Assembly: GCA_963767005.1 (NCBI GenBank)
Contig: CAVYCN010000007.1
Location: forward strand, 91,121-155,120
Origin: an uncultured Actinomycetes bacterium
GTDB taxonomy: Bacteria > Actinomycetota > Thermoleophilia > UBA2241
Length of the DNA stretch: 64,000 bases
Direction of reading: 5' to 3'
The position numbers and the translations under genes are program-made. Position 1 is the first letter of the stretch. Each line of letters begins with the position of its first letter. The notes below the pieces were generated by a model. It made no database searches and was not told where the DNA came from. It worked only from the letters and a program-made list of their open reading frames with translations. Of this stretch, positions 1 through 64,000 are shown one piece after another.

Positions 1-48
1 GCCGACGTGGTCGTGAAGGACCTCGGCGAGGTCACGGTCACAGGGTAG
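1..48 (+). CDS. 3' end of a gene running in from the left edge; C-terminus resembles HAD / beta-phosphoglucomutase-family hydrolases
   Basis: Frame 1 reads ADVVVKDLGEVTVTG-stop; ADxVVxDL is a typical HAD C-terminus. Only 15 codons are visible. Confidence 0.4.
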   Translation, partial: ADVVVKDLGEVTVTG

Positions 49-103
49 GCAGTCCGGTCCGGCGCGGGGCGGCGCGATCGGCGAGACGCCCGCCGGCGCG
101 GGG

Positions 104-1378
104 TCAGGCCACGAACAGCCAGAGCGCGAAGCGCCCCGTCAGGTAGACGAGTGCGGCGCTCGATCCGATCAGCAGCACCGTGCGCAGCGTGCGACGCCGC
201 TCGGTGGCCACGCCGAGCGACGCGAAGAGCGGGAACGCGCAGAGCACGAAGCGCGGCATCGACATGAGGGGGATCTGGGCGCGCGGCTGCAGCAGCGGCA
301 CGACGATCAGGGTGGCGGCGTAGACGGTCCAGGTGGACGGCAACCGGCGCCAGCCGACGAGCAGCGCCCACACCGCGAAGACGAGCGCGAGGAACGAGAT
401 CAGGTTGACCACGGCGATCTCGTGCTGCACGAACGACAGCGCCTGCCCCGGGTAGGCCTGCAGCAGCGGCGCGGACCTGCCGGTCGCGATGTACCGCACG
501 GCATACCAGGCGGCGCGGGTGGCATGCCAGACGGTGGTGACCGGCGACGTCAGCTCCCGACCCCACTCGCTCTCCTGCGTCGACCAGGCGACCGGGTCGC
601 CGCCCACCCGCCACAGGTACAGACAGTAGCCGAGCAGACCGAGCGGCGGCAGCAGGAGCGCGGTGGCGCGCGCGCCACCGCGCCGGGCCGCCGCCTTGCC
701 GCCGCCGAAGTAGGTCATCAGCAGGGGCACGAGCAGCAGGATGCCGGTGACCCGGGTCAGCGTGGCGAGCAGGGCGGCCACGCCGGCCAGCACGAGCCGG
801 TCGCGGCGCAGGAACCAGAAGCAGGCGAGCGACAGCATGAGCAGGAGCGACTCGCTGTAGACGGCCTGAAAGAAGAACGAGGTCGGAAACAGCGACAGGA
901 AGGCGACCGCGCAGAGCGCCGCGCGGTGTCCGGCCTCGCGCTCGACCAGGCTGTAGAGCAGCAGGGCGGCGATGAGGAAGCAGACGGTCGAGACGGCGAT
1001 CCCGGCGAGCTCGTACCGGTGAGCGGCAAGCAGCGCGACGGCCCGCAGCGCCAACGGGTAGAGCGGGAAGAACGTGGCGTTCTGGCCGGCGGGATAGCCG
1101 GCCACGGCGACGTGCAGGAACCAGACGCCGTCGTAGTGGGCGAGCGGGTCGAGGGTGTCGCCGAGCACGCCGTGGAAGGCCTCGGCCACCGCCGGGTAGC
1201 GCAGCGCCGGGTTGACCGCGTGAGCCGTGAACAGGCGGGTCGTCGCCAGGCACGCGGCGGCGACCAGCAGCCGCGACGCGAGCGCCACGCCGAGCGCCGC
1301 GAGCGCCCAGCGGTCGGTCAGACCGGCGATCGCGGAGCGCGATCGCGAGCGTCGTCGATGTAGGGTCTCGACCGTCAT
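104..1378 (-). CDS. GT-C fold mannosyltransferase (PIG-V / Mannosyl_trans2-like) membrane protein
   Basis: Multi-TM protein with HYDGVWFLHVA..GY, FFPLYP, FPTSFF..AVYSESL and SMPRFVL..FP motifs. Start placed at ATG 1378 after a GAGGGGG SD. Confidence 0.8.
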   Translation of the reverse strand: MTVETLHRRRSRSRSAIAGLTDRWALAALGVALASRLLVAAACLATTRLFTAHAVNPALRYPAVAEAFHGVLGDTLDPLAHYDGVWFLHVAVAGYPAGQNATFFPLYPLALRAVALLAAHRYELAGIAVSTVCFLIAALLLYSLVEREAGHRAALCAVAFLSLFPTSFFFQAVYSESLLLMLSLACFWFLRRDRLVLAGVAALLATLTRVTGILLLVPLLMTYFGGGKAAARRGGARATALLLPPLGLLGYCLYLWRVGGDPVAWSTQESEWGRELTSPVTTVWHATRAAWYAVRYIATGRSAPLLQAYPGQALSFVQHEIAVVNLISFLALVFAVWALLVGWRRLPSTWTVYAATLIVVPLLQPRAQIPLMSMPRFVLCAFPLFASLGVATERRRTLRTVLLIGSSAALVYLTGRFALWLFVA

Positions 1379-1470
1379 CAGCCTCGCCCCCTCTTTCGAC
1401 ACGAGCACGCCATCTCCTGAGTCGCACGACCACGCCGGGCGACTCGCGGGCGGTCCCGGGTTTGAACCGC

Positions 1471-1507
1471 TTGACACGAGGAAAAGATGTGTCACGATAT
1501 ATCGCGA
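1471..1507 (+). promoter_or_regulatory. Housekeeping-sigma promoter of padR with overlapping palindromic operator
   Basis: TTGACA at 1471-1476, CACGAT at 1493-1498; palindrome TCaCGATATATCGcGA at 1492-1507 covers the -10. Confidence 0.6.
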
Positions 1508-1542
1508 TACGTACGCGAACCATCCGACCGGTGGAGGAGATC

Positions 1543-2202
1543 ATGACCATGTACGAGGAATCCCAGGGCGGGTCCGGCCCGGCCGAAGGTGGACCCGGCG
1601 AGGGCGGTTTCGGCGGCGAGGGCGGCCCGGGCGGCTTCGGCGGCGAGGGCGGCTTCGGCCGCTGGGCGCGCGGCGGACCCGGCGAGCGCCGCTTCCGCGA
1701 GGGCCACGGCCACTGCGGACCACGCGGTTTCGGGCCCCACGGCTTCGGCCCTCACGGTCGCGCCCGGCGCGGCAACGTGCGGGCCGCCATCCTGGCCGTG
1801 CTGGCCGAGCAGCCCATGCACGGCTACGAGATCATGCAGCAGCTCGAGTCGCGTAGCGGTGGCATCTGGCGGCCCAGCCCGGGCTCGGTCTACCCCACGC
1901 TCCAGCTCCTCGAGGACCAGGCCCTGATCAAGGGCGAGGACGTCGAGGGCCGTCGCGTGTTCTCGCTGACCGACGAGGGCAAGGCCGAGGCCGAGACGAT
2001 CACCCAGCAGGGCTCGCCGTGGGCGAGTCCCGAGGGCGGTCCCGGCGGCGCCCGATTCAAGCTGCGCGGCGGGATCAAGCAGCTCATGGCGGCCGTCATG
2101 CAGATCGGCGCAGCAGGCTCGCAGGAGCAGATCGACAAGACCCTCGAGATCCTCGCCGAGGCGCGCAAGCGCATCTACGCTCTACTCGCCGAAGACGCCT
2201 GA
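1543..2202 (+). CDS. PadR-family transcriptional regulator with Gly-rich N-terminus
   Basis: RGNVRAAILAVLAEQPMHGYEIMQQL...PSPGSVYPTLQLLED; GGAGG SD before ATG 1543. Confidence 0.9.
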   Translation: MTMYEESQGGSGPAEGGPGEGGFGGEGGPGGFGGEGGFGRWARGGPGERRFREGHGHCGPRGFGPHGFGPHGRARRGNVRAAILAVLAEQPMHGYEIMQQLESRSGGIWRPSPGSVYPTLQLLEDQALIKGEDVEGRRVFSLTDEGKAEAETITQQGSPWASPEGGPGGARFKLRGGIKQLMAAVMQIGAAGSQEQIDKTLEILAEARKRIYALLAEDA

Positions 2203-2209
2203 GCTTCGT

Positions 2210-2244
2210 GCGGGGCCGGCCGGCGAAGCGCCGGCCGGCCCCGC
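2210..2244. terminator. 16-bp GC hairpin between convergent padR and kinase genes
   Basis: GCGGGGCCGGCCGGCG-AAG-CGCCGGCCGGCCCCGC. Confidence 0.55.
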
Positions 2245-2309
2245 GTCGCGAGCGACGGGCGCGGGCCGGGCAAGCCCGGCCCGCGCCCGTCGCGCTCCCG
2301 CCCGACTTC

Positions 2310-4034
2310 TTAGAGGGCCGCCACCCAGATGGCGACGCCGGCGCCGCGCGCGACGAGCGTCCCCGCGGAGGGCCGCTGGCGCACGACGTCGCCGGGGAAC
2401 GTGCCGAGGCCGAGCGTGTCGTGGACCTGGACGCTGAACCCGGCGTGACGCAGCGCGGCGGCGGCACTGTCGCCCGACGCGCCCACGACGTCGGGTACCA
2501 CGACCTTCGCCGGGCCGCTGCTCACCCAGTAGCGTACGGTGCTCCCACGCAGCAGGCTGGTCGCGGTCGCGGGACTCTGCGCGACGACGCGCCCGCTCGG
2601 CACGGTGGTCGAGTGCCGCGACAGACGCCACGGCACGAAGCCGGCCGCGCGCAGGGCGGCGGCCGCGGCGCCCGCGCTCAGATCGACGACTCCGGGCACC
2701 GGCGGGTGCAGCAGGCCGCGGCTCACGACGAGCTGGACTGCCGCGCCCTTCTGCAGCGGCGTGCCGGCGGCCGGCCGTTCGGCCATGACCGTCCCGCGCG
2801 GATGCATGTCCGACAAGCCGCTCGAGAGCCCCACGACGAACCCCTTGTGGCGCAACGCGGCGACGGCCGGCGCCCGCGACAGGCCGACGACGGACGGCAG
2901 CGGGTGCGCCCGATCCGCCAAGCCGCGGTACACGAGCGCTCCTGCCGCCCCGGCCGCGACGAGACCAAGCGCCACGACGAGCAGGACGAGCCGGCGGCGA
3001 CGGCGCGGGCGGACACGTGCCGCAGCGACCCGCGTCGCCGCGGTGACGCCGGGCGCGGCGACCACGGTGAGCGCCGTCCCGGAAGCGACGCGCGTGGCCG
3101 GCGCCGACGCTTTGACGAGGGCCTCGGACGCGGCCGCCGGTGACGCGACCGGTCCGCCTGGTGCGGCCCGCTCATCCAACGCGACCGGCGAGCCGGCGCC
3201 GAGCTGGAGCCCGTCGAGGGCCCGCGTGAAGTCGCGCGCCGTCTGGAAGCGCGCCGCCGGGTCCTTGGCGAGCGCCCTGGCCACGATGGCGTCGAGGGCC
3301 GGCGGCAGGCCGGGAACGAGCTCGCTCGGGGCCGCCGGGGGCTCGGTCGCGTGGCGCAAGGCGATCGCGACGTCGCTGTCGCCGTCGAACGGCAGGCGGC
3401 CGCTGAGCATCTCGAACAGCACGACGCCGGCGGAGTACAGGTCGGAGCGCGCGTCCGCGGGCTCGCCGCGCGCCTGCTCGGGCGAGAGATAGCGTGACGT
3501 GCCCATGACGACGCCGGTCGCCGTGAGCTCGGACGACCCGAAGCGGGCGATGCCGAAGTCGGCGACCTTCACGCGGCCGTCGGGCGCGAGCAGCACGTTG
3601 TGGGCGGTCACGTCCCGGTGGACGATGCCGTGCTCGTGGGCCGCCTGGAGCGCGGCGAGAAGGCCGCGCTCGACGCGGCACGCGTCGGCCGGTGCGAGCC
3701 GGCCGCGACGCGCGATGAGCTGCTCGAGCGCCTCGCCCGGCACGTACTCCATCACGATGAACGACGTACCGTCGGCGCCGACCCGGTCGTGGATGGCGAC
3801 GACGTTCGGGTGGTTCAGGGCCGCCGCCGCCCGCGCCTCGCGCTGGAAACGCTCCACGAAGGCGGCGTCATCGGCGAATCGGGTACGCAGCACCTTGAGG
3901 GCCACGGGCCGCGCCAGCACGCCGTCGGTGGCCAGGAAGACTTCGGCCATGCCGCCGCCGCCGAGTCGTCGTTCGACGCGATATCGGCCGTCGATCAGCC
4001 GACCGGCGCGGACGGACGCGGCGGCGGAGCTCAC
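2310..4034 (-). CDS. PknB-like Ser/Thr protein kinase with TM helix and PASTA repeats
   Basis: LGGGGMAEV, VALKVL, HRDVTAHN, DFGIA, YLSPEQ and DLYSAG motifs, then a TM segment and about three PASTA repeats. Start GTG 4034 is inferred. Confidence 0.9.
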   Translation of the reverse strand: MSSAAASVRAGRLIDGRYRVERRLGGGGMAEVFLATDGVLARPVALKVLRTRFADDAAFVERFQREARAAAALNHPNVVAIHDRVGADGTSFIVMEYVPGEALEQLIARRGRLAPADACRVERGLLAALQAAHEHGIVHRDVTAHNVLLAPDGRVKVADFGIARFGSSELTATGVVMGTSRYLSPEQARGEPADARSDLYSAGVVLFEMLSGRLPFDGDSDVAIALRHATEPPAAPSELVPGLPPALDAIVARALAKDPAARFQTARDFTRALDGLQLGAGSPVALDERAAPGGPVASPAAASEALVKASAPATRVASGTALTVVAAPGVTAATRVAAARVRPRRRRRLVLLVVALGLVAAGAAGALVYRGLADRAHPLPSVVGLSRAPAVAALRHKGFVVGLSSGLSDMHPRGTVMAERPAAGTPLQKGAAVQLVVSRGLLHPPVPGVVDLSAGAAAAALRAAGFVPWRLSRHSTTVPSGRVVAQSPATATSLLRGSTVRYWVSSGPAKVVVPDVVGASGDSAAAALRHAGFSVQVHDTLGLGTFPGDVVRQRPSAGTLVARGAGVAIWVAAL

Positions 4035-4216
4035 CTGACCTGGGTCGCGCTCCTCGAGCGCGGGAGGCTCGTCGGTCAAGCCGGGGCACCTCTCGTGGGG
4101 TGAACGATAGGGGGCGGCCGCGTGGTGTGAGGCTGGCGGGCCGCTCCCGCTCCGTGGAGTCTTGTCGCAGTGTAGGGCATCGCGGCGGAGCCGTCGCCCC
4201 GGCACCGTTTCGGCGC

Positions 4217-4244
4217 TTGACACGAACACGTGTTCGTTTATACT
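4217..4244 (+). promoter_or_regulatory. SOS promoter: TTGACA/TATACT with a perfect Gram-positive LexA box in the spacer
   Basis: TTGACA 4217-4222, CGAAC-ACGT-GTTCG 4223-4236, TATACT 4239-4244. Confidence 0.85.
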
Positions 4245-4385
4245 GGGCCCGTTCGGGGGAGAAAGAGCGCCACAGACAGGCCTCGAGCCGCCCCCGACGG
4301 GCCGGTCTTCGGTCACGCCGCGCGACCGGCCGGTGGGCTCCTTGCGGCGTCACCTCTCCCTGTACGGCTCGAGCCGGGTGCACCC

Positions 4386-7300
4386 ATGAGCTTCGTCCAC
4401 CTTCACCTGCACACCAACTTCTCGCTCGGCGACGGCGCCGGCCGCATCGACGAGCTCGTGGCCGCCGCCAAGCGGGCGGGCATGCCGGCCCTGGCGATCA
4501 CCGACCACGACGGCCTCTACGGCGCCGTGCGCTTCTACCAGGCCTGCAAGGCGGCCGGCATCAAGCCCATCGTCGGCGTCGAGATCGCCGTCGAATCGAT
4601 CCTCGGCTCGGCGGCGCCCGAGGCCGCGACCCCCGACCACGCCGCGGCCGCCGCCATGGCCGCCGCGGCCGCCGAGGGCGCCCTCGTCCCCCACGTCTCC
4701 ACGACCGACCTCGCCCCCTCGCCGCCGCGCGGCCAGTTCGCCGCGGCCGGCTACCATCTCGTGCTGCTGGCCCGCGACTACCAGGGCTGGTCGCAGCTCT
4801 GCCGCATCGTCAGCGCCGCCCATCTCGAGCACCGCGGCGCGGCGCCCGTCGCCCGCGTCGCCACGATCGCCGCCGAGCACGACCACCTGATCGCCCTGTC
4901 GGGCTGCCGGCGCGGCGAGGTGAGCGCCCTGCTGGCCGCCGGCGACCAGCGGGGCGCCCGCCGCGCCGCGCGCCGCTACGCCGCGCTCTTCGCGCCCGGC
5001 GACTTCTTCATCGAGCTCATCGACGAGCTCACGCCCGACTCGGCCGGCTACGTTCAGCGCCTCGACCTGCTGGCCCGCGAGCTGCGCCTGCCCACGGTGG
5101 CCACCAACGACGTGCACTACCTCACACCGGCCGACGCGCCGCTGCACGACATCCTCGCCGCCGAGGCCGCCAACCAGCCGCTGCCCAACCCGCTCGGGCG
5201 GCGCAACAGCGAGCTCTCCCTCAAAAGCCCGGCCCAGATGTGGCGCCTCTTCTCGCGCTACCCGCAGGCCTACCGCAACGCCACGCGCATCGCCGCGCGC
5301 TGCAACCTCGATCTCGGCCTGGGCCGCCTGCTGTTCCCGGCCTACCCCCTGCCGCCCGGCGAGACCGCCTACTCGCTGCTTTGCAAGCACTGCTTCGCCG
5401 GCGCCGCCGCACGCTACAGCCCGGTCACGCCCGAGGTGCTCGAGCGCCTCGAACGCGAGCTCAAGGTCATCGAGGAGCTCGGCTTTGCCGAGTACTTCCT
5501 GGCGGTGCGCGACATCGTCGAGTTCACCCGCGGCCGCGGCATCTACTACTCGGGGCGCGGCTCGGCCGGCAACAGCATCGTGAGCTACGTGCTGCGCATC
5601 ACCGACGCCGACCCCATCAGAAACGACCTGCTCTTCGAGCGCTTCCTCAACCCCGCCCGGCGCGAGATGCCCGACATCGACATCGACTTCGAGTCGGCCC
5701 GCCGCGACGAGGTCATCGAGTACATCTACGAGCGCTTCGGCCACGACCGCGTCGCGATGGTCGCCAACGTCAACACGGTGCGCGCGCCGTCGGCCGTGCG
5801 CATCGTGGCACGCGCCTTCGACTTTCGCCCCGACGAGATCGACGCCCTGTCGCGCAAGGTGCCCTGGGGCAGCGCCGCCCACCTGTCCGAGATGCTGGCC
5901 GAGCGCCCCGAGCTTGCCGGGCACGAGTTCCAGAGCCCCCACTACAGCCGCCTCGTCCACCTGGCCGAGCGCCTCGCCGGCTTTCCCTACATCCTCGGCA
6001 CGCACCTCGGCGGCTTCATCCTCTCGCGCGACCCCATCACCGACCGCGTGCCGCTGCAGTGGGCGGCCAAGGGCGTGATCGTCGCCCAGTTCAACAAGGA
6101 CGACATCGAGACCCTCGGCCTCGTCAAGATGGACATCCTCGGTCTGCGCATGCACAGCGCGATCGCCGAGACGGTGCGGCTCATCGAGGCGCGCACCGGT
6201 GAGCACGTGTCGGCCTGGGAGCTGCCGCGCGACGACCCCGCCGTCTACAAGCTGATCAGCGAGGCGCGCACGATCGGCGTGTTCCAGCTCGAAAGCTCGG
6301 GCCAGCGCAACCTCGCCACGCGGCTACGCGAGAAGACCTTCGACGACGTGATCGCGGCCATCTCGCTGTTCCGCCCGGGCCCGCTGCAGGCCGAGATGAT
6401 CGGCCCCTTCATCCGCCGCCGCCATGGTCGCGAGAAGGCGGTGGTGCCCTACCCCGACCTGTGGCCGGCGCTCAAGGGCACCTACGGCGTGATCCTCTAC
6501 CAGGAACAGGTGATCGAGGTCGCCAGCATCATCGCCGGCTTCAGCCTGGCCGACGCCGACCTGCTGCGCCGCGCCATGACCCACGATCGCTCGCTCACCG
6601 AGATGGACGAGATCGGCCGTGACTTCGTCGACAAGGCGGTGGCGCGCGGCGTGCCGCGCGCGGCCGCCGAAGAGACCTTCCGCCAGCTCCGCGGCTTTGC
6701 CGCCTACGGCTTCAACAAGGCCCACGCCGCCTGCTTCGCCGTGGTCTGCAACGCGAGCGCCTGGCTCAAGGCGCACTACCCCGCCGAGTTCTTCTGCGGC
6801 CTGCTCGACAACCAGCCCATGGGCTTCTACTCGCCGCGGGTGGTGGTAAACGACGCGCGCCGCTGGGGCCTCGACGTGCTGCCGGTCGAGGTCAACGCGA
6901 GCCTGCCCGGTTTCTCGGTCGAGCGCGACGGGCGCGCCCTGCGCGTCGGCCTGGCCTACGTCAAGGAGATGAGCGGCGCGGCCGCCGCGGCGATCGTCGC
7001 CGGGCGCGCCCCCGAGCGCGGCGGTTCCTACCGCTCGCTGCCCGACTTCTGCCGGCGCGCCCGGGTGAGCGTCGAGATCGTCGTCAACCTCGTACGCGTC
7101 GGCGCCTTCGACGGCCTCGGCGCCCGCCGCGAGGAGCTGCTCGTACAGGTGCCGCTCGTGCACGCGCAGGTCATGGGCACCGTGGCCTCTCGCGGCGGGC
7201 GGGCGGCGGGCGGGGGAGGGGGTCCTGGCCGCGGCTTCGTCGCCGCGTCGCCTGCGCCGGCGGCAGGACCGCCCGGCGAGGCGCTGCGCCTGGCGATCGA

Positions 7301-7838
7301 CGACCGGCTCGGCGAGCTGTCGTTCGTGCCGTCGTGGAGCCCGCGCGAGCGGGTCGCCGTCGAGCTCGAGGTGCTCGGCCTCAACGTGAGCGACCACCCG
7401 CTCGCCTTCGTGCGCGCCGAACTCGACGGCCTCGGCGCCGTGCCCTTCGGCCGCCTCCACCTGGTACCCGACGGGCGCCGCGTCCGTGTGGCCGGCGTGC
7501 TCGAGCGCGCCCAGATGCCCTGGATCCGCAGCGGCCACCGCACCCTGTTCCTCACCCTCGAAGACGAATCCGGTCTCGCCGAGGTCGTCGTCTTCAACGA
7601 CGTCTATCTGCGCTACGGGCGAGTGCTCAAAGAGGCCGTCTACCTGCTGGTCGAAGGCGAGCTGCAGAACAACGACGAGCGCGGCCTGGCGATCGTCGCC
7701 GCCCGTGTCGTCGACCTCGAAGCGGAACTCGGCCGGCTGCGCGACCTGCCGGCCGACGAGCGCAACCGCGCCCTCAGGCGTTCCGACGAATGGCTGCCCA
7801 AGGTCGAGCCGCGCACGCGCCCGGGGCGCACCGGCTGA
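4386..7838 (+). CDS. dnaE2: DNA polymerase III alpha subunit, damage-inducible DnaE2-like paralogue
   Basis: PHP domain (HLHLHT, TDHDG, TNDVHY), GRGSAGNS, FERFLN, PDIDIDF, YGFNKAHA, NQPMGFY and a C-terminal OB fold; LexA box upstream. Confidence 0.85.
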   Translation: MSFVHLHLHTNFSLGDGAGRIDELVAAAKRAGMPALAITDHDGLYGAVRFYQACKAAGIKPIVGVEIAVESILGSAAPEAATPDHAAAAAMAAAAAEGALVPHVSTTDLAPSPPRGQFAAAGYHLVLLARDYQGWSQLCRIVSAAHLEHRGAAPVARVATIAAEHDHLIALSGCRRGEVSALLAAGDQRGARRAARRYAALFAPGDFFIELIDELTPDSAGYVQRLDLLARELRLPTVATNDVHYLTPADAPLHDILAAEAANQPLPNPLGRRNSELSLKSPAQMWRLFSRYPQAYRNATRIAARCNLDLGLGRLLFPAYPLPPGETAYSLLCKHCFAGAAARYSPVTPEVLERLERELKVIEELGFAEYFLAVRDIVEFTRGRGIYYSGRGSAGNSIVSYVLRITDADPIRNDLLFERFLNPARREMPDIDIDFESARRDEVIEYIYERFGHDRVAMVANVNTVRAPSAVRIVARAFDFRPDEIDALSRKVPWGSAAHLSEMLAERPELAGHEFQSPHYSRLVHLAERLAGFPYILGTHLGGFILSRDPITDRVPLQWAAKGVIVAQFNKDDIETLGLVKMDILGLRMHSAIAETVRLIEARTGEHVSAWELPRDDPAVYKLISEARTIGVFQLESSGQRNLATRLREKTFDDVIAAISLFRPGPLQAEMIGPFIRRRHGREKAVVPYPDLWPALKGTYGVILYQEQVIEVASIIAGFSLADADLLRRAMTHDRSLTEMDEIGRDFVDKAVARGVPRAAAEETFRQLRGFAAYGFNKAHAACFAVVCNASAWLKAHYPAEFFCGLLDNQPMGFYSPRVVVNDARRWGLDVLPVEVNASLPGFSVERDGRALRVGLAYVKEMSGAAAAAIVAGRAPERGGSYRSLPDFCRRARVSVEIVVNLVRVGAFDGLGARREELLVQVPLVHAQVMGTVASRGGRAAGGGGGPGRGFVAASPAPAAGPPGEALRLAIDDRLGELSFVPSWSPRERVAVELEVLGLNVSDHPLAFVRAELDGLGAVPFGRLHLVPDGRRVRVAGVLERAQMPWIRSGHRTLFLTLEDESGLAEVVVFNDVYLRYGRVLKEAVYLLVEGELQNNDERGLAIVAARVVDLEAELGRLRDLPADERNRALRRSDEWLPKVEPRTRPGRTG

Positions 7839-7857
7839 CGAGGCGTCAGGCCGGAGG

Positions 7858-7962
7858 CTTCGTCGCTGACGCTCAGGCAGGCGTGACTCCGTCGCGCGCC
7901 TAGTCCGTCATTCGACTTCGTCGCTGACGCTCAGGCAGGCGTGACTCCGTCGCGCGCCTAGT
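7858..7962 (+). repeat. Two identical 47-nt copies of a dispersed structured repeat, 11-nt gap
   Basis: CTTCGTCGCTGACGCTCAGGCAGGCGTGACTCCGTCGCGCGCCTAGT at 7858-7904 and 7916-7962. Confidence 0.95.
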
Positions 7963-8407
7963 ACGTGCGGTCCTCGTGGGTCAGCTTCTCGATCTCGCTC
8001 TTGAAGCGCTCCCACAGGCTGGCCTTGTCGGGCAGGATCTCGGCCGTTTCGGGCACGTCGCTGACGGGCAGGTCGCGGGCCTCCTCGGCGGTCATCGTCA
8101 GCCGCACGTGTCCGGGCTGGATGCTCGCCACCTTGTCCTGGCTCACGTAGCGCGGCCGGTCGAGCCAGTTGTGGACGAGGGCCGGGCCGCCGTGGTGGGC
8201 GATCTCCAGACCGTCGAAGATGTCGGCGTTCTCGTCGCCGGCCGGCAGGAACACCTCGCCGATCTCGTAGCCGTCGGCCGAGATCACCTTCCAGTGCGGC
8301 TCGATCGCCGTCCAGGCGACCGTGGTCTCCTCGGGGTCGGTCCCTTCGCCCGGCTGGCCGCCGGCCGTCTCGTCAGCGTCCGTACGCTCGTCGCCGTCGT
8401 CGCTCAT
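7958..8407 (-). CDS. Hypothetical acidic protein, PRC-barrel/DUF2171-like
   Basis: W..IEPHWKVISADGYEIGEV...DIFDGL; GGAGG SD; overlaps the stop of the upstream gene. Confidence 0.65.
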   Translation of the reverse strand: MSDDGDERTDADETAGGQPGEGTDPEETTVAWTAIEPHWKVISADGYEIGEVFLPAGDENADIFDGLEIAHHGGPALVHNWLDRPRYVSQDKVASIQPGHVRLTMTAEEARDLPVSDVPETAEILPDKASLWERFKSEIEKLTHEDRTY

Positions 8408-9123
8408 CGCGCCTCCTCGCTTGCCTTGGTGTCGTCTGCGGTTCTACCCACGACCGGGGGAGCAGTCCCGGCGCCCGCGCCCGCCGCCGCAGCGCCGCCC
8501 TCGTCCGCCTCGAGCGGCTCGCGGTCGTACCAGAATCGCTCCCAGGCGATGCGAGCAGTCAACGGTCCCGGCGTGCCGTCGTCGCCGCGCAGCCGCGCGT
8601 AGGCCAGGATCGCCGGTAGTGTCGCACACCAGGCCGCCCTGCCGCGCCGACCGAGCGCGAGGCTCGCGAGCGGCAGCCCCAGGGCGGCCACCATCACGCC
8701 CAGGGCGGCGCGTCTGGCGAGGGCACCGCCGACGACGGCCGGCAGCACGACGGCGGTGGCCGGCGGGTCGATCGCGAGGGCGGCGCCGAGCGCCGTGGCG
8801 GCACCGCGCCCACCCACCACGGTCACGTGGCCGACCACCGGAGCGACGGCGAAGGCGCCCGTCAGGCCCGGTCCCGTCCCGCAGCGGCGGGCCAGGGCGG
8901 CCGGCACGGCGCCCTTGGCGAGGTCGGCGGTCAAGGTCGCGGCGCCGGCTCTCCAGCCCAGCGTGCGCGCGACGTTGGCCGCGCCGGGCTTGCCGTCGCC
9001 GGCGTTGACGATGTCGGCCGCGCCTATGAGCCGGCTCACGATGCGGGCGCTGGGCACGCAGCCGAGGGCGAAGGCGGCCGGCAGGCCGACGGCGACGCAG
9101 GTCGTACGACGGAGGATGTTCAC
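8404..9123 (-). CDS. PlsY-like glycerol-3-phosphate acyltransferase (divergent)
   Basis: FALGCVPSA...DI..AGDGKPGAANVARTLG, DLAKG, VVGH..VGGRGAATALG; AAGGAGG SD before GTG 9123. Confidence 0.75.
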   Translation of the reverse strand: MNILRRTTCVAVGLPAAFALGCVPSARIVSRLIGAADIVNAGDGKPGAANVARTLGWRAGAATLTADLAKGAVPAALARRCGTGPGLTGAFAVAPVVGHVTVVGGRGAATALGAALAIDPPATAVVLPAVVGGALARRAALGVMVAALGLPLASLALGRRGRAAWCATLPAILAYARLRGDDGTPGPLTARIAWERFWYDREPLEADEGGAAAAGAGAGTAPPVVGRTADDTKASEEAR

Positions 9124-10232
9124 GTGGCCGTGCCTCCTTGCGAGGGTGAGGGCGCGCCGGGTGGGGCGCCGGTGGCGGGCGGGGCTGCCTCGGCAGCCCC
9201 GCCCGCCACCGGCGCGGAGCCGCTCCTGACCAGAAACGCGCCGCCGCCGAACGCGACCGGCAGCAACCAGGTCGCGATACGCCACAGCACCAGGCTCGGC
9301 ACGCGGATGGTGGCGACGGCCGCCGGTCCGATCAGGGCGAGGTAGCCGAGCTCGGCTACCCCGGCACCGCCGGCCAGCGGCGAGAGCGGCATGATCACCT
9401 GCAGCACCGCCTGGCCGGTGACGATCTCGAGGACACGGCCGTGCCAGCCGAGCCCGACCAGGATCAGCGGGATGATCGCGAACATCGCTGTCCAGTACAG
9501 CAGCGTCGCAAGGGCGGCACCCGTCCACAGCCGCCAGCCGGCGTGGTGGTACTCGCCGAAGGCTTCGCGCACAGCGTGGATGTTCTGGTGAAAACGCTCC
9601 GGGAGCTGCTCGAGGCCGATCGGTCGGCGCACCCACAGCGAACCGATCGCCCAGGCGACCGCGGTCGCGCCGACCGCGCCGATCACGACCCAGCGCTGCA
9701 GCGGCGTGATCGGCGAGCCGGTCGCCGGCAGCAGCGCGGCCAGGGCAACGAGCACGAGCACCGACGTGTGCACCACGCCCTTCACCAGGATCACGGCGGT
9801 CGCCTGCGGCAGCGTCAGCCCCTGGCGCCGCAGCGAGAGCGCCTGGTACGGGATCTCCACGCCGCCGAACGACGTCGTGCCGCCCACGAAGTTGGCACGC
9901 AGCGACAGCAGGAGCAGCGGCCGCAGCGGCAGGCGGCGCTCGTGCACGCGCGCCAGCAGCACCAGGGCCGCCGCGTCGGCCAGCAGGTAGCCGACCACGC
10001 AGAGCGCCGCGTAGGCGAGGAACTCGGGCTCGCGCGTATGGCTCCGCACGACGACGAAGTCGTGCGTCAGGTGCAGGCTGAAGAGGCGCACGATCAGCAC
10101 CGTGGTCATGACGCTCAGGGCGAAGCCCGCGAACATGCGCGGCCTGGTGAGAAAGGCGCGCAAGCGCTCGGGCGGCGCGACGAGCGGCTGTTCGACCTCG
10201 CCGGGCACCGGTTGCTGTGGCGCGTCAGACAC
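9120..10232 (-). CDS. Lysylphosphatidylglycerol synthase TM-domain / UPF0104 flippase-like membrane protein
   Basis: Multi-TM protein with NFVGGTTSFGGVE, PLAGGAGVAELG and LVLWRIATW motifs. Confidence 0.75.
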   Translation of the reverse strand: MSDAPQQPVPGEVEQPLVAPPERLRAFLTRPRMFAGFALSVMTTVLIVRLFSLHLTHDFVVVRSHTREPEFLAYAALCVVGYLLADAAALVLLARVHERRLPLRPLLLLSLRANFVGGTTSFGGVEIPYQALSLRRQGLTLPQATAVILVKGVVHTSVLVLVALAALLPATGSPITPLQRWVVIGAVGATAVAWAIGSLWVRRPIGLEQLPERFHQNIHAVREAFGEYHHAGWRLWTGAALATLLYWTAMFAIIPLILVGLGWHGRVLEIVTGQAVLQVIMPLSPLAGGAGVAELGYLALIGPAAVATIRVPSLVLWRIATWLLPVAFGGGAFLVRSGSAPVAGGAAEAAPPATGAPPGAPSPSQGGTAT

Positions 10233-11445
10233 CGACGAACTGGCGATCGAGATCGAGTGGGACGAGCCCCGGCCACCGCACCGCGCGGCGCAGCAGCTCG
10301 TGGTAGCGCGCGGCGGCGACCTCGGGAGCGTGGCGCGACAGGGCGAGGCGGCGCCCCCTCTCCCCCATGCGGCGCCGCTCGTCGGCGCTCATGGCGAGCA
10401 GCCGGCCGAGCGCCTCGCGCAGCTCGCCCGGTCCCTGGGCGTCGACCACGAGCCCGCTCTCGCCGTCGATCACCGCTTCGGGCGCGCCACCCGAACGGCC
10501 GACGATCAGCGGCAGGCAGCTGAGCGCGGCCTCGGCGTACACGATGCCAAAGCCCTCGACCTCGAGACCACGCAGCCGCGTACGCGACGGGCCGGCGAAC
10601 ACGTCGGCCGCGCGCAGCCACAGTCGCAGCCGGTCGCCGGTGACCTCGCCGGGCAGATGGACGCGGTCGGCGATGCCGGCGGCGGCCGCCCGGCTGCGCA
10701 GCTCGCCGGCCAGGCGGCCGCCGCCGACCAGGGCGAGACGCGCGTCAGGAAACGACCCGGCGAGCGCCGCCATGGCGTCGATCAGCATGTCCTGGCCCTT
10801 GCGCGGCACGAGCCGCCCGACGCAGAGCACGAGCAGTCCGTCGGCCAGGCCGAGAGCGGCGCGAGCGGCCGCCGGGTCGACGTCGAGGGCCGCCGTGTAA
10901 CGGTCGACCTCCAGGGCGGGACGCACCACCTCGGCGCGTGCCAGGCCGCTGGTCAGACGCGCGGCCTGGTCGGCCGTGTAGCGGCTCACGGTGAGCAGCA
11001 GCGCCGCCTCGACGAGCACGGTGCGCAGCATTCGGGCGAGGCCGGGGACCGCGCCGGGCAAGGTGACCTCGGCGCCGCCCAGAAAGACGACGTAGGGCAC
11101 GTGCGCCGTGCGCCGCAGCCAGGGACCGAGCAACCCGGCCGGCAGCGGGTGGCCGAGCTGCAGGAGCTCGAGGTCGTGCTCGCGGATGAGGCGCTCGCAC
11201 AGGCGCTCGAGCGCCGGCGTGGGCAGGAGCACCGAGCGCTTGTCGCGGATCACGGTGTACGGGTGGCCGGCGTCGAAGGCGGCGGCGTCGGGGTGGGCGG
11301 GCGCGACCACGACCACGTCGTCGGGGTCGAGCGTCTGGAGCATGTTCCAGTAGTAGGTCTGGGCGCCGCCGACCCTGGGCGGGAAGTCGTTGGTCACAAA
11401 CAGGGTGCGGGGGACCGGTCCGCCCACGAGCCTGGCCTCGTCCAT
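10225..11445 (-). CDS. GT4 glycosyltransferase, PimB'-like
   Basis: TLFVTNDFPPRVGG, GRLVPRKGQDMLI and EGFGIVYAEA..GRSGGAPEAV. Probably leaderless (TACAAT 7 nt before ATG 11445). Confidence 0.9.
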   Translation of the reverse strand: MDEARLVGGPVPRTLFVTNDFPPRVGGAQTYYWNMLQTLDPDDVVVVAPAHPDAAAFDAGHPYTVIRDKRSVLLPTPALERLCERLIREHDLELLQLGHPLPAGLLGPWLRRTAHVPYVVFLGGAEVTLPGAVPGLARMLRTVLVEAALLLTVSRYTADQAARLTSGLARAEVVRPALEVDRYTAALDVDPAAARAALGLADGLLVLCVGRLVPRKGQDMLIDAMAALAGSFPDARLALVGGGRLAGELRSRAAAAGIADRVHLPGEVTGDRLRLWLRAADVFAGPSRTRLRGLEVEGFGIVYAEAALSCLPLIVGRSGGAPEAVIDGESGLVVDAQGPGELREALGRLLAMSADERRRMGERGRRLALSRHAPEVAAARYHELLRRAVRWPGLVPLDLDRQFVGV

Positions 11446-11546
11446 GGCGGCCATTGTACCCGTTCGTGACGGCGCCCGGCCGTGGTGCCATCTTCGCCGT
11501 TCGTGACGCGCCCGGCCGCGTAGCGACGTACCGCGGCCGTGACGCC

Positions 11547-13211
11547 CTACGGCTGCTGGCGCTCGACGATGGCCTGCAGGACCTCGAGCTCGTCGCGGTC
11601 GAACCAGTACAGGTCGCAGGGGCTGCAGTAGTCGATCTCGACGGCGTAGTCGTAACTGTACAGGCGGCGCATCATGGGCCGGCCGCAGCGCGGACAGGCG
11701 ATCGTCTCGCCGCCGCCCGCCGCACGCCGGGCGCGGTCGGCGCGGCGCAGGTGGTCGCCGTTCTGGATGACGGCCGTCGCCTCCTGGAGCTGGCCCTGGT
11801 CGAACCGCATCTCGCGGCGCGCCAGAACGCGCTGCACCTGCGAGCTGCCGGCCAGCCGGCCGCCGCAGCCCCGGCAGATGAGCACGTCGGCGCCTTCGTA
11901 GTCGAAACGCTCCAGCCCGGTGCCGCAGCGCGGGCAGCGGCCCACGCCGCCGCCCCCGTCCCGGCCCGCCGGCGACTGTCCGGCGCCCGGTGCTGTGATC
12001 GGCGCCTGCGCGGCGGGCGGCGCCTGCGCGGCGGGCGGCGCCTGCGGCGCCGACGCCGGTGCGCTCTGCACGGGCGCGGCCGCGAGCGTCGTCGTCACGA
12101 GCTGGGCGAGCCGGTCCTGGGCGGCCATCGGAGGTGGCGGCTCGGGAGCGGCCGTCGCGTGTTCCTGCTGGGCGGCGGCGGTTTCGGCCGCCGCCATCTG
12201 GGCGTTGAACTGGTCCCAGCCGACGTGCGCGGCGTTCAGCAGACGAGTGATGCGGTCGTTGATGGGCGGATGCGTGGCCATGGCGCGCGCGAAGAAGCCG
12301 TTCGGCGTGAGCTCGGTCGGCCTGATGCACAGCGCCGACAGACCGTCGGGCATGTAGCCGCCGCCACTCTGGTAGCCCACCATCATCTGCAGCGCCTGAG
12401 CGAGGCTGAGCGGATCGCGTGTGTAGCGCGCGGCGGCGGCGTCGGCCTCCCACTCGCGCTGCCGCGAGATAGCCGCGTTGGTGACGGCCGACGCCGCCTC
12501 GGCGAGCCGCACGAGCAGGTAGAGAAGGATGGACGCGGCGCTCACCCGTACGTCGCTTTCGAAACCGCCCTCGAGCGTGTCGGCTACGCCACTGTAGATG
12601 CCGAACAGCAGGCAGGCGCTCGTGGCGGTCACGTAGTCGCCCGACAGCACGTGGCCGAACTCGTGGGCGACGACGCCCTGGAGCTGCTCGCGCGACAGAC
12701 GCGACAGGGCGCCCTCGGTCACGCCGATGCAGGCGCCGCCCTTCAGGTCGCTGAACGTGAACGCGTTCATCGCCCGCGTCGGCACGGTGAGACAGGTCAC
12801 GGCCGGGGAGCCGGTCGCCAGGCGCATCTCCTCGACGATATCGGACAACCGCTGGTGGAAGCGGTCGCCCGGGTCGAGCGCCTGCGCGTGCATCATGCGG
12901 ATCAGCCGTTCGCGGGCGCTGCGCCGCGAGAAGTACCAGTACGCGACGGCGAGCAGCAGCGCGATCAGCACCACGAGCCCGATCGACGCGACGAGCGAGC
13001 CGACGGTCGGCGCGACGCCGGCGGCGGTGCTCGTGCTCATGCCGTCGGTGCGCAGCAGCCAGACCACACCGCCGAGCACGACGGCGAGCGGCGCGATGCA
13101 GAGGAGCACGATGGCGGCCAGGAGCCCGAAGAGCGCCCACACGCGCCAGCGCGCCTCGCGCTCCACCTGGAAGATCGACTTCGTCGTCCGCGCCCTGGGC
13201 GTCTCTGCCAC
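11547..13211 (-). CDS. HtpX-like M48 zinc metalloprotease fused to two TFIIB-type zinc ribbons
   Basis: NAFT, HEFGH, SRQREWEADA and THPP motifs; C-terminal CPRC..CRGC and CPRC..CSPCDLYWFDRDEL. Confidence 0.85.
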   Translation of the reverse strand: MAETPRARTTKSIFQVEREARWRVWALFGLLAAIVLLCIAPLAVVLGGVVWLLRTDGMSTSTAAGVAPTVGSLVASIGLVVLIALLLAVAYWYFSRRSARERLIRMMHAQALDPGDRFHQRLSDIVEEMRLATGSPAVTCLTVPTRAMNAFTFSDLKGGACIGVTEGALSRLSREQLQGVVAHEFGHVLSGDYVTATSACLLFGIYSGVADTLEGGFESDVRVSAASILLYLLVRLAEAASAVTNAAISRQREWEADAAAARYTRDPLSLAQALQMMVGYQSGGGYMPDGLSALCIRPTELTPNGFFARAMATHPPINDRITRLLNAAHVGWDQFNAQMAAAETAAAQQEHATAAPEPPPPMAAQDRLAQLVTTTLAAAPVQSAPASAPQAPPAAQAPPAAQAPITAPGAGQSPAGRDGGGGVGRCPRCGTGLERFDYEGADVLICRGCGGRLAGSSQVQRVLARREMRFDQGQLQEATAVIQNGDHLRRADRARRAAGGGETIACPRCGRPMMRRLYSYDYAVEIDYCSPCDLYWFDRDELEVLQAIVERQQP

Positions 13212-13436
13212 GCGCTCGCCGTCCCTTCCGGCCCGCCGGACTTCGGGTCTCTATGTCGGCAGACGGGGCGCGCGCTTGAAGAGCGCACCGCAGAGAGCGT
13301 GAAAAGACACGCGAGATCCTGGTTTACACTGTGAGCGACGTGGTAATATACGGTCTGCGACCACGGGCAAGGCCTTCCCAACCGCGGTACGCCCGGGCCG
13401 CAAGGTACCCCCCCAGGTACCACCCATGGCTCCTTT

Positions 13437-13505
13437 CACAGCCCCAGACCCCCCTCTGGGGCTGCCCATTTTCGGGACACAGCCCCAGACCCCCCTCTGG
13501 GGCTG
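13437..13505. repeat. Two identical 28-nt hairpin units, period 41 nt
   Basis: CACAGCCCCAGACCCCCCTCTGGGGCTG at 13437-13464 and 13478-13505; each has a 10-bp stem and a C6 loop. Confidence 0.9.
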
Positions 13506-13544
13506 TGTGCTTTCTGGGCGAGCGATCGGCTGGCGAGCGCGGGC

Positions 13545-14255
13545 TCAGGGCTCGCGCACCCTCGCCACCGTGAGGAAGTTGGCCATGAGCTCGCCGCAGA
13601 CCATGGCCGAGCGCAGCAGCTCGCGTTTGCTCACGTCTCTCAGCACCCTGCCGCCGTCGGGGTGCTCGCGCGCGATCACGCCGCCCGCCGCGCGCAGCCA
13701 CGACCGCAGCAGGCGCCTGTCGAGCTCGGGGTGGAACTGCACGCCCCAGGCGGCCCGACCGACGCGGAAGATCTGGGGGTCGCCGTCGGTGTCGGCGAGC
13801 GGCAGCGCCTCGTCGGGCAGGCGACAGGTGTCCTCGCGCCACGAGAAGACGAGCGGCCGCGGGTGCATGCCGGCCACGAAGGCGTCGCGGGCCGAGAACT
13901 CGATCGGCTCCCAACCCAGGTCGAGCGCCGCCCGCGGGTAGACGTCGCCGCCGGCCGCCAGGCAGAGCTGCTGCGCACCCAGGCCGATGCCCAGCGTCGG
14001 CAGCGCAGCCGACACGGCCGCCGCGAGCAGCTCGCGCTCGAGCGCGAGCAGCGGCTCCGCGCTGCCGTCGCCGACGCGGCCCCGCCCTCCGAGCGTGACC
14101 AGCGCCGCGCAGCGCTCGAGCTCGGCGGCGCTCGGCAGCGGGTCGCCGCGGTCGAGGCGCCGCACGTCGAGCGTAAGTCGCGCGTCGCCCAGGTACTCGC
14201 CGATCAGGGCCGGCGGCGACTGGGCCTCGTGCTGCAGGATGACGACGGTCGGCAT
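13545..14255 (-). CDS. Class I glutamine amidotransferase-like protein lacking the nucleophile Cys
   Basis: VILQHE...LVTLGG, LGIGLGAQ (normally LGICLGAQ), WGVQFHPE. Confidence 0.8.
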   Translation of the reverse strand: MPTVVILQHEAQSPPALIGEYLGDARLTLDVRRLDRGDPLPSAAELERCAALVTLGGRGRVGDGSAEPLLALERELLAAAVSAALPTLGIGLGAQQLCLAAGGDVYPRAALDLGWEPIEFSARDAFVAGMHPRPLVFSWREDTCRLPDEALPLADTDGDPQIFRVGRAAWGVQFHPELDRRLLRSWLRAAGGVIAREHPDGGRVLRDVSKRELLRSAMVCGELMANFLTVARVREP

Positions 14256-14388
14256 GGCTCGTGTACGATACTCCTCGCCACGAGCGTCGTGCGCTCGGCA
14301 ACGCGAGCGCGCGGCTCTCGCCCGCCGACGGAGCCGCTCACCCGAGGAGACACATGAGCACCGACCAGCACTGCCCCCCGGACCACCG

Positions 14389-15237
14389 ATGACGCCCGCC
14401 GCGATCGACCCGGCTACCCCGCGCGTCGAGATCCTGAGCGCCGGCAACGAGGTGCTGCTCGGCGACGTCCTCGATACGAACTCCCACCGTCTGTGCCGCC
14501 TCGTCACCGCGCTCGGCGGCGCCGTGACCCGCACCGTGCTCGTGCGCGACGACCTCGACGCCCTCGCCGCCGAGGTGCGCGGCGTGCTCTCGCGTGCGCC
14601 GGCGCTCGCCTTCACGGTCGGCGGCCTCGGGCCCACGGCCGACGACATGACCCTGGCCGGCCTGGCGCTCGGCCTCGGCGTGCAGCTCGAGCTGCACGCC
14701 GAGGCCGAGCGCCTCGTGCGCGAGGCCTACGCCGGCTTCGCGGCCCGCGGCCTCGTGCCCTTCGCCGAGATGAACGTCTCGCGCCGCAAGATGGCGCGGC
14801 TGCCGCGGGGCGCCTTTCCCGTGCCCAACCCGGTCGGCGGCGCCCCGGGTGTGGTCACGGTGGTCGGGCCGACCACGTTCGTGTCGCTGCCCGGCGTGCC
14901 CGAGGAGCTCGCCGCCATCGTCGACCGGTCGCTCGACGCCGTCTTCTCGGGCATCTTCCACGCCGCCCACTACGAGGAGCGCACGCTGGCCGTCGACCTG
15001 CAGGACGAGTCGGCGATCGCCGACATCCTGGCCGCCGTCGAGGCCGCCCACCCCGCCGTCTACGTCAAGTCGCGCGCCAAAGTCATGGCCGAGGGCGTCA
15101 CCCTGCGCATCACGCTCTCGACCCGCGGCGACGACCCCGCCCGCGTCGACGAGCTCCTGCGCGCGCCGGCCGCCGAGCTCGCGGAGCAGATCGCCGCCGC
15201 CGGCTTCGCCGTTCGCCCCGAGGAGCCCGAAGCCTGA
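14389..15237 (+). CDS. CinA-like molybdopterin-binding (MoCF_biosynth) domain protein, no PncC domain
   Basis: EILSAGNEVLLGDVLDTNS, GGLGPTADDMT, NPVGGAPG, LPGVPEEL. Confidence 0.85.
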   Translation: MTPAAIDPATPRVEILSAGNEVLLGDVLDTNSHRLCRLVTALGGAVTRTVLVRDDLDALAAEVRGVLSRAPALAFTVGGLGPTADDMTLAGLALGLGVQLELHAEAERLVREAYAGFAARGLVPFAEMNVSRRKMARLPRGAFPVPNPVGGAPGVVTVVGPTTFVSLPGVPEELAAIVDRSLDAVFSGIFHAAHYEERTLAVDLQDESAIADILAAVEAAHPAVYVKSRAKVMAEGVTLRITLSTRGDDPARVDELLRAPAAELAEQIAAAGFAVRPEEPEA

Positions 15238-15421
15238 CCAGCAGGGGCTTGCGCCCGCGGCGCGTCGCGGGTCTCCACCCGAGTCGCTGCCTCACCATCG
15301 TCGACGCGCCCGAACCGAGGGCTGAGGCCCACCACGCCCCCGGCACCTCCAACTGGGTAGACGGCGAGCAGGATCGAGCACGCGCACGGTCCGGGCTCCC
15401 GCCTCGTACGCCGGTGGTCGG

Positions 15422-15525
15422 GCGGCGGGGGTGAGGGCGAGGGCGAACTTCGAGCCGGACCCGGCGCGGCGTAGCCGAGCCGGTCCCCGCAGCGAACCGC
15501 GAGCCCGAGCCCTCACCCCCGCCGC
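15422..15525. repeat. 104-bp element bounded by perfect 17-bp inverted repeats (MITE/REP-like hairpin)
   Basis: GCGGCGGGGGTGAGGGC at 15422-15438 and GCCCTCACCCCCGCCGC at 15509-15525. Confidence 0.6.
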
Positions 15526-15598
15526 AGCCGCAGGCGCGCCAAGACGAGAGGAGGGTCTTCGCGGACCGCCCGCACGCGGCGCAGATCCCTGCTCGCCG

Positions 15599-16267
15599 CT
15601 ACCCGAGCGCCTTCACTACCTCGGCGACGAACCCGTCCTCGGGCAGGGCGCCCACGAAGCTGTGCTCCCCGTCGATCACGACCTTGGGCACGGCCAGCAC
15701 CTCGTGACGCGCCGCCAGCTCGGGGAAGTCGCTCGCCACGATCACGTCCGCGGTCACCCGCGCGCTCACCATGGCCAGGTGATGGGCCGTCCGCGCCGCG
15801 GACGGACAGTGTGGTCAGGTCGGGGTGACGAAGACCCGCAGATGGACGTCGCGCGGCAGGGCCTCGAGCACGGCGTGCGTCTCGGGCGAGAGCTCGTCGC
15901 GCCCGGCGGCGACGTCGATGACGTCGCCGAGCAGGCTGGCGAACTCGTAGCCCGAGGGCAGCCCGAACAGGCGCACGGCGCCGCGCGCGCCGGGTCCGCG
16001 GACGACGACGGCCGGCACCATGTCGATGCCGTGCCGCTCGGCGAGCTCGCGCTCGGCGTCGACGTCGTGCACCTCGAGCGCCAGGTGATCGCTCGTCGCA
16101 CAGAGCTCGCGCAGCAGCGCTTCAGTCTCGGAGCAGCTCGGGCAGGCCTCGCCGGCCGCGGCATCGGCGGACCGCCGCGTGAAGTGCACGAGCGTGACGT
16201 CGGCGGTGAGCTCGGTCGCGAGAATCTCGCGCAGTCGGGCGGTCTCGTCATCTGAAAGCAGCGCCAT
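15599..16267 (-). CDS. Selenocysteine-containing protein-disulfide oxidoreductase (two thioredoxin folds, AhpF N-terminal/PDO family), 222 aa
   Basis: CPSC in fold 1, then FGLPSGYEF. The frame continues through TGA 15815-15817 as FVTPT-U-PHCPSAARTAHHLAM...FPELAARHEVLAVPKVVIDGEHSFVGALPE to TAG at 15599. Confidence 0.88.
15787..15805 (-). promoter_or_regulatory. Putative bacterial SECIS element
   Basis: CCGTCCGC-GGC-GCGGACGG, an 8-bp perfect stem whose G-initiated loop follows 17 nt after the UGA. Confidence 0.7.
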
Positions 16268-16321
16268 GGTCCCTCCCGCGCGTGGTCCGGCAGCCGCTGC
16301 CGGCCTCTCTTGCCGCAGAGC

Positions 16322-17695
<1,374 letters not shown>

Positions 17696-18055
17696 CGGGG
17701 GCGACTCCTCGAGGGTCGGGCACCGGCCGACGGCGGCCGGCGGAAGTATAGCAGAGGGGCTGTCGCCAGACTGGCAACGGTTTGTCGCCGCGCCCCCCTG
17801 TGGGCCTCGCCCAGCGTGCCGATACGAAAGGGGACCGATCAGCAAGCAACGAAAGGTCACCAGGCAACGACACCGGATCGGGCGCACTGCCCGGATATCG
17901 CTTCCCTCTCCCTGCCGGGCCGGTCTCCTTCGACTGTACCCACCAGCCCGCATCACGCGAAGGCCCCAAACCGGCCCGGCCCTATGAGATCCGTCCGGCC
18001 CGCCGGCGCCGCTCACAGAAGCGACGTCAGCGGGCCGGTCCATTGTCCGGCGATC

Positions 18056-18105
18056 GACTTCGTCGTCGCCGCTCAGGCAGGCGTGACTTCGTCGCGCGCC
18101 TGGTC
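18056..18105 (+). repeat. Copy of the ~50-nt structured repeat
   Basis: GACTTCGTCGTCGCCGCTCAGGCAGGCGTGACTTCGTCGCGCGCCTGGTC. Confidence 0.9.
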
Positions 18106-18224
18106 GCCCGCTGATCGTCGACCCCGGTCCTCGGCCCCTCGAGCCGGCAACGGCTCAAGCCGACCTGCCCTTTGTGCCGATGCATGTCGGCGGAAAGCAG
18201 CGACGTCCCGGGCTGGAGCGACTC

Positions 18225-20267
18225 GTGGCCAAAGCAAAGAAACGCCTCGTCGTGATCGACGACGACATCCAACTGCGCGAGGAGCTCGCCGAGTCCTTCG
18301 CCGACGCCTTCCAGGTCGACACCTACGAGGGCGGCGCGGCCGCCCTGCGGGCCCTGCGCGAGGCGCCCCCCGACGCCCTGCTGCTCGACATCGAGCTCGC
18401 GGCCATCAAGGGCTTCGACGTCCTGCGCCTCATGACCTCGACCCCCGAACTGCGCTCGGCGCCGGTCGTCGTGCTGTCGGCGGTGACCGACTTCGAGACC
18501 TTCGAGCAGGCCCACCGGCTCGGCATCGCCGACTACGTCACCAAGCCCTTCCGCGTCGAGGACCTGCGCGACAAGATCGAGCGCGCCATCGACCGGCGCC
18601 ACAGGCGCAGCGCCGGGCGCCTCAAGCTCGGCGCGCTGCTGGTCGAGAGCGGCATCGTCACCCAGGGCCAGATCGACGAAGCCCTCGAGCGCCAGCAGCA
18701 GGGCGGCGGGCGCCTCGGCGAGGTGCTCGTCGCCTCGGGCCTGGTGTCCGAGGACGACCTCATCCAGGCCCTCGCCGGCCAGATGCACTTAGACGTCGTC
18801 GACCTGCGTGCCGTCGTCCCCAATCCGGCCGCCGTCGGCCTGCTGCCGCGCGACTTCATCGTGCGCCACCGGCTCATGCCGCTGCGCCTCGACCAGGCGG
18901 GCAGCCTCGTGATCGCCATGACCAACCCGCTCGACGTGGTCGTGATCGACGAGGTCCGGCTGCGCACCAAGCGCCGCGTCGTGCCGGTCATCTGCGGTGA
19001 GAGCGCCTTCGACGAGGCCCTCTCGATCTTCACGAACAAGCGCGGCAAGCTCAAGGAGCTCGACGGCGCCGAGCCCGAGTCGCGCCCCGACCTGCCCGGC
19101 GCCCAGGACGCCTCGATCATCGAGATCGTCGACGCGGTGCTGACCGACGCGATCGGCATGAAGGCCTCCGACATCCACGTCGAGCCGCGCGAGGACGTGC
19201 TGCAGATCCGCTGCCGGGTCGACGGCGTGCTGCACGACCTGCGCGAGTACTCGGTCGAGCTGCAGGCCGGCGTCATCAGCCGCCTCAAGATCATGGCCAA
19301 CATGGACATCGCCGAGCGCCGCCTGCCCCAGGACGGACGCACCAGCTTCGAGACCGGCGACGGCGACCTCGTCGACATGCGTCTCGCGTCGATCCCCAGC
19401 CTGTACGGCGAGAGCATCACGATCCGCATCCTCGAGGTCTCACCGCTGCCCCCCACGCTGGTCTCGCTCGGCCTCGCCGGCTCGAGCCTGGAGCACTTCG
19501 AGGCGGCCATCAGGCGGCCCGACGGCGGCATCGTGATCTGCGGCCCGACCGGCAGCGGCAAGTCGACCACGCTCTACACCACGCTCGAGCTCATCAAGTC
19601 GCCCGAGCGCAAGATCTACACGGTCGAGGACCCGATCGAGCGCAAGCTGCACGGCGTGGTGCAGACCGAGGTCAAGCCGATCATCGGCCTCACGTTCGCC
19701 CAGGCGCTGCGCTCGCTGGTGCGCGCCGACCCCGACGTCATCATGGTCGGTGAGGTGCGCGACCTGGAGACCGCCAAGATGGCGGCCGACGCGGCCATCA
19801 CCGGCCACCTCGTGTTCACCACGCTGCACACCGGCGACGCCATCTCGTCGGTCAGCCGCCTGATCGAGATGGGCCTGCCGCCCTACCTGGTCGCGGCCGC
19901 CTACCGCTGCATCGTGTCGCAGCGCCTCGTCCGCCGCCTCTGCCGCCACTGCCGGCGGCCCGAGGTCATGACCGCCGAACGCTGGACCGAGCTCGGCCTG
20001 GGCGCCCCGCCGGCACGGCGGATCGACCTGTACGCGCCGGTGGGCTGCCCCAAATGCTTCGGTACAGGCTACTTCGGGCGACTCGGCCTGTATGAGGTGC
20101 TCACGATCGACGACGACCTGCGCGAGATGATCGCGACCGCCGCGACCGTCGGCGAGATGCGCGCCGCGGCCCGCAAGCGCGGCGTCGAGAGCATCCACGA
20201 CGACGGCGTGCGCAAGGTGCTCGACGGCTCTACGAGCTATCTCGAGCTCGTGCGCGTCACGGCGTAG
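18225..20267 (+). CDS. Receiver domain-MshEN-GspE/PilB ATPase fusion
   Basis: REC (VIDDD, LLLDI, LSA, TKPF); tandem KLG/RLG..L...G....Q MshEN motif; ASDIHVEP, GPTGSGKST, TVEDPIE, DPDVIMVGEVRD, TGHLVFTTLH; CxxC...CxxC. Confidence 0.9.
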   Translation: MAKAKKRLVVIDDDIQLREELAESFADAFQVDTYEGGAAALRALREAPPDALLLDIELAAIKGFDVLRLMTSTPELRSAPVVVLSAVTDFETFEQAHRLGIADYVTKPFRVEDLRDKIERAIDRRHRRSAGRLKLGALLVESGIVTQGQIDEALERQQQGGGRLGEVLVASGLVSEDDLIQALAGQMHLDVVDLRAVVPNPAAVGLLPRDFIVRHRLMPLRLDQAGSLVIAMTNPLDVVVIDEVRLRTKRRVVPVICGESAFDEALSIFTNKRGKLKELDGAEPESRPDLPGAQDASIIEIVDAVLTDAIGMKASDIHVEPREDVLQIRCRVDGVLHDLREYSVELQAGVISRLKIMANMDIAERRLPQDGRTSFETGDGDLVDMRLASIPSLYGESITIRILEVSPLPPTLVSLGLAGSSLEHFEAAIRRPDGGIVICGPTGSGKSTTLYTTLELIKSPERKIYTVEDPIERKLHGVVQTEVKPIIGLTFAQALRSLVRADPDVIMVGEVRDLETAKMAADAAITGHLVFTTLHTGDAISSVSRLIEMGLPPYLVAAAYRCIVSQRLVRRLCRHCRRPEVMTAERWTELGLGAPPARRIDLYAPVGCPKCFGTGYFGRLGLYEVLTIDDDLREMIATAATVGEMRAAARKRGVESIHDDGVRKVLDGSTSYLELVRVTA

Positions 20268-20327
20268 TTCTGCCGTCTCAACTTCGACGCGTCACCGCCC
20301 GGCCGGCCCGCTCCGCGGCCGTGAGCG

Positions 20328-20750
20328 TCACGCCCCCTGGGCGCGGTCGCCGGCGAACATGAGCTGCCAGGACACCCCGAAGCGGTCCTGCACCCAGGCG
20401 TAGCGCGCCGCGAACGGGTAGGCATCGAGCGCCATCAGAACGCTCCCGCCCTGCGAGAGCGCTCCGTACAGCCGATCGACCTCGGCCTCGTCCGGGCACG
20501 TCACGAAGAACGAGATGCGCGGATTGAAGTCGAAGGGCTGCTCCGTGTGGCTGTCCATGGCCAGGTACGGCTGTCCGGCGAGCCTGAAGCGCGCGTGCAC
20601 CACCTGTCCTTCGGGCCCCGGGAACTGCGGTCCGTAGCGCTGTACGAAGTCGATGCCCGAGTCGTCGAACAGGCCGGCGTAGAAGGTCATGGCCTCCTCG
20701 GCCTGCCCCGCGAACATGAGCATCGTCGCGATCGTCTGCGCGTCGGCCAT
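20328..20750 (-). CDS. VOC / PhnB-like (3-demethylubiquinone-9 3-methyltransferase family) protein
   Basis: LMFAGQAEEAMTFY, FNPRISFFV.C, YAWVQDRFGVSWQL. Confidence 0.9.
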   Translation of the reverse strand: MADAQTIATMLMFAGQAEEAMTFYAGLFDDSGIDFVQRYGPQFPGPEGQVVHARFRLAGQPYLAMDSHTEQPFDFNPRISFFVTCPDEAEVDRLYGALSQGGSVLMALDAYPFAARYAWVQDRFGVSWQLMFAGDRAQGA

Positions 20751-20896
20751 CGTGTCCTCCCTGTCGTCGTCGGGCTCAGGTTCCGCCGCGGGGCGCGCCT
20801 CGAAACCGCTTAGACAGCTGTTCTATCTCAACGGGGGGACGTGAACCCGATAGAAGCAGTGGAGACCAAATCGCGGGGAGAGGAAGCCTCCGGACG

Positions 20897-20933
20897 GCGG
20901 GGCCCCAGAACATCGGGGCCCCGCTTCCATTTT
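20897..20933 (+). terminator. Intrinsic terminator oriented for a plus-strand transcript
   Basis: GCGGGGCCCC-AGAACATC-GGGGCCCCGC followed by TTCCATTTT. Confidence 0.65.
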
Positions 20934-20954
20934 CGTTGCGCGTCTGGTGACGAC

Positions 20955-20991
20955 GATCGACTGCGTCGTCGCCGGCCAGGCCGGGGTGGCT
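20955..20991 (+). repeat. Degenerate, truncated copy of the structured repeat
   Basis: GATCGACTGCGTCGTCGCCGGCCAGGCCGGGGTGGCT aligns with the copy at 18052-18088. Confidence 0.6.
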
Positions 20992-20994
20992 GCC

Positions 20995-22296
20995 CTACTC
21001 GGCCGGGCGCAGGTCGATCACGCGCCGCGCCTTGCCCTCGGAGCGGGGCAGCGTGCCGGCCTCGACCAGCTTGACCTTGGGGCGCACGAGCAGCGCCGAT
21101 CGCAGAGTCTCGGAGACGCGCCGCTCGAAGGCCACGAGATCGTCCATCCAGCCGTCGAAGATCCGCTCGTTGACCTCGACCCGCACGGTGAAGGCGTCGA
21201 GCGCGCCCTTGCGCTCGAGCACGATCTCGTAGTGCGGCTCGAGCCCCTCGATGCCGAACAGGACGGCCTCGATCGTCGACGGGAAGACGTTGACCCCACT
21301 GATGATGAACATGTCGTCGGTGCGGCCGATGACCTTGTGCATGCGGACCGTCGTGCGCCCGCAGGCGCAGGGCTCGCGCGTGATCCGCGACAGGTCACGG
21401 GTGCGGTAGCGCAGGACCGGCGAGCACTCCTTGGTGAGCGAGGTGAAGACGAGCTCGCCGACCTCGCCCTCGGGCACGGGTGCGCCGGTCGTCGGATCGA
21501 GCACCTCGACGAGAAAGTGGTCCTCGGCGACGTGCATGCCGTCCTTGTGCTCGCACTCGCCGGCGACGCCCGGGCCGATCACCTCGGTCAGGCCGTAGTT
21601 GTCGGTCGCCGAGATGCCCCAGCGCTCCTCGACGCGAGCGCGCAGCGCGTCGCTGCAGGCCTCGGCGCCGAACAGGCCGAGGCGCAGCTTGAGGCTCTCG
21701 CGCACGCCGGCCTGCGCCGCGGCCTCGCCCAGGTGCAGCGCGTACGACGGTGTGCAGATCAGCACGGTGGTGCCGAAGTCTTCCATGAACTGGATCTGAC
21801 GGGCCGTGTTGCCGGCCGAGTGCGGTACGACCAGGGCACCGATGCGCTGCAGGCCGTAGTGCAGGCCGAAGCCGCCGGTGAACATGCCGTAGCCGAAGGC
21901 CACCTGGGCGACGTCGCCCGGCACGACGCCGGCGGCCGACGCGAGGCGGGCGACCAGGCCGGCCCAGGTGTCAAGATCGGACCGCGTGTAGCCGCCGACG
22001 ACCGGCGTGCCGGTCGTGCCCGACGAGGAGTGCACCTCGACGACCTCGGCGAGCGGCACGGCGAAGAGGCCATAGGGGTAGGCGGTGCGAAAGTCGTCCT
22101 TGGTCGTGAACGGCAGCCGGGCGACGTCGGCGAGCGTGGTGATGTCGCCGGGGCGCACGCCGGCGGCGTCAAGCCGCTCACGGTACAGGGGCACATTGTC
22201 GTAGCAGGATGCCACCGTGCGCCGCAGGCGCTCGAGCTGCAGCGCTTCGAGCGCGGCGCGTTCCATGGTCTCGTGACGTTCGTCCCAGATGGGCAC
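20995..22296 (-). CDS. paaK: Phenylacetate-CoA ligase family protein
   Basis: LPFTTKDD, HSSSGTTG, YGMFTGGFGLHYG, YGLTEVIGPGV, RYRTRDL, GRTDDMFIISGVNVFP. Confidence 0.9.
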   Translation of the reverse strand: MPIWDERHETMERAALEALQLERLRRTVASCYDNVPLYRERLDAAGVRPGDITTLADVARLPFTTKDDFRTAYPYGLFAVPLAEVVEVHSSSGTTGTPVVGGYTRSDLDTWAGLVARLASAAGVVPGDVAQVAFGYGMFTGGFGLHYGLQRIGALVVPHSAGNTARQIQFMEDFGTTVLICTPSYALHLGEAAAQAGVRESLKLRLGLFGAEACSDALRARVEERWGISATDNYGLTEVIGPGVAGECEHKDGMHVAEDHFLVEVLDPTTGAPVPEGEVGELVFTSLTKECSPVLRYRTRDLSRITREPCACGRTTVRMHKVIGRTDDMFIISGVNVFPSTIEAVLFGIEGLEPHYEIVLERKGALDAFTVRVEVNERIFDGWMDDLVAFERRVSETLRSALLVRPKVKLVEAGTLPRSEGKARRVIDLRPAE

Positions 22297-22427
22297 GGGT
22301 CGCTCCTCGCGAAAGACCGGACGGCGGCCCGCGGGCCGCACGGACCGAGCGCAAGTGTATCGGGCCGCCGGGCGCCACGCGACCCCCTGACGTGCCTGCC
22401 CATACGAGACGATCTCGACCGGGTATG

Positions 22428-22443
22428 ATACCCTTCGGGGTAT
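22428..22443. promoter_or_regulatory. CsoR-type operator upstream of copA
   Basis: ATACCCTTCGGGGTAT, the TAC-C-tract/G-tract-GTA pseudo-palindrome typical of CsoR/RicR sites. Confidence 0.75.
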
Positions 22444-22497
22444 ATGTTCACCGCTTCCGGCAGGCCCGAGAGCGACGGCGCGAAGCAGGGCGGCATC

Positions 22498-25029
22498 GTG
22501 GCTGAGGAACAGACGATCGACCAGGCCGGCACGGGTCCGGCCGCGGCCGACGCCGCGGGGACCGGCCGGGCGACGGTCGAGATCCCGATCAGCGGCATGA
22601 CCTGCGCGAGCTGCGTAGCCCGCAACGAGCGCGCGCTCAAGCGCGCGGCCGGCGTCAGCACGGCCAGCGTCAACTTCGCCACCGAGAAGGCGACCGTCAC
22701 CTACGACCCGGCGCAGACCGACGTCACACGTCTCGCCGAGACCATCCGCCGGAGCGGCTACGACGTGCCAGTCGCACGCGAGACGCTCGCCATCGAGGGC
22801 ATGACCTGCGCGAGCTGCGTAGCCCGCAACGAGAAGGCCTTGCGGCGCGTGCCGGGCGTCTTGCGCGCCCAGGTCAATCTGGCCACCGGAAAGGCCACGG
22901 TCGAGCACCTGCCCGGCACCGCCGCCCGCGACGACCTGGTGGCGGCGGTGCGGCGGGCCGGCTACGAAGTCGCCGCCCCGGCCCGCCGCACGACGGGCGC
23001 CGGCGCCACGACCGGGATCGCCGACGAGGCCGACGCCGAGCTGCTCGCGCGCCGCGCCGGCGAGCGCCGCCTGCTGCGCAAGGTCGTGGTCGGCGCTGCG
23101 CTGTCGGCCCTCGTCTTTCTGGGCAGCATGGGCTTCTCGTTCGTGCCGTCGTTCCTGACGAACGGCTGGGTGCTGTGGGCCCTCGCCACGCCGGTGCAGT
23201 TCTGGGTCGGCCGCCAGTTCTATCGCGCCGCGCTGGCCGCGGCGCGCCACGGCGGCACCACGATGGACACCCTCGTAGCCCTGGGCTCGTCGGCCGCGTA
23301 CCTCTACAGCGCCGCCGGCGTGCTGTTCCCCGGGTTCTTCGACCATCACGGCCTGGGCGCGCCCATGTACTTCGACTCGGCGGCGCTCATCGTCACCCTC
23401 ATCCTGCTGGGCCGCCTGTTCGAGGCGCGCGCCCGCGGCCGCACCGGCGACGCCATCCGCACGCTGATCGGCCTGCAGCCGCGCACCGCGCGCGTGCTGC
23501 GCGACGGCGCCGAGGTCGACGTGCCGCTCGCCGAGGTCGCCCACGACGACCTCGTGCGCGTGCGTCCCGGCGAGAAGGTGCCGGTCGACGGCATCGTGGT
23601 CGACGGCGCCTCGGCGGTCGACGAGGCGATGCTCACCGGCGAGGCCCTGCCGGTGGCCAAGTCGCCCGGCGACGAGGTGATCGGCTCGACCCTGAACACG
23701 ACGGGTACGTTCACGCTGCGCGCGACGCGCGTGGGCGCCGAGACCGCCCTGGCGCAGATCGTGCGCCTGGTCGAGCAGGCTCAGGGCGCCCGTCCGCCGA
23801 TCGCCCGCCTGGCCGACCTCATCGCGAGCTGGTTCGTGCCGGCCGTCATGGCGGTGGCCGGCGCGACCTTCCTCGTCTGGCTGCTCGTCGGCCCGCAGCC
23901 GGCGCTCAACTACGCCCTTGTGAATGCGATCGCGGTGCTCGTCATCGCCTGCCCCTGCGCCCTCGGCCTGGCGACGCCGACGGCCGTCATGGTGGGCACC
24001 GGCAAGGGCGCCCAGAACGGCGTGCTCATCCGCGACGGCGCCTCGCTCGAGACGGCGCACACGCTGCAGATCGTCGTCCTCGACAAGACCGGCACGATCA
24101 CCGAGGGCCGACCCGCCGTGACCGATGTCGTCGTGGCGCCGGGCGGCGCGGTCGACACGAGCGACGAGCTCCTGCGCCTGGTCGCGGCGGCCGAGCGCGG
24201 CTCCGAGCACCCGCTCGCCGCCGCGGTGCTGCGAGCCGCCGGCGAGCGCGGCCTGCAGCTCCCCGACGCCGCCGAGTTCGAGGCGAGCGCCGGGCACGGC
24301 GTGCGCGCCGTCGTCGAGGGCCGCGAGGTGCTCGCCGGCAACGAGCGCTACTTCGCGCAGGCCGGCGTCGCCGTGGGCGACCACGCGGCGGCCGACCTGG
24401 CGGCCGCCGGCAAGACCACGATCCGCGTCGCGCTCGACCGGCAGCCGGCCGGCCTGCTCGGCATCGCCGATCCCGTCAAACCGGGCGCGCGCGACGCCGT
24501 GCGCCGCCTGCGCGAGCTCGGCCTCCGTGTCGTGATGCTCACCGGCGACCGGCGCGAGACGGCCACGGCGATCGCCGCCGAGGTCGGTATCGACGAAGTC
24601 GCGGCCGAGGTGCTGCCCGACGGCAAGGCGGCCGAGATCGCCCGGCTGCAGGCCGGTGGCACGCGCGTGGCCATGGTCGGCGACGGCGTGAACGACGCGC
24701 CGGCGCTCGCCCAGGCCGACGTCGGCGTCGCGATCGGCACCGGCGCCGACGTGGCGATCGAGGCGAGCGACATCACCCTGGTGTCCGGCGACCTGCACGC
24801 CGTGGTCACCGCGATCCTGCTGTCGCGCGCCACGATGCGCACCATCAGGCAGAACCTGTTCTGGGCGTTCGGCTACAACGTCGCCCTGATCCCGCTCGCG
24901 GCCGGTGTGCTCTACCCGCCGTTCGGCGTGCTCCTCAACCCGATCTTCGCCGCCGCGGCGATGGGCCTGTCGAGCGTGACGGTCGTGAGCAACAGCCTGC
25001 GCCTGCGGCGCTTCCGCGCGACCGCCTAG
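22498..25029 (+). CDS. copA: Cu(I)-translocating P1B-type ATPase with two HMA domains
   Basis: Two GMTCASC motifs, TGE, CPC, DKTGT, SEHPL, GDGVND, YN and MGLSS. Confidence 0.95.
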
Positions 25030-25132
25030 GCTAGACGCGTCGCGCGCCCGTCGCGCCGCACGCCGCGATCGCCGACCTCAAGCAAGGCTACGACCCCGGC
25101 CTCGAGCGCTCTCCCGCGCGCCTCAGACGAGA

Positions 25133-25160
25133 AGGGGGCCGTCCTCGCGGACGGCCCCCT
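25133..25160. terminator. 12-bp hairpin, terminator for copA and/or the minus-strand small ORF
   Basis: AGGGGGCCGTCC-TCGC-GGACGGCCCCCT. Confidence 0.6.
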
Positions 25161-25204
25161 GGGCACCAATCATAGGCGGGGCGCGAACCCCGCGGTGACG
25201 TCTG

Positions 25205-25282
25205 TCAGCGGGCACCCCGCTCGCGACGGCGCTCGTCGCGGCGACTGCGCGACACGTAGTTCATGGCCAGCAGACTGCGCAT
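25205..25282 (-). CDS. Candidate 25-aa Arg-rich small protein MRSLLAMNYVSRSRRDERRRERGAR
   Basis: CGGAGG SD 7 nt before the ATG, AT-richer upstream region, terminator-like hairpin downstream; below the ORF-track cutoff. Confidence 0.45.
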   Translation of the reverse strand: MRSLLAMNYVSRSRRDERRRERGAR

Positions 25283-25422
25283 TGCCGACCCTCCGTTTCT
25301 GTTGCGGACTCGTTCTATCCTGTACATACCGCCCCCTCGGCGCGGCGAAACGCCGGCCGCGAGCGCCGATGTCGCGGTGGTACACTGCCCGGGTCGACGC
25401 CACGCGACGAGGGAGACGCACC

Positions 25423-26127
25423 ATGGCGACCGCCGAGCGGAGCCGCAACCACATGCTGGTCGACGCCGTGCTGCGCACCGCCGGCATCGACCTCTGGGGA
25501 GCCGCCGCCAACGATCCGGTCATGCCCGCCTCCCCCGCGCTGCCCACGGCGATCGCGCTTGCCGTGCGCATCGACCCCCACGCCCTGGCGCGCCTGCAGC
25601 AGGGCGAGCCGGTCAACTACCGTGCCGAATACCGCCGCCTGAACGGCCTGCTCGACGCCGCCGGCGAGGCGCTCGTGGCCGCGCTGCGCCGTCACGGCGC
25701 CGAGACGCAGCGCAAGGACGCGACGATCTACGCCGAGCGGCCCGAGACGGGCGACTGGATGGCCGCCGGCGTCTTCGCGCACAAGACGGCGGCCACCAGA
25801 GCCGGCCTGGGCTGGATCGGCAAGACGGCGCTCTTCGTGTCGCCCGAGACCGGCCCCAAGGTGCGCCTTGCCACCGTGTTCACCGACCTGCCGCTCGACG
25901 CGGACGCGCCGGCCACCGAAGGCCGCTGCGGGAGCTGCCGGGCCTGCCTCGACGCCTGCCCGGCGGCCGCCGGACGCGACGTGACCTGGCACGCGGGCAT
26001 GAGCCGCGACGAGCTGTTCGACGCCGCCGCCTGCGACCGCTACATGGAGAGCCTGGGCTCCTCGGAGCACCGCGTCTGCGGCCTCTGCGTGGCGGCCTGC
26101 CCGTTCGGCCGCACGCCGGCTTCGTAG
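25423..26127 (+). CDS. QueG-like (epoxyqueuosine reductase family) 4Fe-4S protein
   Basis: HKTAATRAGLGWIGK, GPKVRLATVFTD, CGSCRACLDACP, CGLCVAACPFG. Confidence 0.8.
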   Translation: MATAERSRNHMLVDAVLRTAGIDLWGAAANDPVMPASPALPTAIALAVRIDPHALARLQQGEPVNYRAEYRRLNGLLDAAGEALVAALRRHGAETQRKDATIYAERPETGDWMAAGVFAHKTAATRAGLGWIGKTALFVSPETGPKVRLATVFTDLPLDADAPATEGRCGSCRACLDACPAAAGRDVTWHAGMSRDELFDAAACDRYMESLGSSEHRVCGLCVAACPFGRTPAS

Positions 26128-26143
26128 GAGACCGTCCGCACGA

Positions 26144-26182
26144 AGACGGGGGCGGGCGCCCTGCGGGCGCCCGCCCCCGTCT
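26144..26182. terminator. 18-bp hairpin between convergent genes
   Basis: AGACGGGGGCGGGCGCCC-TGC-GGGCGCCCGCCCCCGTCT. Confidence 0.6.
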
Positions 26183-26223
26183 CGTGTTCGCTCACGACCG
26201 CCGCGCCGGCGGCCGCGCCGATG

Positions 26224-27114
26224 TCAGCTGCCGCCCTTGCCGTCGGTCGCCATGGGGACGAGCCCACCCAGGTCGCCGATGACGTTGACGAGCTGCGTGT
26301 CGCCCGGCACGACGACCTTGCTGTTCTGGTACAGGGCGCGCTCGACGGCCTCGAGCTTGCGCAGCATCTGGGCGTTGCCCACGAAGTACTTGTCGGCCGC
26401 CTCGTTGACCAGCTGGATGGCCTGCGCCTCGCCCTGCGCCTCGAGGATCTTGGCCTGCCTGATGCCCTCGGCCTTCTTGATCTCGGCGCGCCGGGCGCCG
26501 TCGGCCTGGGTCTCGGTCGCGGTGGCGAAGTCGATCGCGGCGATCTTCTCGTTCTCGGCCTTCACGACCTTGTTCATGGTCTCCTGCACGTCGGGCGGCG
26601 GGTCGATCTCTTTGAGCTCGGTGCGCAGGATCTCGATGCCCCAGCTCGCCGTCTCGCTCAAAAGGGTGCCGCGCAGCTCCTCGTTGATCTTGCCGCGCTC
26701 GCTGTTGGCCGATTTCAGGGTCATGGTGCCGATGATGTTGCGCAGCGTGGTGCGCGAGAGGTTGACGATCTGCAGCTCGTAATTGGTGACGTTGTAGATC
26801 GAGGCCTTGACGTTCTCTTCGTCGGCTTTGACCTTGAGGTAGACCTGGGCGTCGACCTTGGCGTTTAAGTTGTCGTTGGTGATGATGGTCTGCGGCTGCG
26901 CCTCGACCAGGACCTCGCGGATGTCGACCTGGTACATGCGCTCGATGCCGTACGGGATGGTCAGGTGGATGCCGGGGTTGGCGTAGCGGTTGTACTTGCC
27001 CAGACGTTCCACGAGGCCACGGTGGGTGGGGCGTACGATCCTGATCCCGGACAGGATGGTGAACAGGACGAACAGGACGACGACCCCGACGATGACCCCT
27101 GCGATCCAACCCAT
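26224..27114 (-). CDS. SPFH/band 7 (stomatin-like) membrane protein
   Basis: N-terminal TM, GLVERLGKY, TTLRNIIG, WGIEILRTELKEIDPP; GAGGAGG SD. Confidence 0.92.
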   Translation of the reverse strand: MGWIAGVIVGVVVLFVLFTILSGIRIVRPTHRGLVERLGKYNRYANPGIHLTIPYGIERMYQVDIREVLVEAQPQTIITNDNLNAKVDAQVYLKVKADEENVKASIYNVTNYELQIVNLSRTTLRNIIGTMTLKSANSERGKINEELRGTLLSETASWGIEILRTELKEIDPPPDVQETMNKVVKAENEKIAAIDFATATETQADGARRAEIKKAEGIRQAKILEAQGEAQAIQLVNEAADKYFVGNAQMLRKLEAVERALYQNSKVVVPGDTQLVNVIGDLGGLVPMATDGKGGS

Positions 27115-27264
27115 TGTGGTTGCCTCCTCCTCGGAAGACGTGACGCACGACGATATTCGCACGCCTGTCCTAACTGTACCACCGTGCCTGTGAGGAATGC
27201 GTGAATGACCCGAGGAACGGCTGTGACGACGGCCCGCCGTGGCCGCTCGACGCCGGCCGCACGC

Positions 27265-28173
27265 CTAGCGCAGCACGCGGTTGGCGATCTCGAGCATCTT
27301 GGCCGGCAGCTCGGCGTGGTGGCGCACGCGGAACACCTCGCCGCGGCCCACGCCGGCGAGGCGTTCGCAGAGCGCCGGGTCCATCTTGTAGTCCTCGGTG
27401 AGCAGCACGTGCAGGCGGGGGAACGCGTCGGCCGCCGGCACGGGGTCGCCGCCGGCCGTCGAGACGCCGTCGGTGATCAGCAGGCCGGCCTTGCGCGGGT
27501 TGCGGCCACGCCGCACCTCGCGCCCGCCGAGGCGCAGGCCGGCCTCGATGTTCGTGTAGCCGCGGGCCGGCTCCGACAAGAGGCGGGTCACGATCTCCTC
27601 GGGGTCGTCGCGCTCCTCGAGGCGGGTGACGGCGCGCGCGACGCTCTCGAAGACCACGACCGACAGGTCCTCGGGGCGCAGCTTGAGGGCCAGGACGGCG
27701 GCCGCCACCGCGGCGATCGCGAGATTCTCGCCGGCCATCGACAGCGAGACGTCCATCATGAGGACGAGCTGCTGCTCGGTATCCTCGCGACGCTCGACGA
27801 TCCAGTCGTCACGCTCCGGGAACCGCTTGCCGGCGACGTTCTCGAGCGTCACTTCGACCTCGAGCTCGCCGCGGAACGGCTCGTCCATGACCTCGAGCAC
27901 CGGCCGCGTGGCGCGTCTGATCGGGCCGACCAGCCGCCAGGCGCGGCGTAGCACGGCGGCCGTGGCGATGCGGCGGGCGTAGGCCTTGAGCTCGCGGCTG
28001 CCCTGGGTGAGGCTCGTGTCGGTCAGGCGGGTGGCGACGGCCCAGCCGTCGACCGCGTCGGGCTCGACGCCGAGGCGCTCGGCCAGCACGACGTGCGCCT
28101 CGGCGTCGGTGAGCGGCGGCTCGGGCGGGCGGCCGCGCCAGGGCGCCGCGGGCACGCCGGCCGTCACGATCAT
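27265..28173 (-). CDS. VWA (MIDAS) domain protein; probably also the C-terminal part of a frameshift fusion with the upstream ATPase
   Basis: DVSLSM (DxSxS), GYTNI, LITDG. Confidence 0.85.
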   Translation of the reverse strand: MIVTAGVPAAPWRGRPPEPPLTDAEAHVVLAERLGVEPDAVDGWAVATRLTDTSLTQGSRELKAYARRIATAAVLRRAWRLVGPIRRATRPVLEVMDEPFRGELEVEVTLENVAGKRFPERDDWIVERREDTEQQLVLMMDVSLSMAGENLAIAAVAAAVLALKLRPEDLSVVVFESVARAVTRLEERDDPEEIVTRLLSEPARGYTNIEAGLRLGGREVRRGRNPRKAGLLITDGVSTAGGDPVPAADAFPRLHVLLTEDYKMDPALCERLAGVGRGEVFRVRHHAELPAKMLEIANRVLR

Positions 28174-28176
28174 GAC

Positions 28177-28215
28177 CGGCCGCCGCTCCCCGGCGGCGGC
28201 CGTCAGGCTTTTTTT
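28177..28215 (-). other. Putative -1 programmed frameshift signal
   Basis: CCA-AAA-AAA-GCC-TGA gives slippery A_AAA_AAA (28215-28209), a 6-nt spacer, then CGGCCGCCGC-CGGGGA-GCGGCGGCCG. The -1 frame is open into the VWA ORF. Confidence 0.7.
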
Positions 28216-29036
28216 GGCGCGGCGGCGACGAGCTCGTCGAGGACGTCGGGCAGCGGCGCGTCGGTCTCGTCGCGCAGCTCGACGCGCGTGGGCAGCGCGG
28301 CGCCGGCGGCGCGGCGCAGGGCGTCGGGGGCGTCGGTGCGGGCGGCGATCGCCACCATGGCGATCGCCGCCCGCACCGACGCCCCCTTGCGAAAGCGCGG
28401 GTCGCTGCGTGTCGCCCTGGTCACGGCCACGGCCGCCTGCACGAGCTCGAGGTCGTCGCAGCCGGTCTCGCGGCGCACGATCTCGCTCTCTTCGTCGGCA
28501 TCCTGATAGTCGAGGCCGACGTGCTCGAAGCGATCGCGCAGCGCCTCGGACAGGTGCCCCGTGGCGATGTACTCGACCGGGTTCTGGGTGGCTACCACCT
28601 GAAAGCCGGGCGCCGCCCGCACGTCGCCGATGCGCGGCACGATCAGCAGGTGCTCGTCGAGCGCCGGCAGCAGCACGTTCTGCACGGCCTCGGGCATGCG
28701 GTTCAGCTCGTTCAGGAAGAGCACGGCGCCGGCGCGCATGGCCTGCACGAGGGGGCCGGCGAAGAAGGTATCCTCGGTGTAGCCCTGGGCCAGCACGAGC
28801 GGCGGGTCGAACCAGCCGGTGAGCTTGCTCTCGGAGTAGCGGTCGTCGCCGTCGACGCGCACCAACGACCGGCCGAGGTGCTCGCAGACGGCGAGCGCCA
28901 CCGTCGTCTTGCCCACGCCGACGGCGCCCTCGAGCAGCAGGTGGCGGCCGCTCTCGAGCACGGCCAGAGACATGGCGAGCTCGTCGTCGCGGCCGACGAT
29001 GCCGTGCGCGCGCTTGATCTCGGCGATGGGGCCCAC
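28203..29036 (-). CDS. MoxR-family AAA+ ATPase (AAA_5)
   Basis: HLLLEGAVGVGKT, LFLNELNR, VATQNP, LSEALRDRF, GASVRAAI. Probably leaderless (TATGCT 6 nt before GTG). Confidence 0.9.
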   Translation of the reverse strand: MGPIAEIKRAHGIVGRDDELAMSLAVLESGRHLLLEGAVGVGKTTVALAVCEHLGRSLVRVDGDDRYSESKLTGWFDPPLVLAQGYTEDTFFAGPLVQAMRAGAVLFLNELNRMPEAVQNVLLPALDEHLLIVPRIGDVRAAPGFQVVATQNPVEYIATGHLSEALRDRFEHVGLDYQDADEESEIVRRETGCDDLELVQAAVAVTRATRSDPRFRKGASVRAAIAMVAIAARTDAPDALRRAAGAALPTRVELRDETDAPLPDVLDELVAAAPKKA

Positions 29037-29073
29037 GACGGCAGCATACCGCAGGACCCGCGGCGACGCTCCC

Positions 29074-29418
29074 TCAGGCGGCGCCCACGACGATGCTGAC
29101 CACCATCACGGCGAGCACGGCGACGGTCACGGCGACGAAGCGCCAGTCGCGCGCCGCCGCGAAGGCCACGATCGAGCCGACGACGCGGATGAAAGGCGTG
29201 AGGATCAGGGCAAGCAGGCCGAGCGAGTAGAAGCCGGGCGCCCGCAGATGCGCGGCGGCGCGCAAGGCGGCCGGCGCTTTCAGGCTGAGGACCGTCAGGT
29301 CGCCGCGCCCCACCGCGGTGAGGACGAGGCCGACGAGCAGCAACGCCAGGCCCACGGCCACGCCCACGGCGAGCGTGTGGTGCACGACGCGGTCGACGTC
29401 TGCCGTGCGCGCGTCCAC
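29074..29418 (-). CDS. DUF1634 membrane protein
   Basis: LGLLALILTPFIRVV motif; directly follows TauE as is usual. Confidence 0.8.
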   Translation of the reverse strand: MDARTADVDRVVHHTLAVGVAVGLALLLVGLVLTAVGRGDLTVLSLKAPAALRAAAHLRAPGFYSLGLLALILTPFIRVVGSIVAFAAARDWRFVAVTVAVLAVMVVSIVVGAA

Positions 29419-30225
29419 CTACACCCCGATCGCCTTGAGAGCCATCTGCACGGCGAGCACGAGCAGCAAGACCTCGAACACCCGCCGCAGGACCGCCGCG
29501 CTCACATGGCCGGAGACCCGCGAACCGAGCTGGGCGCCGACCAGGATGCCGAGCGCGCTCGGCACGGCGTAGCGCGGCTCGACCAGGCCGCGGCCGAAGA
29601 AGATGAGCGCGCCGGTCGCGGCGGTCACCCCGATCATGAGGTTGCTCGTGGCGATCGCCGCCCGCAGCGGCACGCGCATGAGCAGGGTCATCACCGGCAC
29701 CTTGATCACGCCGCCGCCCACGCCGAGCAGCCCCGACACGTTGCCGGCCACGTAGCTCATGGCGAGGCCGGCCGGGACGTGGTCGACGCCGTAGGCGACC
29801 TTGTCGCCGCCGGGCTCGGTGAACGAGCCGGCCAGCACCGAGCCCGGCGTGGAGGGCAGCGGGTCGGCCGGCTTGCGCTCCATCGAGATCAGCACGTAGA
29901 CGAGTACCACGGTGAACACGGCGAAGATGAAGCGCCCGCTCACGAGGATGGCGGTCACGCCGCCGGTGAGCGCGCCGACCGTGGTCGCGACCTCGAGCGT
30001 CATGCCCAGGCGCGTGTTGGTAAAGCCGCGCGCCACGTAGACGATCTGCGAGGCCGACGAGGTGACGACGACGCAGACGAGGCTCGTGCCGATCGCGTTC
30101 TTGATCGGCACGTGCAGGAACAGCGTGAGGATCGGCACGATCAGCAGGCCGCCGCCCACCCCGAGCATGCTGCCCAGCATGCCGACGAGCACAGCGACGG
30201 CGACGAGCACGAGGAAGGTGGTCAT
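29419..30225 (-). CDS. TauE/SafE sulfite exporter family permease
   Basis: GSMLGVGGG, AIGTSL, SGLLGVGGGVIKVP, ATSNLMIGVTA. Confidence 0.9.
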   Translation of the reverse strand: MTTFLVLVAVAVLVGMLGSMLGVGGGLLIVPILTLFLHVPIKNAIGTSLVCVVVTSSASQIVYVARGFTNTRLGMTLEVATTVGALTGGVTAILVSGRFIFAVFTVVLVYVLISMERKPADPLPSTPGSVLAGSFTEPGGDKVAYGVDHVPAGLAMSYVAGNVSGLLGVGGGVIKVPVMTLLMRVPLRAAIATSNLMIGVTAATGALIFFGRGLVEPRYAVPSALGILVGAQLGSRVSGHVSAAVLRRVFEVLLLVLAVQMALKAIGV

Positions 30226-30285
30226 GACGGGAGCGAGTGTATCAGCCGCGTGGCGCGACCGGCCGTACGCGCGCCCTCCCCGCCC

Positions 30286-30774
30286 TTACGGCAACGGCCG
30301 GCAGTGCAGGAACAGCACGTCCCCGGCGAGGCCCTCGCACGTGCCGCGCAGCGAGAGCGTCTGGCCCACGCGCACTGGCTGAAGGGTCGACGAGTAGCGT
30401 GTCTCGAAGACGCAGTCGACGGTCCGCGCGCCCTTGGCCGACGACCCCGCGAGCACGACCTCGGGGGCCTGGAAGAGGGGGTCGGTGTCGACCTTGGTGA
30501 CCACCCCGTTGAGCGCGATCACCTTTCCCTTGTAGGTCCCGGCGGCCTTGACCGGGTGGCTGGCGAAGGCGCGGGACAGCGACGCCGCGCTGACCCCCAC
30601 GGGGCTGCCGGCCGGCGCCGGCGAGCCTGAGGCCGACGGACTCAAGGCCGCCGACCCGCAGCCGGCCGCGACCAGCAGAATGCCGGCCGCGACGACGGCG
30701 ACGACCACGACGCCGGCCAGGCCGGCGATCGTCGACGGACCGCGGGAGCGGCGACCGAGGGGCGACCGTCGCAA
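30286..30774 (-). CDS. OB-fold lipoprotein (tRNA_anti-like); start uncertain
   Basis: Hydrophobic stretch ending LVAAGC, then YKGKVIALNGVV and GQTLSLRGTCEG..L.HC. Confidence 0.6.
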   Translation of the reverse strand: MRRSPLGRRSRGPSTIAGLAGVVVVAVVAAGILLVAAGCGSAALSPSASGSPAPAGSPVGVSAASLSRAFASHPVKAAGTYKGKVIALNGVVTKVDTDPLFQAPEVVLAGSSAKGARTVDCVFETRYSSTLQPVRVGQTLSLRGTCEGLAGDVLFLHCRPLP

Positions 30775-30814
30775 GCTGTGCGTGGGCGATGCGTGCGCGG
30801 ACGATACCGGCGCG

Positions 30815-30854
30815 GGCGCGGCGCCCCCCTCCCCAAGGAGGGGGGCGCCGCGCC
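30815..30854. terminator. 18-bp hairpin downstream of the C45 hydrolase gene
   Basis: GGCGCGGCGCCCCCCTCC-CCAA-GGAGGGGGGCGCCGCGCC. Confidence 0.55.
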
Positions 30855-30907
30855 GGGCCCGTGCCCACGATCGCATCATGGCACCTTCGAGTCGGTCACC
30901 GCGCTCC

Positions 30908-32677
30908 TCAGAAACCGTACTCGAAGGGGATGTACGTGTGCAGTCCGAGGGTCGTCGGCTGTGTGGCCGGCGGCACGATGGCGTCGTAGACCTGCTCGGC
31001 GTGGGCCTGCGCGTCGGCGAAGCAGGTGGCCGCGTTGCAGGTGTCGAGCAGCTTCTCGTTGCCGCTCGCGCTGCCGGCCTCGGTCGTCCAGTTCGCGCCC
31101 TGGTCGTACTCGTAGGTGGCCTGGCTGAAGATGGTGTTGAGCGCCGCGAAGCTGGTGTCGCTGTAGCTCTTCCACATCAGCTTCTGGTAGGCCCAGGCGA
31201 CGTCGCGCTCGGCCGCGGACTGGGCGGCGCTCACCATCGCGTCGGGATCGGACGCGAGCGCGAGCTGGTAGAACGTATGGGTACCGGCGACCTCGTACAC
31301 GTCGTCCTCGGGCCCGGCCTCGTAGGGCAGCCCCACTCGCCCGGCCGAGCCGGTGCAGATGTACATGACGCCGCCGTCGCCGTCGGCCGGCTGGGAGATC
31401 GTGAGGAAGCCGGCGTTCAGGTTACCCGGGTTGCCGAAGTACTTGGCCTTGGTCTGCCGGTACTGCTGCAGGTTCCAGGGATCGGCCGGGATCACGCCGT
31501 AGTGGCGGAACATCATCTCGGCGAAGCTCAGGTCGACGTGCCCGGCGTACTCATGGAACATGTTGTACATCGTCTGGTTGGTGCGCACGCTGGCAAGCTG
31601 CATGTCGCTCTGGCTGTCGGGCGGGGCCGACATGTCGGGATCGAGCGCCCAGCCGCCGTGCGGGTAGAACTTGCCGGGCTTGCCGTTCAGGCTCGCCGCG
31701 CCGTTGGTGAAGAAGCAGTTGCGCGAGTAGATGAAATCGCCCTCGCCGAAGTCGCCCGGCTTGCGAACGGTCTGGAACGCGGCCGACGACTCGATCGTGA
31801 AGGCGTTGCCTTTGACGTCGGAGACCGTCATGTTCCAGATGCCCGACGGATGGAACGACAGCCACATGTCCCTGGCGTCGGCCGCGCTGTCGGCGAAACG
31901 CAGGATGTGCGGGATCAGGCCAGCCTTGAGACCGTATCCTGCCTGAGCGTAGTCCACGTCGCGCCAGGCGCCGCCGAGGTTGCCGCTCGTCGAGACGCCC
32001 TTGTCGTTGATGCCCGGCATGACCGGGATCGCCGCGAGCTGGCCGGGCTGCGTGACGTTGATGTAGGCGTTGCCGGTCGCCGGGTAGGCGACGATGGCGA
32101 CGTAGTCGTTGTTGCCGAAGTCGCCCCACGGCGGGTCCATCTCCTGGCCCGTGATGAGGCTGCCGTCGGTGGTCTCCTTGCCCCAGGCGGCCCAGGCCGA
32201 GCAGGTCGGCGGCAGGGTCTCACTCGAGCTGCCCGACGGCTCGGTCCCGGGATGGGCAGTGGTGCCCACGTAGTTGGCGAGCACCTCGGCGTACGACAGC
32301 GGCACGCCCGCATCGGTGGCCGCCTGCGCCATGCCCTTGAACATGTCGATGTACTCGGGCGTGTACTTCTCGATGTACCACTGGTAAGCCTTGAGCGCGA
32401 CGAGCTGCTGATCGCTGAAGCCCCCGGGCACCTGCATGGCCTTGAGGACCGAGCGGCCGAAGAGCTTGTCGACCTGCTGGTAGTATTGGAAGCCCATGTC
32501 GTAGTCGGAGCCCTGGAGCACGATCACCGGCAACACGCTCGGCGGCACCGCCAGGTCCGACCGCGGCACGGTCGGCTCCGCAGCGCCCGCCGGCGCGGCG
32601 CAAACCACGACCAGGAGACAGACACTCGCCAGTGCCACGGTCAGTCCCCACAGCCCGCGACGTCTCCCCTCACCCAT
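30908..32677 (-). CDS. Secreted C45-family (acyl-CoA:6-APA acyltransferase-like) Ntn hydrolase
   Basis: Signal peptide ending APAGA, LQGSDYDMGFQY, candidate autoproteolytic Cys in T-CSAWAAWG..T.DG..ITG, GINDKGV. Confidence 0.7.
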   Translation of the reverse strand: MGEGRRRGLWGLTVALASVCLLVVVCAAPAGAAEPTVPRSDLAVPPSVLPVIVLQGSDYDMGFQYYQQVDKLFGRSVLKAMQVPGGFSDQQLVALKAYQWYIEKYTPEYIDMFKGMAQAATDAGVPLSYAEVLANYVGTTAHPGTEPSGSSSETLPPTCSAWAAWGKETTDGSLITGQEMDPPWGDFGNNDYVAIVAYPATGNAYINVTQPGQLAAIPVMPGINDKGVSTSGNLGGAWRDVDYAQAGYGLKAGLIPHILRFADSAADARDMWLSFHPSGIWNMTVSDVKGNAFTIESSAAFQTVRKPGDFGEGDFIYSRNCFFTNGAASLNGKPGKFYPHGGWALDPDMSAPPDSQSDMQLASVRTNQTMYNMFHEYAGHVDLSFAEMMFRHYGVIPADPWNLQQYRQTKAKYFGNPGNLNAGFLTISQPADGDGGVMYICTGSAGRVGLPYEAGPEDDVYEVAGTHTFYQLALASDPDAMVSAAQSAAERDVAWAYQKLMWKSYSDTSFAALNTIFSQATYEYDQGANWTTEAGSASGNEKLLDTCNAATCFADAQAHAEQVYDAIVPPATQPTTLGLHTYIPFEYGF

Positions 32678-32712
32678 GTGACCCCCCTTGTCCTTGTGGC
32701 CGACGATCCGTT

Positions 32713-32752
32713 CGAACGCAATACGGTACGATATACCGAACGATGTACCGTA
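32713..32752. promoter_or_regulatory. Putative TetR operators between divergent genes
   Basis: TACGGTAC (32722-32729) and GTACCGTA (32745-32752) inverted repeat, with internal CGGTA-N5-TACCG palindrome. Confidence 0.55.
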
Positions 32753-32774
32753 ATTTACTGAGAGCCCCCTGAGA

Positions 32775-33413
32775 ATGTCAAGGGCCGGACGCCCCCGTGT
32801 CCACCTGCACCTGAGCCGCGAGGCGATCGCCCACGCCGGCCTCGCCCTGGTCGACCGCGAAGGGCTCGACGCCCTCACCCTGCGCAACCTGGCGCGCGAG
32901 CTTGAAGTCGGCACCACGACCCTGTACGGGCATGTGCGCACCCGCGATGAGATCGTCGCGGACGTCGTCGGCCTGCTGCTCGGCGAGGTCGACACCACTC
33001 CACACCCCGAGGAGAGGTGGGACGAGTCCCTGCGCCGCGTGGCGCACTCGCTGCGCAAGGTCGCCCACCGCCACCCCGCCGCCTTCACGCTCGTCGCCCT
33101 GGCGCCGGTCGACGAGGCGCCCGTGGTCGACTACGCACGCACCATGGCAGAGCTGAGTCGCGCAGGCGGCCTGAATGAGCAGCGCTTCATCGAGTCATGG
33201 CAGGTGATCGACGCCTTCCTGACCGGGTTCCTGCTCATGGAGACCGCGGCGCTCACGCGCGCCGCTCAGCGTGCGGGAGGCGACACCGGTCCGGCGACGA
33301 GTGACGAGTTCCGCCGCGGCATGGCCGAGGTCCACTCCGACGAAGCCTTCGCGGCGGCGCTCGAGGTGGTCATCGCCGGCATCCGCGCGACGCGCATCGG
33401 TCCGGCGCGCTGA
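32775..33413 (+). CDS. TetR/AcrR-family regulator (TetR_C type)
   Basis: LSREAIAHAGLALVDREGLDALTLRNLARELEVGTTTLYGHV. Confidence 0.9.
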   Translation: MSRAGRPRVHLHLSREAIAHAGLALVDREGLDALTLRNLARELEVGTTTLYGHVRTRDEIVADVVGLLLGEVDTTPHPEERWDESLRRVAHSLRKVAHRHPAAFTLVALAPVDEAPVVDYARTMAELSRAGGLNEQRFIESWQVIDAFLTGFLLMETAALTRAAQRAGGDTGPATSDEFRRGMAEVHSDEAFAAALEVVIAGIRATRIGPAR

Positions 33414-33500
33414 CGGCAAGGGGTCGCGGGTCGCCGCCCGCAGCGCGGCAGGCGTTCGGGCACAGCGGTCGTCTCCTGAGGAAGCGCGGCGTGTAGCGAC

Positions 33501-33586
33501 TGGTGCCGGAGGTGGGACTCGAACCCACACGGGCGCTGGCCCGGGCGATTTTAAGTCGCCGGCGTCTACCGTTCCGCCACTCCGGC
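33501..33586 (-). tRNA. tRNA-Leu(UAA)
   Basis: GCCGGAG acceptor stem, anticodon loop CT-TAA-AA, long variable arm, GTTCGAGTC T-loop, encoded CCA. Confidence 0.95.
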
Positions 33587-33614
33587 CCCGGCGGGGACCA
33601 GTATACGTCGCCGC

Positions 33615-34742
33615 TCAGCGACGACCGCGAGCCGGCGGCACGGTGAGCGCCCAGAACCCGAACCTGCCGGGCGCCGTGAGGTGGATCGTGGCCCAGGTCG
33701 CGCCGCCGTCGCGCGTCGCGAGCAGCGTCGAGAGGGCGGGGACCGCGGCCCAGGCACGCCGCGTGCCGGAGCTGGCGACCGCGGTCACGAGCACGTCCGG
33801 ACCGGCGTGCTTCTGGACCCAGGTCCGGCCGCCGTCGGTCGTCGCGAGGATCGTGCCCCGGTAGCCGACGGCCCAGCCGTGGAGCGGATCGGCGAAGGCC
33901 ACGCTGAGCAGGCCTTCGTAGCGGCCGTCGAGCTGCGTGGTCCAGTGCACGCCGCCGTCGCTCGTCGCCATGATGGCCGCGGCCGCGTACTCACGGCGCG
34001 TGTCCAGGTGAGATGACGAGCCGACGATCCAGCAGTGACGGGCGTCGGTCGCGGCGATCGCACCCAGCCCGGTGTTCGCCCCCTGGTAGACGACGCGCCA
34101 GCGCGCGCCGCCGTCGTCGGTCTTCAGGACGTAGACCAGGTCGGCGCCGGTGACTGCCGAGCCGCGACCGACGGCCCAGCCGTGGCGCACGTCGGTGAAG
34201 GTGACCCCGGCGAGGGCGACGTGATCGAGGGGCGCGTGCTGCGTGGTCCAGGTAAGGCCGCCGTCGATAGTACCCAGGATCAGCGGGTGGCCGCCCGACG
34301 TGAAGCCGACCACCCAGGCGTGGCGCGGGCCGCTGCAAGCGACGTCGGTGAGCGCCGTGTGCGCCTTGCGGTACTGGACCGTCCACGCGCGGCCGCCGTC
34401 GGTGCTCGCCACGATCTCGCCACGGTAACGGTCGATCGCCCAGAGGTGACGAGCGTCGGCCGCGGTCACGCGCCAGAAGAAGCCGCTGGTGGCGACAGTC
34501 GGCTGGAGCGCGGACGTCTGCCAGGCGGCGCCGCCGTCGGCGCTCGACAGGAGCAGGCCGGCGGCGCCGAGAACGTCGACCCTGCTGCCGGCCTCGGGCG
34601 ACAGTACGGGGCTCGGTGACAGCTTCAGGCCGGTCAGCACCAGGGGCTTCGAGGCCGGCTTGGCACCGGCGCCGCAGCCGGCCACGACCGTCGCCGCCGA
34701 AAGCAGGATGACCGCCACAACGGCCGCCCGGCGCCCCTTCAT
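33615..34742 (-). CDS. YCF48/BNR-repeat beta-propeller lipoprotein
   Basis: Lipobox VVAGC; repeated (S/T)xDGGxxW and HGWAVG motifs. Confidence 0.85.
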   Translation of the reverse strand: MKGRRAAVVAVILLSAATVVAGCGAGAKPASKPLVLTGLKLSPSPVLSPEAGSRVDVLGAAGLLLSSADGGAAWQTSALQPTVATSGFFWRVTAADARHLWAIDRYRGEIVASTDGGRAWTVQYRKAHTALTDVACSGPRHAWVVGFTSGGHPLILGTIDGGLTWTTQHAPLDHVALAGVTFTDVRHGWAVGRGSAVTGADLVYVLKTDDGGARWRVVYQGANTGLGAIAATDARHCWIVGSSSHLDTRREYAAAAIMATSDGGVHWTTQLDGRYEGLLSVAFADPLHGWAVGYRGTILATTDGGRTWVQKHAGPDVLVTAVASSGTRRAWAAVPALSTLLATRDGGATWATIHLTAPGRFGFWALTVPPARGRR

Positions 34743-34877
34743 GAACCGTCGTCCCTTCGAAAGTGTCGGAGTGAAACCCGGTCGGTCGAGCTCTCAGCCT
34801 CACGCATCATGCCGCACGTATCGGCCACACAGGGCCAGAAGACAAGGGCGGACGCAAGGGCGACAAGGCGACGCCGG

Positions 34878-35867
34878 TCACGGCGCGAGCGACAGGGCGG
34901 CGCCGTCGAGCAGGTCGGACTCGCTCACCTGCACGACATCGAGCGCGAACAGGCGGCAGACCTCGCGCGCCAGCAGCACGCCGGCCAGGATGACGTCCTC
35001 ACGCCCCTTCTGGATGCCGGCCAGGCGCCCGCGCGCGGCGCTCGGCATGCCGCGGAACAGCGTCTCCGCGGCCGCGAGGTCGGCGAGGGTCAGCTCGTGG
35101 CCGTGGACGAGGGCGCGGTCGTAGGCGCGCAGCGCGAGCTTGTGGGCGACCAGGGTGGTGAAGGTGCCGGCCAGGCCGACGCCGCGGCCAACCGGCGCGC
35201 GCACCGGCGCGGGCACGGCTGCCGCCAGCGTCGCCCGCACGAAGTCGCGGGCCGAGAGATACTGGGCCTCGGTCGGCGGGTCGGCCGCGAAGAAGCGTTC
35301 GGTCAGACGCACCACGCCCACGTCGAGGCTGCAGACGAACGAGGGTGCGGCGGCGGGCGGCGGCGGGCCGACGGCGAGCTCCACGCTGCCGCCGCCGATG
35401 TCGACGACGACGACCGCCGGGCGCTCGAGCGTCCGGCCGCCCGCGGTCGCTCTGTCACGCGCTGACTCTCTCGCGGCACCCGCGTCTTGCCGGCTCGCCG
35501 TCCCGGTGGCGGCGCCGGCGAACGACAGCCGCGCCTCCTCCTCGCCACTCAGGACCCGTGCCGGCACGCCGGCCAGGGCGGCCAGACCGTCGAGGAAGGC
35601 CGCGCCGTCGGCGGCGTCACGCAGGACGCTCGTCGCGACGAGCAGGCCGGCCTCGGGGGCAAAGGCGGCGATCGTGCGCCCGTAGCCCTCGACGCAGGCG
35701 CGCGTGCGACCGGCGGCGGCGGCGTCCAGCCGCCGCCGCCGGTCGACGCCCGCGCCCAGGCGCGTGACCGTGGTCTTGCGGGCGACGTCGCCCACCCGGC
35801 CGGCCTCGACGTGGGCGAGCAGCAGGCGCACCGAGTTGGTGCCGACATCGACGACGGCGACCTTCAC
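34878..35867 (-). CDS. ppx: Ppx/GppA exopolyphosphatase
   Basis: VVDVGTNSVRLL, TRLG, VLSGEEEARLSF, DIGGGSVE, GREDVILAG. Confidence 0.9.
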   Translation of the reverse strand: MKVAVVDVGTNSVRLLLAHVEAGRVGDVARKTTVTRLGAGVDRRRRLDAAAAGRTRACVEGYGRTIAAFAPEAGLLVATSVLRDAADGAAFLDGLAALAGVPARVLSGEEEARLSFAGAATGTASRQDAGAARESARDRATAGGRTLERPAVVVVDIGGGSVELAVGPPPPAAAPSFVCSLDVGVVRLTERFFAADPPTEAQYLSARDFVRATLAAAVPAPVRAPVGRGVGLAGTFTTLVAHKLALRAYDRALVHGHELTLADLAAAETLFRGMPSAARGRLAGIQKGREDVILAGVLLAREVCRLFALDVVQVSESDLLDGAALSLAP

Positions 35868-36418
35868 GCGCGGCTCTCCGGCTCGCAGGTCGGCGTGCAG
35901 CAGGCCGTGTCGCCGAACAGAGGGGCGGCGGCCGCGAGGACTTGCGCGCCCAGCAGGTAGCCCGGCCGCGCGAGGGCGTGGGCCGCGTGCGGGTGCAGGC
36001 ACTTGAGCGCCGCGGGGCGGCTCACGCCGCCGACGCCGGTCGCCAGCGAGGCGCCGCCGTCGCGGGCCGGCGCCGGGCAGAGCGCCGCAAGGAGCCGCCG
36101 GCGGCGGCGCTCGTAGGCGGTCGCCGAGGCGAGCGAACGGCGCAGCGCCGGGTCGGCGGCGGCAAGGGCCGCGAAGCGGCGCACGCCGCCGCCGCTCTCG
36201 AGGGCGGAGACGGCGGCGACCAGAGCGGGGCAGGTCGCCCAGAACAGCGTCGGGAACGGCCGGCCGGCGGCGTCGTAGGGCAGGTCCTCGACCACGGCCG
36301 GCGCGCCCCACGGGCAGCGGGCGACGACGCGGCGGAAGGGGTGCGGCGTGCGGCCGAGCTGGGCGGCGACGCAGTCTCGGTCCCGCGCGGCCGACGGCCG
36401 TGCCGGCGGCGGCGTCAC
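35864..36418 (-). CDS. DUF501 family protein
   Basis: QLGR, RCPWG, PFPTLFWATCP, LKCLH; conserved eno-divIC-DUF501-ppx context. Confidence 0.9.
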   Translation of the reverse strand: MTPPPARPSAARDRDCVAAQLGRTPHPFRRVVARCPWGAPAVVEDLPYDAAGRPFPTLFWATCPALVAAVSALESGGGVRRFAALAAADPALRRSLASATAYERRRRRLLAALCPAPARDGGASLATGVGGVSRPAALKCLHPHAAHALARPGYLLGAQVLAAAAPLFGDTACCTPTCEPESRA

Positions 36419-36909
36419 CGCCTGAGGGTGTGCCAGAGGTCGACGAGGCGCGCCAGCAGCGAGGGCGACTCGAGCGCGGCGGCGCGGCTGCTCGGCGCGG
36501 GCGTCGTCTCGTCCCGCGGCAGCCCCTTGACGACGAAGGCCTGCATGTCGGCCGGCACGAGCTGGTACTGCTCGCGGGCCTCGCGGGTGATGAAGTCGCG
36601 CGTGTGCATCTCGGCGATCTGCGTGTGCAGCGCCTTGTTCTGCGCCTGGGCCTGGGTGAGGGTGGCCACCTGGCGGTCGTAGCGGTCCTGCTGGGCGAAG
36701 AAGGCGCGCAGCGGCGACACGAACAGCCAGGCGGCGAGCAGCAGCAGCACGAGCGCGGCCAGGCGGAGCGGGCGCAGCTCGACGGGGGCGCGGCGGCGGG
36801 CGCGGGCGACGTCGTCGCCCGCGCCCGCCGCCGCGCCGTCCGCAGCCGGACGCGCCGCGCGAGCCGTGCGGCGCGCGCGGCGCTCAGGTTCGTGCCTGCT
36901 TTGACCCAT
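36415..36909 (-). CDS. FtsB/DivIC septum formation initiator
   Basis: Single TM, coiled coil and REAREQYQLV motif; lies downstream of eno. Confidence 0.8.
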   Translation of the reverse strand: MGQSRHEPERRARRTARAARPAADGAAAGAGDDVARARRRAPVELRPLRLAALVLLLLAAWLFVSPLRAFFAQQDRYDRQVATLTQAQAQNKALHTQIAEMHTRDFITREAREQYQLVPADMQAFVVKGLPRDETTPAPSSRAAALESPSLLARLVDLWHTLRR

Positions 36910-37044
36910 GTCGCCTAGTTCGCGCGCCCGCGGCCGCTTCCTGCCCTCGCGCCGGCGACACTCCCCGCGCCCCGGGCCACTGAGGCCGGGCCCGGCGGGC
37001 ACGCCGCTACGGCCTCGCCGGGCGCGGGTGCCCTCCGCGTGGCG

Positions 37045-39494
<2,450 letters not shown>

Positions 39495-39537
39495 CGGCAG
39501 TGCCCTGCGGAGCTCGCTCCGCCGGTCGCCGCGTCCG

Positions 39538-40581
39538 TCAGTTGCTCGCCGACGGTGAGGGCGAGGCGCTCGTCGAGGTGCTGGCCGACGCCGAGGGGCT
39601 CGGCGAGGCGGTGAGCATCTTGGGGTCGAAGCCGGCGGCGTAGTAGATCTTGGTCGCCTTCTGGGCCTTGGTCAGCCAGTCGGACCAGGCCTTCTGCTGC
39701 ATCTGGCTGGTGAGGGTCGACAGGATCGAGGACTTGGCCGAAGCGTAGGTCGACTTCTTGGCCGCCGTGATCTTGGTCACCTCGAGCACGTGCCAGCCGT
39801 ACTGCGAGTGGACCGGCTGCGAGACCGTGTTCAAGGCGATCGAGAAGGCGGCGTTCTCGAAGGGCTTGACCATCTCGCCCTTGTGGATGGCGCCGAGCGA
39901 GCCGCCCGAGCTCTTGGTGGCGGTGTCGATCGAGTACTTCTTGGCGACCTTGGCCCACTCGGCGTCTGAGTTGTTGGCCTTGAGCAGGGCGTAGACGGTC
40001 TCGGCCTGGGCCTTGGTCTTGACCAGGACGTGCCGCACGGTGCGCGTGGCGGGTGAGTCGAAGGAGCTCTTGTTGGCCTTGTAGTAGGCCTGCATCTGGG
40101 CTGTGGTGGGCTTGGCGTTGCCGATGATCTTCTGGTAGAGCTTCTGGCCGATCAGCGAGTCCTTGACGTAGGTCTTGAGCTGCGTCGGGTCCATGCCGGC
40201 CTTCTTGGCGGCCGCGTACATCTTCTGGGTGCCGCCGTACTGGGCGGCGATCGCGGCGAGCTGGCTCTGGACCTGCGCGTCGGTCACCTTGATGCCGTCC
40301 TTGGCGGCCGCGTTCAGCATGACCTGCTGCTCCACCAGGTAGTTGACGATCTCGGCGGCGTAGCGGTTGTAGGTCGTCGTGCCGGGGCTCGGGAACGGGG
40401 CCGTGGTGCTGGTGCTCGCCTTGGCCTGGTCGATGTACTGGTCGAACTGGGACCTGGCGATGGGCACACCACCGACCGTGGCGATGGCGCCCTGGGGCAC
40501 CTTGTTGCCGCAGCCGAAAAGCAGGGCGGCGGTGCCCAGCATGAGCGCAAACGCGAGCGCGATCAGGGCGGGCTTTCTCAT
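39538..40581 (-). CDS. prsA: PrsA-like parvulin peptidyl-prolyl isomerase lipoprotein
   Basis: Lipobox LFGC, SurA-like N domain, RHVLV, AKKYSID..GGSLG, MVKPFE, SQYGWHV. Confidence 0.88.
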   Translation of the reverse strand: MRKPALIALAFALMLGTAALLFGCGNKVPQGAIATVGGVPIARSQFDQYIDQAKASTSTTAPFPSPGTTTYNRYAAEIVNYLVEQQVMLNAAAKDGIKVTDAQVQSQLAAIAAQYGGTQKMYAAAKKAGMDPTQLKTYVKDSLIGQKLYQKIIGNAKPTTAQMQAYYKANKSSFDSPATRTVRHVLVKTKAQAETVYALLKANNSDAEWAKVAKKYSIDTATKSSGGSLGAIHKGEMVKPFENAAFSIALNTVSQPVHSQYGWHVLEVTKITAAKKSTYASAKSSILSTLTSQMQQKAWSDWLTKAQKATKIYYAAGFDPKMLTASPSPSASASTSTSASPSPSASN

Positions 40582-40609
40582 GAACGGCCTCTTTCGGGAG
40601 CTCTTCAGA

Positions 40610-44068
<3,459 letters not shown>

Positions 44069-44225
44069 GCCGAAAGCCCCGGCGCGCGGTGCGCCGGGGT
44101 CGACCGACAGTACGAGATCGATTCTACCCGACCACAGCGGTCTGCCGCGGCGCGGGGGCAGGCAGGGCGTACGGCCGAAGGCGAGAGCGGCAGGGGCCGC
44201 GCGCTTGCGGCCCCGCCGCGAAACG

Positions 44226-44837
44226 TCAGCTCGCGTTCACCTGGTTCATGGCCGTCTCGACCCCCTCGGCGACCCACAGCTCGACGGCATCGGCCGCGCG
44301 CCGCACGAGGTCGTCGACCTCGGCGCGCGGCTCGGCGAAGCGGCCGAGCACATAGTCGGCGACGATGTCGGGATCGGTGCTGGCCGGCCGTCCCACGCCC
44401 ATGCGCACGTGATCGAAGTCGCGGCCGACGAGCTCGAAGATGCTGCGGATGCCGTTGTGGCCGCCGTGGCCGCCGCCCTGGGTGAGGCGCAGCCGGCCGA
44501 AGGGCAGGTCGATGTGGTCGTGCACGACGAGCAACTCACTCTGGCCCAGGTGCAGGTCGCGCAGCGCGGCCGCCACGCTGCGACCCGACTCGTTCATGAA
44601 GGTCGTCGGGACGAGCAGGCCGGCGGCGCGGCCGGCGATGACGCCGGCCGCGTACCGGCCGCTGTAGCCGCGCTTGGCACGCGCGTAGCCGTGGCGCCGG
44701 GCAAGCTCGTCGATCACCAGGTAGCCGGCGTTGTGGCGCGTGCCGGCGTACTCGGCCCCGGGGTTGCCGAGGCCGGCGACGAGCAGCTCGACCGGCTGCC
44801 CGGCCTGCGAGCCGCGGCGAAGCTGGCGGCCGGCCGT
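44226..44837 (-). CDS. pth: Peptidyl-tRNA hydrolase; start apparently non-canonical (ACG 44837 or CTG 44786)
   Basis: LLVAGLGNPGAEYAGTRHNAG, PTTFMNESG, GGHGGHNGIRSI, DYVL. No ATG/GTG/TTG lies between the upstream in-frame TAG and the conserved N-terminal motif. Confidence 0.9.
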   Translation of the reverse strand, partial: TAGRQLRRGSQAGQPVELLVAGLGNPGAEYAGTRHNAGYLVIDELARRHGYARAKRGYSGRYAAGVIAGRAAGLLVPTTFMNESGRSVAAALRDLHLGQSELLVVHDHIDLPFGRLRLTQGGGHGGHNGIRSIFELVGRDFDHVRMGVGRPASTDPDIVADYVLGRFAEPRAEVDDLVRRAADAVELWVAEGVETAMNQVNAS

Positions 44838-44885
44838 GACGACCTACTCCCCGGACCCGCGCGTCGAGCGGCCGGCCGTGGGCGC

Positions 44886-45542
44886 CTACTCCTCGGCCGA
44901 GGCCTCGTGCTCGCCGACCACCTCGGGCTCGCCCGCTGCCGGCGCCGCCTCGCCCTCTTCGCCCGCCTCGACTTCGGCGACCCGGGGAGCCAGCACGGAG
45001 CAGACGACCTCGTCGGGGTCGTCGAGGATGGTGACGGTGTCGGGCACGCGCAGGTCGGACACGCGCGCCACGGCACCCACGTCGAGACCCTCGACGTCGA
45101 GGTCGATGTGCTCGGGGATGTCGGTCGGCAGGGCGCTCACCGTGACCTCGCGCGTGACGACGTCGAGCAGGCCACCGCCCATCTTGACGCCCACCGGCGT
45201 GCCCTCGAGGGTGATCGTCACGTTCGACTCGATCCGCTCGGTGAGCTTGATCTCCTGGAAGTCGACGTGGGTCACGACGTGCTTGACCTTGTCGAGCTCG
45301 TACTCCTTGACGATCGCCACGTGCGCCTGCTTGTGCCCCTCGATCACGACGTCGAGCACGGCATGCAGGCCGGCCCCGGTGGTGACCGCGGCGCGCAGCG
45401 CGTGCTCTTCGACCGCGATGCTCACCGCCGGCTGGCCGGCGCCGTAGAGGACGGCGGGGATGAGGCCGCCGCGGCGCAGACGGCGTGCCTCGCGGCTGCC
45501 GTCGGCATCGCGCGGCTGAACGACGAGTTTGACTCGATCCAT
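44886..45542 (-). CDS. rplY: 50S ribosomal protein bL25 / Ctc
   Basis: ARRLRRGGLIPAVLYG, HVDF, GVKMGG, LPTDIPEHI. Confidence 0.95.
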   Translation of the reverse strand: MDRVKLVVQPRDADGSREARRLRRGGLIPAVLYGAGQPAVSIAVEEHALRAAVTTGAGLHAVLDVVIEGHKQAHVAIVKEYELDKVKHVVTHVDFQEIKLTERIESNVTITLEGTPVGVKMGGGLLDVVTREVTVSALPTDIPEHIDLDVEGLDVGAVARVSDLRVPDTVTILDDPDEVVCSVLAPRVAEVEAGEEGEAAPAAGEPEVVGEHEASAEE

Positions 45543-45557
45543 GGTGTCTGACTCCTG

Positions 45558-46553
45558 CTAGAAGAGAGCGTTCTCGCCGGCGAACAGCTCGCTGACCGAT
45601 TCGCCTTCGAACACGCGCTTGATGGTGTCGGCGAGGATACCCGCCACGGAAAGGACCTTGATCTTGGTGTCGGTCACGTTGAGCACGACTGGCACGGTGT
45701 CGGTCACGACGATCTCCTTGACCGGCGAGGCCGCGATGCGCTCACGCGCGGGGCCCGAGAAGACGCCGTGCGTGGCGGCCACGTAGACCTCGCTCGCACC
45801 GTGCTCGTAGAGGGTGTCGATCGCGTTCACGACGGAGCCCGCCGTGTCGATGATGTCGTCGACCACGATGGCGATCTTGCCGTCGACGTCGCCGATGAAG
45901 TGCATGGTCTCGGCCACGTTGTGGGCGGGCCGCATCTTGGTGAGCACCGCGAGGTCGGCGTCGAGCCGGTTGGCGAAGCGCTTGGCGAGCTTGACGCCGC
46001 CGGCGTCGGCCGACACCGCGACGATCTCGGTGTCACCGAGGCCGCGGTAGCGGAAGTAGTCGGCCAGCATGGGCACGGCCGTCATGTGGTCGACGGGGAT
46101 CTCGAAGAAGCCCTGGATCTGGCCCTGGTGCAGGTCCATCGACAGGACGCGGTCGGCGCCGGCCGCCTCGAGCAGCGTGGCGATCAGGCGGGCGGCGATC
46201 GGCTCGCGGGCGGCGCTCTTTTTGTCCTGGCGCGAGTAGGGGTAGTAGGGCAGGACGGCCGTCACGCGGTGCGCCGAGGCGAGCTTGGCCGCCTGGATCA
46301 TGATGAGCAGCTCCATGACGTGCTGGTTGAGCTTGCCGTGGGGCGACTGCACCAGGAACACGTCGGCGTCGCGGATGCTCTCCTCGTAGCGCGTGTAGAT
46401 CTCGCCGTTGGCGAAGGTCTTGAGCAGCACGGGGCCGAGCGAGATGCCGAGGTGGGCGGCGATCGCCTCGCCGAGCTGCATGTTGCTGCGCCCGGCGAAG
46501 ACCATGAGCCTGCGCTGGGTCGTGCCCACGACATGACACATCTTGTCGCTCAC
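45558..46553 (-). CDS. prs: Ribose-phosphate pyrophosphokinase
   Basis: FANGE, PYYPYSRQDKK, DLHQGQIQGFF, VDDIIDTAG, THGVFSG. Confidence 0.97.
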   Translation of the reverse strand: MSDKMCHVVGTTQRRLMVFAGRSNMQLGEAIAAHLGISLGPVLLKTFANGEIYTRYEESIRDADVFLVQSPHGKLNQHVMELLIMIQAAKLASAHRVTAVLPYYPYSRQDKKSAAREPIAARLIATLLEAAGADRVLSMDLHQGQIQGFFEIPVDHMTAVPMLADYFRYRGLGDTEIVAVSADAGGVKLAKRFANRLDADLAVLTKMRPAHNVAETMHFIGDVDGKIAIVVDDIIDTAGSVVNAIDTLYEHGASEVYVAATHGVFSGPARERIAASPVKEIVVTDTVPVVLNVTDTKIKVLSVAGILADTIKRVFEGESVSELFAGENALF

Positions 46554-46688
46554 GCCGTTCCCTTCGTCACGATGGGAGTCGAGGTCTCGATTCTACCAGA
46601 GCGACCGCGGCCTCCGCGCCCGTGCCGCCGCCGATGGCGGCCGGGCGGGGCGCTCGCCGCGGCGCCGGCGCGCTCGCCGCCACCGGCG

Positions 46689-48137
46689 CTACTCCTCGGT
46701 GCGCCGGCGCCGCGAGCGGCGCCGCTCGGCGTAGCCCTCGACGTTCTCCTGCTTGCCCCGTTCGACCCCGAGGGCGCCGGCGGGGATGTCCCGGGTGATG
46801 GTCGAGCCGGCGCCGGTGTAGGCGCCGTCGCCCACGGTGACCGGCGCCACCAGGACGGTGTCGCTACCCACCCTGACGTCGCTGCCGATGACCGTCGGGT
46901 ACTTGCGCTCGCCGTCGTAGTTGGCCGTGATCGTGCCGGCCCCGATATTCGTGTTCTCGCCGATCGCCGTGTCGCCGACATAGCTCAGGTGCGGCACCTT
47001 GCTGCCCGGCCCCACGCGGCTGGCCTTGATCTCGACAAAGCTGCCGGCCTTGGCCCGCTCGGCGAGCACGGTGCCGGGGCGCACGTGGGCGAACGGCCCC
47101 ACGGTGGCGCCGGGGCCGACGTGGCAGTCCACCAGGTGCGACGAGACCACGCTCGCGCCGTCGTCGACGACCACGTCGGTCAGGAAGCAGCCCGGGCCGA
47201 CGGTGCAGCCGGCGCCGACGACGGTGGCGCCAGCCAGGATGGTCTGCGGCCGCAGCACAGTGTCGGGACCGACCCGCACGCCCCAGTCGACGTAGGTCGA
47301 GGCCGGATCGTCGATCGTCACGCCGTCGAGCATGAGGCGCTCGACGATGCGGCGCCGCATGATGGCCGAGACGTCGGCGAGCTCGACCCGCGAGTTCACG
47401 CCCATGCTGGCTTCGACGTCGGCCGTGAGGAACGCCGCGACGCGGTCGCCGGCCCGCAGGAAGCGATCGACGAGCTCGGTCAGGTAGTACTCGCCCTGCG
47501 CGTTGTCGGCGGTGAGCGTGGGCAGGAACCGGCGCAGCTCGGCCGCGTCGAACACGTAGAAGCCGACGTTGATCTCACGCACCGCGAGCTCCTCGGGCGA
47601 GGCGTCGCGGGCCTCGACGATGCTGGTCACGTTGCCGCCGGCGTCACGTAACACGCGGCCGTAGTGGATCGGGTCGGCGAGCACTACAGTGGTCACCGTG
47701 GCGCGTGCCGTGCAGTCGACGTGGTGGCGGCGCAGGCCGGCGAGCAGCTCGGCGCCGACCAGCGGCACGTCGCCGTTCAGCACCATGACGTCGCCCTCGA
47801 AGTCGGCGAGCGGCGCCATGCCGGCGCGCACGGCGTCGCCGCTGCCCAGGCGCTCGGCCTGCACGGCGCGCTCGGCGCCGGGCGGCAGGATGGCGTCGAC
47901 CTCGTCGTGATCGGCGCCGGTCACGGCGACGAGCCGCGCCGGCGCGAGGGCGGCGGCGGCGTCGATGACGTAGGCCAGCAGCGGCCGGCCGCACACCGGG
48001 TGCAGCACTTTGGGCCTCGCCGACTTCATGCGCGTGCCCCGGCCCGCGGCCAGGATGATCACGGCCAGGGGCCGGCTCGCGCGCGACGACGAGCCCGGCT
48101 GCGCGGCGCTCGGCTGAGTCGGCTGATCGGCGGTCAT
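46689..48137 (-). CDS. glmU: Bifunctional UDP-GlcNAc pyrophosphorylase / GlcN-1-P acetyltransferase
   Basis: LAAGRGTRMKS..PKVLH, NAQGEYYLT, GPFAHVRP, HLSYVGD, NIGAGTITANYDG. Confidence 0.96.
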   Translation of the reverse strand: MTADQPTQPSAAQPGSSSRASRPLAVIILAAGRGTRMKSARPKVLHPVCGRPLLAYVIDAAAALAPARLVAVTGADHDEVDAILPPGAERAVQAERLGSGDAVRAGMAPLADFEGDVMVLNGDVPLVGAELLAGLRRHHVDCTARATVTTVVLADPIHYGRVLRDAGGNVTSIVEARDASPEELAVREINVGFYVFDAAELRRFLPTLTADNAQGEYYLTELVDRFLRAGDRVAAFLTADVEASMGVNSRVELADVSAIMRRRIVERLMLDGVTIDDPASTYVDWGVRVGPDTVLRPQTILAGATVVGAGCTVGPGCFLTDVVVDDGASVVSSHLVDCHVGPGATVGPFAHVRPGTVLAERAKAGSFVEIKASRVGPGSKVPHLSYVGDTAIGENTNIGAGTITANYDGERKYPTVIGSDVRVGSDTVLVAPVTVGDGAYTGAGSTITRDIPAGALGVERGKQENVEGYAERRRSRRRRTEE

Positions 48138-48207
48138 GACGCGTGCGCTCCTCTGGTCGGCCGGGTCCGATCGGGCGCCGGGCCCGCGCGCCGCAGCACT
48201 GCGGACC

Positions 48208-48281
48208 TGGCTGGGGCGGGAGGATTCGAACCTCCGGTCACGGGACCAAAACCCGTTGCCTTGCCACTTGGCCACGCCCCA
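48208..48281 (-). tRNA. tRNA-Gln(UUG)
   Basis: TGGGGCG acceptor, anticodon loop TT-TTG-GT, GTTCGAATC, CCA end; usual position before glmU. Confidence 0.95.
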
Positions 48282-48322
48282 GCGGCACGACGTCGCGAGG
48301 CGCCTGCCCCCCGGGCAGTCTA

Positions 48323-49324
48323 TCACCTGGCTTGTCGCCGCCCGGCCCCCGGCGGGCGCGCCGCCGGCGGCAGCCCGGGCTGCAGGTCGGTGACGTACAG
48401 GGCCGGCGTCGGGGCAAGCGCGGCGAGCGCGCGCTGCGCGCTCGCCGCGCTTGCGAACAGGCCGAACACGCTCGAGCCGCTGCCGCTCATGGCGGCCGCG
48501 AAGGCGCCGGCGCGACGCAGCCGCTCCGTGAACTGGCCGATCGCCGGGTGCCGCTCGACGACCGGTCCCTCGAGGTCGTTGGCGACGACCGCGACGAGGT
48601 CACGCGGGCGGCGCGCCGCCGTGAGAGCCGCGTACAGAGTCTGCGTGCGCTCCACGAAGGCGCGGCGCTCGGCCTCGGGCGTGGGCGGCGCCGACGGGCG
48701 CTCGCCGAACCAGCGGTACGCGTCGGCCGTCGCGACCGCGAGGCCCGGCAGGGCGAGGACGATGTGCAGCGGGCCCGGCAGGGCGATCTCCTTGAGCACG
48801 GTGCCGCGGCCCATGGCGAGCTGCGGTCCCGGCCACAGAAAGAACGGCACGTCCGAGCCCACGGCGCCGGCGACCTCGTACAGCAGGCTCACCGGCAGCT
48901 CGAGCCCGAAGAGGCGCTCGACGGCGACGATCGCCGCGACGGCGTCCGAGCTGCCGCCACCCAGGCCGGCGGCGGCCGGCACGCGTTTGGTGATCGTCAG
49001 GCGCACGTCGAAACGACGATCGAGGCGCCGTTCGAGCTCGTGCACGGCCCGCGCCACCAGGTTGTCCTCGCCGGGGGCCACCTCGCACTCGACGGCGAGG
49101 CCGGCGCCGTCCGGCGCCGGCCGCGCCGTCACCAGGTCGGCCAGCGTCACCGGCAGCATGGGCGAGGAGATCTCGCGGTAGCCGTCGGAGCGCCGCGGGC
49201 CGACGAGCAGGGCCAGATTGATCTTGGCCGGCGCCGCGACCTCGACGCGCGCGTCGGGCGCGGGCGGCGTGCCGGCGCCGGCAGCCACCCCGTCCTCGCC
49301 GCCGACGGCGTCGCCCGGGCTCAC
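48323..49324 (-). CDS. ispE: 4-diphosphocytidyl-2-C-methyl-D-erythritol kinase
   Basis: APAKINLAL, KRVPAAAGLGGGSSDA, GSDVPFF, NDLE, MSGSGSSVFG. Confidence 0.95.
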   Translation of the reverse strand: MSPGDAVGGEDGVAAGAGTPPAPDARVEVAAPAKINLALLVGPRRSDGYREISSPMLPVTLADLVTARPAPDGAGLAVECEVAPGEDNLVARAVHELERRLDRRFDVRLTITKRVPAAAGLGGGSSDAVAAIVAVERLFGLELPVSLLYEVAGAVGSDVPFFLWPGPQLAMGRGTVLKEIALPGPLHIVLALPGLAVATADAYRWFGERPSAPPTPEAERRAFVERTQTLYAALTAARRPRDLVAVVANDLEGPVVERHPAIGQFTERLRRAGAFAAAMSGSGSSVFGLFASAASAQRALAALAPTPALYVTDLQPGLPPAARPPGAGRRQAR

Positions 49325-50148
49325 GTCGCCTCCCGCCAGCCAAGCGCGCCGGCGAGCGCCACGAAGGTCGCCGGGGCGAGCTCCTCGGGGCGCGTGGTGG
49401 CCGGCAGGTCCAGCGCGACGAGCGCCTGCTCGATGGCCGTCCGCGTCGCCGGCGCGCCGCCCGGCGGCGCCGCGCCGGCCAGCGAGTTCACGAGCTGCTT
49501 GCGGCGCTGCCTGAAGGCGGTGCGCACGAGCGCATCGAGGACGGCGGCCTCGGGCGCGGGACGCGCGGCGGCGCGCGTGAAGACGACGAAGGCCGAGTCG
49601 ACCCGGGGCCGCGGCGAGAACACCGTGCGCGGCACCGGACGCTGCGCCTCGAGCACGCACGAGAGCTGCGTGATGACCGAGACCGCCGAGTAGGCCTTGG
49701 TGCGCGGCGCGGCGAAGAGCCGCTCGGCGAGCTCGCGCTGCAGCATGACCGCCCAGCGCCGCAGGCCGGGCAGCCCCGCGATCGTGCGCATGAGCAGCGG
49801 GATGGCGATGTTGTAGGCGAGGTTGGCGACCAGGGCGGTCGGCGGCGGCTCGAGCTCGGCCAGCGGCGAGCGCAGGGCGTCCGTCAGATGGACACGCAGG
49901 TCGTCGCGGCTGGCGGCGAGCTCGGTGAGCCGATCGGCGAAGCGCCGGTCGATCTCGAAGGCGTGCACCAGGCGCGCCTGCTCGACCAGGAGCCGCGTGA
50001 ACAGGCCGTCGCCAGCGCCGACCTCGAGCACGACGTCGTCGGTGCTCACCCGGGCCATGCTCAGGATGGCCTGCAGGGTGCCCTGGTCGACGAGATGGTG
50101 CTGCCCGTAACGACGCCGCGCCGGCGGCCGGTCGTGCGGCACGCTCAC
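49321..50148 (-). CDS. rsmA: 16S rRNA m6,2A dimethyltransferase
   Basis: YGQHHL, LEVGAGDG, EID, VANLAYNI, FSPRPRVDS, FRQRRKQL. Confidence 0.93.
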   Translation of the reverse strand: MSVPHDRPPARRRYGQHHLVDQGTLQAILSMARVSTDDVVLEVGAGDGLFTRLLVEQARLVHAFEIDRRFADRLTELAASRDDLRVHLTDALRSPLAELEPPPTALVANLAYNIAIPLLMRTIAGLPGLRRWAVMLQRELAERLFAAPRTKAYSAVSVITQLSCVLEAQRPVPRTVFSPRPRVDSAFVVFTRAAARPAPEAAVLDALVRTAFRQRRKQLVNSLAGAAPPGGAPATRTAIEQALVALDLPATTRPEELAPATFVALAGALGWREAT

Positions 50149-50924
50149 GAGGCCGGCGTCGAAGGGCCGTCGAGCGCGAGCGCGCGACGCGCGTTCGCGC
50201 TCGTCACGGTCGCGACCTCGTCGTCGGTCCAGCCCCGCAGGCGGGCGAGGAACTGGGCGGTCAGGCTGACGTAGGCCGGCCGGTTGGACCGGCCGCGGCG
50301 CGGCAGCGGCGAGAGGAACGGGGCGTCGGTCTCGACGAGCAGCAGGTCGTCGCGCACGGCGCGGGCGGCGCGCTGCAGGTCTTCGGAGCCCTTGTAGGTG
50401 AGGTTGCCGGCGAAGGAGACGTAGTAGCCGCGCTCGTTGCAGAGATCGACGTACTCGGGCATCGAGAAGCAGTGCAGCACGACGGTGAGGCCGGCCCCGT
50501 GCTCGGTGAGCAGGGCGAAGACCTCGCCGCCGGCGTCGCGGCTGTGCACGCAGACCGGCTTGCCCGTGGCCCGCGCCAGGTCGAGCTGCTCGACGAAGGC
50601 GGCGCGCTGCACGTCGCGGGGCGCGAGGTCGCGGTAGAAGTCGAGGCCGCACTCGCCGACCGCCACCACGCGGGGCTGGGCGAGCAGCCGCTCCAGGCCG
50701 GTGCGCACGACGCCGTCGAAGCCCACGGCGTCGTGCGGGTGCACGCCGACGGCGGCGTAGACGCCCTTGTGGCCCGCAGCGAGGCCGGCCGCGACGCGCG
50801 AAGAGCGCAGGTCGATGCCGATCGCGACCACCGCCTCGACGCCGGCCGCGCCCGCCTCGGCGAGCGCCTCGTCGGGCGTGCCCTTGAGCATGTCCAGGTG
50901 GCAGTGGGTGTCGATCAGGCCCAT
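50145..50924 (-). CDS. tatD: TatD-family hydrolase
   Basis: DTHCHL, GVHPH, GECGLDF, HSRDA, HCFS, ETDAPFL. Confidence 0.93.
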   Translation of the reverse strand: MGLIDTHCHLDMLKGTPDEALAEAGAAGVEAVVAIGIDLRSSRVAAGLAAGHKGVYAAVGVHPHDAVGFDGVVRTGLERLLAQPRVVAVGECGLDFYRDLAPRDVQRAAFVEQLDLARATGKPVCVHSRDAGGEVFALLTEHGAGLTVVLHCFSMPEYVDLCNERGYYVSFAGNLTYKGSEDLQRAARAVRDDLLLVETDAPFLSPLPRRGRSNRPAYVSLTAQFLARLRGWTDDEVATVTSANARRALALDGPSTPAS

Positions 50925-50943
50925 GCCGGCACCACGGCTCCCC

Positions 50944-52470
50944 CTACGCCTCGACCTCGATGCGCGGGAACAGCGGCGGCGCCGCGACGACGTCGGCCGC
51001 CGCCAGAGCGTCCCAGCGGGCGTGCTCGAGCAGCAGGTCGACCGCCTCGTGACTCTGACCCAGACGGCGCAGGATCTCGACGGCGGTGTCGGGGATCACC
51101 GGATACAGCGTGAGGGCCACGAGGCGCAGGCCGGCCGCCAGGCCGTACAGGACGGCGTCGAGGCGGCCCGCCAGGCCCTCGTCCTTGGCGAGCTTCCAGG
51201 GCGCCTGCTCCTCGACGTAGCGGTTCAGCCGGCGCACGAACTCCCAGACGGTCTCGAGAGCCACCGTGATCTCGAGCCCGGTGAGCTGCGCGCTCGCCGC
51301 CGCCACCATCGCCTCGCCCTCGCGGGCCAGACCGGTGTCGGCCTCGGCCGGATCCTTCGGCAGGTGGCCGCCGCGGTACTTGCCGACCATCGACACGACC
51401 CGGCTCACCAGGTTGCCGAGCTCGTTGGCGAGCTCGTTGTTGTAGCGCTGCTCGAAACCCTCGAGCGAGATCACGCCGTCCTGACCGAAGGTCACCTCGC
51501 GGAACAGGTAGAAGCGCAGGGCGTCGAGGCCGCGCTGCTCGATCACGGCGAACGGGTCGAGCACGTTGCCGCGCGTCTTGCTCATCTTCTCGCCGCCCAT
51601 CAGCAGGTAGCCGTGGATGAACTCGCCGCGCGGCGCCTCGTAGCCGGCGCTCCAGAGCAGGGCCGGCCAGATGACGGCGTGGAACTTGAGGATGTCCTTG
51701 GCCAGGAAGTGCACGTCGGCCGGCCAGTAGCGCTGCTCGAGGTCGTCGCCGGGGCGCGCGTAGGTGAGCGCCGAGACGTAGTTGATAAGGGCGTCGACCC
51801 AGACGTAGATGACCTGCTCCGGGTCCCACGGCACCGGTATGCCCCAGGTGATCGACTGGCGGCTGATCGAGATGTCCTCGAGGCCCTGCTCGATGAACGA
51901 CAGGGCCTCGTTGTAGCGCGAGCGCGGCCGCACCCAGTCGGGGTGCGCGCGGTAGAACTCGGCGAGCCGCTCCTGATACTTCGAGAGCAGGAAGTAGTAG
52001 TTCTCCTCCTCGAGCCAGACCGGCGCGGTGTGGTGGATCGGACACAGGCCGGAGAGGAGGTCGCGTTCGTAGTAGAAGCCCTCGCAGGCCGTGCAGTACA
52101 GGCCGCCGTAGGTGCGTTTCTCGATGTCGCCGGCGGCCCGCAGCTTCTCGACGAAGCGCTGCACGTAGGCCTCGTGCTCGGCGTCGGTGGTGCGGATGAA
52201 GAAGTCGTTGCTCGCGCCGACCTTGGCCGTCATCTCGCGAAAGCGCGGCGCGAGGCGGTCGACGTGCTCGCGCGGCGTGAGGCCGCGCTCCTCGGCGGCC
52301 TGAGCCACCTTGTTGCCGTGCTCGTCGGTGCCGGTCAGAAAGAAGACCTCGTCGCCCAGACGGCGGTGGTGGCGGGCGACGATGTCGGCGGCGATGGTCG
52401 TGTACGCGTGGCCCAGATGCGGGTCGGCGTTCACGTAGTAGATCGGCGTCGTGATCGAGAAGCGACTCAC
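50944..52470 (-). CDS. metG: Methionine-tRNA ligase (short form)
   Basis: TTPIYYVN..HLGHAY, TGTDEHG, YVWVDAL, KMSKT. Confidence 0.97.
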   Translation of the reverse strand: MSRFSITTPIYYVNADPHLGHAYTTIAADIVARHHRRLGDEVFFLTGTDEHGNKVAQAAEERGLTPREHVDRLAPRFREMTAKVGASNDFFIRTTDAEHEAYVQRFVEKLRAAGDIEKRTYGGLYCTACEGFYYERDLLSGLCPIHHTAPVWLEEENYYFLLSKYQERLAEFYRAHPDWVRPRSRYNEALSFIEQGLEDISISRQSITWGIPVPWDPEQVIYVWVDALINYVSALTYARPGDDLEQRYWPADVHFLAKDILKFHAVIWPALLWSAGYEAPRGEFIHGYLLMGGEKMSKTRGNVLDPFAVIEQRGLDALRFYLFREVTFGQDGVISLEGFEQRYNNELANELGNLVSRVVSMVGKYRGGHLPKDPAEADTGLAREGEAMVAAASAQLTGLEITVALETVWEFVRRLNRYVEEQAPWKLAKDEGLAGRLDAVLYGLAAGLRLVALTLYPVIPDTAVEILRRLGQSHEAVDLLLEHARWDALAAADVVAAPPLFPRIEVEA

Positions 52471-53129
52471 GCGTCGGCTCCCGCGTGCGAGCCTTCGGCG
52501 TCGGCTCGCGTGACCGTCCCGGCAGGCGGCTCGGGACCCTCGTCCTCAGACTCGTCGGCCTCGACCGGCGCGTCGCCGACCGTGAAGCCGTAGCTGCCCA
52601 CCTTGTGGCCCAGTGTCCAGTACTCGCCGTGGACGTAGGCGAGCGGGTCGACGTTGCCCACCTGCAGGCGGCCGTGGTCGTCCAGGACCTCCTCGTCGTA
52701 GTGCACGGCGACGATCTCGCCGATGAAGAGGTCGTGGGCGCCGAGGCTCAGGCGGTGGCGCGTGACACACTCGATGTTGATCGGGCACTCGGCGATCATG
52801 GGGGCGCGCACGCGGGTGGCCGCGACGGGGTGAAAGCCGCAGGCGGCGAACTTGTCGGTGTCGCGACCCGAGGTGTTGCCGCACAGGTCGACCTGGCGCG
52901 CCTGTGCCGCGCGCGGCACGTTCACGACGAACTCGTGGCTGCGCTGCAGCAGGCGGTAGGAGTGGCGCGACGGGCGTACAGAGACGCTCAGCATGGGCGG
53001 TGCGGAGCAGACCGTGCCCGCCCAGGCGAGCGTGACGATGTCGGGCCGGCCACCGTCGTCGCCAGCCACGCTGACGAGGACGAGCGGCACGGGCAGCAGC
53101 ACGTTCGTCGGTCTGCGCTGGATCTTCAT
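52467..53129 (-). CDS. Flavin reductase-like (flavoredoxin) protein
   Basis: PVPLVLVS, AWAG, EFVVNVP, SGRDTDKF, ECPINIEC, HDLFIGEI. Confidence 0.9.
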   Translation of the reverse strand: MKIQRRPTNVLLPVPLVLVSVAGDDGGRPDIVTLAWAGTVCSAPPMLSVSVRPSRHSYRLLQRSHEFVVNVPRAAQARQVDLCGNTSGRDTDKFAACGFHPVAATRVRAPMIAECPINIECVTRHRLSLGAHDLFIGEIVAVHYDEEVLDDHGRLQVGNVDPLAYVHGEYWTLGHKVGSYGFTVGDAPVEADESEDEGPEPPAGTVTRADAEGSHAGADA

Positions 53130-53194
53130 CGATCTCCTTTTGCCGCGCCTTGCGCGGGCTATCCTACATCACGGCCCGGCGCCCTCCGGCGATT

Positions 53195-53244
53195 GGCTTC
53201 GTCGGCGCCGCTCAGGCTTGCGCGGCTTCGCTGCGCGCCTAGTC
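53195..53244 (+). repeat. Divergent copy of the structured repeat with compensatory changes
   Basis: GGCTTCGTCGGCGCCGCTCAGGCTTGCGCGGCTTCGCTGCGCGCCTAGTC. Confidence 0.8.
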
Positions 53245-53307
53245 CGGCGAAGCGCCGCCAGGGCTCCGCTTCCCGACGACCGTTACCGCTCCGGTATGAT
53301 TCCCGTC

Positions 53308-54234
53308 ATGGGAGAATCACCGCCCTTTGCCGGCATCGCGAGCTTCTTCAAGGCGCCCTACGTGGCCGACCCGCACGCAAGCGACGCCGACGTCGCGGTC
53401 GTCGGCATCCCCTACGACGAGGCCACGACGGCGCGGCCCGGCGCGCGCTACGGGCCGCGCGCCATGCGCGACGCCTCGACCAACTGGGCCTACCGCGACG
53501 GCGCCACGCCGTTCTACGACGGCGAAGCCGGCGCCTCGCTGCTCGGCGGCGTGCGCTTCGTCGACGCGGGCGACGTCGACCTGCCGCCCACGTCGCCACC
53601 CGAACGTAGCCATCCACTGATCGCCGCGCGCATCCGGCGCATGCTCGACCACGACCTGTTCCCCGTGGTCCTCGGCGGCGACCACTCCATCACCTACCCC
53701 GTGCTCACCGCCTTCGGCTCGCGGCCGCTGCACCTCGTGCAATTCGACACCCACATGGACTACTGGAACGACGAGGGCGGCATGCTCTTCACCCACGCCA
53801 GCCCGATCGTGCGCTCCCACGAGAGCGGCGTCGTGCAGCGCGTCACGCAGTACGGCATCCGCGGCCTGCACACCGAGTCCGACCAGATCGAGCTCGCCCG
53901 CGAGCGCGGGGTGACCACGTTCTGGTGCGAGCAGGCCAAGCGCACGCCCGTCGAGGAGCTCGTCGCCCACATCGAGCCCGGCGAGGACGTCTACATCACC
54001 TTCGACATCGACGCCCTCGACCCCGGCATCGCGCCCGGCACCGGCACGCCCGAGCCCGGCGGCTTCACCTACTACGAAGCCAAGGCGCTGGTGCGCGCCG
54101 TCGCCGGGCGGGCGCACGTGATCGGCATGGACATGGTCGAGGTCAACCCGTTGTACGACCCCATGGAGATCACGGCTCTGCACGCGGTCCGCCTGATCTT
54201 CGACACCGTCGGCGCCGCCTTCAGCCAGCGGTAG
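53308..54234 (+). CDS. Agmatinase / ureohydrolase family protein
   Basis: RPGARYGP, GGDHSIT, FDTHMD, TFDIDALDP..APGTGTPEPGG, VEVNP; leaderless-type TATGAT 7 nt upstream. Confidence 0.9.
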   Translation: MGESPPFAGIASFFKAPYVADPHASDADVAVVGIPYDEATTARPGARYGPRAMRDASTNWAYRDGATPFYDGEAGASLLGGVRFVDAGDVDLPPTSPPERSHPLIAARIRRMLDHDLFPVVLGGDHSITYPVLTAFGSRPLHLVQFDTHMDYWNDEGGMLFTHASPIVRSHESGVVQRVTQYGIRGLHTESDQIELARERGVTTFWCEQAKRTPVEELVAHIEPGEDVYITFDIDALDPGIAPGTGTPEPGGFTYYEAKALVRAVAGRAHVIGMDMVEVNPLYDPMEITALHAVRLIFDTVGAAFSQR

Positions 54235-54291
54235 GGCGGCAGGTCCGACCGCGCCCGACCCGGCCGGCAGTGTCCGGCCGGCGCCCCGACT

Positions 54292-55176
54292 CTAGCCGCG
54301 CAACGCCCCCACGAGCGCGCTGACGAAGGCTGGCGTGGTGCCGCAGCAACCACCCACGATGCTCGCCCCCGCCGCGACGATCGCCGGCGCGAGCGCAGCG
54401 AAGCGCTCGGGCGTCTCTTCGTAGACCGTGGTCTCGCCGTCGAGGCGCGGCTGACCGGCGTTCGGCTGCGCGATCAGCGGTGCGTCGGTCGCGGCACGAA
54501 ACTCGGCGATCAGGGCCGGCATGGCGTCGGCCGTGATCTCACAGTTGGCGCCGACCACGTCGGCGCCGCACTCGAGCAGGGCGGCCGCCGCCTGCGCCGG
54601 AGTGACCCCCATCATCGTGCGATAGCCGCGCGGCGACGGCTTGAAGGCGAGCGAGCAGAACACCGGTCGTGAGCCGGCCGCCTCGCGCGCCGCGAGCACG
54701 GCCGCGCGTGCCTCCTCGATGTCGAAGAACGTCGTCATGGCGATCAGGTCGACGCCGCCGGCGACGAGCGCCCCGGCCTGCTCGGCAAAGACGTCGCGCA
54801 ATTCGCCGGGATCGGCGTCGCCCAGGGGCGGCAGCAGGCGTCCCGAGGGTCCGATGTCGCCCGCGACGAGCTTGTCCGCAGCCACCTCGTCGCGCACGGC
54901 GCAGGCCAGGCGGGCGCCGGCGGTGTTGAGCTCGACGACGCGGTCGGCGGCGCCGTAGGCCGCCAGCTTGGCGCGACTGCCGCCGAAGCTGTTGGTCTCG
55001 ATGAAGTCGGCGCCGGCCTCGAGATAGGCGCGATGGATCGCCGCCACCTTGTCGGGCGCGCTGACGTTCCAGGTCTCGGGCGCCTCGACCGGCCGGTACC
55101 CGGCTGAGATCAGCATGCTGCCCATGGCGCCGTCGAACACGAGAGTGCGGGTGCGAAGCTCGCTGAGCGGGTCCAC
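54292..55176 (-). CDS. Stand-alone homocysteine S-methyltransferase domain protein (MetH N-terminal module)
   Basis: FDGAMGS, HRAYLEAGAD, TNSFG, GDIGPSG, GANC, QPNAG, GGCCGT; AAGGAGG SD before GTG. Confidence 0.9.
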   Translation of the reverse strand: MDPLSELRTRTLVFDGAMGSMLISAGYRPVEAPETWNVSAPDKVAAIHRAYLEAGADFIETNSFGGSRAKLAAYGAADRVVELNTAGARLACAVRDEVAADKLVAGDIGPSGRLLPPLGDADPGELRDVFAEQAGALVAGGVDLIAMTTFFDIEEARAAVLAAREAAGSRPVFCSLAFKPSPRGYRTMMGVTPAQAAAALLECGADVVGANCEITADAMPALIAEFRAATDAPLIAQPNAGQPRLDGETTVYEETPERFAALAPAIVAAGASIVGGCCGTTPAFVSALVGALRG

Positions 55177-55224
55177 GTCGCCTCCTTCTGGGTCGGTCGT
55201 CGCCTGGGCTCTCATGCGTCGAGC

Positions 55225-55277
55225 GACTACGTCGCCGCCGCTCAGGCAGGCGTGACTGGGTTGCGCGCCTCGTAGTC
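55225..55277 (+). repeat. Copy of the structured repeat with 7-bp terminal complementarity
   Basis: GACTACGTCGCCGCCGCTCAGGCAGGCGTGACTGGGTTGCGCGCCTCGTAGTC. Confidence 0.85.
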
Positions 55278-55347
55278 TACCGCGCTCGGCGATCGCGCCG
55301 CGAGGACGTGGGCAGGCAGCGGCCGGGCGCGGGGCGGACGCGGCCCG

Positions 55348-56178
55348 TCACTCGCCGGCGAAGACCTCGTCGACCAGGCGTTTCGCGTCGGCGCGCCGCA
55401 AGCCCAGGCAGACCGTCAGGGCCGAGACGGCGTCGCGGCGCGTCAGCCCGGCGGCGCGCAGCGCCGTCGCGGCGCGAGCCGCCCGCTCGTCGCCGGCGTC
55501 GTCGTCGCGAACCGGCGCTCCGGTGTCGACCACCAGGGTGATCTCGCCTTTGACGTCGCCGGCGAAGCGTCCGGCCAGGTCGGCGAGTGTGCCGCGCGCG
55601 ACCTCCTCGTGGAGCTTGGTGAGCTCGCGGCAGACCGCCGCCGGCGCGGCGGGGGCGAGCTCCGCCAGGCCACCCAGAACCCGCGCCAGGCGCGGCCCGG
55701 TCTCGAAGGCGACGACGAGGCCACCGCAGCGCCGCCAGGCCGACCAGGCGGTGCGCAGATCGGCGTTGCGACGCGGCAGGTAGCCGACGAAGCGAAAGCC
55801 GCCCTCGGCGTCGAGCCCCGACGCCACGACGGCGGTGGCCGGCGCCGAGGCGCCCGGCAGGACGGTGAGCGGCAAGCCCTCGGTCGCGGCGGCCGCTACC
55901 AGGCGGGCGCCGGGGTCGGAGATGCCGGGCAGGCCGGCGTCGGACACGAGCGCCACGTCGGCGCCGGCGCGCAGCCGGCCGAGCACGAACGCGGACTTCT
56001 CGGCCTCGTTGTGCTCGAACAGGCTCGTGGTGGGCGTGTGGATGCCGTAGCGCGACAGCAGCTTGCGCGTCCGGCGCGTATCCTCGGCCGCGACGAGCTC
56101 GACGGCGCGCAGGGCGTCGAGCACCCGCGGGGTGACGTCGTCGAGGTTGCCGATGGGTGTGGCGCACACGTACAGCAC
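55348..56178 (-). CDS. rsmI: 16S rRNA C1402 2'-O-methyltransferase
   Basis: LYVCATPIGNLDD, AEDTRRT, VSDAGLPGISDPG, RELTKLHEE, KGEITLV. Confidence 0.95.
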   Translation of the reverse strand: MLYVCATPIGNLDDVTPRVLDALRAVELVAAEDTRRTRKLLSRYGIHTPTTSLFEHNEAEKSAFVLGRLRAGADVALVSDAGLPGISDPGARLVAAAATEGLPLTVLPGASAPATAVVASGLDAEGGFRFVGYLPRRNADLRTAWSAWRRCGGLVVAFETGPRLARVLGGLAELAPAAPAAVCRELTKLHEEVARGTLADLAGRFAGDVKGEITLVVDTGAPVRDDDAGDERAARAATALRAAGLTRRDAVSALTVCLGLRRADAKRLVDEVFAGE

Positions 56179-56455
56179 GCCGGCATTCTCTCACACGAGA
56201 AGCGGGACCCACGGCCGGCGACACGTGTTCGGGAGGGCGAATGCCGCGCCGCTGCGGTCGCCGCCCCTCCCGGGGGGTCGCGGGCCGTGAGTCCCGTCAC
56301 TTCAGGTATCGGCGGCCCGCCCCGCCGACTACACCATTGTGTCCAGCGGTGGCGACGAGTTGTGGCGCCCGCGGCTCCGCACGCCGGCGCGCAGAGAGGC
56401 GGACACGCAGCGAGACCGCGGACCGGCGCCGCCGGTGAGCGGGCCCGACACGCGT

Positions 56456-56492
56456 GAGGGCGGGGCGTGCACGTGGTGCACGCCCCGCCCTC
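56456..56492. terminator. 17-bp hairpin downstream of the ferredoxin gene
   Basis: GAGGGCGGGGCGTGCAC-GTG-GTGCACGCCCCGCCCTC. Confidence 0.55.
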
Positions 56493-56579
56493 TTCGACGC
56501 TGTCGGACGACGGTCGCGAAGCCGCTCGAGTCGCCGGGGAGCCCGGCCGGCCTCGCGCCGGATCAGGCTCGGATGCGCG

Positions 56580-56759
<180 letters not shown>

Positions 56760-56927
56760 TCACCTCCTGTCGAGCGACGCCCTTCGGGCGACCGCCCACG
56801 ATGGACACTCCGTTCAAAGGATACCGACCGGCGAAAGTCAAGGCAACGCGCTTTACGAACGGTCCGGCCGCCGCGCCTCGGCGGCAGCGTGCCCGGCCCG
56901 TGCCGCCCGACCGGTGCCGGTCGCCGA

Positions 56928-57920
56928 TCAGGCCGGCTTCTCGCCGCCGCCGGACGTCTCGTCGGCGAACAGCTCGACGATCACCAGGGCCGCCGCCCCG
57001 AGCAGGCCGGCCTCGGGGCCGTGCTGGGCCGGCGCGATGCGCACCTCGTCGCGCTGCGGCTGCAGGGCGTGGGCGGCCACGACCCGGCGAGCCGCTGCGA
57101 GCAGGATCTCGGCCGCCTGCGCGGCCCCGCCGCCGACCACGACGAGCTGCGGGTTGAAGATGTTCACGATGTTGGCGATGCCCACGCCCAGCTTTTCGCC
57201 GATCCCGCCGAGGACCTCGACGGCGACCGGGTCGCCGGCCAGCGCGAGCCGGCTGAGCAGCGGACCGCCGACCTCCTCGCCCGCCGCGAGCGCCCGGCCG
57301 AGGGCGGACTCAGGTCGGGCCTGCGCCGTCTCGCGCGCGGCGCGACCCATCGCCCTGCCCGAGGCGTAGACCTCGAAGCAGCCGAAGCTCGGGCAGGCTC
57401 CCTGACAGCGGGGCCCATCGAACTCGATCACCATGTGGCCGAGCTCGCCGGCCGCGCCGCTCGTGCCCCGGTAGAGGCGGCCGCCCGTGATGATGCCGCC
57501 GCCGATGCCGGTGCCCAGGGTGAGCAGGACCATCTCGCTCACGCCGCGGCCAGCGCCGTAGCGGTGCTCGGCCAGGCAGGCCACGTTGGCGTCGTTGTCG
57601 ACCGCCACCGGCACGCCGTACCGCGCGGCGAGCAGGTCGCGCAGGGGCACGTCGCGAAGCGGGAGGTTGGTCGACAGCACGACGCGGCCGGCGCGAAAGT
57701 CGACCATTGAGGCGGTGCCCACGCCGATGGCGTCGATCGGCCCGTACGTCGCGAGCGCCTCGTCGAGGCGCCGGTACAGGTCGGCGAGGCAGGCCTCGGT
57801 CGACGTGGTCACGGCCGGACGCACGGTGCGGTCGCGGATCCCGAGCGTGTCGTCGATCAGACCGACGGACAGCTTGGTGCCGCCCAGATCGACGCCCACG
57901 ATGGATCGCGCCTGCCTCAA
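56928..57920 (-). CDS. ROK-family glucokinase
   Basis: GVDLGGTK, DNDAN, TLGTGIGGG, GELGH, C..AC...GCFE..ASG. Confidence 0.9.
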   Translation of the reverse strand: MRQARSIVGVDLGGTKLSVGLIDDTLGIRDRTVRPAVTTSTEACLADLYRRLDEALATYGPIDAIGVGTASMVDFRAGRVVLSTNLPLRDVPLRDLLAARYGVPVAVDNDANVACLAEHRYGAGRGVSEMVLLTLGTGIGGGIITGGRLYRGTSGAAGELGHMVIEFDGPRCQGACPSFGCFEVYASGRAMGRAARETAQARPESALGRALAAGEEVGGPLLSRLALAGDPVAVEVLGGIGEKLGVGIANIVNIFNPQLVVVGGGAAQAAEILLAAARRVVAAHALQPQRDEVRIAPAQHGPEAGLLGAAALVIVELFADETSGGGEKPA

Positions 57921-58131
57921 GCTCCGCTCCCTCTCCCGACCGGCTCGTGCGCCCCGTCACGCGCGACCGCGCGTGGGCCCGCCGACGCACGACGGACGGC
58001 ACCGACCCACGATACCACGGTGTACACTGGGGTCCTCAAGAGAAGGAACTCCCCGTGGCGAGGCGTACTTACCCTCACCGGACGCCACGCACGTCGCCAC
58101 CGGCGACCGGCCCCGCGCGAGCGGGCGTCGC

Positions 58132-59325
58132 ATGAGCCAGACAGACGACAAGCCCTACACCAGGTATCACAGCAGCCGTGTGCGCCGCGCGCGGCCCGAG
58201 CCGCTCGACGACGAGCCGCGCGGCGCCGCGCCCGGCGCCGCGCCCGGGGGCCGCGAGCGCCGCTCCGACGCCCCTGTGGTCTATCGCGCCGAACGGCGCG
58301 GCCAGCCGGCCGTAGCCCGGCGGCCCGACCGGCGCGCCGAGCCCGACCCGGTCTCGCGCTCCGAGCGGCGCCTCCGCGGCGAGCGGCCCGACCTCGCGCT
58401 TGTGCCGCAGTCGGCACGCAAGCGCAAGCTGTTCCACTGGTGGTACCTGCTCGCCATCCCGCTCGTCCTGGCGATCGCCTTCGGCGTGTGGGCCTATCTC
58501 GGCTACTCCGTGTTCAACAAGGCCGTGCACCGCAGCAACCGCGACGTCGGCAGCAACGTCCATCGCGCGCTCGTCGACCCGACGGCCGGCGTGCTGGGCA
58601 AGTCGACCACGATCCTCGTGCTGGGGTCCGACCAGCGCGGCCACCAGCCGGCGCGCTCCGACACCATCATGCTCATGCGCTTCAACCCGGCCACCCACAG
58701 CCTGAGCGAGCTCTCGATCCCGCGCGACACGCTGGTGACGGTGCCCGGCCACGGTCAGACCAAGATCAACGAGGCGTACTTCTGGGGCGGTGCGCCCCTC
58801 GCCATCAAGGTGGTGCGCTCCTACACCGGCGTGCCCATCAACCACGTCATGATGGTCAACTTCCACGGCTTCCCAAAGCTCATCGACAGCGTCGGGGGTG
58901 TGGTCGTCGATGTGCCTCACGACATCACGTCGTGGTACTCGGGCAACCGCACCGTGCACTTCAAGAAGGGCCCCCAGCTCATGATGGGCCAGCAGGCGCT
59001 GATCTACGCGCGCCTGCGTCACGTCGACAACGACTTCATGCGCATGGGTCGTCAGCAGCAGGTCGTCCAGGCTCTCGAGACCAAGATGACGCGGCCGCGC
59101 AACTCCTGGGACCTGCCCTGGACCGGCGCACGCTTCATGCGGGGCGTCACGACCGACCTGCGCACCAACCAGATCCTCGGGCTCGCCTACCTCGACTGGC
59201 GCGCCAAGGGGCACCAGTTCAAGTCGGTCGTGGTCGGCACGCCGCAGATGGTCGGCGGCGTCGACTACGTGATCGTCAGCCAGTCCGTGCTGCGCCGCGA
59301 CGTCGCCGCCTTCCTGAGTCACTAG
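58132..59325 (+). CDS. LytR-CpsA-Psr (LCP) family phosphotransferase
   Basis: TM, ILVLGSD, RSDTIML, SIPRDT, KINEAY, ARLRH..NDF.R..RQQ. Confidence 0.92.
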   Translation: MSQTDDKPYTRYHSSRVRRARPEPLDDEPRGAAPGAAPGGRERRSDAPVVYRAERRGQPAVARRPDRRAEPDPVSRSERRLRGERPDLALVPQSARKRKLFHWWYLLAIPLVLAIAFGVWAYLGYSVFNKAVHRSNRDVGSNVHRALVDPTAGVLGKSTTILVLGSDQRGHQPARSDTIMLMRFNPATHSLSELSIPRDTLVTVPGHGQTKINEAYFWGGAPLAIKVVRSYTGVPINHVMMVNFHGFPKLIDSVGGVVVDVPHDITSWYSGNRTVHFKKGPQLMMGQQALIYARLRHVDNDFMRMGRQQQVVQALETKMTRPRNSWDLPWTGARFMRGVTTDLRTNQILGLAYLDWRAKGHQFKSVVVGTPQMVGGVDYVIVSQSVLRRDVAAFLSH

Positions 59326-59341
59326 CTCAGCGGCGACGCCC

Positions 59342-60124
59342 TCAGTCGCTCGCCGGCGCGCTCGGTCCGTCGTCGGCGTAGTCGACGCGCACGAGCGCCA
59401 GACCGCGCGCCGGGGCCGTCTGGCCCAGCGCCGCCCGCCGTCCGCCGTCGAGACCGTCTGCCAGAGCAGCCAGACTCATGCGACCCTGGGCGACGTCGAC
59501 CATCGAGCCCACCGCGACTCGCACCATGTTGTGCAGGAAGCTGCCGGCGGTGATCTCGAACCACACCTCGTGACCGTCGGCGGCCGGGCGCCAGACCGCC
59601 TGCTTCACCTCACGCTCGCAGGTGCGGTAGAAGCGCGCCGACGGCGTGAGCGCGGCGAAGTCGCGGCGGCCGGGCAGCAGCGCGGCGGCCGCGTCGAGCA
59701 GGCCGAGGTCGACGGCGCCCCGCACGTCCCAGACCCAGGCTCGCTCGAAGACCGGCCGCCAGGCGGGCAGCCAGAGGCGATAGCGGTAGGTGCGGGCGGC
59801 GGCGGCGCGGGCATCGAAGCCCGCCGCCGCCGGTGCGACGGCCGTCACCGAGATCTCGGGCGGCAGCAGGGCGGAGAGCGCGAGGCGCAGGCGGCGCGGC
59901 TCGACCGCGGCGACCGTGGCAAACGCCGCGACCTGGGCGAGGGCGTGCACACCGGCGTCGGTGCGGCCGGCCACGCTCAGACGCACGGACGCACCCAGCA
60001 CGGTGGCGAGGGCGGCCTCGAGCTCGCCCTCGACGGTGCGGCGCTCGGGCTGGCGGGCCCAGCCGGCGAAAGGCGTGCCGTCGTAGGCGAGCTCGAGACG
60101 CCACCAGGTGAGCGGGCCGGCCAC
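59342..60124 (-). CDS. truA: tRNA pseudouridine(38-40) synthase
   Basis: AYDGT.FAGW, AGRTDAGVHA, FDAR, SFLHNMVR, TAPARGL. Confidence 0.95.
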   Translation of the reverse strand: MAGPLTWWRLELAYDGTPFAGWARQPERRTVEGELEAALATVLGASVRLSVAGRTDAGVHALAQVAAFATVAAVEPRRLRLALSALLPPEISVTAVAPAAAGFDARAAAARTYRYRLWLPAWRPVFERAWVWDVRGAVDLGLLDAAAALLPGRRDFAALTPSARFYRTCEREVKQAVWRPAADGHEVWFEITAGSFLHNMVRVAVGSMVDVAQGRMSLAALADGLDGGRRAALGQTAPARGLALVRVDYADDGPSAPASD

Positions 60125-60125
60125 C

Positions 60126-60908
60126 TCAGACCACCTCGGCCAGCACCACGACGGCGGCGATGAGGCCGAGCAGCACGGCGTCGGTCCAGCGCGCGCGCAA
60201 GGGGTGCAACCGGGTGCGCGGCGCGCCCGGCTGGTAGCAGCGCGCCTCCATGGCCAGGGCGAGCTCGTCGGCGCGGCGGAAGCTCAGGATGAACAGCGGC
60301 ACGAGCACCGGCACGAGGGCACGCGCGCGGCGCACCGGACCGCCACGATCGTAGCGTGCCCCCCGGGCGCGCTGCGCCTTCATGATCGTGTCGATCTCCT
60401 GGAGCAGCGTGGGGATGAAGCGCAGGGCGATCGTCACCATCAGGGCGAGCTCCTCGGTCGGCACGCGCAGGCGCCGCAGCGGGCGACCCAGCCAGGCGAG
60501 CGCGTCGGTGAGGGCGATGGGCGGCGTCGTGAGCGTCAGCAGCAGGCTGGCGACGATCAGCACCACGAGCCGCAGGCAGAGGTAGCCGGCGACCGCGAGG
60601 CCGTGCGCCGAGAGGTGCAGCGGTCCGAGGGTGGCGAAGGCCGGCCCGGGCGCGAACAGGATCTGGACGACGAAGGTCAGGGCGAGCAGCCAGGCCACGG
60701 GACGCAGACCGCGCGCCACCCAGCCCAGCGGCACGCCGGACAGCAGCAGTCCGACCAGCGCAGCCGCGCCGTACACGGCGAGGGCCGCGAACGAGCCCCG
60801 CAGGAACAGCCCCACGACGATCGCAAGCACGGCGATCACCTTGCAGCGCGGGTCGAGCCGGTGGACCAGCGAGGAGCGCGGGTAGTACTGGGCGAGCGCC
60901 ATCCTCAT
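60126..60908 (-). CDS. ecfT: ECF transporter T component
   Basis: HRLDPRCK, IALRFIPTL, KAQRARG, AMEARCY. Confidence 0.92.
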   Translation of the reverse strand: MRMALAQYYPRSSLVHRLDPRCKVIAVLAIVVGLFLRGSFAALAVYGAAALVGLLLSGVPLGWVARGLRPVAWLLALTFVVQILFAPGPAFATLGPLHLSAHGLAVAGYLCLRLVVLIVASLLLTLTTPPIALTDALAWLGRPLRRLRVPTEELALMVTIALRFIPTLLQEIDTIMKAQRARGARYDRGGPVRRARALVPVLVPLFILSFRRADELALAMEARCYQPGAPRTRLHPLRARWTDAVLLGLIAAVVVLAEVV

Positions 60909-61768
60909 GACAGCAGCGCCTCGGCGGCGGCAGCGAGCTGTGGCGGCGCCTCGGCCGCGCGGCGGCCGAGGCGCCGCCACAGCTCGACGACGAACGGCGG
61001 CCTGAGCCGGTGATCGAGCAGCAGGTCCTCGCCGCCGGCGCCGAAGCGCCAGGGACCGGCGTCGACCACAACGCCCTCGTCGAGCACGACGCGCGACTCG
61101 CAGAGCGCATAGGCGCGGTCGACGTCGTGCGTGGCCAGCACGAGGCCCATGCCGGCACTCTTCAGGCGCACGAGCACCTGCTCGAGGTCGCGCCGCGAGG
61201 CCGGATCGAGGCTCACGAAGGGCTCGTCGAGGAGCAGCAGGGCGGGTCGCATGGCGAGGACGCCGGCCATGGCCAGGCGGCGCTGCTCGCCGCCCGAGAG
61301 CGAGTAGGGGTGACGGTCGCCGAACCGCTCGGCCGGCAGACCGACCGCCGCGAGCGCGCCTTCGACGGCGCGCTCGACCTCGTCGTCGCCCCAGCCGAGC
61401 TGGCGCGGGCCGAAGGCCACGTCGTCGTGGCAGGTGGGCGCGAAGAGCTGCATCTCGGGCATCTGGAAGACGAGCCCTACGCGCCGGGCGCGCTCGTCGA
61501 AGCCCCCCTCCCCGCCCGCGACGCCGTCGAGCAGCACCTGGCCACGGTCGGGCTTGAGCAGGCCGCGCACGAGCTGCAGCAGGGTCGACTTGCCCGAGCC
61601 GGTCGGGCCCAGCAGCGCGACGCTCGAGCCGGCTTCGAGGTCGAGGTCGACCAGACGCAGCGCCTGCACGCGGCTCGCACCTTCGTCGTACCAGAACGAC
61701 AGGCCGCGGCACTCCACACGCAGCGCGCGCGCCGGCGCAGCCGCGGGGCGATCGGGCGGCGCGCTCAC
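60905..61768 (-). CDS. ecfA2: ECF transporter ATPase A'
   Basis: GPTGSGKST, VFQMPEMQLF, LSGGEQRR, LLDEP. Confidence 0.9.
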   Translation of the reverse strand: MSAPPDRPAAAPARALRVECRGLSFWYDEGASRVQALRLVDLDLEAGSSVALLGPTGSGKSTLLQLVRGLLKPDRGQVLLDGVAGGEGGFDERARRVGLVFQMPEMQLFAPTCHDDVAFGPRQLGWGDDEVERAVEGALAAVGLPAERFGDRHPYSLSGGEQRRLAMAGVLAMRPALLLLDEPFVSLDPASRRDLEQVLVRLKSAGMGLVLATHDVDRAYALCESRVVLDEGVVVDAGPWRFGAGGEDLLLDHRLRPPFVVELWRRLGRRAAEAPPQLAAAAEALLS

Positions 61769-62592
61769 CGCGCTCTCGCCTGCAGCTCGGACACGAGCTC
61801 GTCGACGGTGAGCGGCAGGCGCGGCAGCGCGCCGCGTTCGAGCAGCGCCAGGCCGACCTCGGCCGCCGGCGGCAGGCCGAGCGACAGGGCGTACAGCAGG
61901 GAGCGGTCGGCGAACAGGTCGCGCGAGGGGCCGTCGAAGACCGTCCGGCCCTCGGCGAGCGCGACCGCGCGATCCGCCAGGAGCACCTCGTCCATCTCCT
62001 GCGTGACGAGCACGACGGTGAGGCCGCGAGCCGCTTCGGCCCGCACGGCGGCGAGCACCTCGTCGCGGCCGGCCGGATCGAGCATCGCGGTCGGCTCGTC
62101 CAGGACGAGCACGCGGCGCGGCACGGCGAGCACGCCGGCCAGGGCGGTGCGCTGGCGCTGGCCGCCCGACAGCAAATGCGGCTCGCGCAGTCGCAGACCT
62201 TCGAGGCCGAAGCGCTCGAGCATCTCGTCGACGCGGCGCGCGATCTCGAGAGAGGGCAGGGCGACGTTCTCGAGGCCGAAAGCGACATCCTCTTCGACGG
62301 TGGCCCCGACGAGCTGATTGTCGGGGTTCTGGAACAGCACGCCCACGTCGCGCCGCACCGCGAAGTGCCCGTCGTCGCTTGTCAGGTCGTGACCGCAGAC
62401 CAGGGCGGCGGTCGCGCCCGTCGCCCGGGCGAGGCCGCCGAGCAGCCGTGCGAGCGTCGACTTGCCCGAGCCGTTCGCGCCCACCACGGCCACGAACTCA
62501 CCCTCGGCGACGGTCAGATCGACGCCGCGCAGCGCTTCGTCGTCGGCCCCGCCGTAGCGGAACCGCAGGCCGGCGATCTCGATCAGGGGCAC
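61765..62592 (-). CDS. ecfA1: ECF transporter ATPase A
   Basis: GANGSGKST, FQNPDNQLVG.TVEEDVAFGLEN, LSGGQRQR, DEPTAMLDP. Confidence 0.9.
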   Translation of the reverse strand: MPLIEIAGLRFRYGGADDEALRGVDLTVAEGEFVAVVGANGSGKSTLARLLGGLARATGATAALVCGHDLTSDDGHFAVRRDVGVLFQNPDNQLVGATVEEDVAFGLENVALPSLEIARRVDEMLERFGLEGLRLREPHLLSGGQRQRTALAGVLAVPRRVLVLDEPTAMLDPAGRDEVLAAVRAEAARGLTVVLVTQEMDEVLLADRAVALAEGRTVFDGPSRDLFADRSLLYALSLGLPPAAEVGLALLERGALPRLPLTVDELVSELQARAR

Positions 62593-62616
62593 GACGTCAC
62601 CCTCCGGGCTTGGAAG

Positions 62617-62661
62617 ACGACTCGGGGCGGGGGCGCCTGCGGCGCCCCCGCCCCGAGTCGT
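62617..62661 (-). terminator. 21-bp hairpin after rplQ
   Basis: ACGACTCGGGGCGGGGGCGCC-TGC-GGCGCCCCCGCCCCGAGTCGT. Confidence 0.65.
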
Positions 62662-62685
62662 TCGCGTCGGCGGCGCTCGCGCGCG

Positions 62686-63036
62686 CTAGACCAGCTCGAG
62701 GAACACCATCTCGCATGCGTCGCCCGGGCGCGGGCCCAGCTTGACGATGCGGGTGTAACCGCCGCTGCGGTCGGCGTAGCGCGGCGCGACGTCGTTGAAG
62801 AGCTTGTAGACGATCTGCTTGTTGCGCAGCTTGGCGATCGCCTGCCGGCGGGCGGCCAGGTCGCCGCGCTTGCCGAGCGTGATGGTCTGCTCGACGAGCG
62901 ACTGCACCTCTTTGGCGCGCGCCTGGCTGCACTTGATCTTCTCGTGGGTGAGCACGGCGACCGCCAGGCCGCTGAGCAGCGACTTGCGCTGGCTCGGCGC
63001 CATGTTGAACTTGCGGCCCTGATTCTGGTGACGCAT
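62686..63036 (-). CDS. rplQ: 50S ribosomal protein bL17
   Basis: MRHQ..GRK, RAKE, R.GGYTRIVKLGPR.GD; follows rpoA. Confidence 0.97.
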   Translation of the reverse strand: MRHQNQGRKFNMAPSQRKSLLSGLAVAVLTHEKIKCSQARAKEVQSLVEQTITLGKRGDLAARRQAIAKLRNKQIVYKLFNDVAPRYADRSGGYTRIVKLGPRPGDACEMVFLELV

Positions 63037-63980
63037 CAGTCCTCACCCCGCAGCGCAAGCCCGCGCTCGGCCAGCTTCTCTTTGACCTCGTCGATGCTCT
63101 TCTTGCCGAAGTTCGGGATGTTGAGCAGCTCGGCCTCGGTCTTGGTGACGAGGTCGCCCACCGTCTGGATGCCCTCGCGCTTGAGGCAGTTGTACGAGCG
63201 CACGCCGAGCTCGAGCTCCTCGATCAGCACGTCGTCCATGCCGCCGCCGATCGCGCCGCCGACGCCCTCGATCGCGAACTCGTCGACGGCCCGCTGACGG
63301 TCCGGATCGGTGAAGATCTGCAGCCGGTCGACGAGGAGCTCAGCGGCCTGGCGCAGGGCCTCTTCGGGCGTGATGGCGCCATTGGTGACGACGTCGAGGA
63401 TGAGCTTGTCGTAGTCGGTGCGCTGCCCCACGCGAGCGCTCTCGACGACGTAGGCGACGCGCTTGATGGGGCTGAAGATCGAGTCGATCGGCATGACGCC
63501 GATGATCGTCTCGACGCCCTTGTTGCCGTCGGCCGACACGTAGCCGGTGCCGCGCCTGATGGTGAGCGTCATCTCGATGGCGCCGCTGCCCGACAGCGAG
63601 GCGATGTAGTGGTCGGGGTTCAGGATCTCGAGCTCGGCCGGCACGTCGATGTCGGCCGCGACGACCTTGCCCGGCTTGTCTTTGACCAGGCGGACCTGCA
63701 CCTCGTCGAGCTCGCCGTGCAGACGGCAAATGATGCCCTTGAGGTTGAGGATGACGTCGGTGACGTCTTCCTTTAAGCCCGGCAGCGTGGAGAACTCGTG
63801 CGAGACCCCTTCGATCTTGACCGAGCTCACGGCCGCGCCTTCGAGCGACGACAGGAGGACGCGCCGCAACGCGTTGCCGAAGGTATGCCCAAAGCCCCGG
63901 TCGAGCGGCTCTACCTCGAAACGTGTGCGGTTGTTCGCCACCTGCTCGCGGGTGATGTTGGGCATCTGGAAGGTAAGCAA
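63036..63980 (-). CDS. rpoA: RNA polymerase alpha subunit
   Basis: [57 protein letters not shown]; TTG start with AGGAGG SD. Confidence 0.98.
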
Positions 63981-64000
63981 CTGACCTCCTGTGGATGTTC

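Follow-up and report, generated by a model that had tools for sequence, protein, structure and literature searches.

A predicted −1 frameshift signal between the genes of a MoxR-class AAA+ ATPase and its VWA partner in Thermoleophilia and more distant relatives

The window analysed here is a 64,000-nucleotide stretch of DNA from an uncultured member of the Thermoleophilia; the genes of the window described in this paragraph lie on its minus strand. The first ORF of interest (28203..29036; GTG initiation codon assumed) codes for 277 amino acids of a putative MoxR-class (NorQ/CbbQ/GvpN-like) AAA+ ATPase (Pfam AAA_5, E 2e-21) with the Walker A motif GAVGVGKT, the Walker B motif LFLNE and the zero-frame C-terminus ...APKKA. 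Its 3′ end reads GCG CCA AAA AAA GCC TGA and contains the slippery heptamer A_AAA_AAA (28209..28215), followed by a G. The 6-nt spacer GCC TGA (28203..28208), which includes the zero-frame stop codon (TGA 28205-28203), separates the heptamer from a predicted stimulatory hairpin (28177..28202; assigned by folding and from relatives) whose arms (28202-28193 and 28186-28177) form a perfect stem of 10 G-C pairs closed by a 6-nt loop. The second ORF, as annotated (27265..28173), starts with the ATG at 28173 and encodes 302 amino acids with a helical region and a VWA domain (VWA_CoxE, E 7.9e-10) whose MIDAS is intact (DVSLS, T, D). The −1 frame is free of stop codons from 29034 to the VWA stop codon (27267-27265); past the site it translates as SLTAAAGERRPVMIVTAG. 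A −1-frame linker of about 40 codons (28087..28209) leads from the ATPase to the helical and VWA module, which would form the C-terminal half of a fusion of 590 amino acids (276+314). TauE and DUF1634 genes are found upstream (29074..30225), outside the putatively recoded gene, and an SPFH/Band 7 gene downstream (26224..27114). The genome carries a single copy of the ATPase-VWA gene.

The original prediction of a programmed −1 frameshift was built on these elements: an in-phase X_XXY_YYZ heptamer, a 6-nt gap, the 10-bp all-GC stem at 28202-28177 and a −1 frame open into the VWA ORF. All are in the sequence, and the expected products of 277 and 590 amino acids follow from the layout. The A7 run with its two AAA lysine codons had also been singled out as rare in AAG-preferring DNA, and genome-wide counts bear this out. 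No AAA codon other than the two at the site is present in either ORF, where AAG is used 4 and 6 times; AAA and AAG occur 354 and 8387 times in the long ORFs of the genome; five A7/T7 runs and no A8 run are present in its 3,436,494 bases (71% GC). When the 923 slippery heptamers of the genome were filtered for a switch of coding frame, four were left: two plain gene overlaps with an ATG and two A7 sites, namely the MoxR-VWA junction and the iscU-mnmA junction. The tRNA-Lys complement of the genome is (CTT) in two copies and (TTT) in one. A second Lys tRNA has been reported to make AAG a poor shift codon (PMC5009743), and the use of AAA rather than AAG in the A-site fits this genome because it has the (CTT) species. 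The open −1 frame is by itself weak evidence at 71% GC. The 91-nt junction region does not fold better than its shuffled versions (z −1.02), the stem being nonetheless in the MFE structure, and the hairpin owes its weight solely to its fixed position in relatives.

A total of 109 loci from relatives were gathered, 11 of them by a metagenome scan with one fused protein. Their 89 ATPase hits comprise 61 split loci with the VWA ORF in the −1 frame, 18 fused genes (including one partial duplicate and one upstream frame error, L047), eight hits without VWA ORF (five at contig ends and three standalone), one split in frame 0 (L083, also an upstream frame error) and one split in frame +1; the slip site is intact in both L047 and L083. 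Orthologous junctions keep both the heptamer and the −1 phase, as expected for a programmed site: 60 of the 61 −1 loci have an X_XXY_YYZ heptamer in phase and no more than 11 codons from the stop codon, against a background of 78 in 30,176 codon positions (0.26%). These heptamers are C_CCA_AAA (23), A_AAA_AAN (36) or G_GGT_TTT (1), and 59 of them present AAN in the A-site. Motif and phase are preserved down to an ATPase identity of about 41%, in loci that span Thermoleophilia (to which the closest kin belong), Chloroflexota, Verrucomicrobiota, Bdellovibrionota, Myxococcota, Sumerlaeota and archaea, according to the taxonomy of database records; the kin in these counts share ancestry and are not independent. 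Outside the Thermoleophilia family of the window the gene is patchy, being present in 6 of 301 genomes of one phylum sample and in 6 of 66 of another. Within this family, all 41 −1 loci carry A_AAA_AAA (18) or C_CCA_AAA (23), with G as the next base in every case, and exactly one codon separates the heptamer from the stop in 38 of them. Independently of these loci, the trace of the site is also visible at protein level. The homologues amount to 2838 sequence clusters at E 1e-60, and all of the best 120 of these 2838 short homologues have KK (116) or PK (4) in their last 14 residues, a count that is somewhat biased because the query profile itself ends in KK. The same dipeptides occur at the equivalent place in 11 of the 118 listed fusions, and in 86 of 1920 internal windows.

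This conservation bears directly on the possibility that the A7 run is an assembly error for a true A8, or that the gene is broken. Homopolymer or frame errors do exist in two related assemblies (L047 and L083). Set against them are the single phase found in 61 loci of many assemblies, the catalytic and MIDAS residues kept in both halves, and the junction itself: no A8 was found in the genome, and contigs from two independent DNA runs cross the slip site without an indel, these contigs being those of relatives only (best share in the sequencing runs 0.26). Conservation effectively refutes an assembly error, and we attribute a negligible probability to this explanation.

The composition of the heptamers is informative on the agent of slippage, which the original prediction had given as either ribosomal or transcriptional. 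Tandem tRNA re-pairing is possible on both A_AAA_AAA and C_CCA_AAA, and both are listed among shift-prone motifs in E. coli (PMC4066793). Slippage of the RNA polymerase on the A run would yield the same two products by adding a single A to some of the transcripts. Thresholds of A-run length have been reported for this process (PMC3711429); four A's are below them, and four are all that 23 of the 41 family loci have. Ribosomal slippage is favoured in the family because the four A's of C_CCA_AAA are too few for the polymerase. The window itself has only A7, and a 3′ hairpin set at a ribosome-length spacer would have no role in polymerase slippage. A different situation is met in other phyla, where 16 of the 19 −1 loci outside the family have an A9 or A10 run preceded by T, and a simple hairpin at 5-7 nt is missing in all 19. 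Long runs are moreover found there in all phases (A11 in L040 and A9 in L062, both with the long product in frame 0 and a stop one shift away; A11 in L104, in +1), although homopolymer errors in the assembly could account for those of L040 and L104. Runs in all three phases were described as the signature of polymerase slippage, and ribosomal and polymerase versions of the shift were assigned to different lineages (PMC3711429). Polymerase slippage probably holds for the A9-A11 branches outside the family and is improbable at the junction of the window.

The hairpin is likewise found at a constant position. A structure of −8 kcal/mol or lower beginning 5-7 nt 3′ of the heptamer is present in 32 of 40 family loci (the 41 loci minus one identical copy), compared to 95 of 1360 control windows, and is absent in the other eight. 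The mean hairpin profile reaches its peak, −13.1, at exactly 6 nt, against −1.1 at 5 nt. The stem is identical in 11 same-genus kin while the loop varies, and stems of different sequence are found in other genera (pairing read by eye). RNAalifold gave no common pairs for 27 ungapped junctions because stem lengths differ among them. Search for an upstream SD-like stimulator yielded GAGG-type words in 23 of 59 loci (no control run), at varying places and not in the window; we do not put such an element forward. The combination of hairpin and A7 could also be read as an intrinsic terminator of a transcript from the opposite strand. A terminator-like site is indeed flagged on the plus strand (28192-28204), and other A6/A7 runs of the genome adjoin hairpins between genes. 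The stem, however, lies 6 nt away from the T run, the kin with C_CCA_AAA would offer only T4, and no conserved convergent gene is found at the site. Such a terminator would need neither a fixed reading phase nor a loss of the motif in fused genes, and we find this interpretation hardly credible.

The annotation of two separate ORFs corresponds to two ordinary, translationally coupled genes, in which the VWA ORF would start at ATG 28173 or at a later GTG and the A run would be incidental. Separate AAA and VWA genes are usual in MoxR systems. The archaeal locus L105, the only −1 locus without a heptamer, is organized in this manner with its own SD sequence and ATG. In the window, a GTG preceded by GAGG is found 116 nt past the stop codon, and ATG 28173 has a GGGGAG sequence 12 nt upstream. 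The original prediction had placed this SD-like word within the hairpin, and it does form the loop of the 10-bp stem, which speaks against coupled genes. Furthermore, ATG 28173 is kept in none of the 11 same-genus kin (ATC, AGC, AGT or CGC replace it), no start codon occupies a conserved place, and the heptamer present in 60 of 61 split loci is lost in fusions. Ahead of the conserved core, only three of 59 loci have no ATG, GTG or TTG in frame with VWA, and an SD-like word accompanies such a start in 10 of 59. Since most loci hold VWA-frame starts, separate initiation is a possible added route to the VWA module. As the explanation of the whole arrangement, coupled genes are very unlikely. We infer that shifting happens and is ribosomal: the two ORFs very probably are one recoded gene in which a −1 ribosomal frameshift makes both the ATPase and the ATPase-VWA fusion.

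The existence of natural fusions, which the original prediction had proposed to look for, is consistent with such a recoded gene. They are plentiful: at least 219 longer homologues were found and 118 of the 120 listed have the AAA+VWA architecture. These in-frame fusions mostly carry no slippery signal. On a quick tree the fused genes are dispersed, with 15 changes of state, of which strong branches force at least seven. An AlphaFold model of the natural fusion P0013, built from a 50-row alignment (pLDDT 89.4; the single-sequence model, with pLDDT 35.9, was not used), shows an AAA domain ending with helix 262-276, then a disordered linker, and then a helical and VWA module. The slip site falls where this last AAA helix ends, at the domain boundary, and the VWA ORF of the window is 51% identical over 273 amino acids to the C-terminal half of P0013.

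All 35 family genomes with the gene (two partial matches left out) are able to give both forms. In 29 of them there are frameshift copies only, two have frameshift and fused copies, one a frameshift copy with a distant standalone ATPase, and one a standalone and a fused copy that are 78% identical; the last two have upstream frame errors with an intact site. The fused and standalone pair of G069 is 100% identical over 828 nt and was given little weight because full identity may mean an assembly artefact. Both products thus seem needed. This is not a general rule, as five distant genomes (L088, L106-L109) have a fused gene without heptamer as their only match and the short form is therefore not required everywhere.

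The ATPase resembles several AAA+ subfamilies. The top NCBIfam model is GvpN (TIGR02640), with 99.2 bits, far under its cut-off of 266.8, and the neighbours scanned include no gas vesicle genes. AAA_3 gives 52 bits compared to about 200 for MoxR proper. The best Foldseek matches are NorQ (E 7.7e-17, TM 0.81) and CbbQ (E 6.3e-16), which are also the best non-midasin sequence matches in the PDB; the window's ATPase differs from them in having no match to CbbQ_C and N in place of D in Walker B. The original prediction called the Walker B (LFLNE) atypical, and it is: hhhhNE instead of the canonical hhhhDE characterizes the window and at least 90% of its homologues, as judged from 50 fused ones. 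The arginine finger, the sensor residues and the MIDAS (DxSxS, T, D) are invariant in these 50 fusions. Proximity to the chelatases was also assessed. The BchD-ChlD model scores 25.5 bits on the ATPase (cut-off 499.55) and 17.8-46.9 bits on the fusions, while chelatase ATPases score 7-36 bits on the profile of the window's family. A quick tree built from 71 ATPases separates ChlI/ChlD, MoxR proper and the NorQ type into groups of their own and leaves the window's family outside them; it does not fix the position of the family between the chelatases and MoxR proper (AU 0.69 and 0.68). Membership of ChlI/ChlD, a clade on a long stem of its own, was rejected on these scores and topology, as was assignment to any named subfamily (MoxR proper, NorQ/CbbQ, GvpN), since no model scores over its cut-off and there is no nesting in their clades. 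CobN/ChlH (PF02514) and TIGR02442 have no match in the window's genome, which is 100% complete by markers. By sequence, the ATPase is a NorQ/CbbQ/GvpN-like member of an unnamed MoxR-class family and not a ChlD.

The closest precedent is nevertheless the frameshifted chlD gene (fs-chlD; Antonov et al. 2013, PMC3711429). There too, one gene gives a short AAA+ protein and a long AAA-linker-VWA protein, the frame changing by −1 at an A-rich heptamer immediately ahead of the stop codon, and separate short and long genes have also arisen by duplication. Chelatase cassettes shifted with 10-63% efficiency; a chlD cassette in the supplement with A_AAA_AAA followed by GCC TGA, as in the window, and a GC-rich 3′ part shifted with 10% in E. 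coli (PMC3711429). All ten chlD-type junctions that we inspected, from a set of 15, have A_AAA_AAA 1-18 codons before the stop and the VWA ORF in −1. The window's system differs by an ATPase that is not ChlI/ChlD, by the C_CCA_AAA variant of its family and by a genome without CobN/ChlH or TIGR02442, although some fs-chlD carriers also lack the large chelatase subunit (Kuznetsov et al. 2022, PMC9227772). Tree tests neither support nor reject a common ancient origin for the two shifts (AU 0.69). The −1 shifts of dnaX and of IS3-family elements likewise combine an A-rich heptamer with a structure placed 5-8 nt 3′ of it (PMC4066793); the dnaX shift of E. coli occurs on A_AAA_AAG and gives the short product, whereas in the window it would give the long one, with AAA in the A-site. 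NorQ-NorD and CbbQ-CbbO share the closest fold and an intact MIDAS but are encoded by separate genes, their VWA protein not being fused to the ATPase.

In the mechanism that we propose, most ribosomes would end at TGA 28205-28203 and release the 277-amino-acid ATPase. A minority would slip by −1 on A_AAA_AAA, held by the hairpin 6 nt 3′ of it, and synthesize the 590-amino-acid ATPase-linker-VWA protein. A single VWA partner engages the NorQD hexamer (PMC13036017); in the same way, a long product made in the minority would leave each ring with roughly one VWA tethered to it. The short and long forms may thus co-assemble into one hexamer with about one VWA adaptor, as in NorQ6-NorD and ChlI/ChlD, and this complex would remodel a client or load it with metal.

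The original prediction knew of no earlier description of such recoding for this family. No paper on the family was found in the literature searched, which leaves room for a listing in the supplement of PMC3711429. MoxR and Willebrand are not mentioned in the accessible text of PMC3711429 or PMC5009743, nor is frameshifting in that of a cobaltochelatase preprint (10.64898/2026.10.09.757910). The mechanism, on the other hand, was already known from fs-chlD; because the layout is that of the published fs-chlD signal, only the family is new. It would extend the chlD strategy to a chaperone-type MoxR ATPase and provide a handle on how many adaptors per ring MoxR/VWA machines need. Thousands of sequence clusters from bacteria and archaea are annotated as two genes, an annotation that would miss a real long protein and invent a VWA start. 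Within a single family, A_AAA_AAA alternates with C_CCA_AAA, and long A runs, gene fusions and duplications occur as well, which makes up a natural series in which recoding mechanisms can be compared. To our knowledge, few non-mobile bacterial genes use programmed frameshifting.

A sister subfamily from Actinomycetes shows a further arrangement. Its 32 junctions are in −1 (12), fused (9) or in the same frame (11), and the 11 same-frame junctions all read CC(C/G) GGT TGA AG, a candidate for UGA readthrough.

At the second A7 junction of the genome, iscU and mnmA are linked in −1 by A_AAA_AAA-G (15) or C_CCA_AAA-G (7) in 22 of the 28 family loci. In 19 of these 22, the first MnmA motif has no start codon within 20 codons of it, while one is present in four of the six loci without heptamer; a simple hairpin is found in one of the 22 only. 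No paper title on an iscU-mnmA frameshift junction was found in the literature searched. MnmA thiolates tRNA-Lys(UUU). As this thiolation dampens frameshifting in lambda (PMC3296357), a feedback on MnmA is conceivable. A bolder reading, which we hold to be speculative and rather unlikely, would combine strong selection for both forms, a family that swaps among four ways to make them (a −1 frameshift driven by a hairpin, slippage on poly-A, readthrough of an in-frame UGA, and gene duplication) and the shifts of MoxR-VWA and iscU-mnmA on the rare AAA codon into a thiolation-responsive sensor of sulfur/Fe-S status with MnmA feedback.

Gene neighbourhood gives little guidance on function, no neighbour of the family loci being conserved across lineages. 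The functional link suggested by the original prediction to TauE-DUF1634 and SPFH is not supported: these genes adjoin only in close kin (11 loci), and the link was rejected because the shared order reflects local synteny. Other associations are bound to lineages. Lysine 5,6-aminomutase is a recurring neighbour in seven loci (one clade plus one), DUF2284 adjoins in two phyla (P0001 and P0053 are fusions with it), and two plasmids have mycofactocin SDR genes next to the locus.

A second −1 junction occurs in the genome to which the window belongs (G000), outside the window, between iscU and mnmA, the gene of the tRNA-Lys thiolase (contig C2, near position 514947, minus strand; loci L229 and L233–L260). 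The iscU gene terminates on A_AAA_AAA-G while mnmA runs on in the −1 frame without a start codon. Either A_AAA_AAA-G or C_CCA_AAA-G is found at the iscU-mnmA junction of 22 of the 28 family loci. The junction is likely a second programmed frameshift, yielding IscU and IscU-MnmA, and this frameshift is possibly responsive to tRNA-Lys thiolation.

In the sister subfamily, which occurs in Actinomycetes, the −1 junctions (L265–L273) close on G-rich runs, G_GGG_GGA in three cases and G GGG GAA in four; neither sequence is present in five of the 12 −1 loci. At the same-frame junctions the VWA ORF directly follows the ATPase stop codon, the reading frame being unchanged (Rhodococcus plasmid loci L263:7880–7895 and L264:7877–7892; also L275–L277, L283, L286, L288, L291, L292 and L294). 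The context CC(C/G) GGT TGA AG is shared by all 11, and protein similarity extends 5′ beyond the annotated ATG. These junctions are candidates for UGA readthrough.

Runs of A9–A11 lie in frame 0 or +1 in L040 (4818–4828), L104 (2373–2383) and at the L062 junction, with a stop codon one shift away. The polarity of the switch can be reversed in these three loci, or else the runs are assembly errors. The distant member L068 has the heptamer G_GGT_TTT and a short hairpin at its junction, as well as an ATG with GGAGG 20 nt past the stop codon.

Two lysine 5,6-aminomutase genes directly precede the ATPase-VWA gene in L048–L051, L055, L056 and L067; a reactivase role is possible in this branch. A DUF2284 metal-binding gene is found immediately upstream of the ATPase in L045, L071 and L074, from two phyla, and two proteins from the database, P0001 and P0053, combine DUF2284 and the ATPase in a single fused chain. 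Locus L089 (genome G044) adjoins pyrrolysine methylamine methyltransferase genes.

Across the whole G000 genome, ARAGORN called a tRNA-Pyl (CTA) gene and a tRNA-SeC gene. The window itself carries genes for tRNA-Leu(TAA) (33501–33586) and tRNA-Gln(TTG) (48208–48281), and a 726-aa minus-strand ORF without a Pfam match (30908–33088) whose product is apparently secreted.
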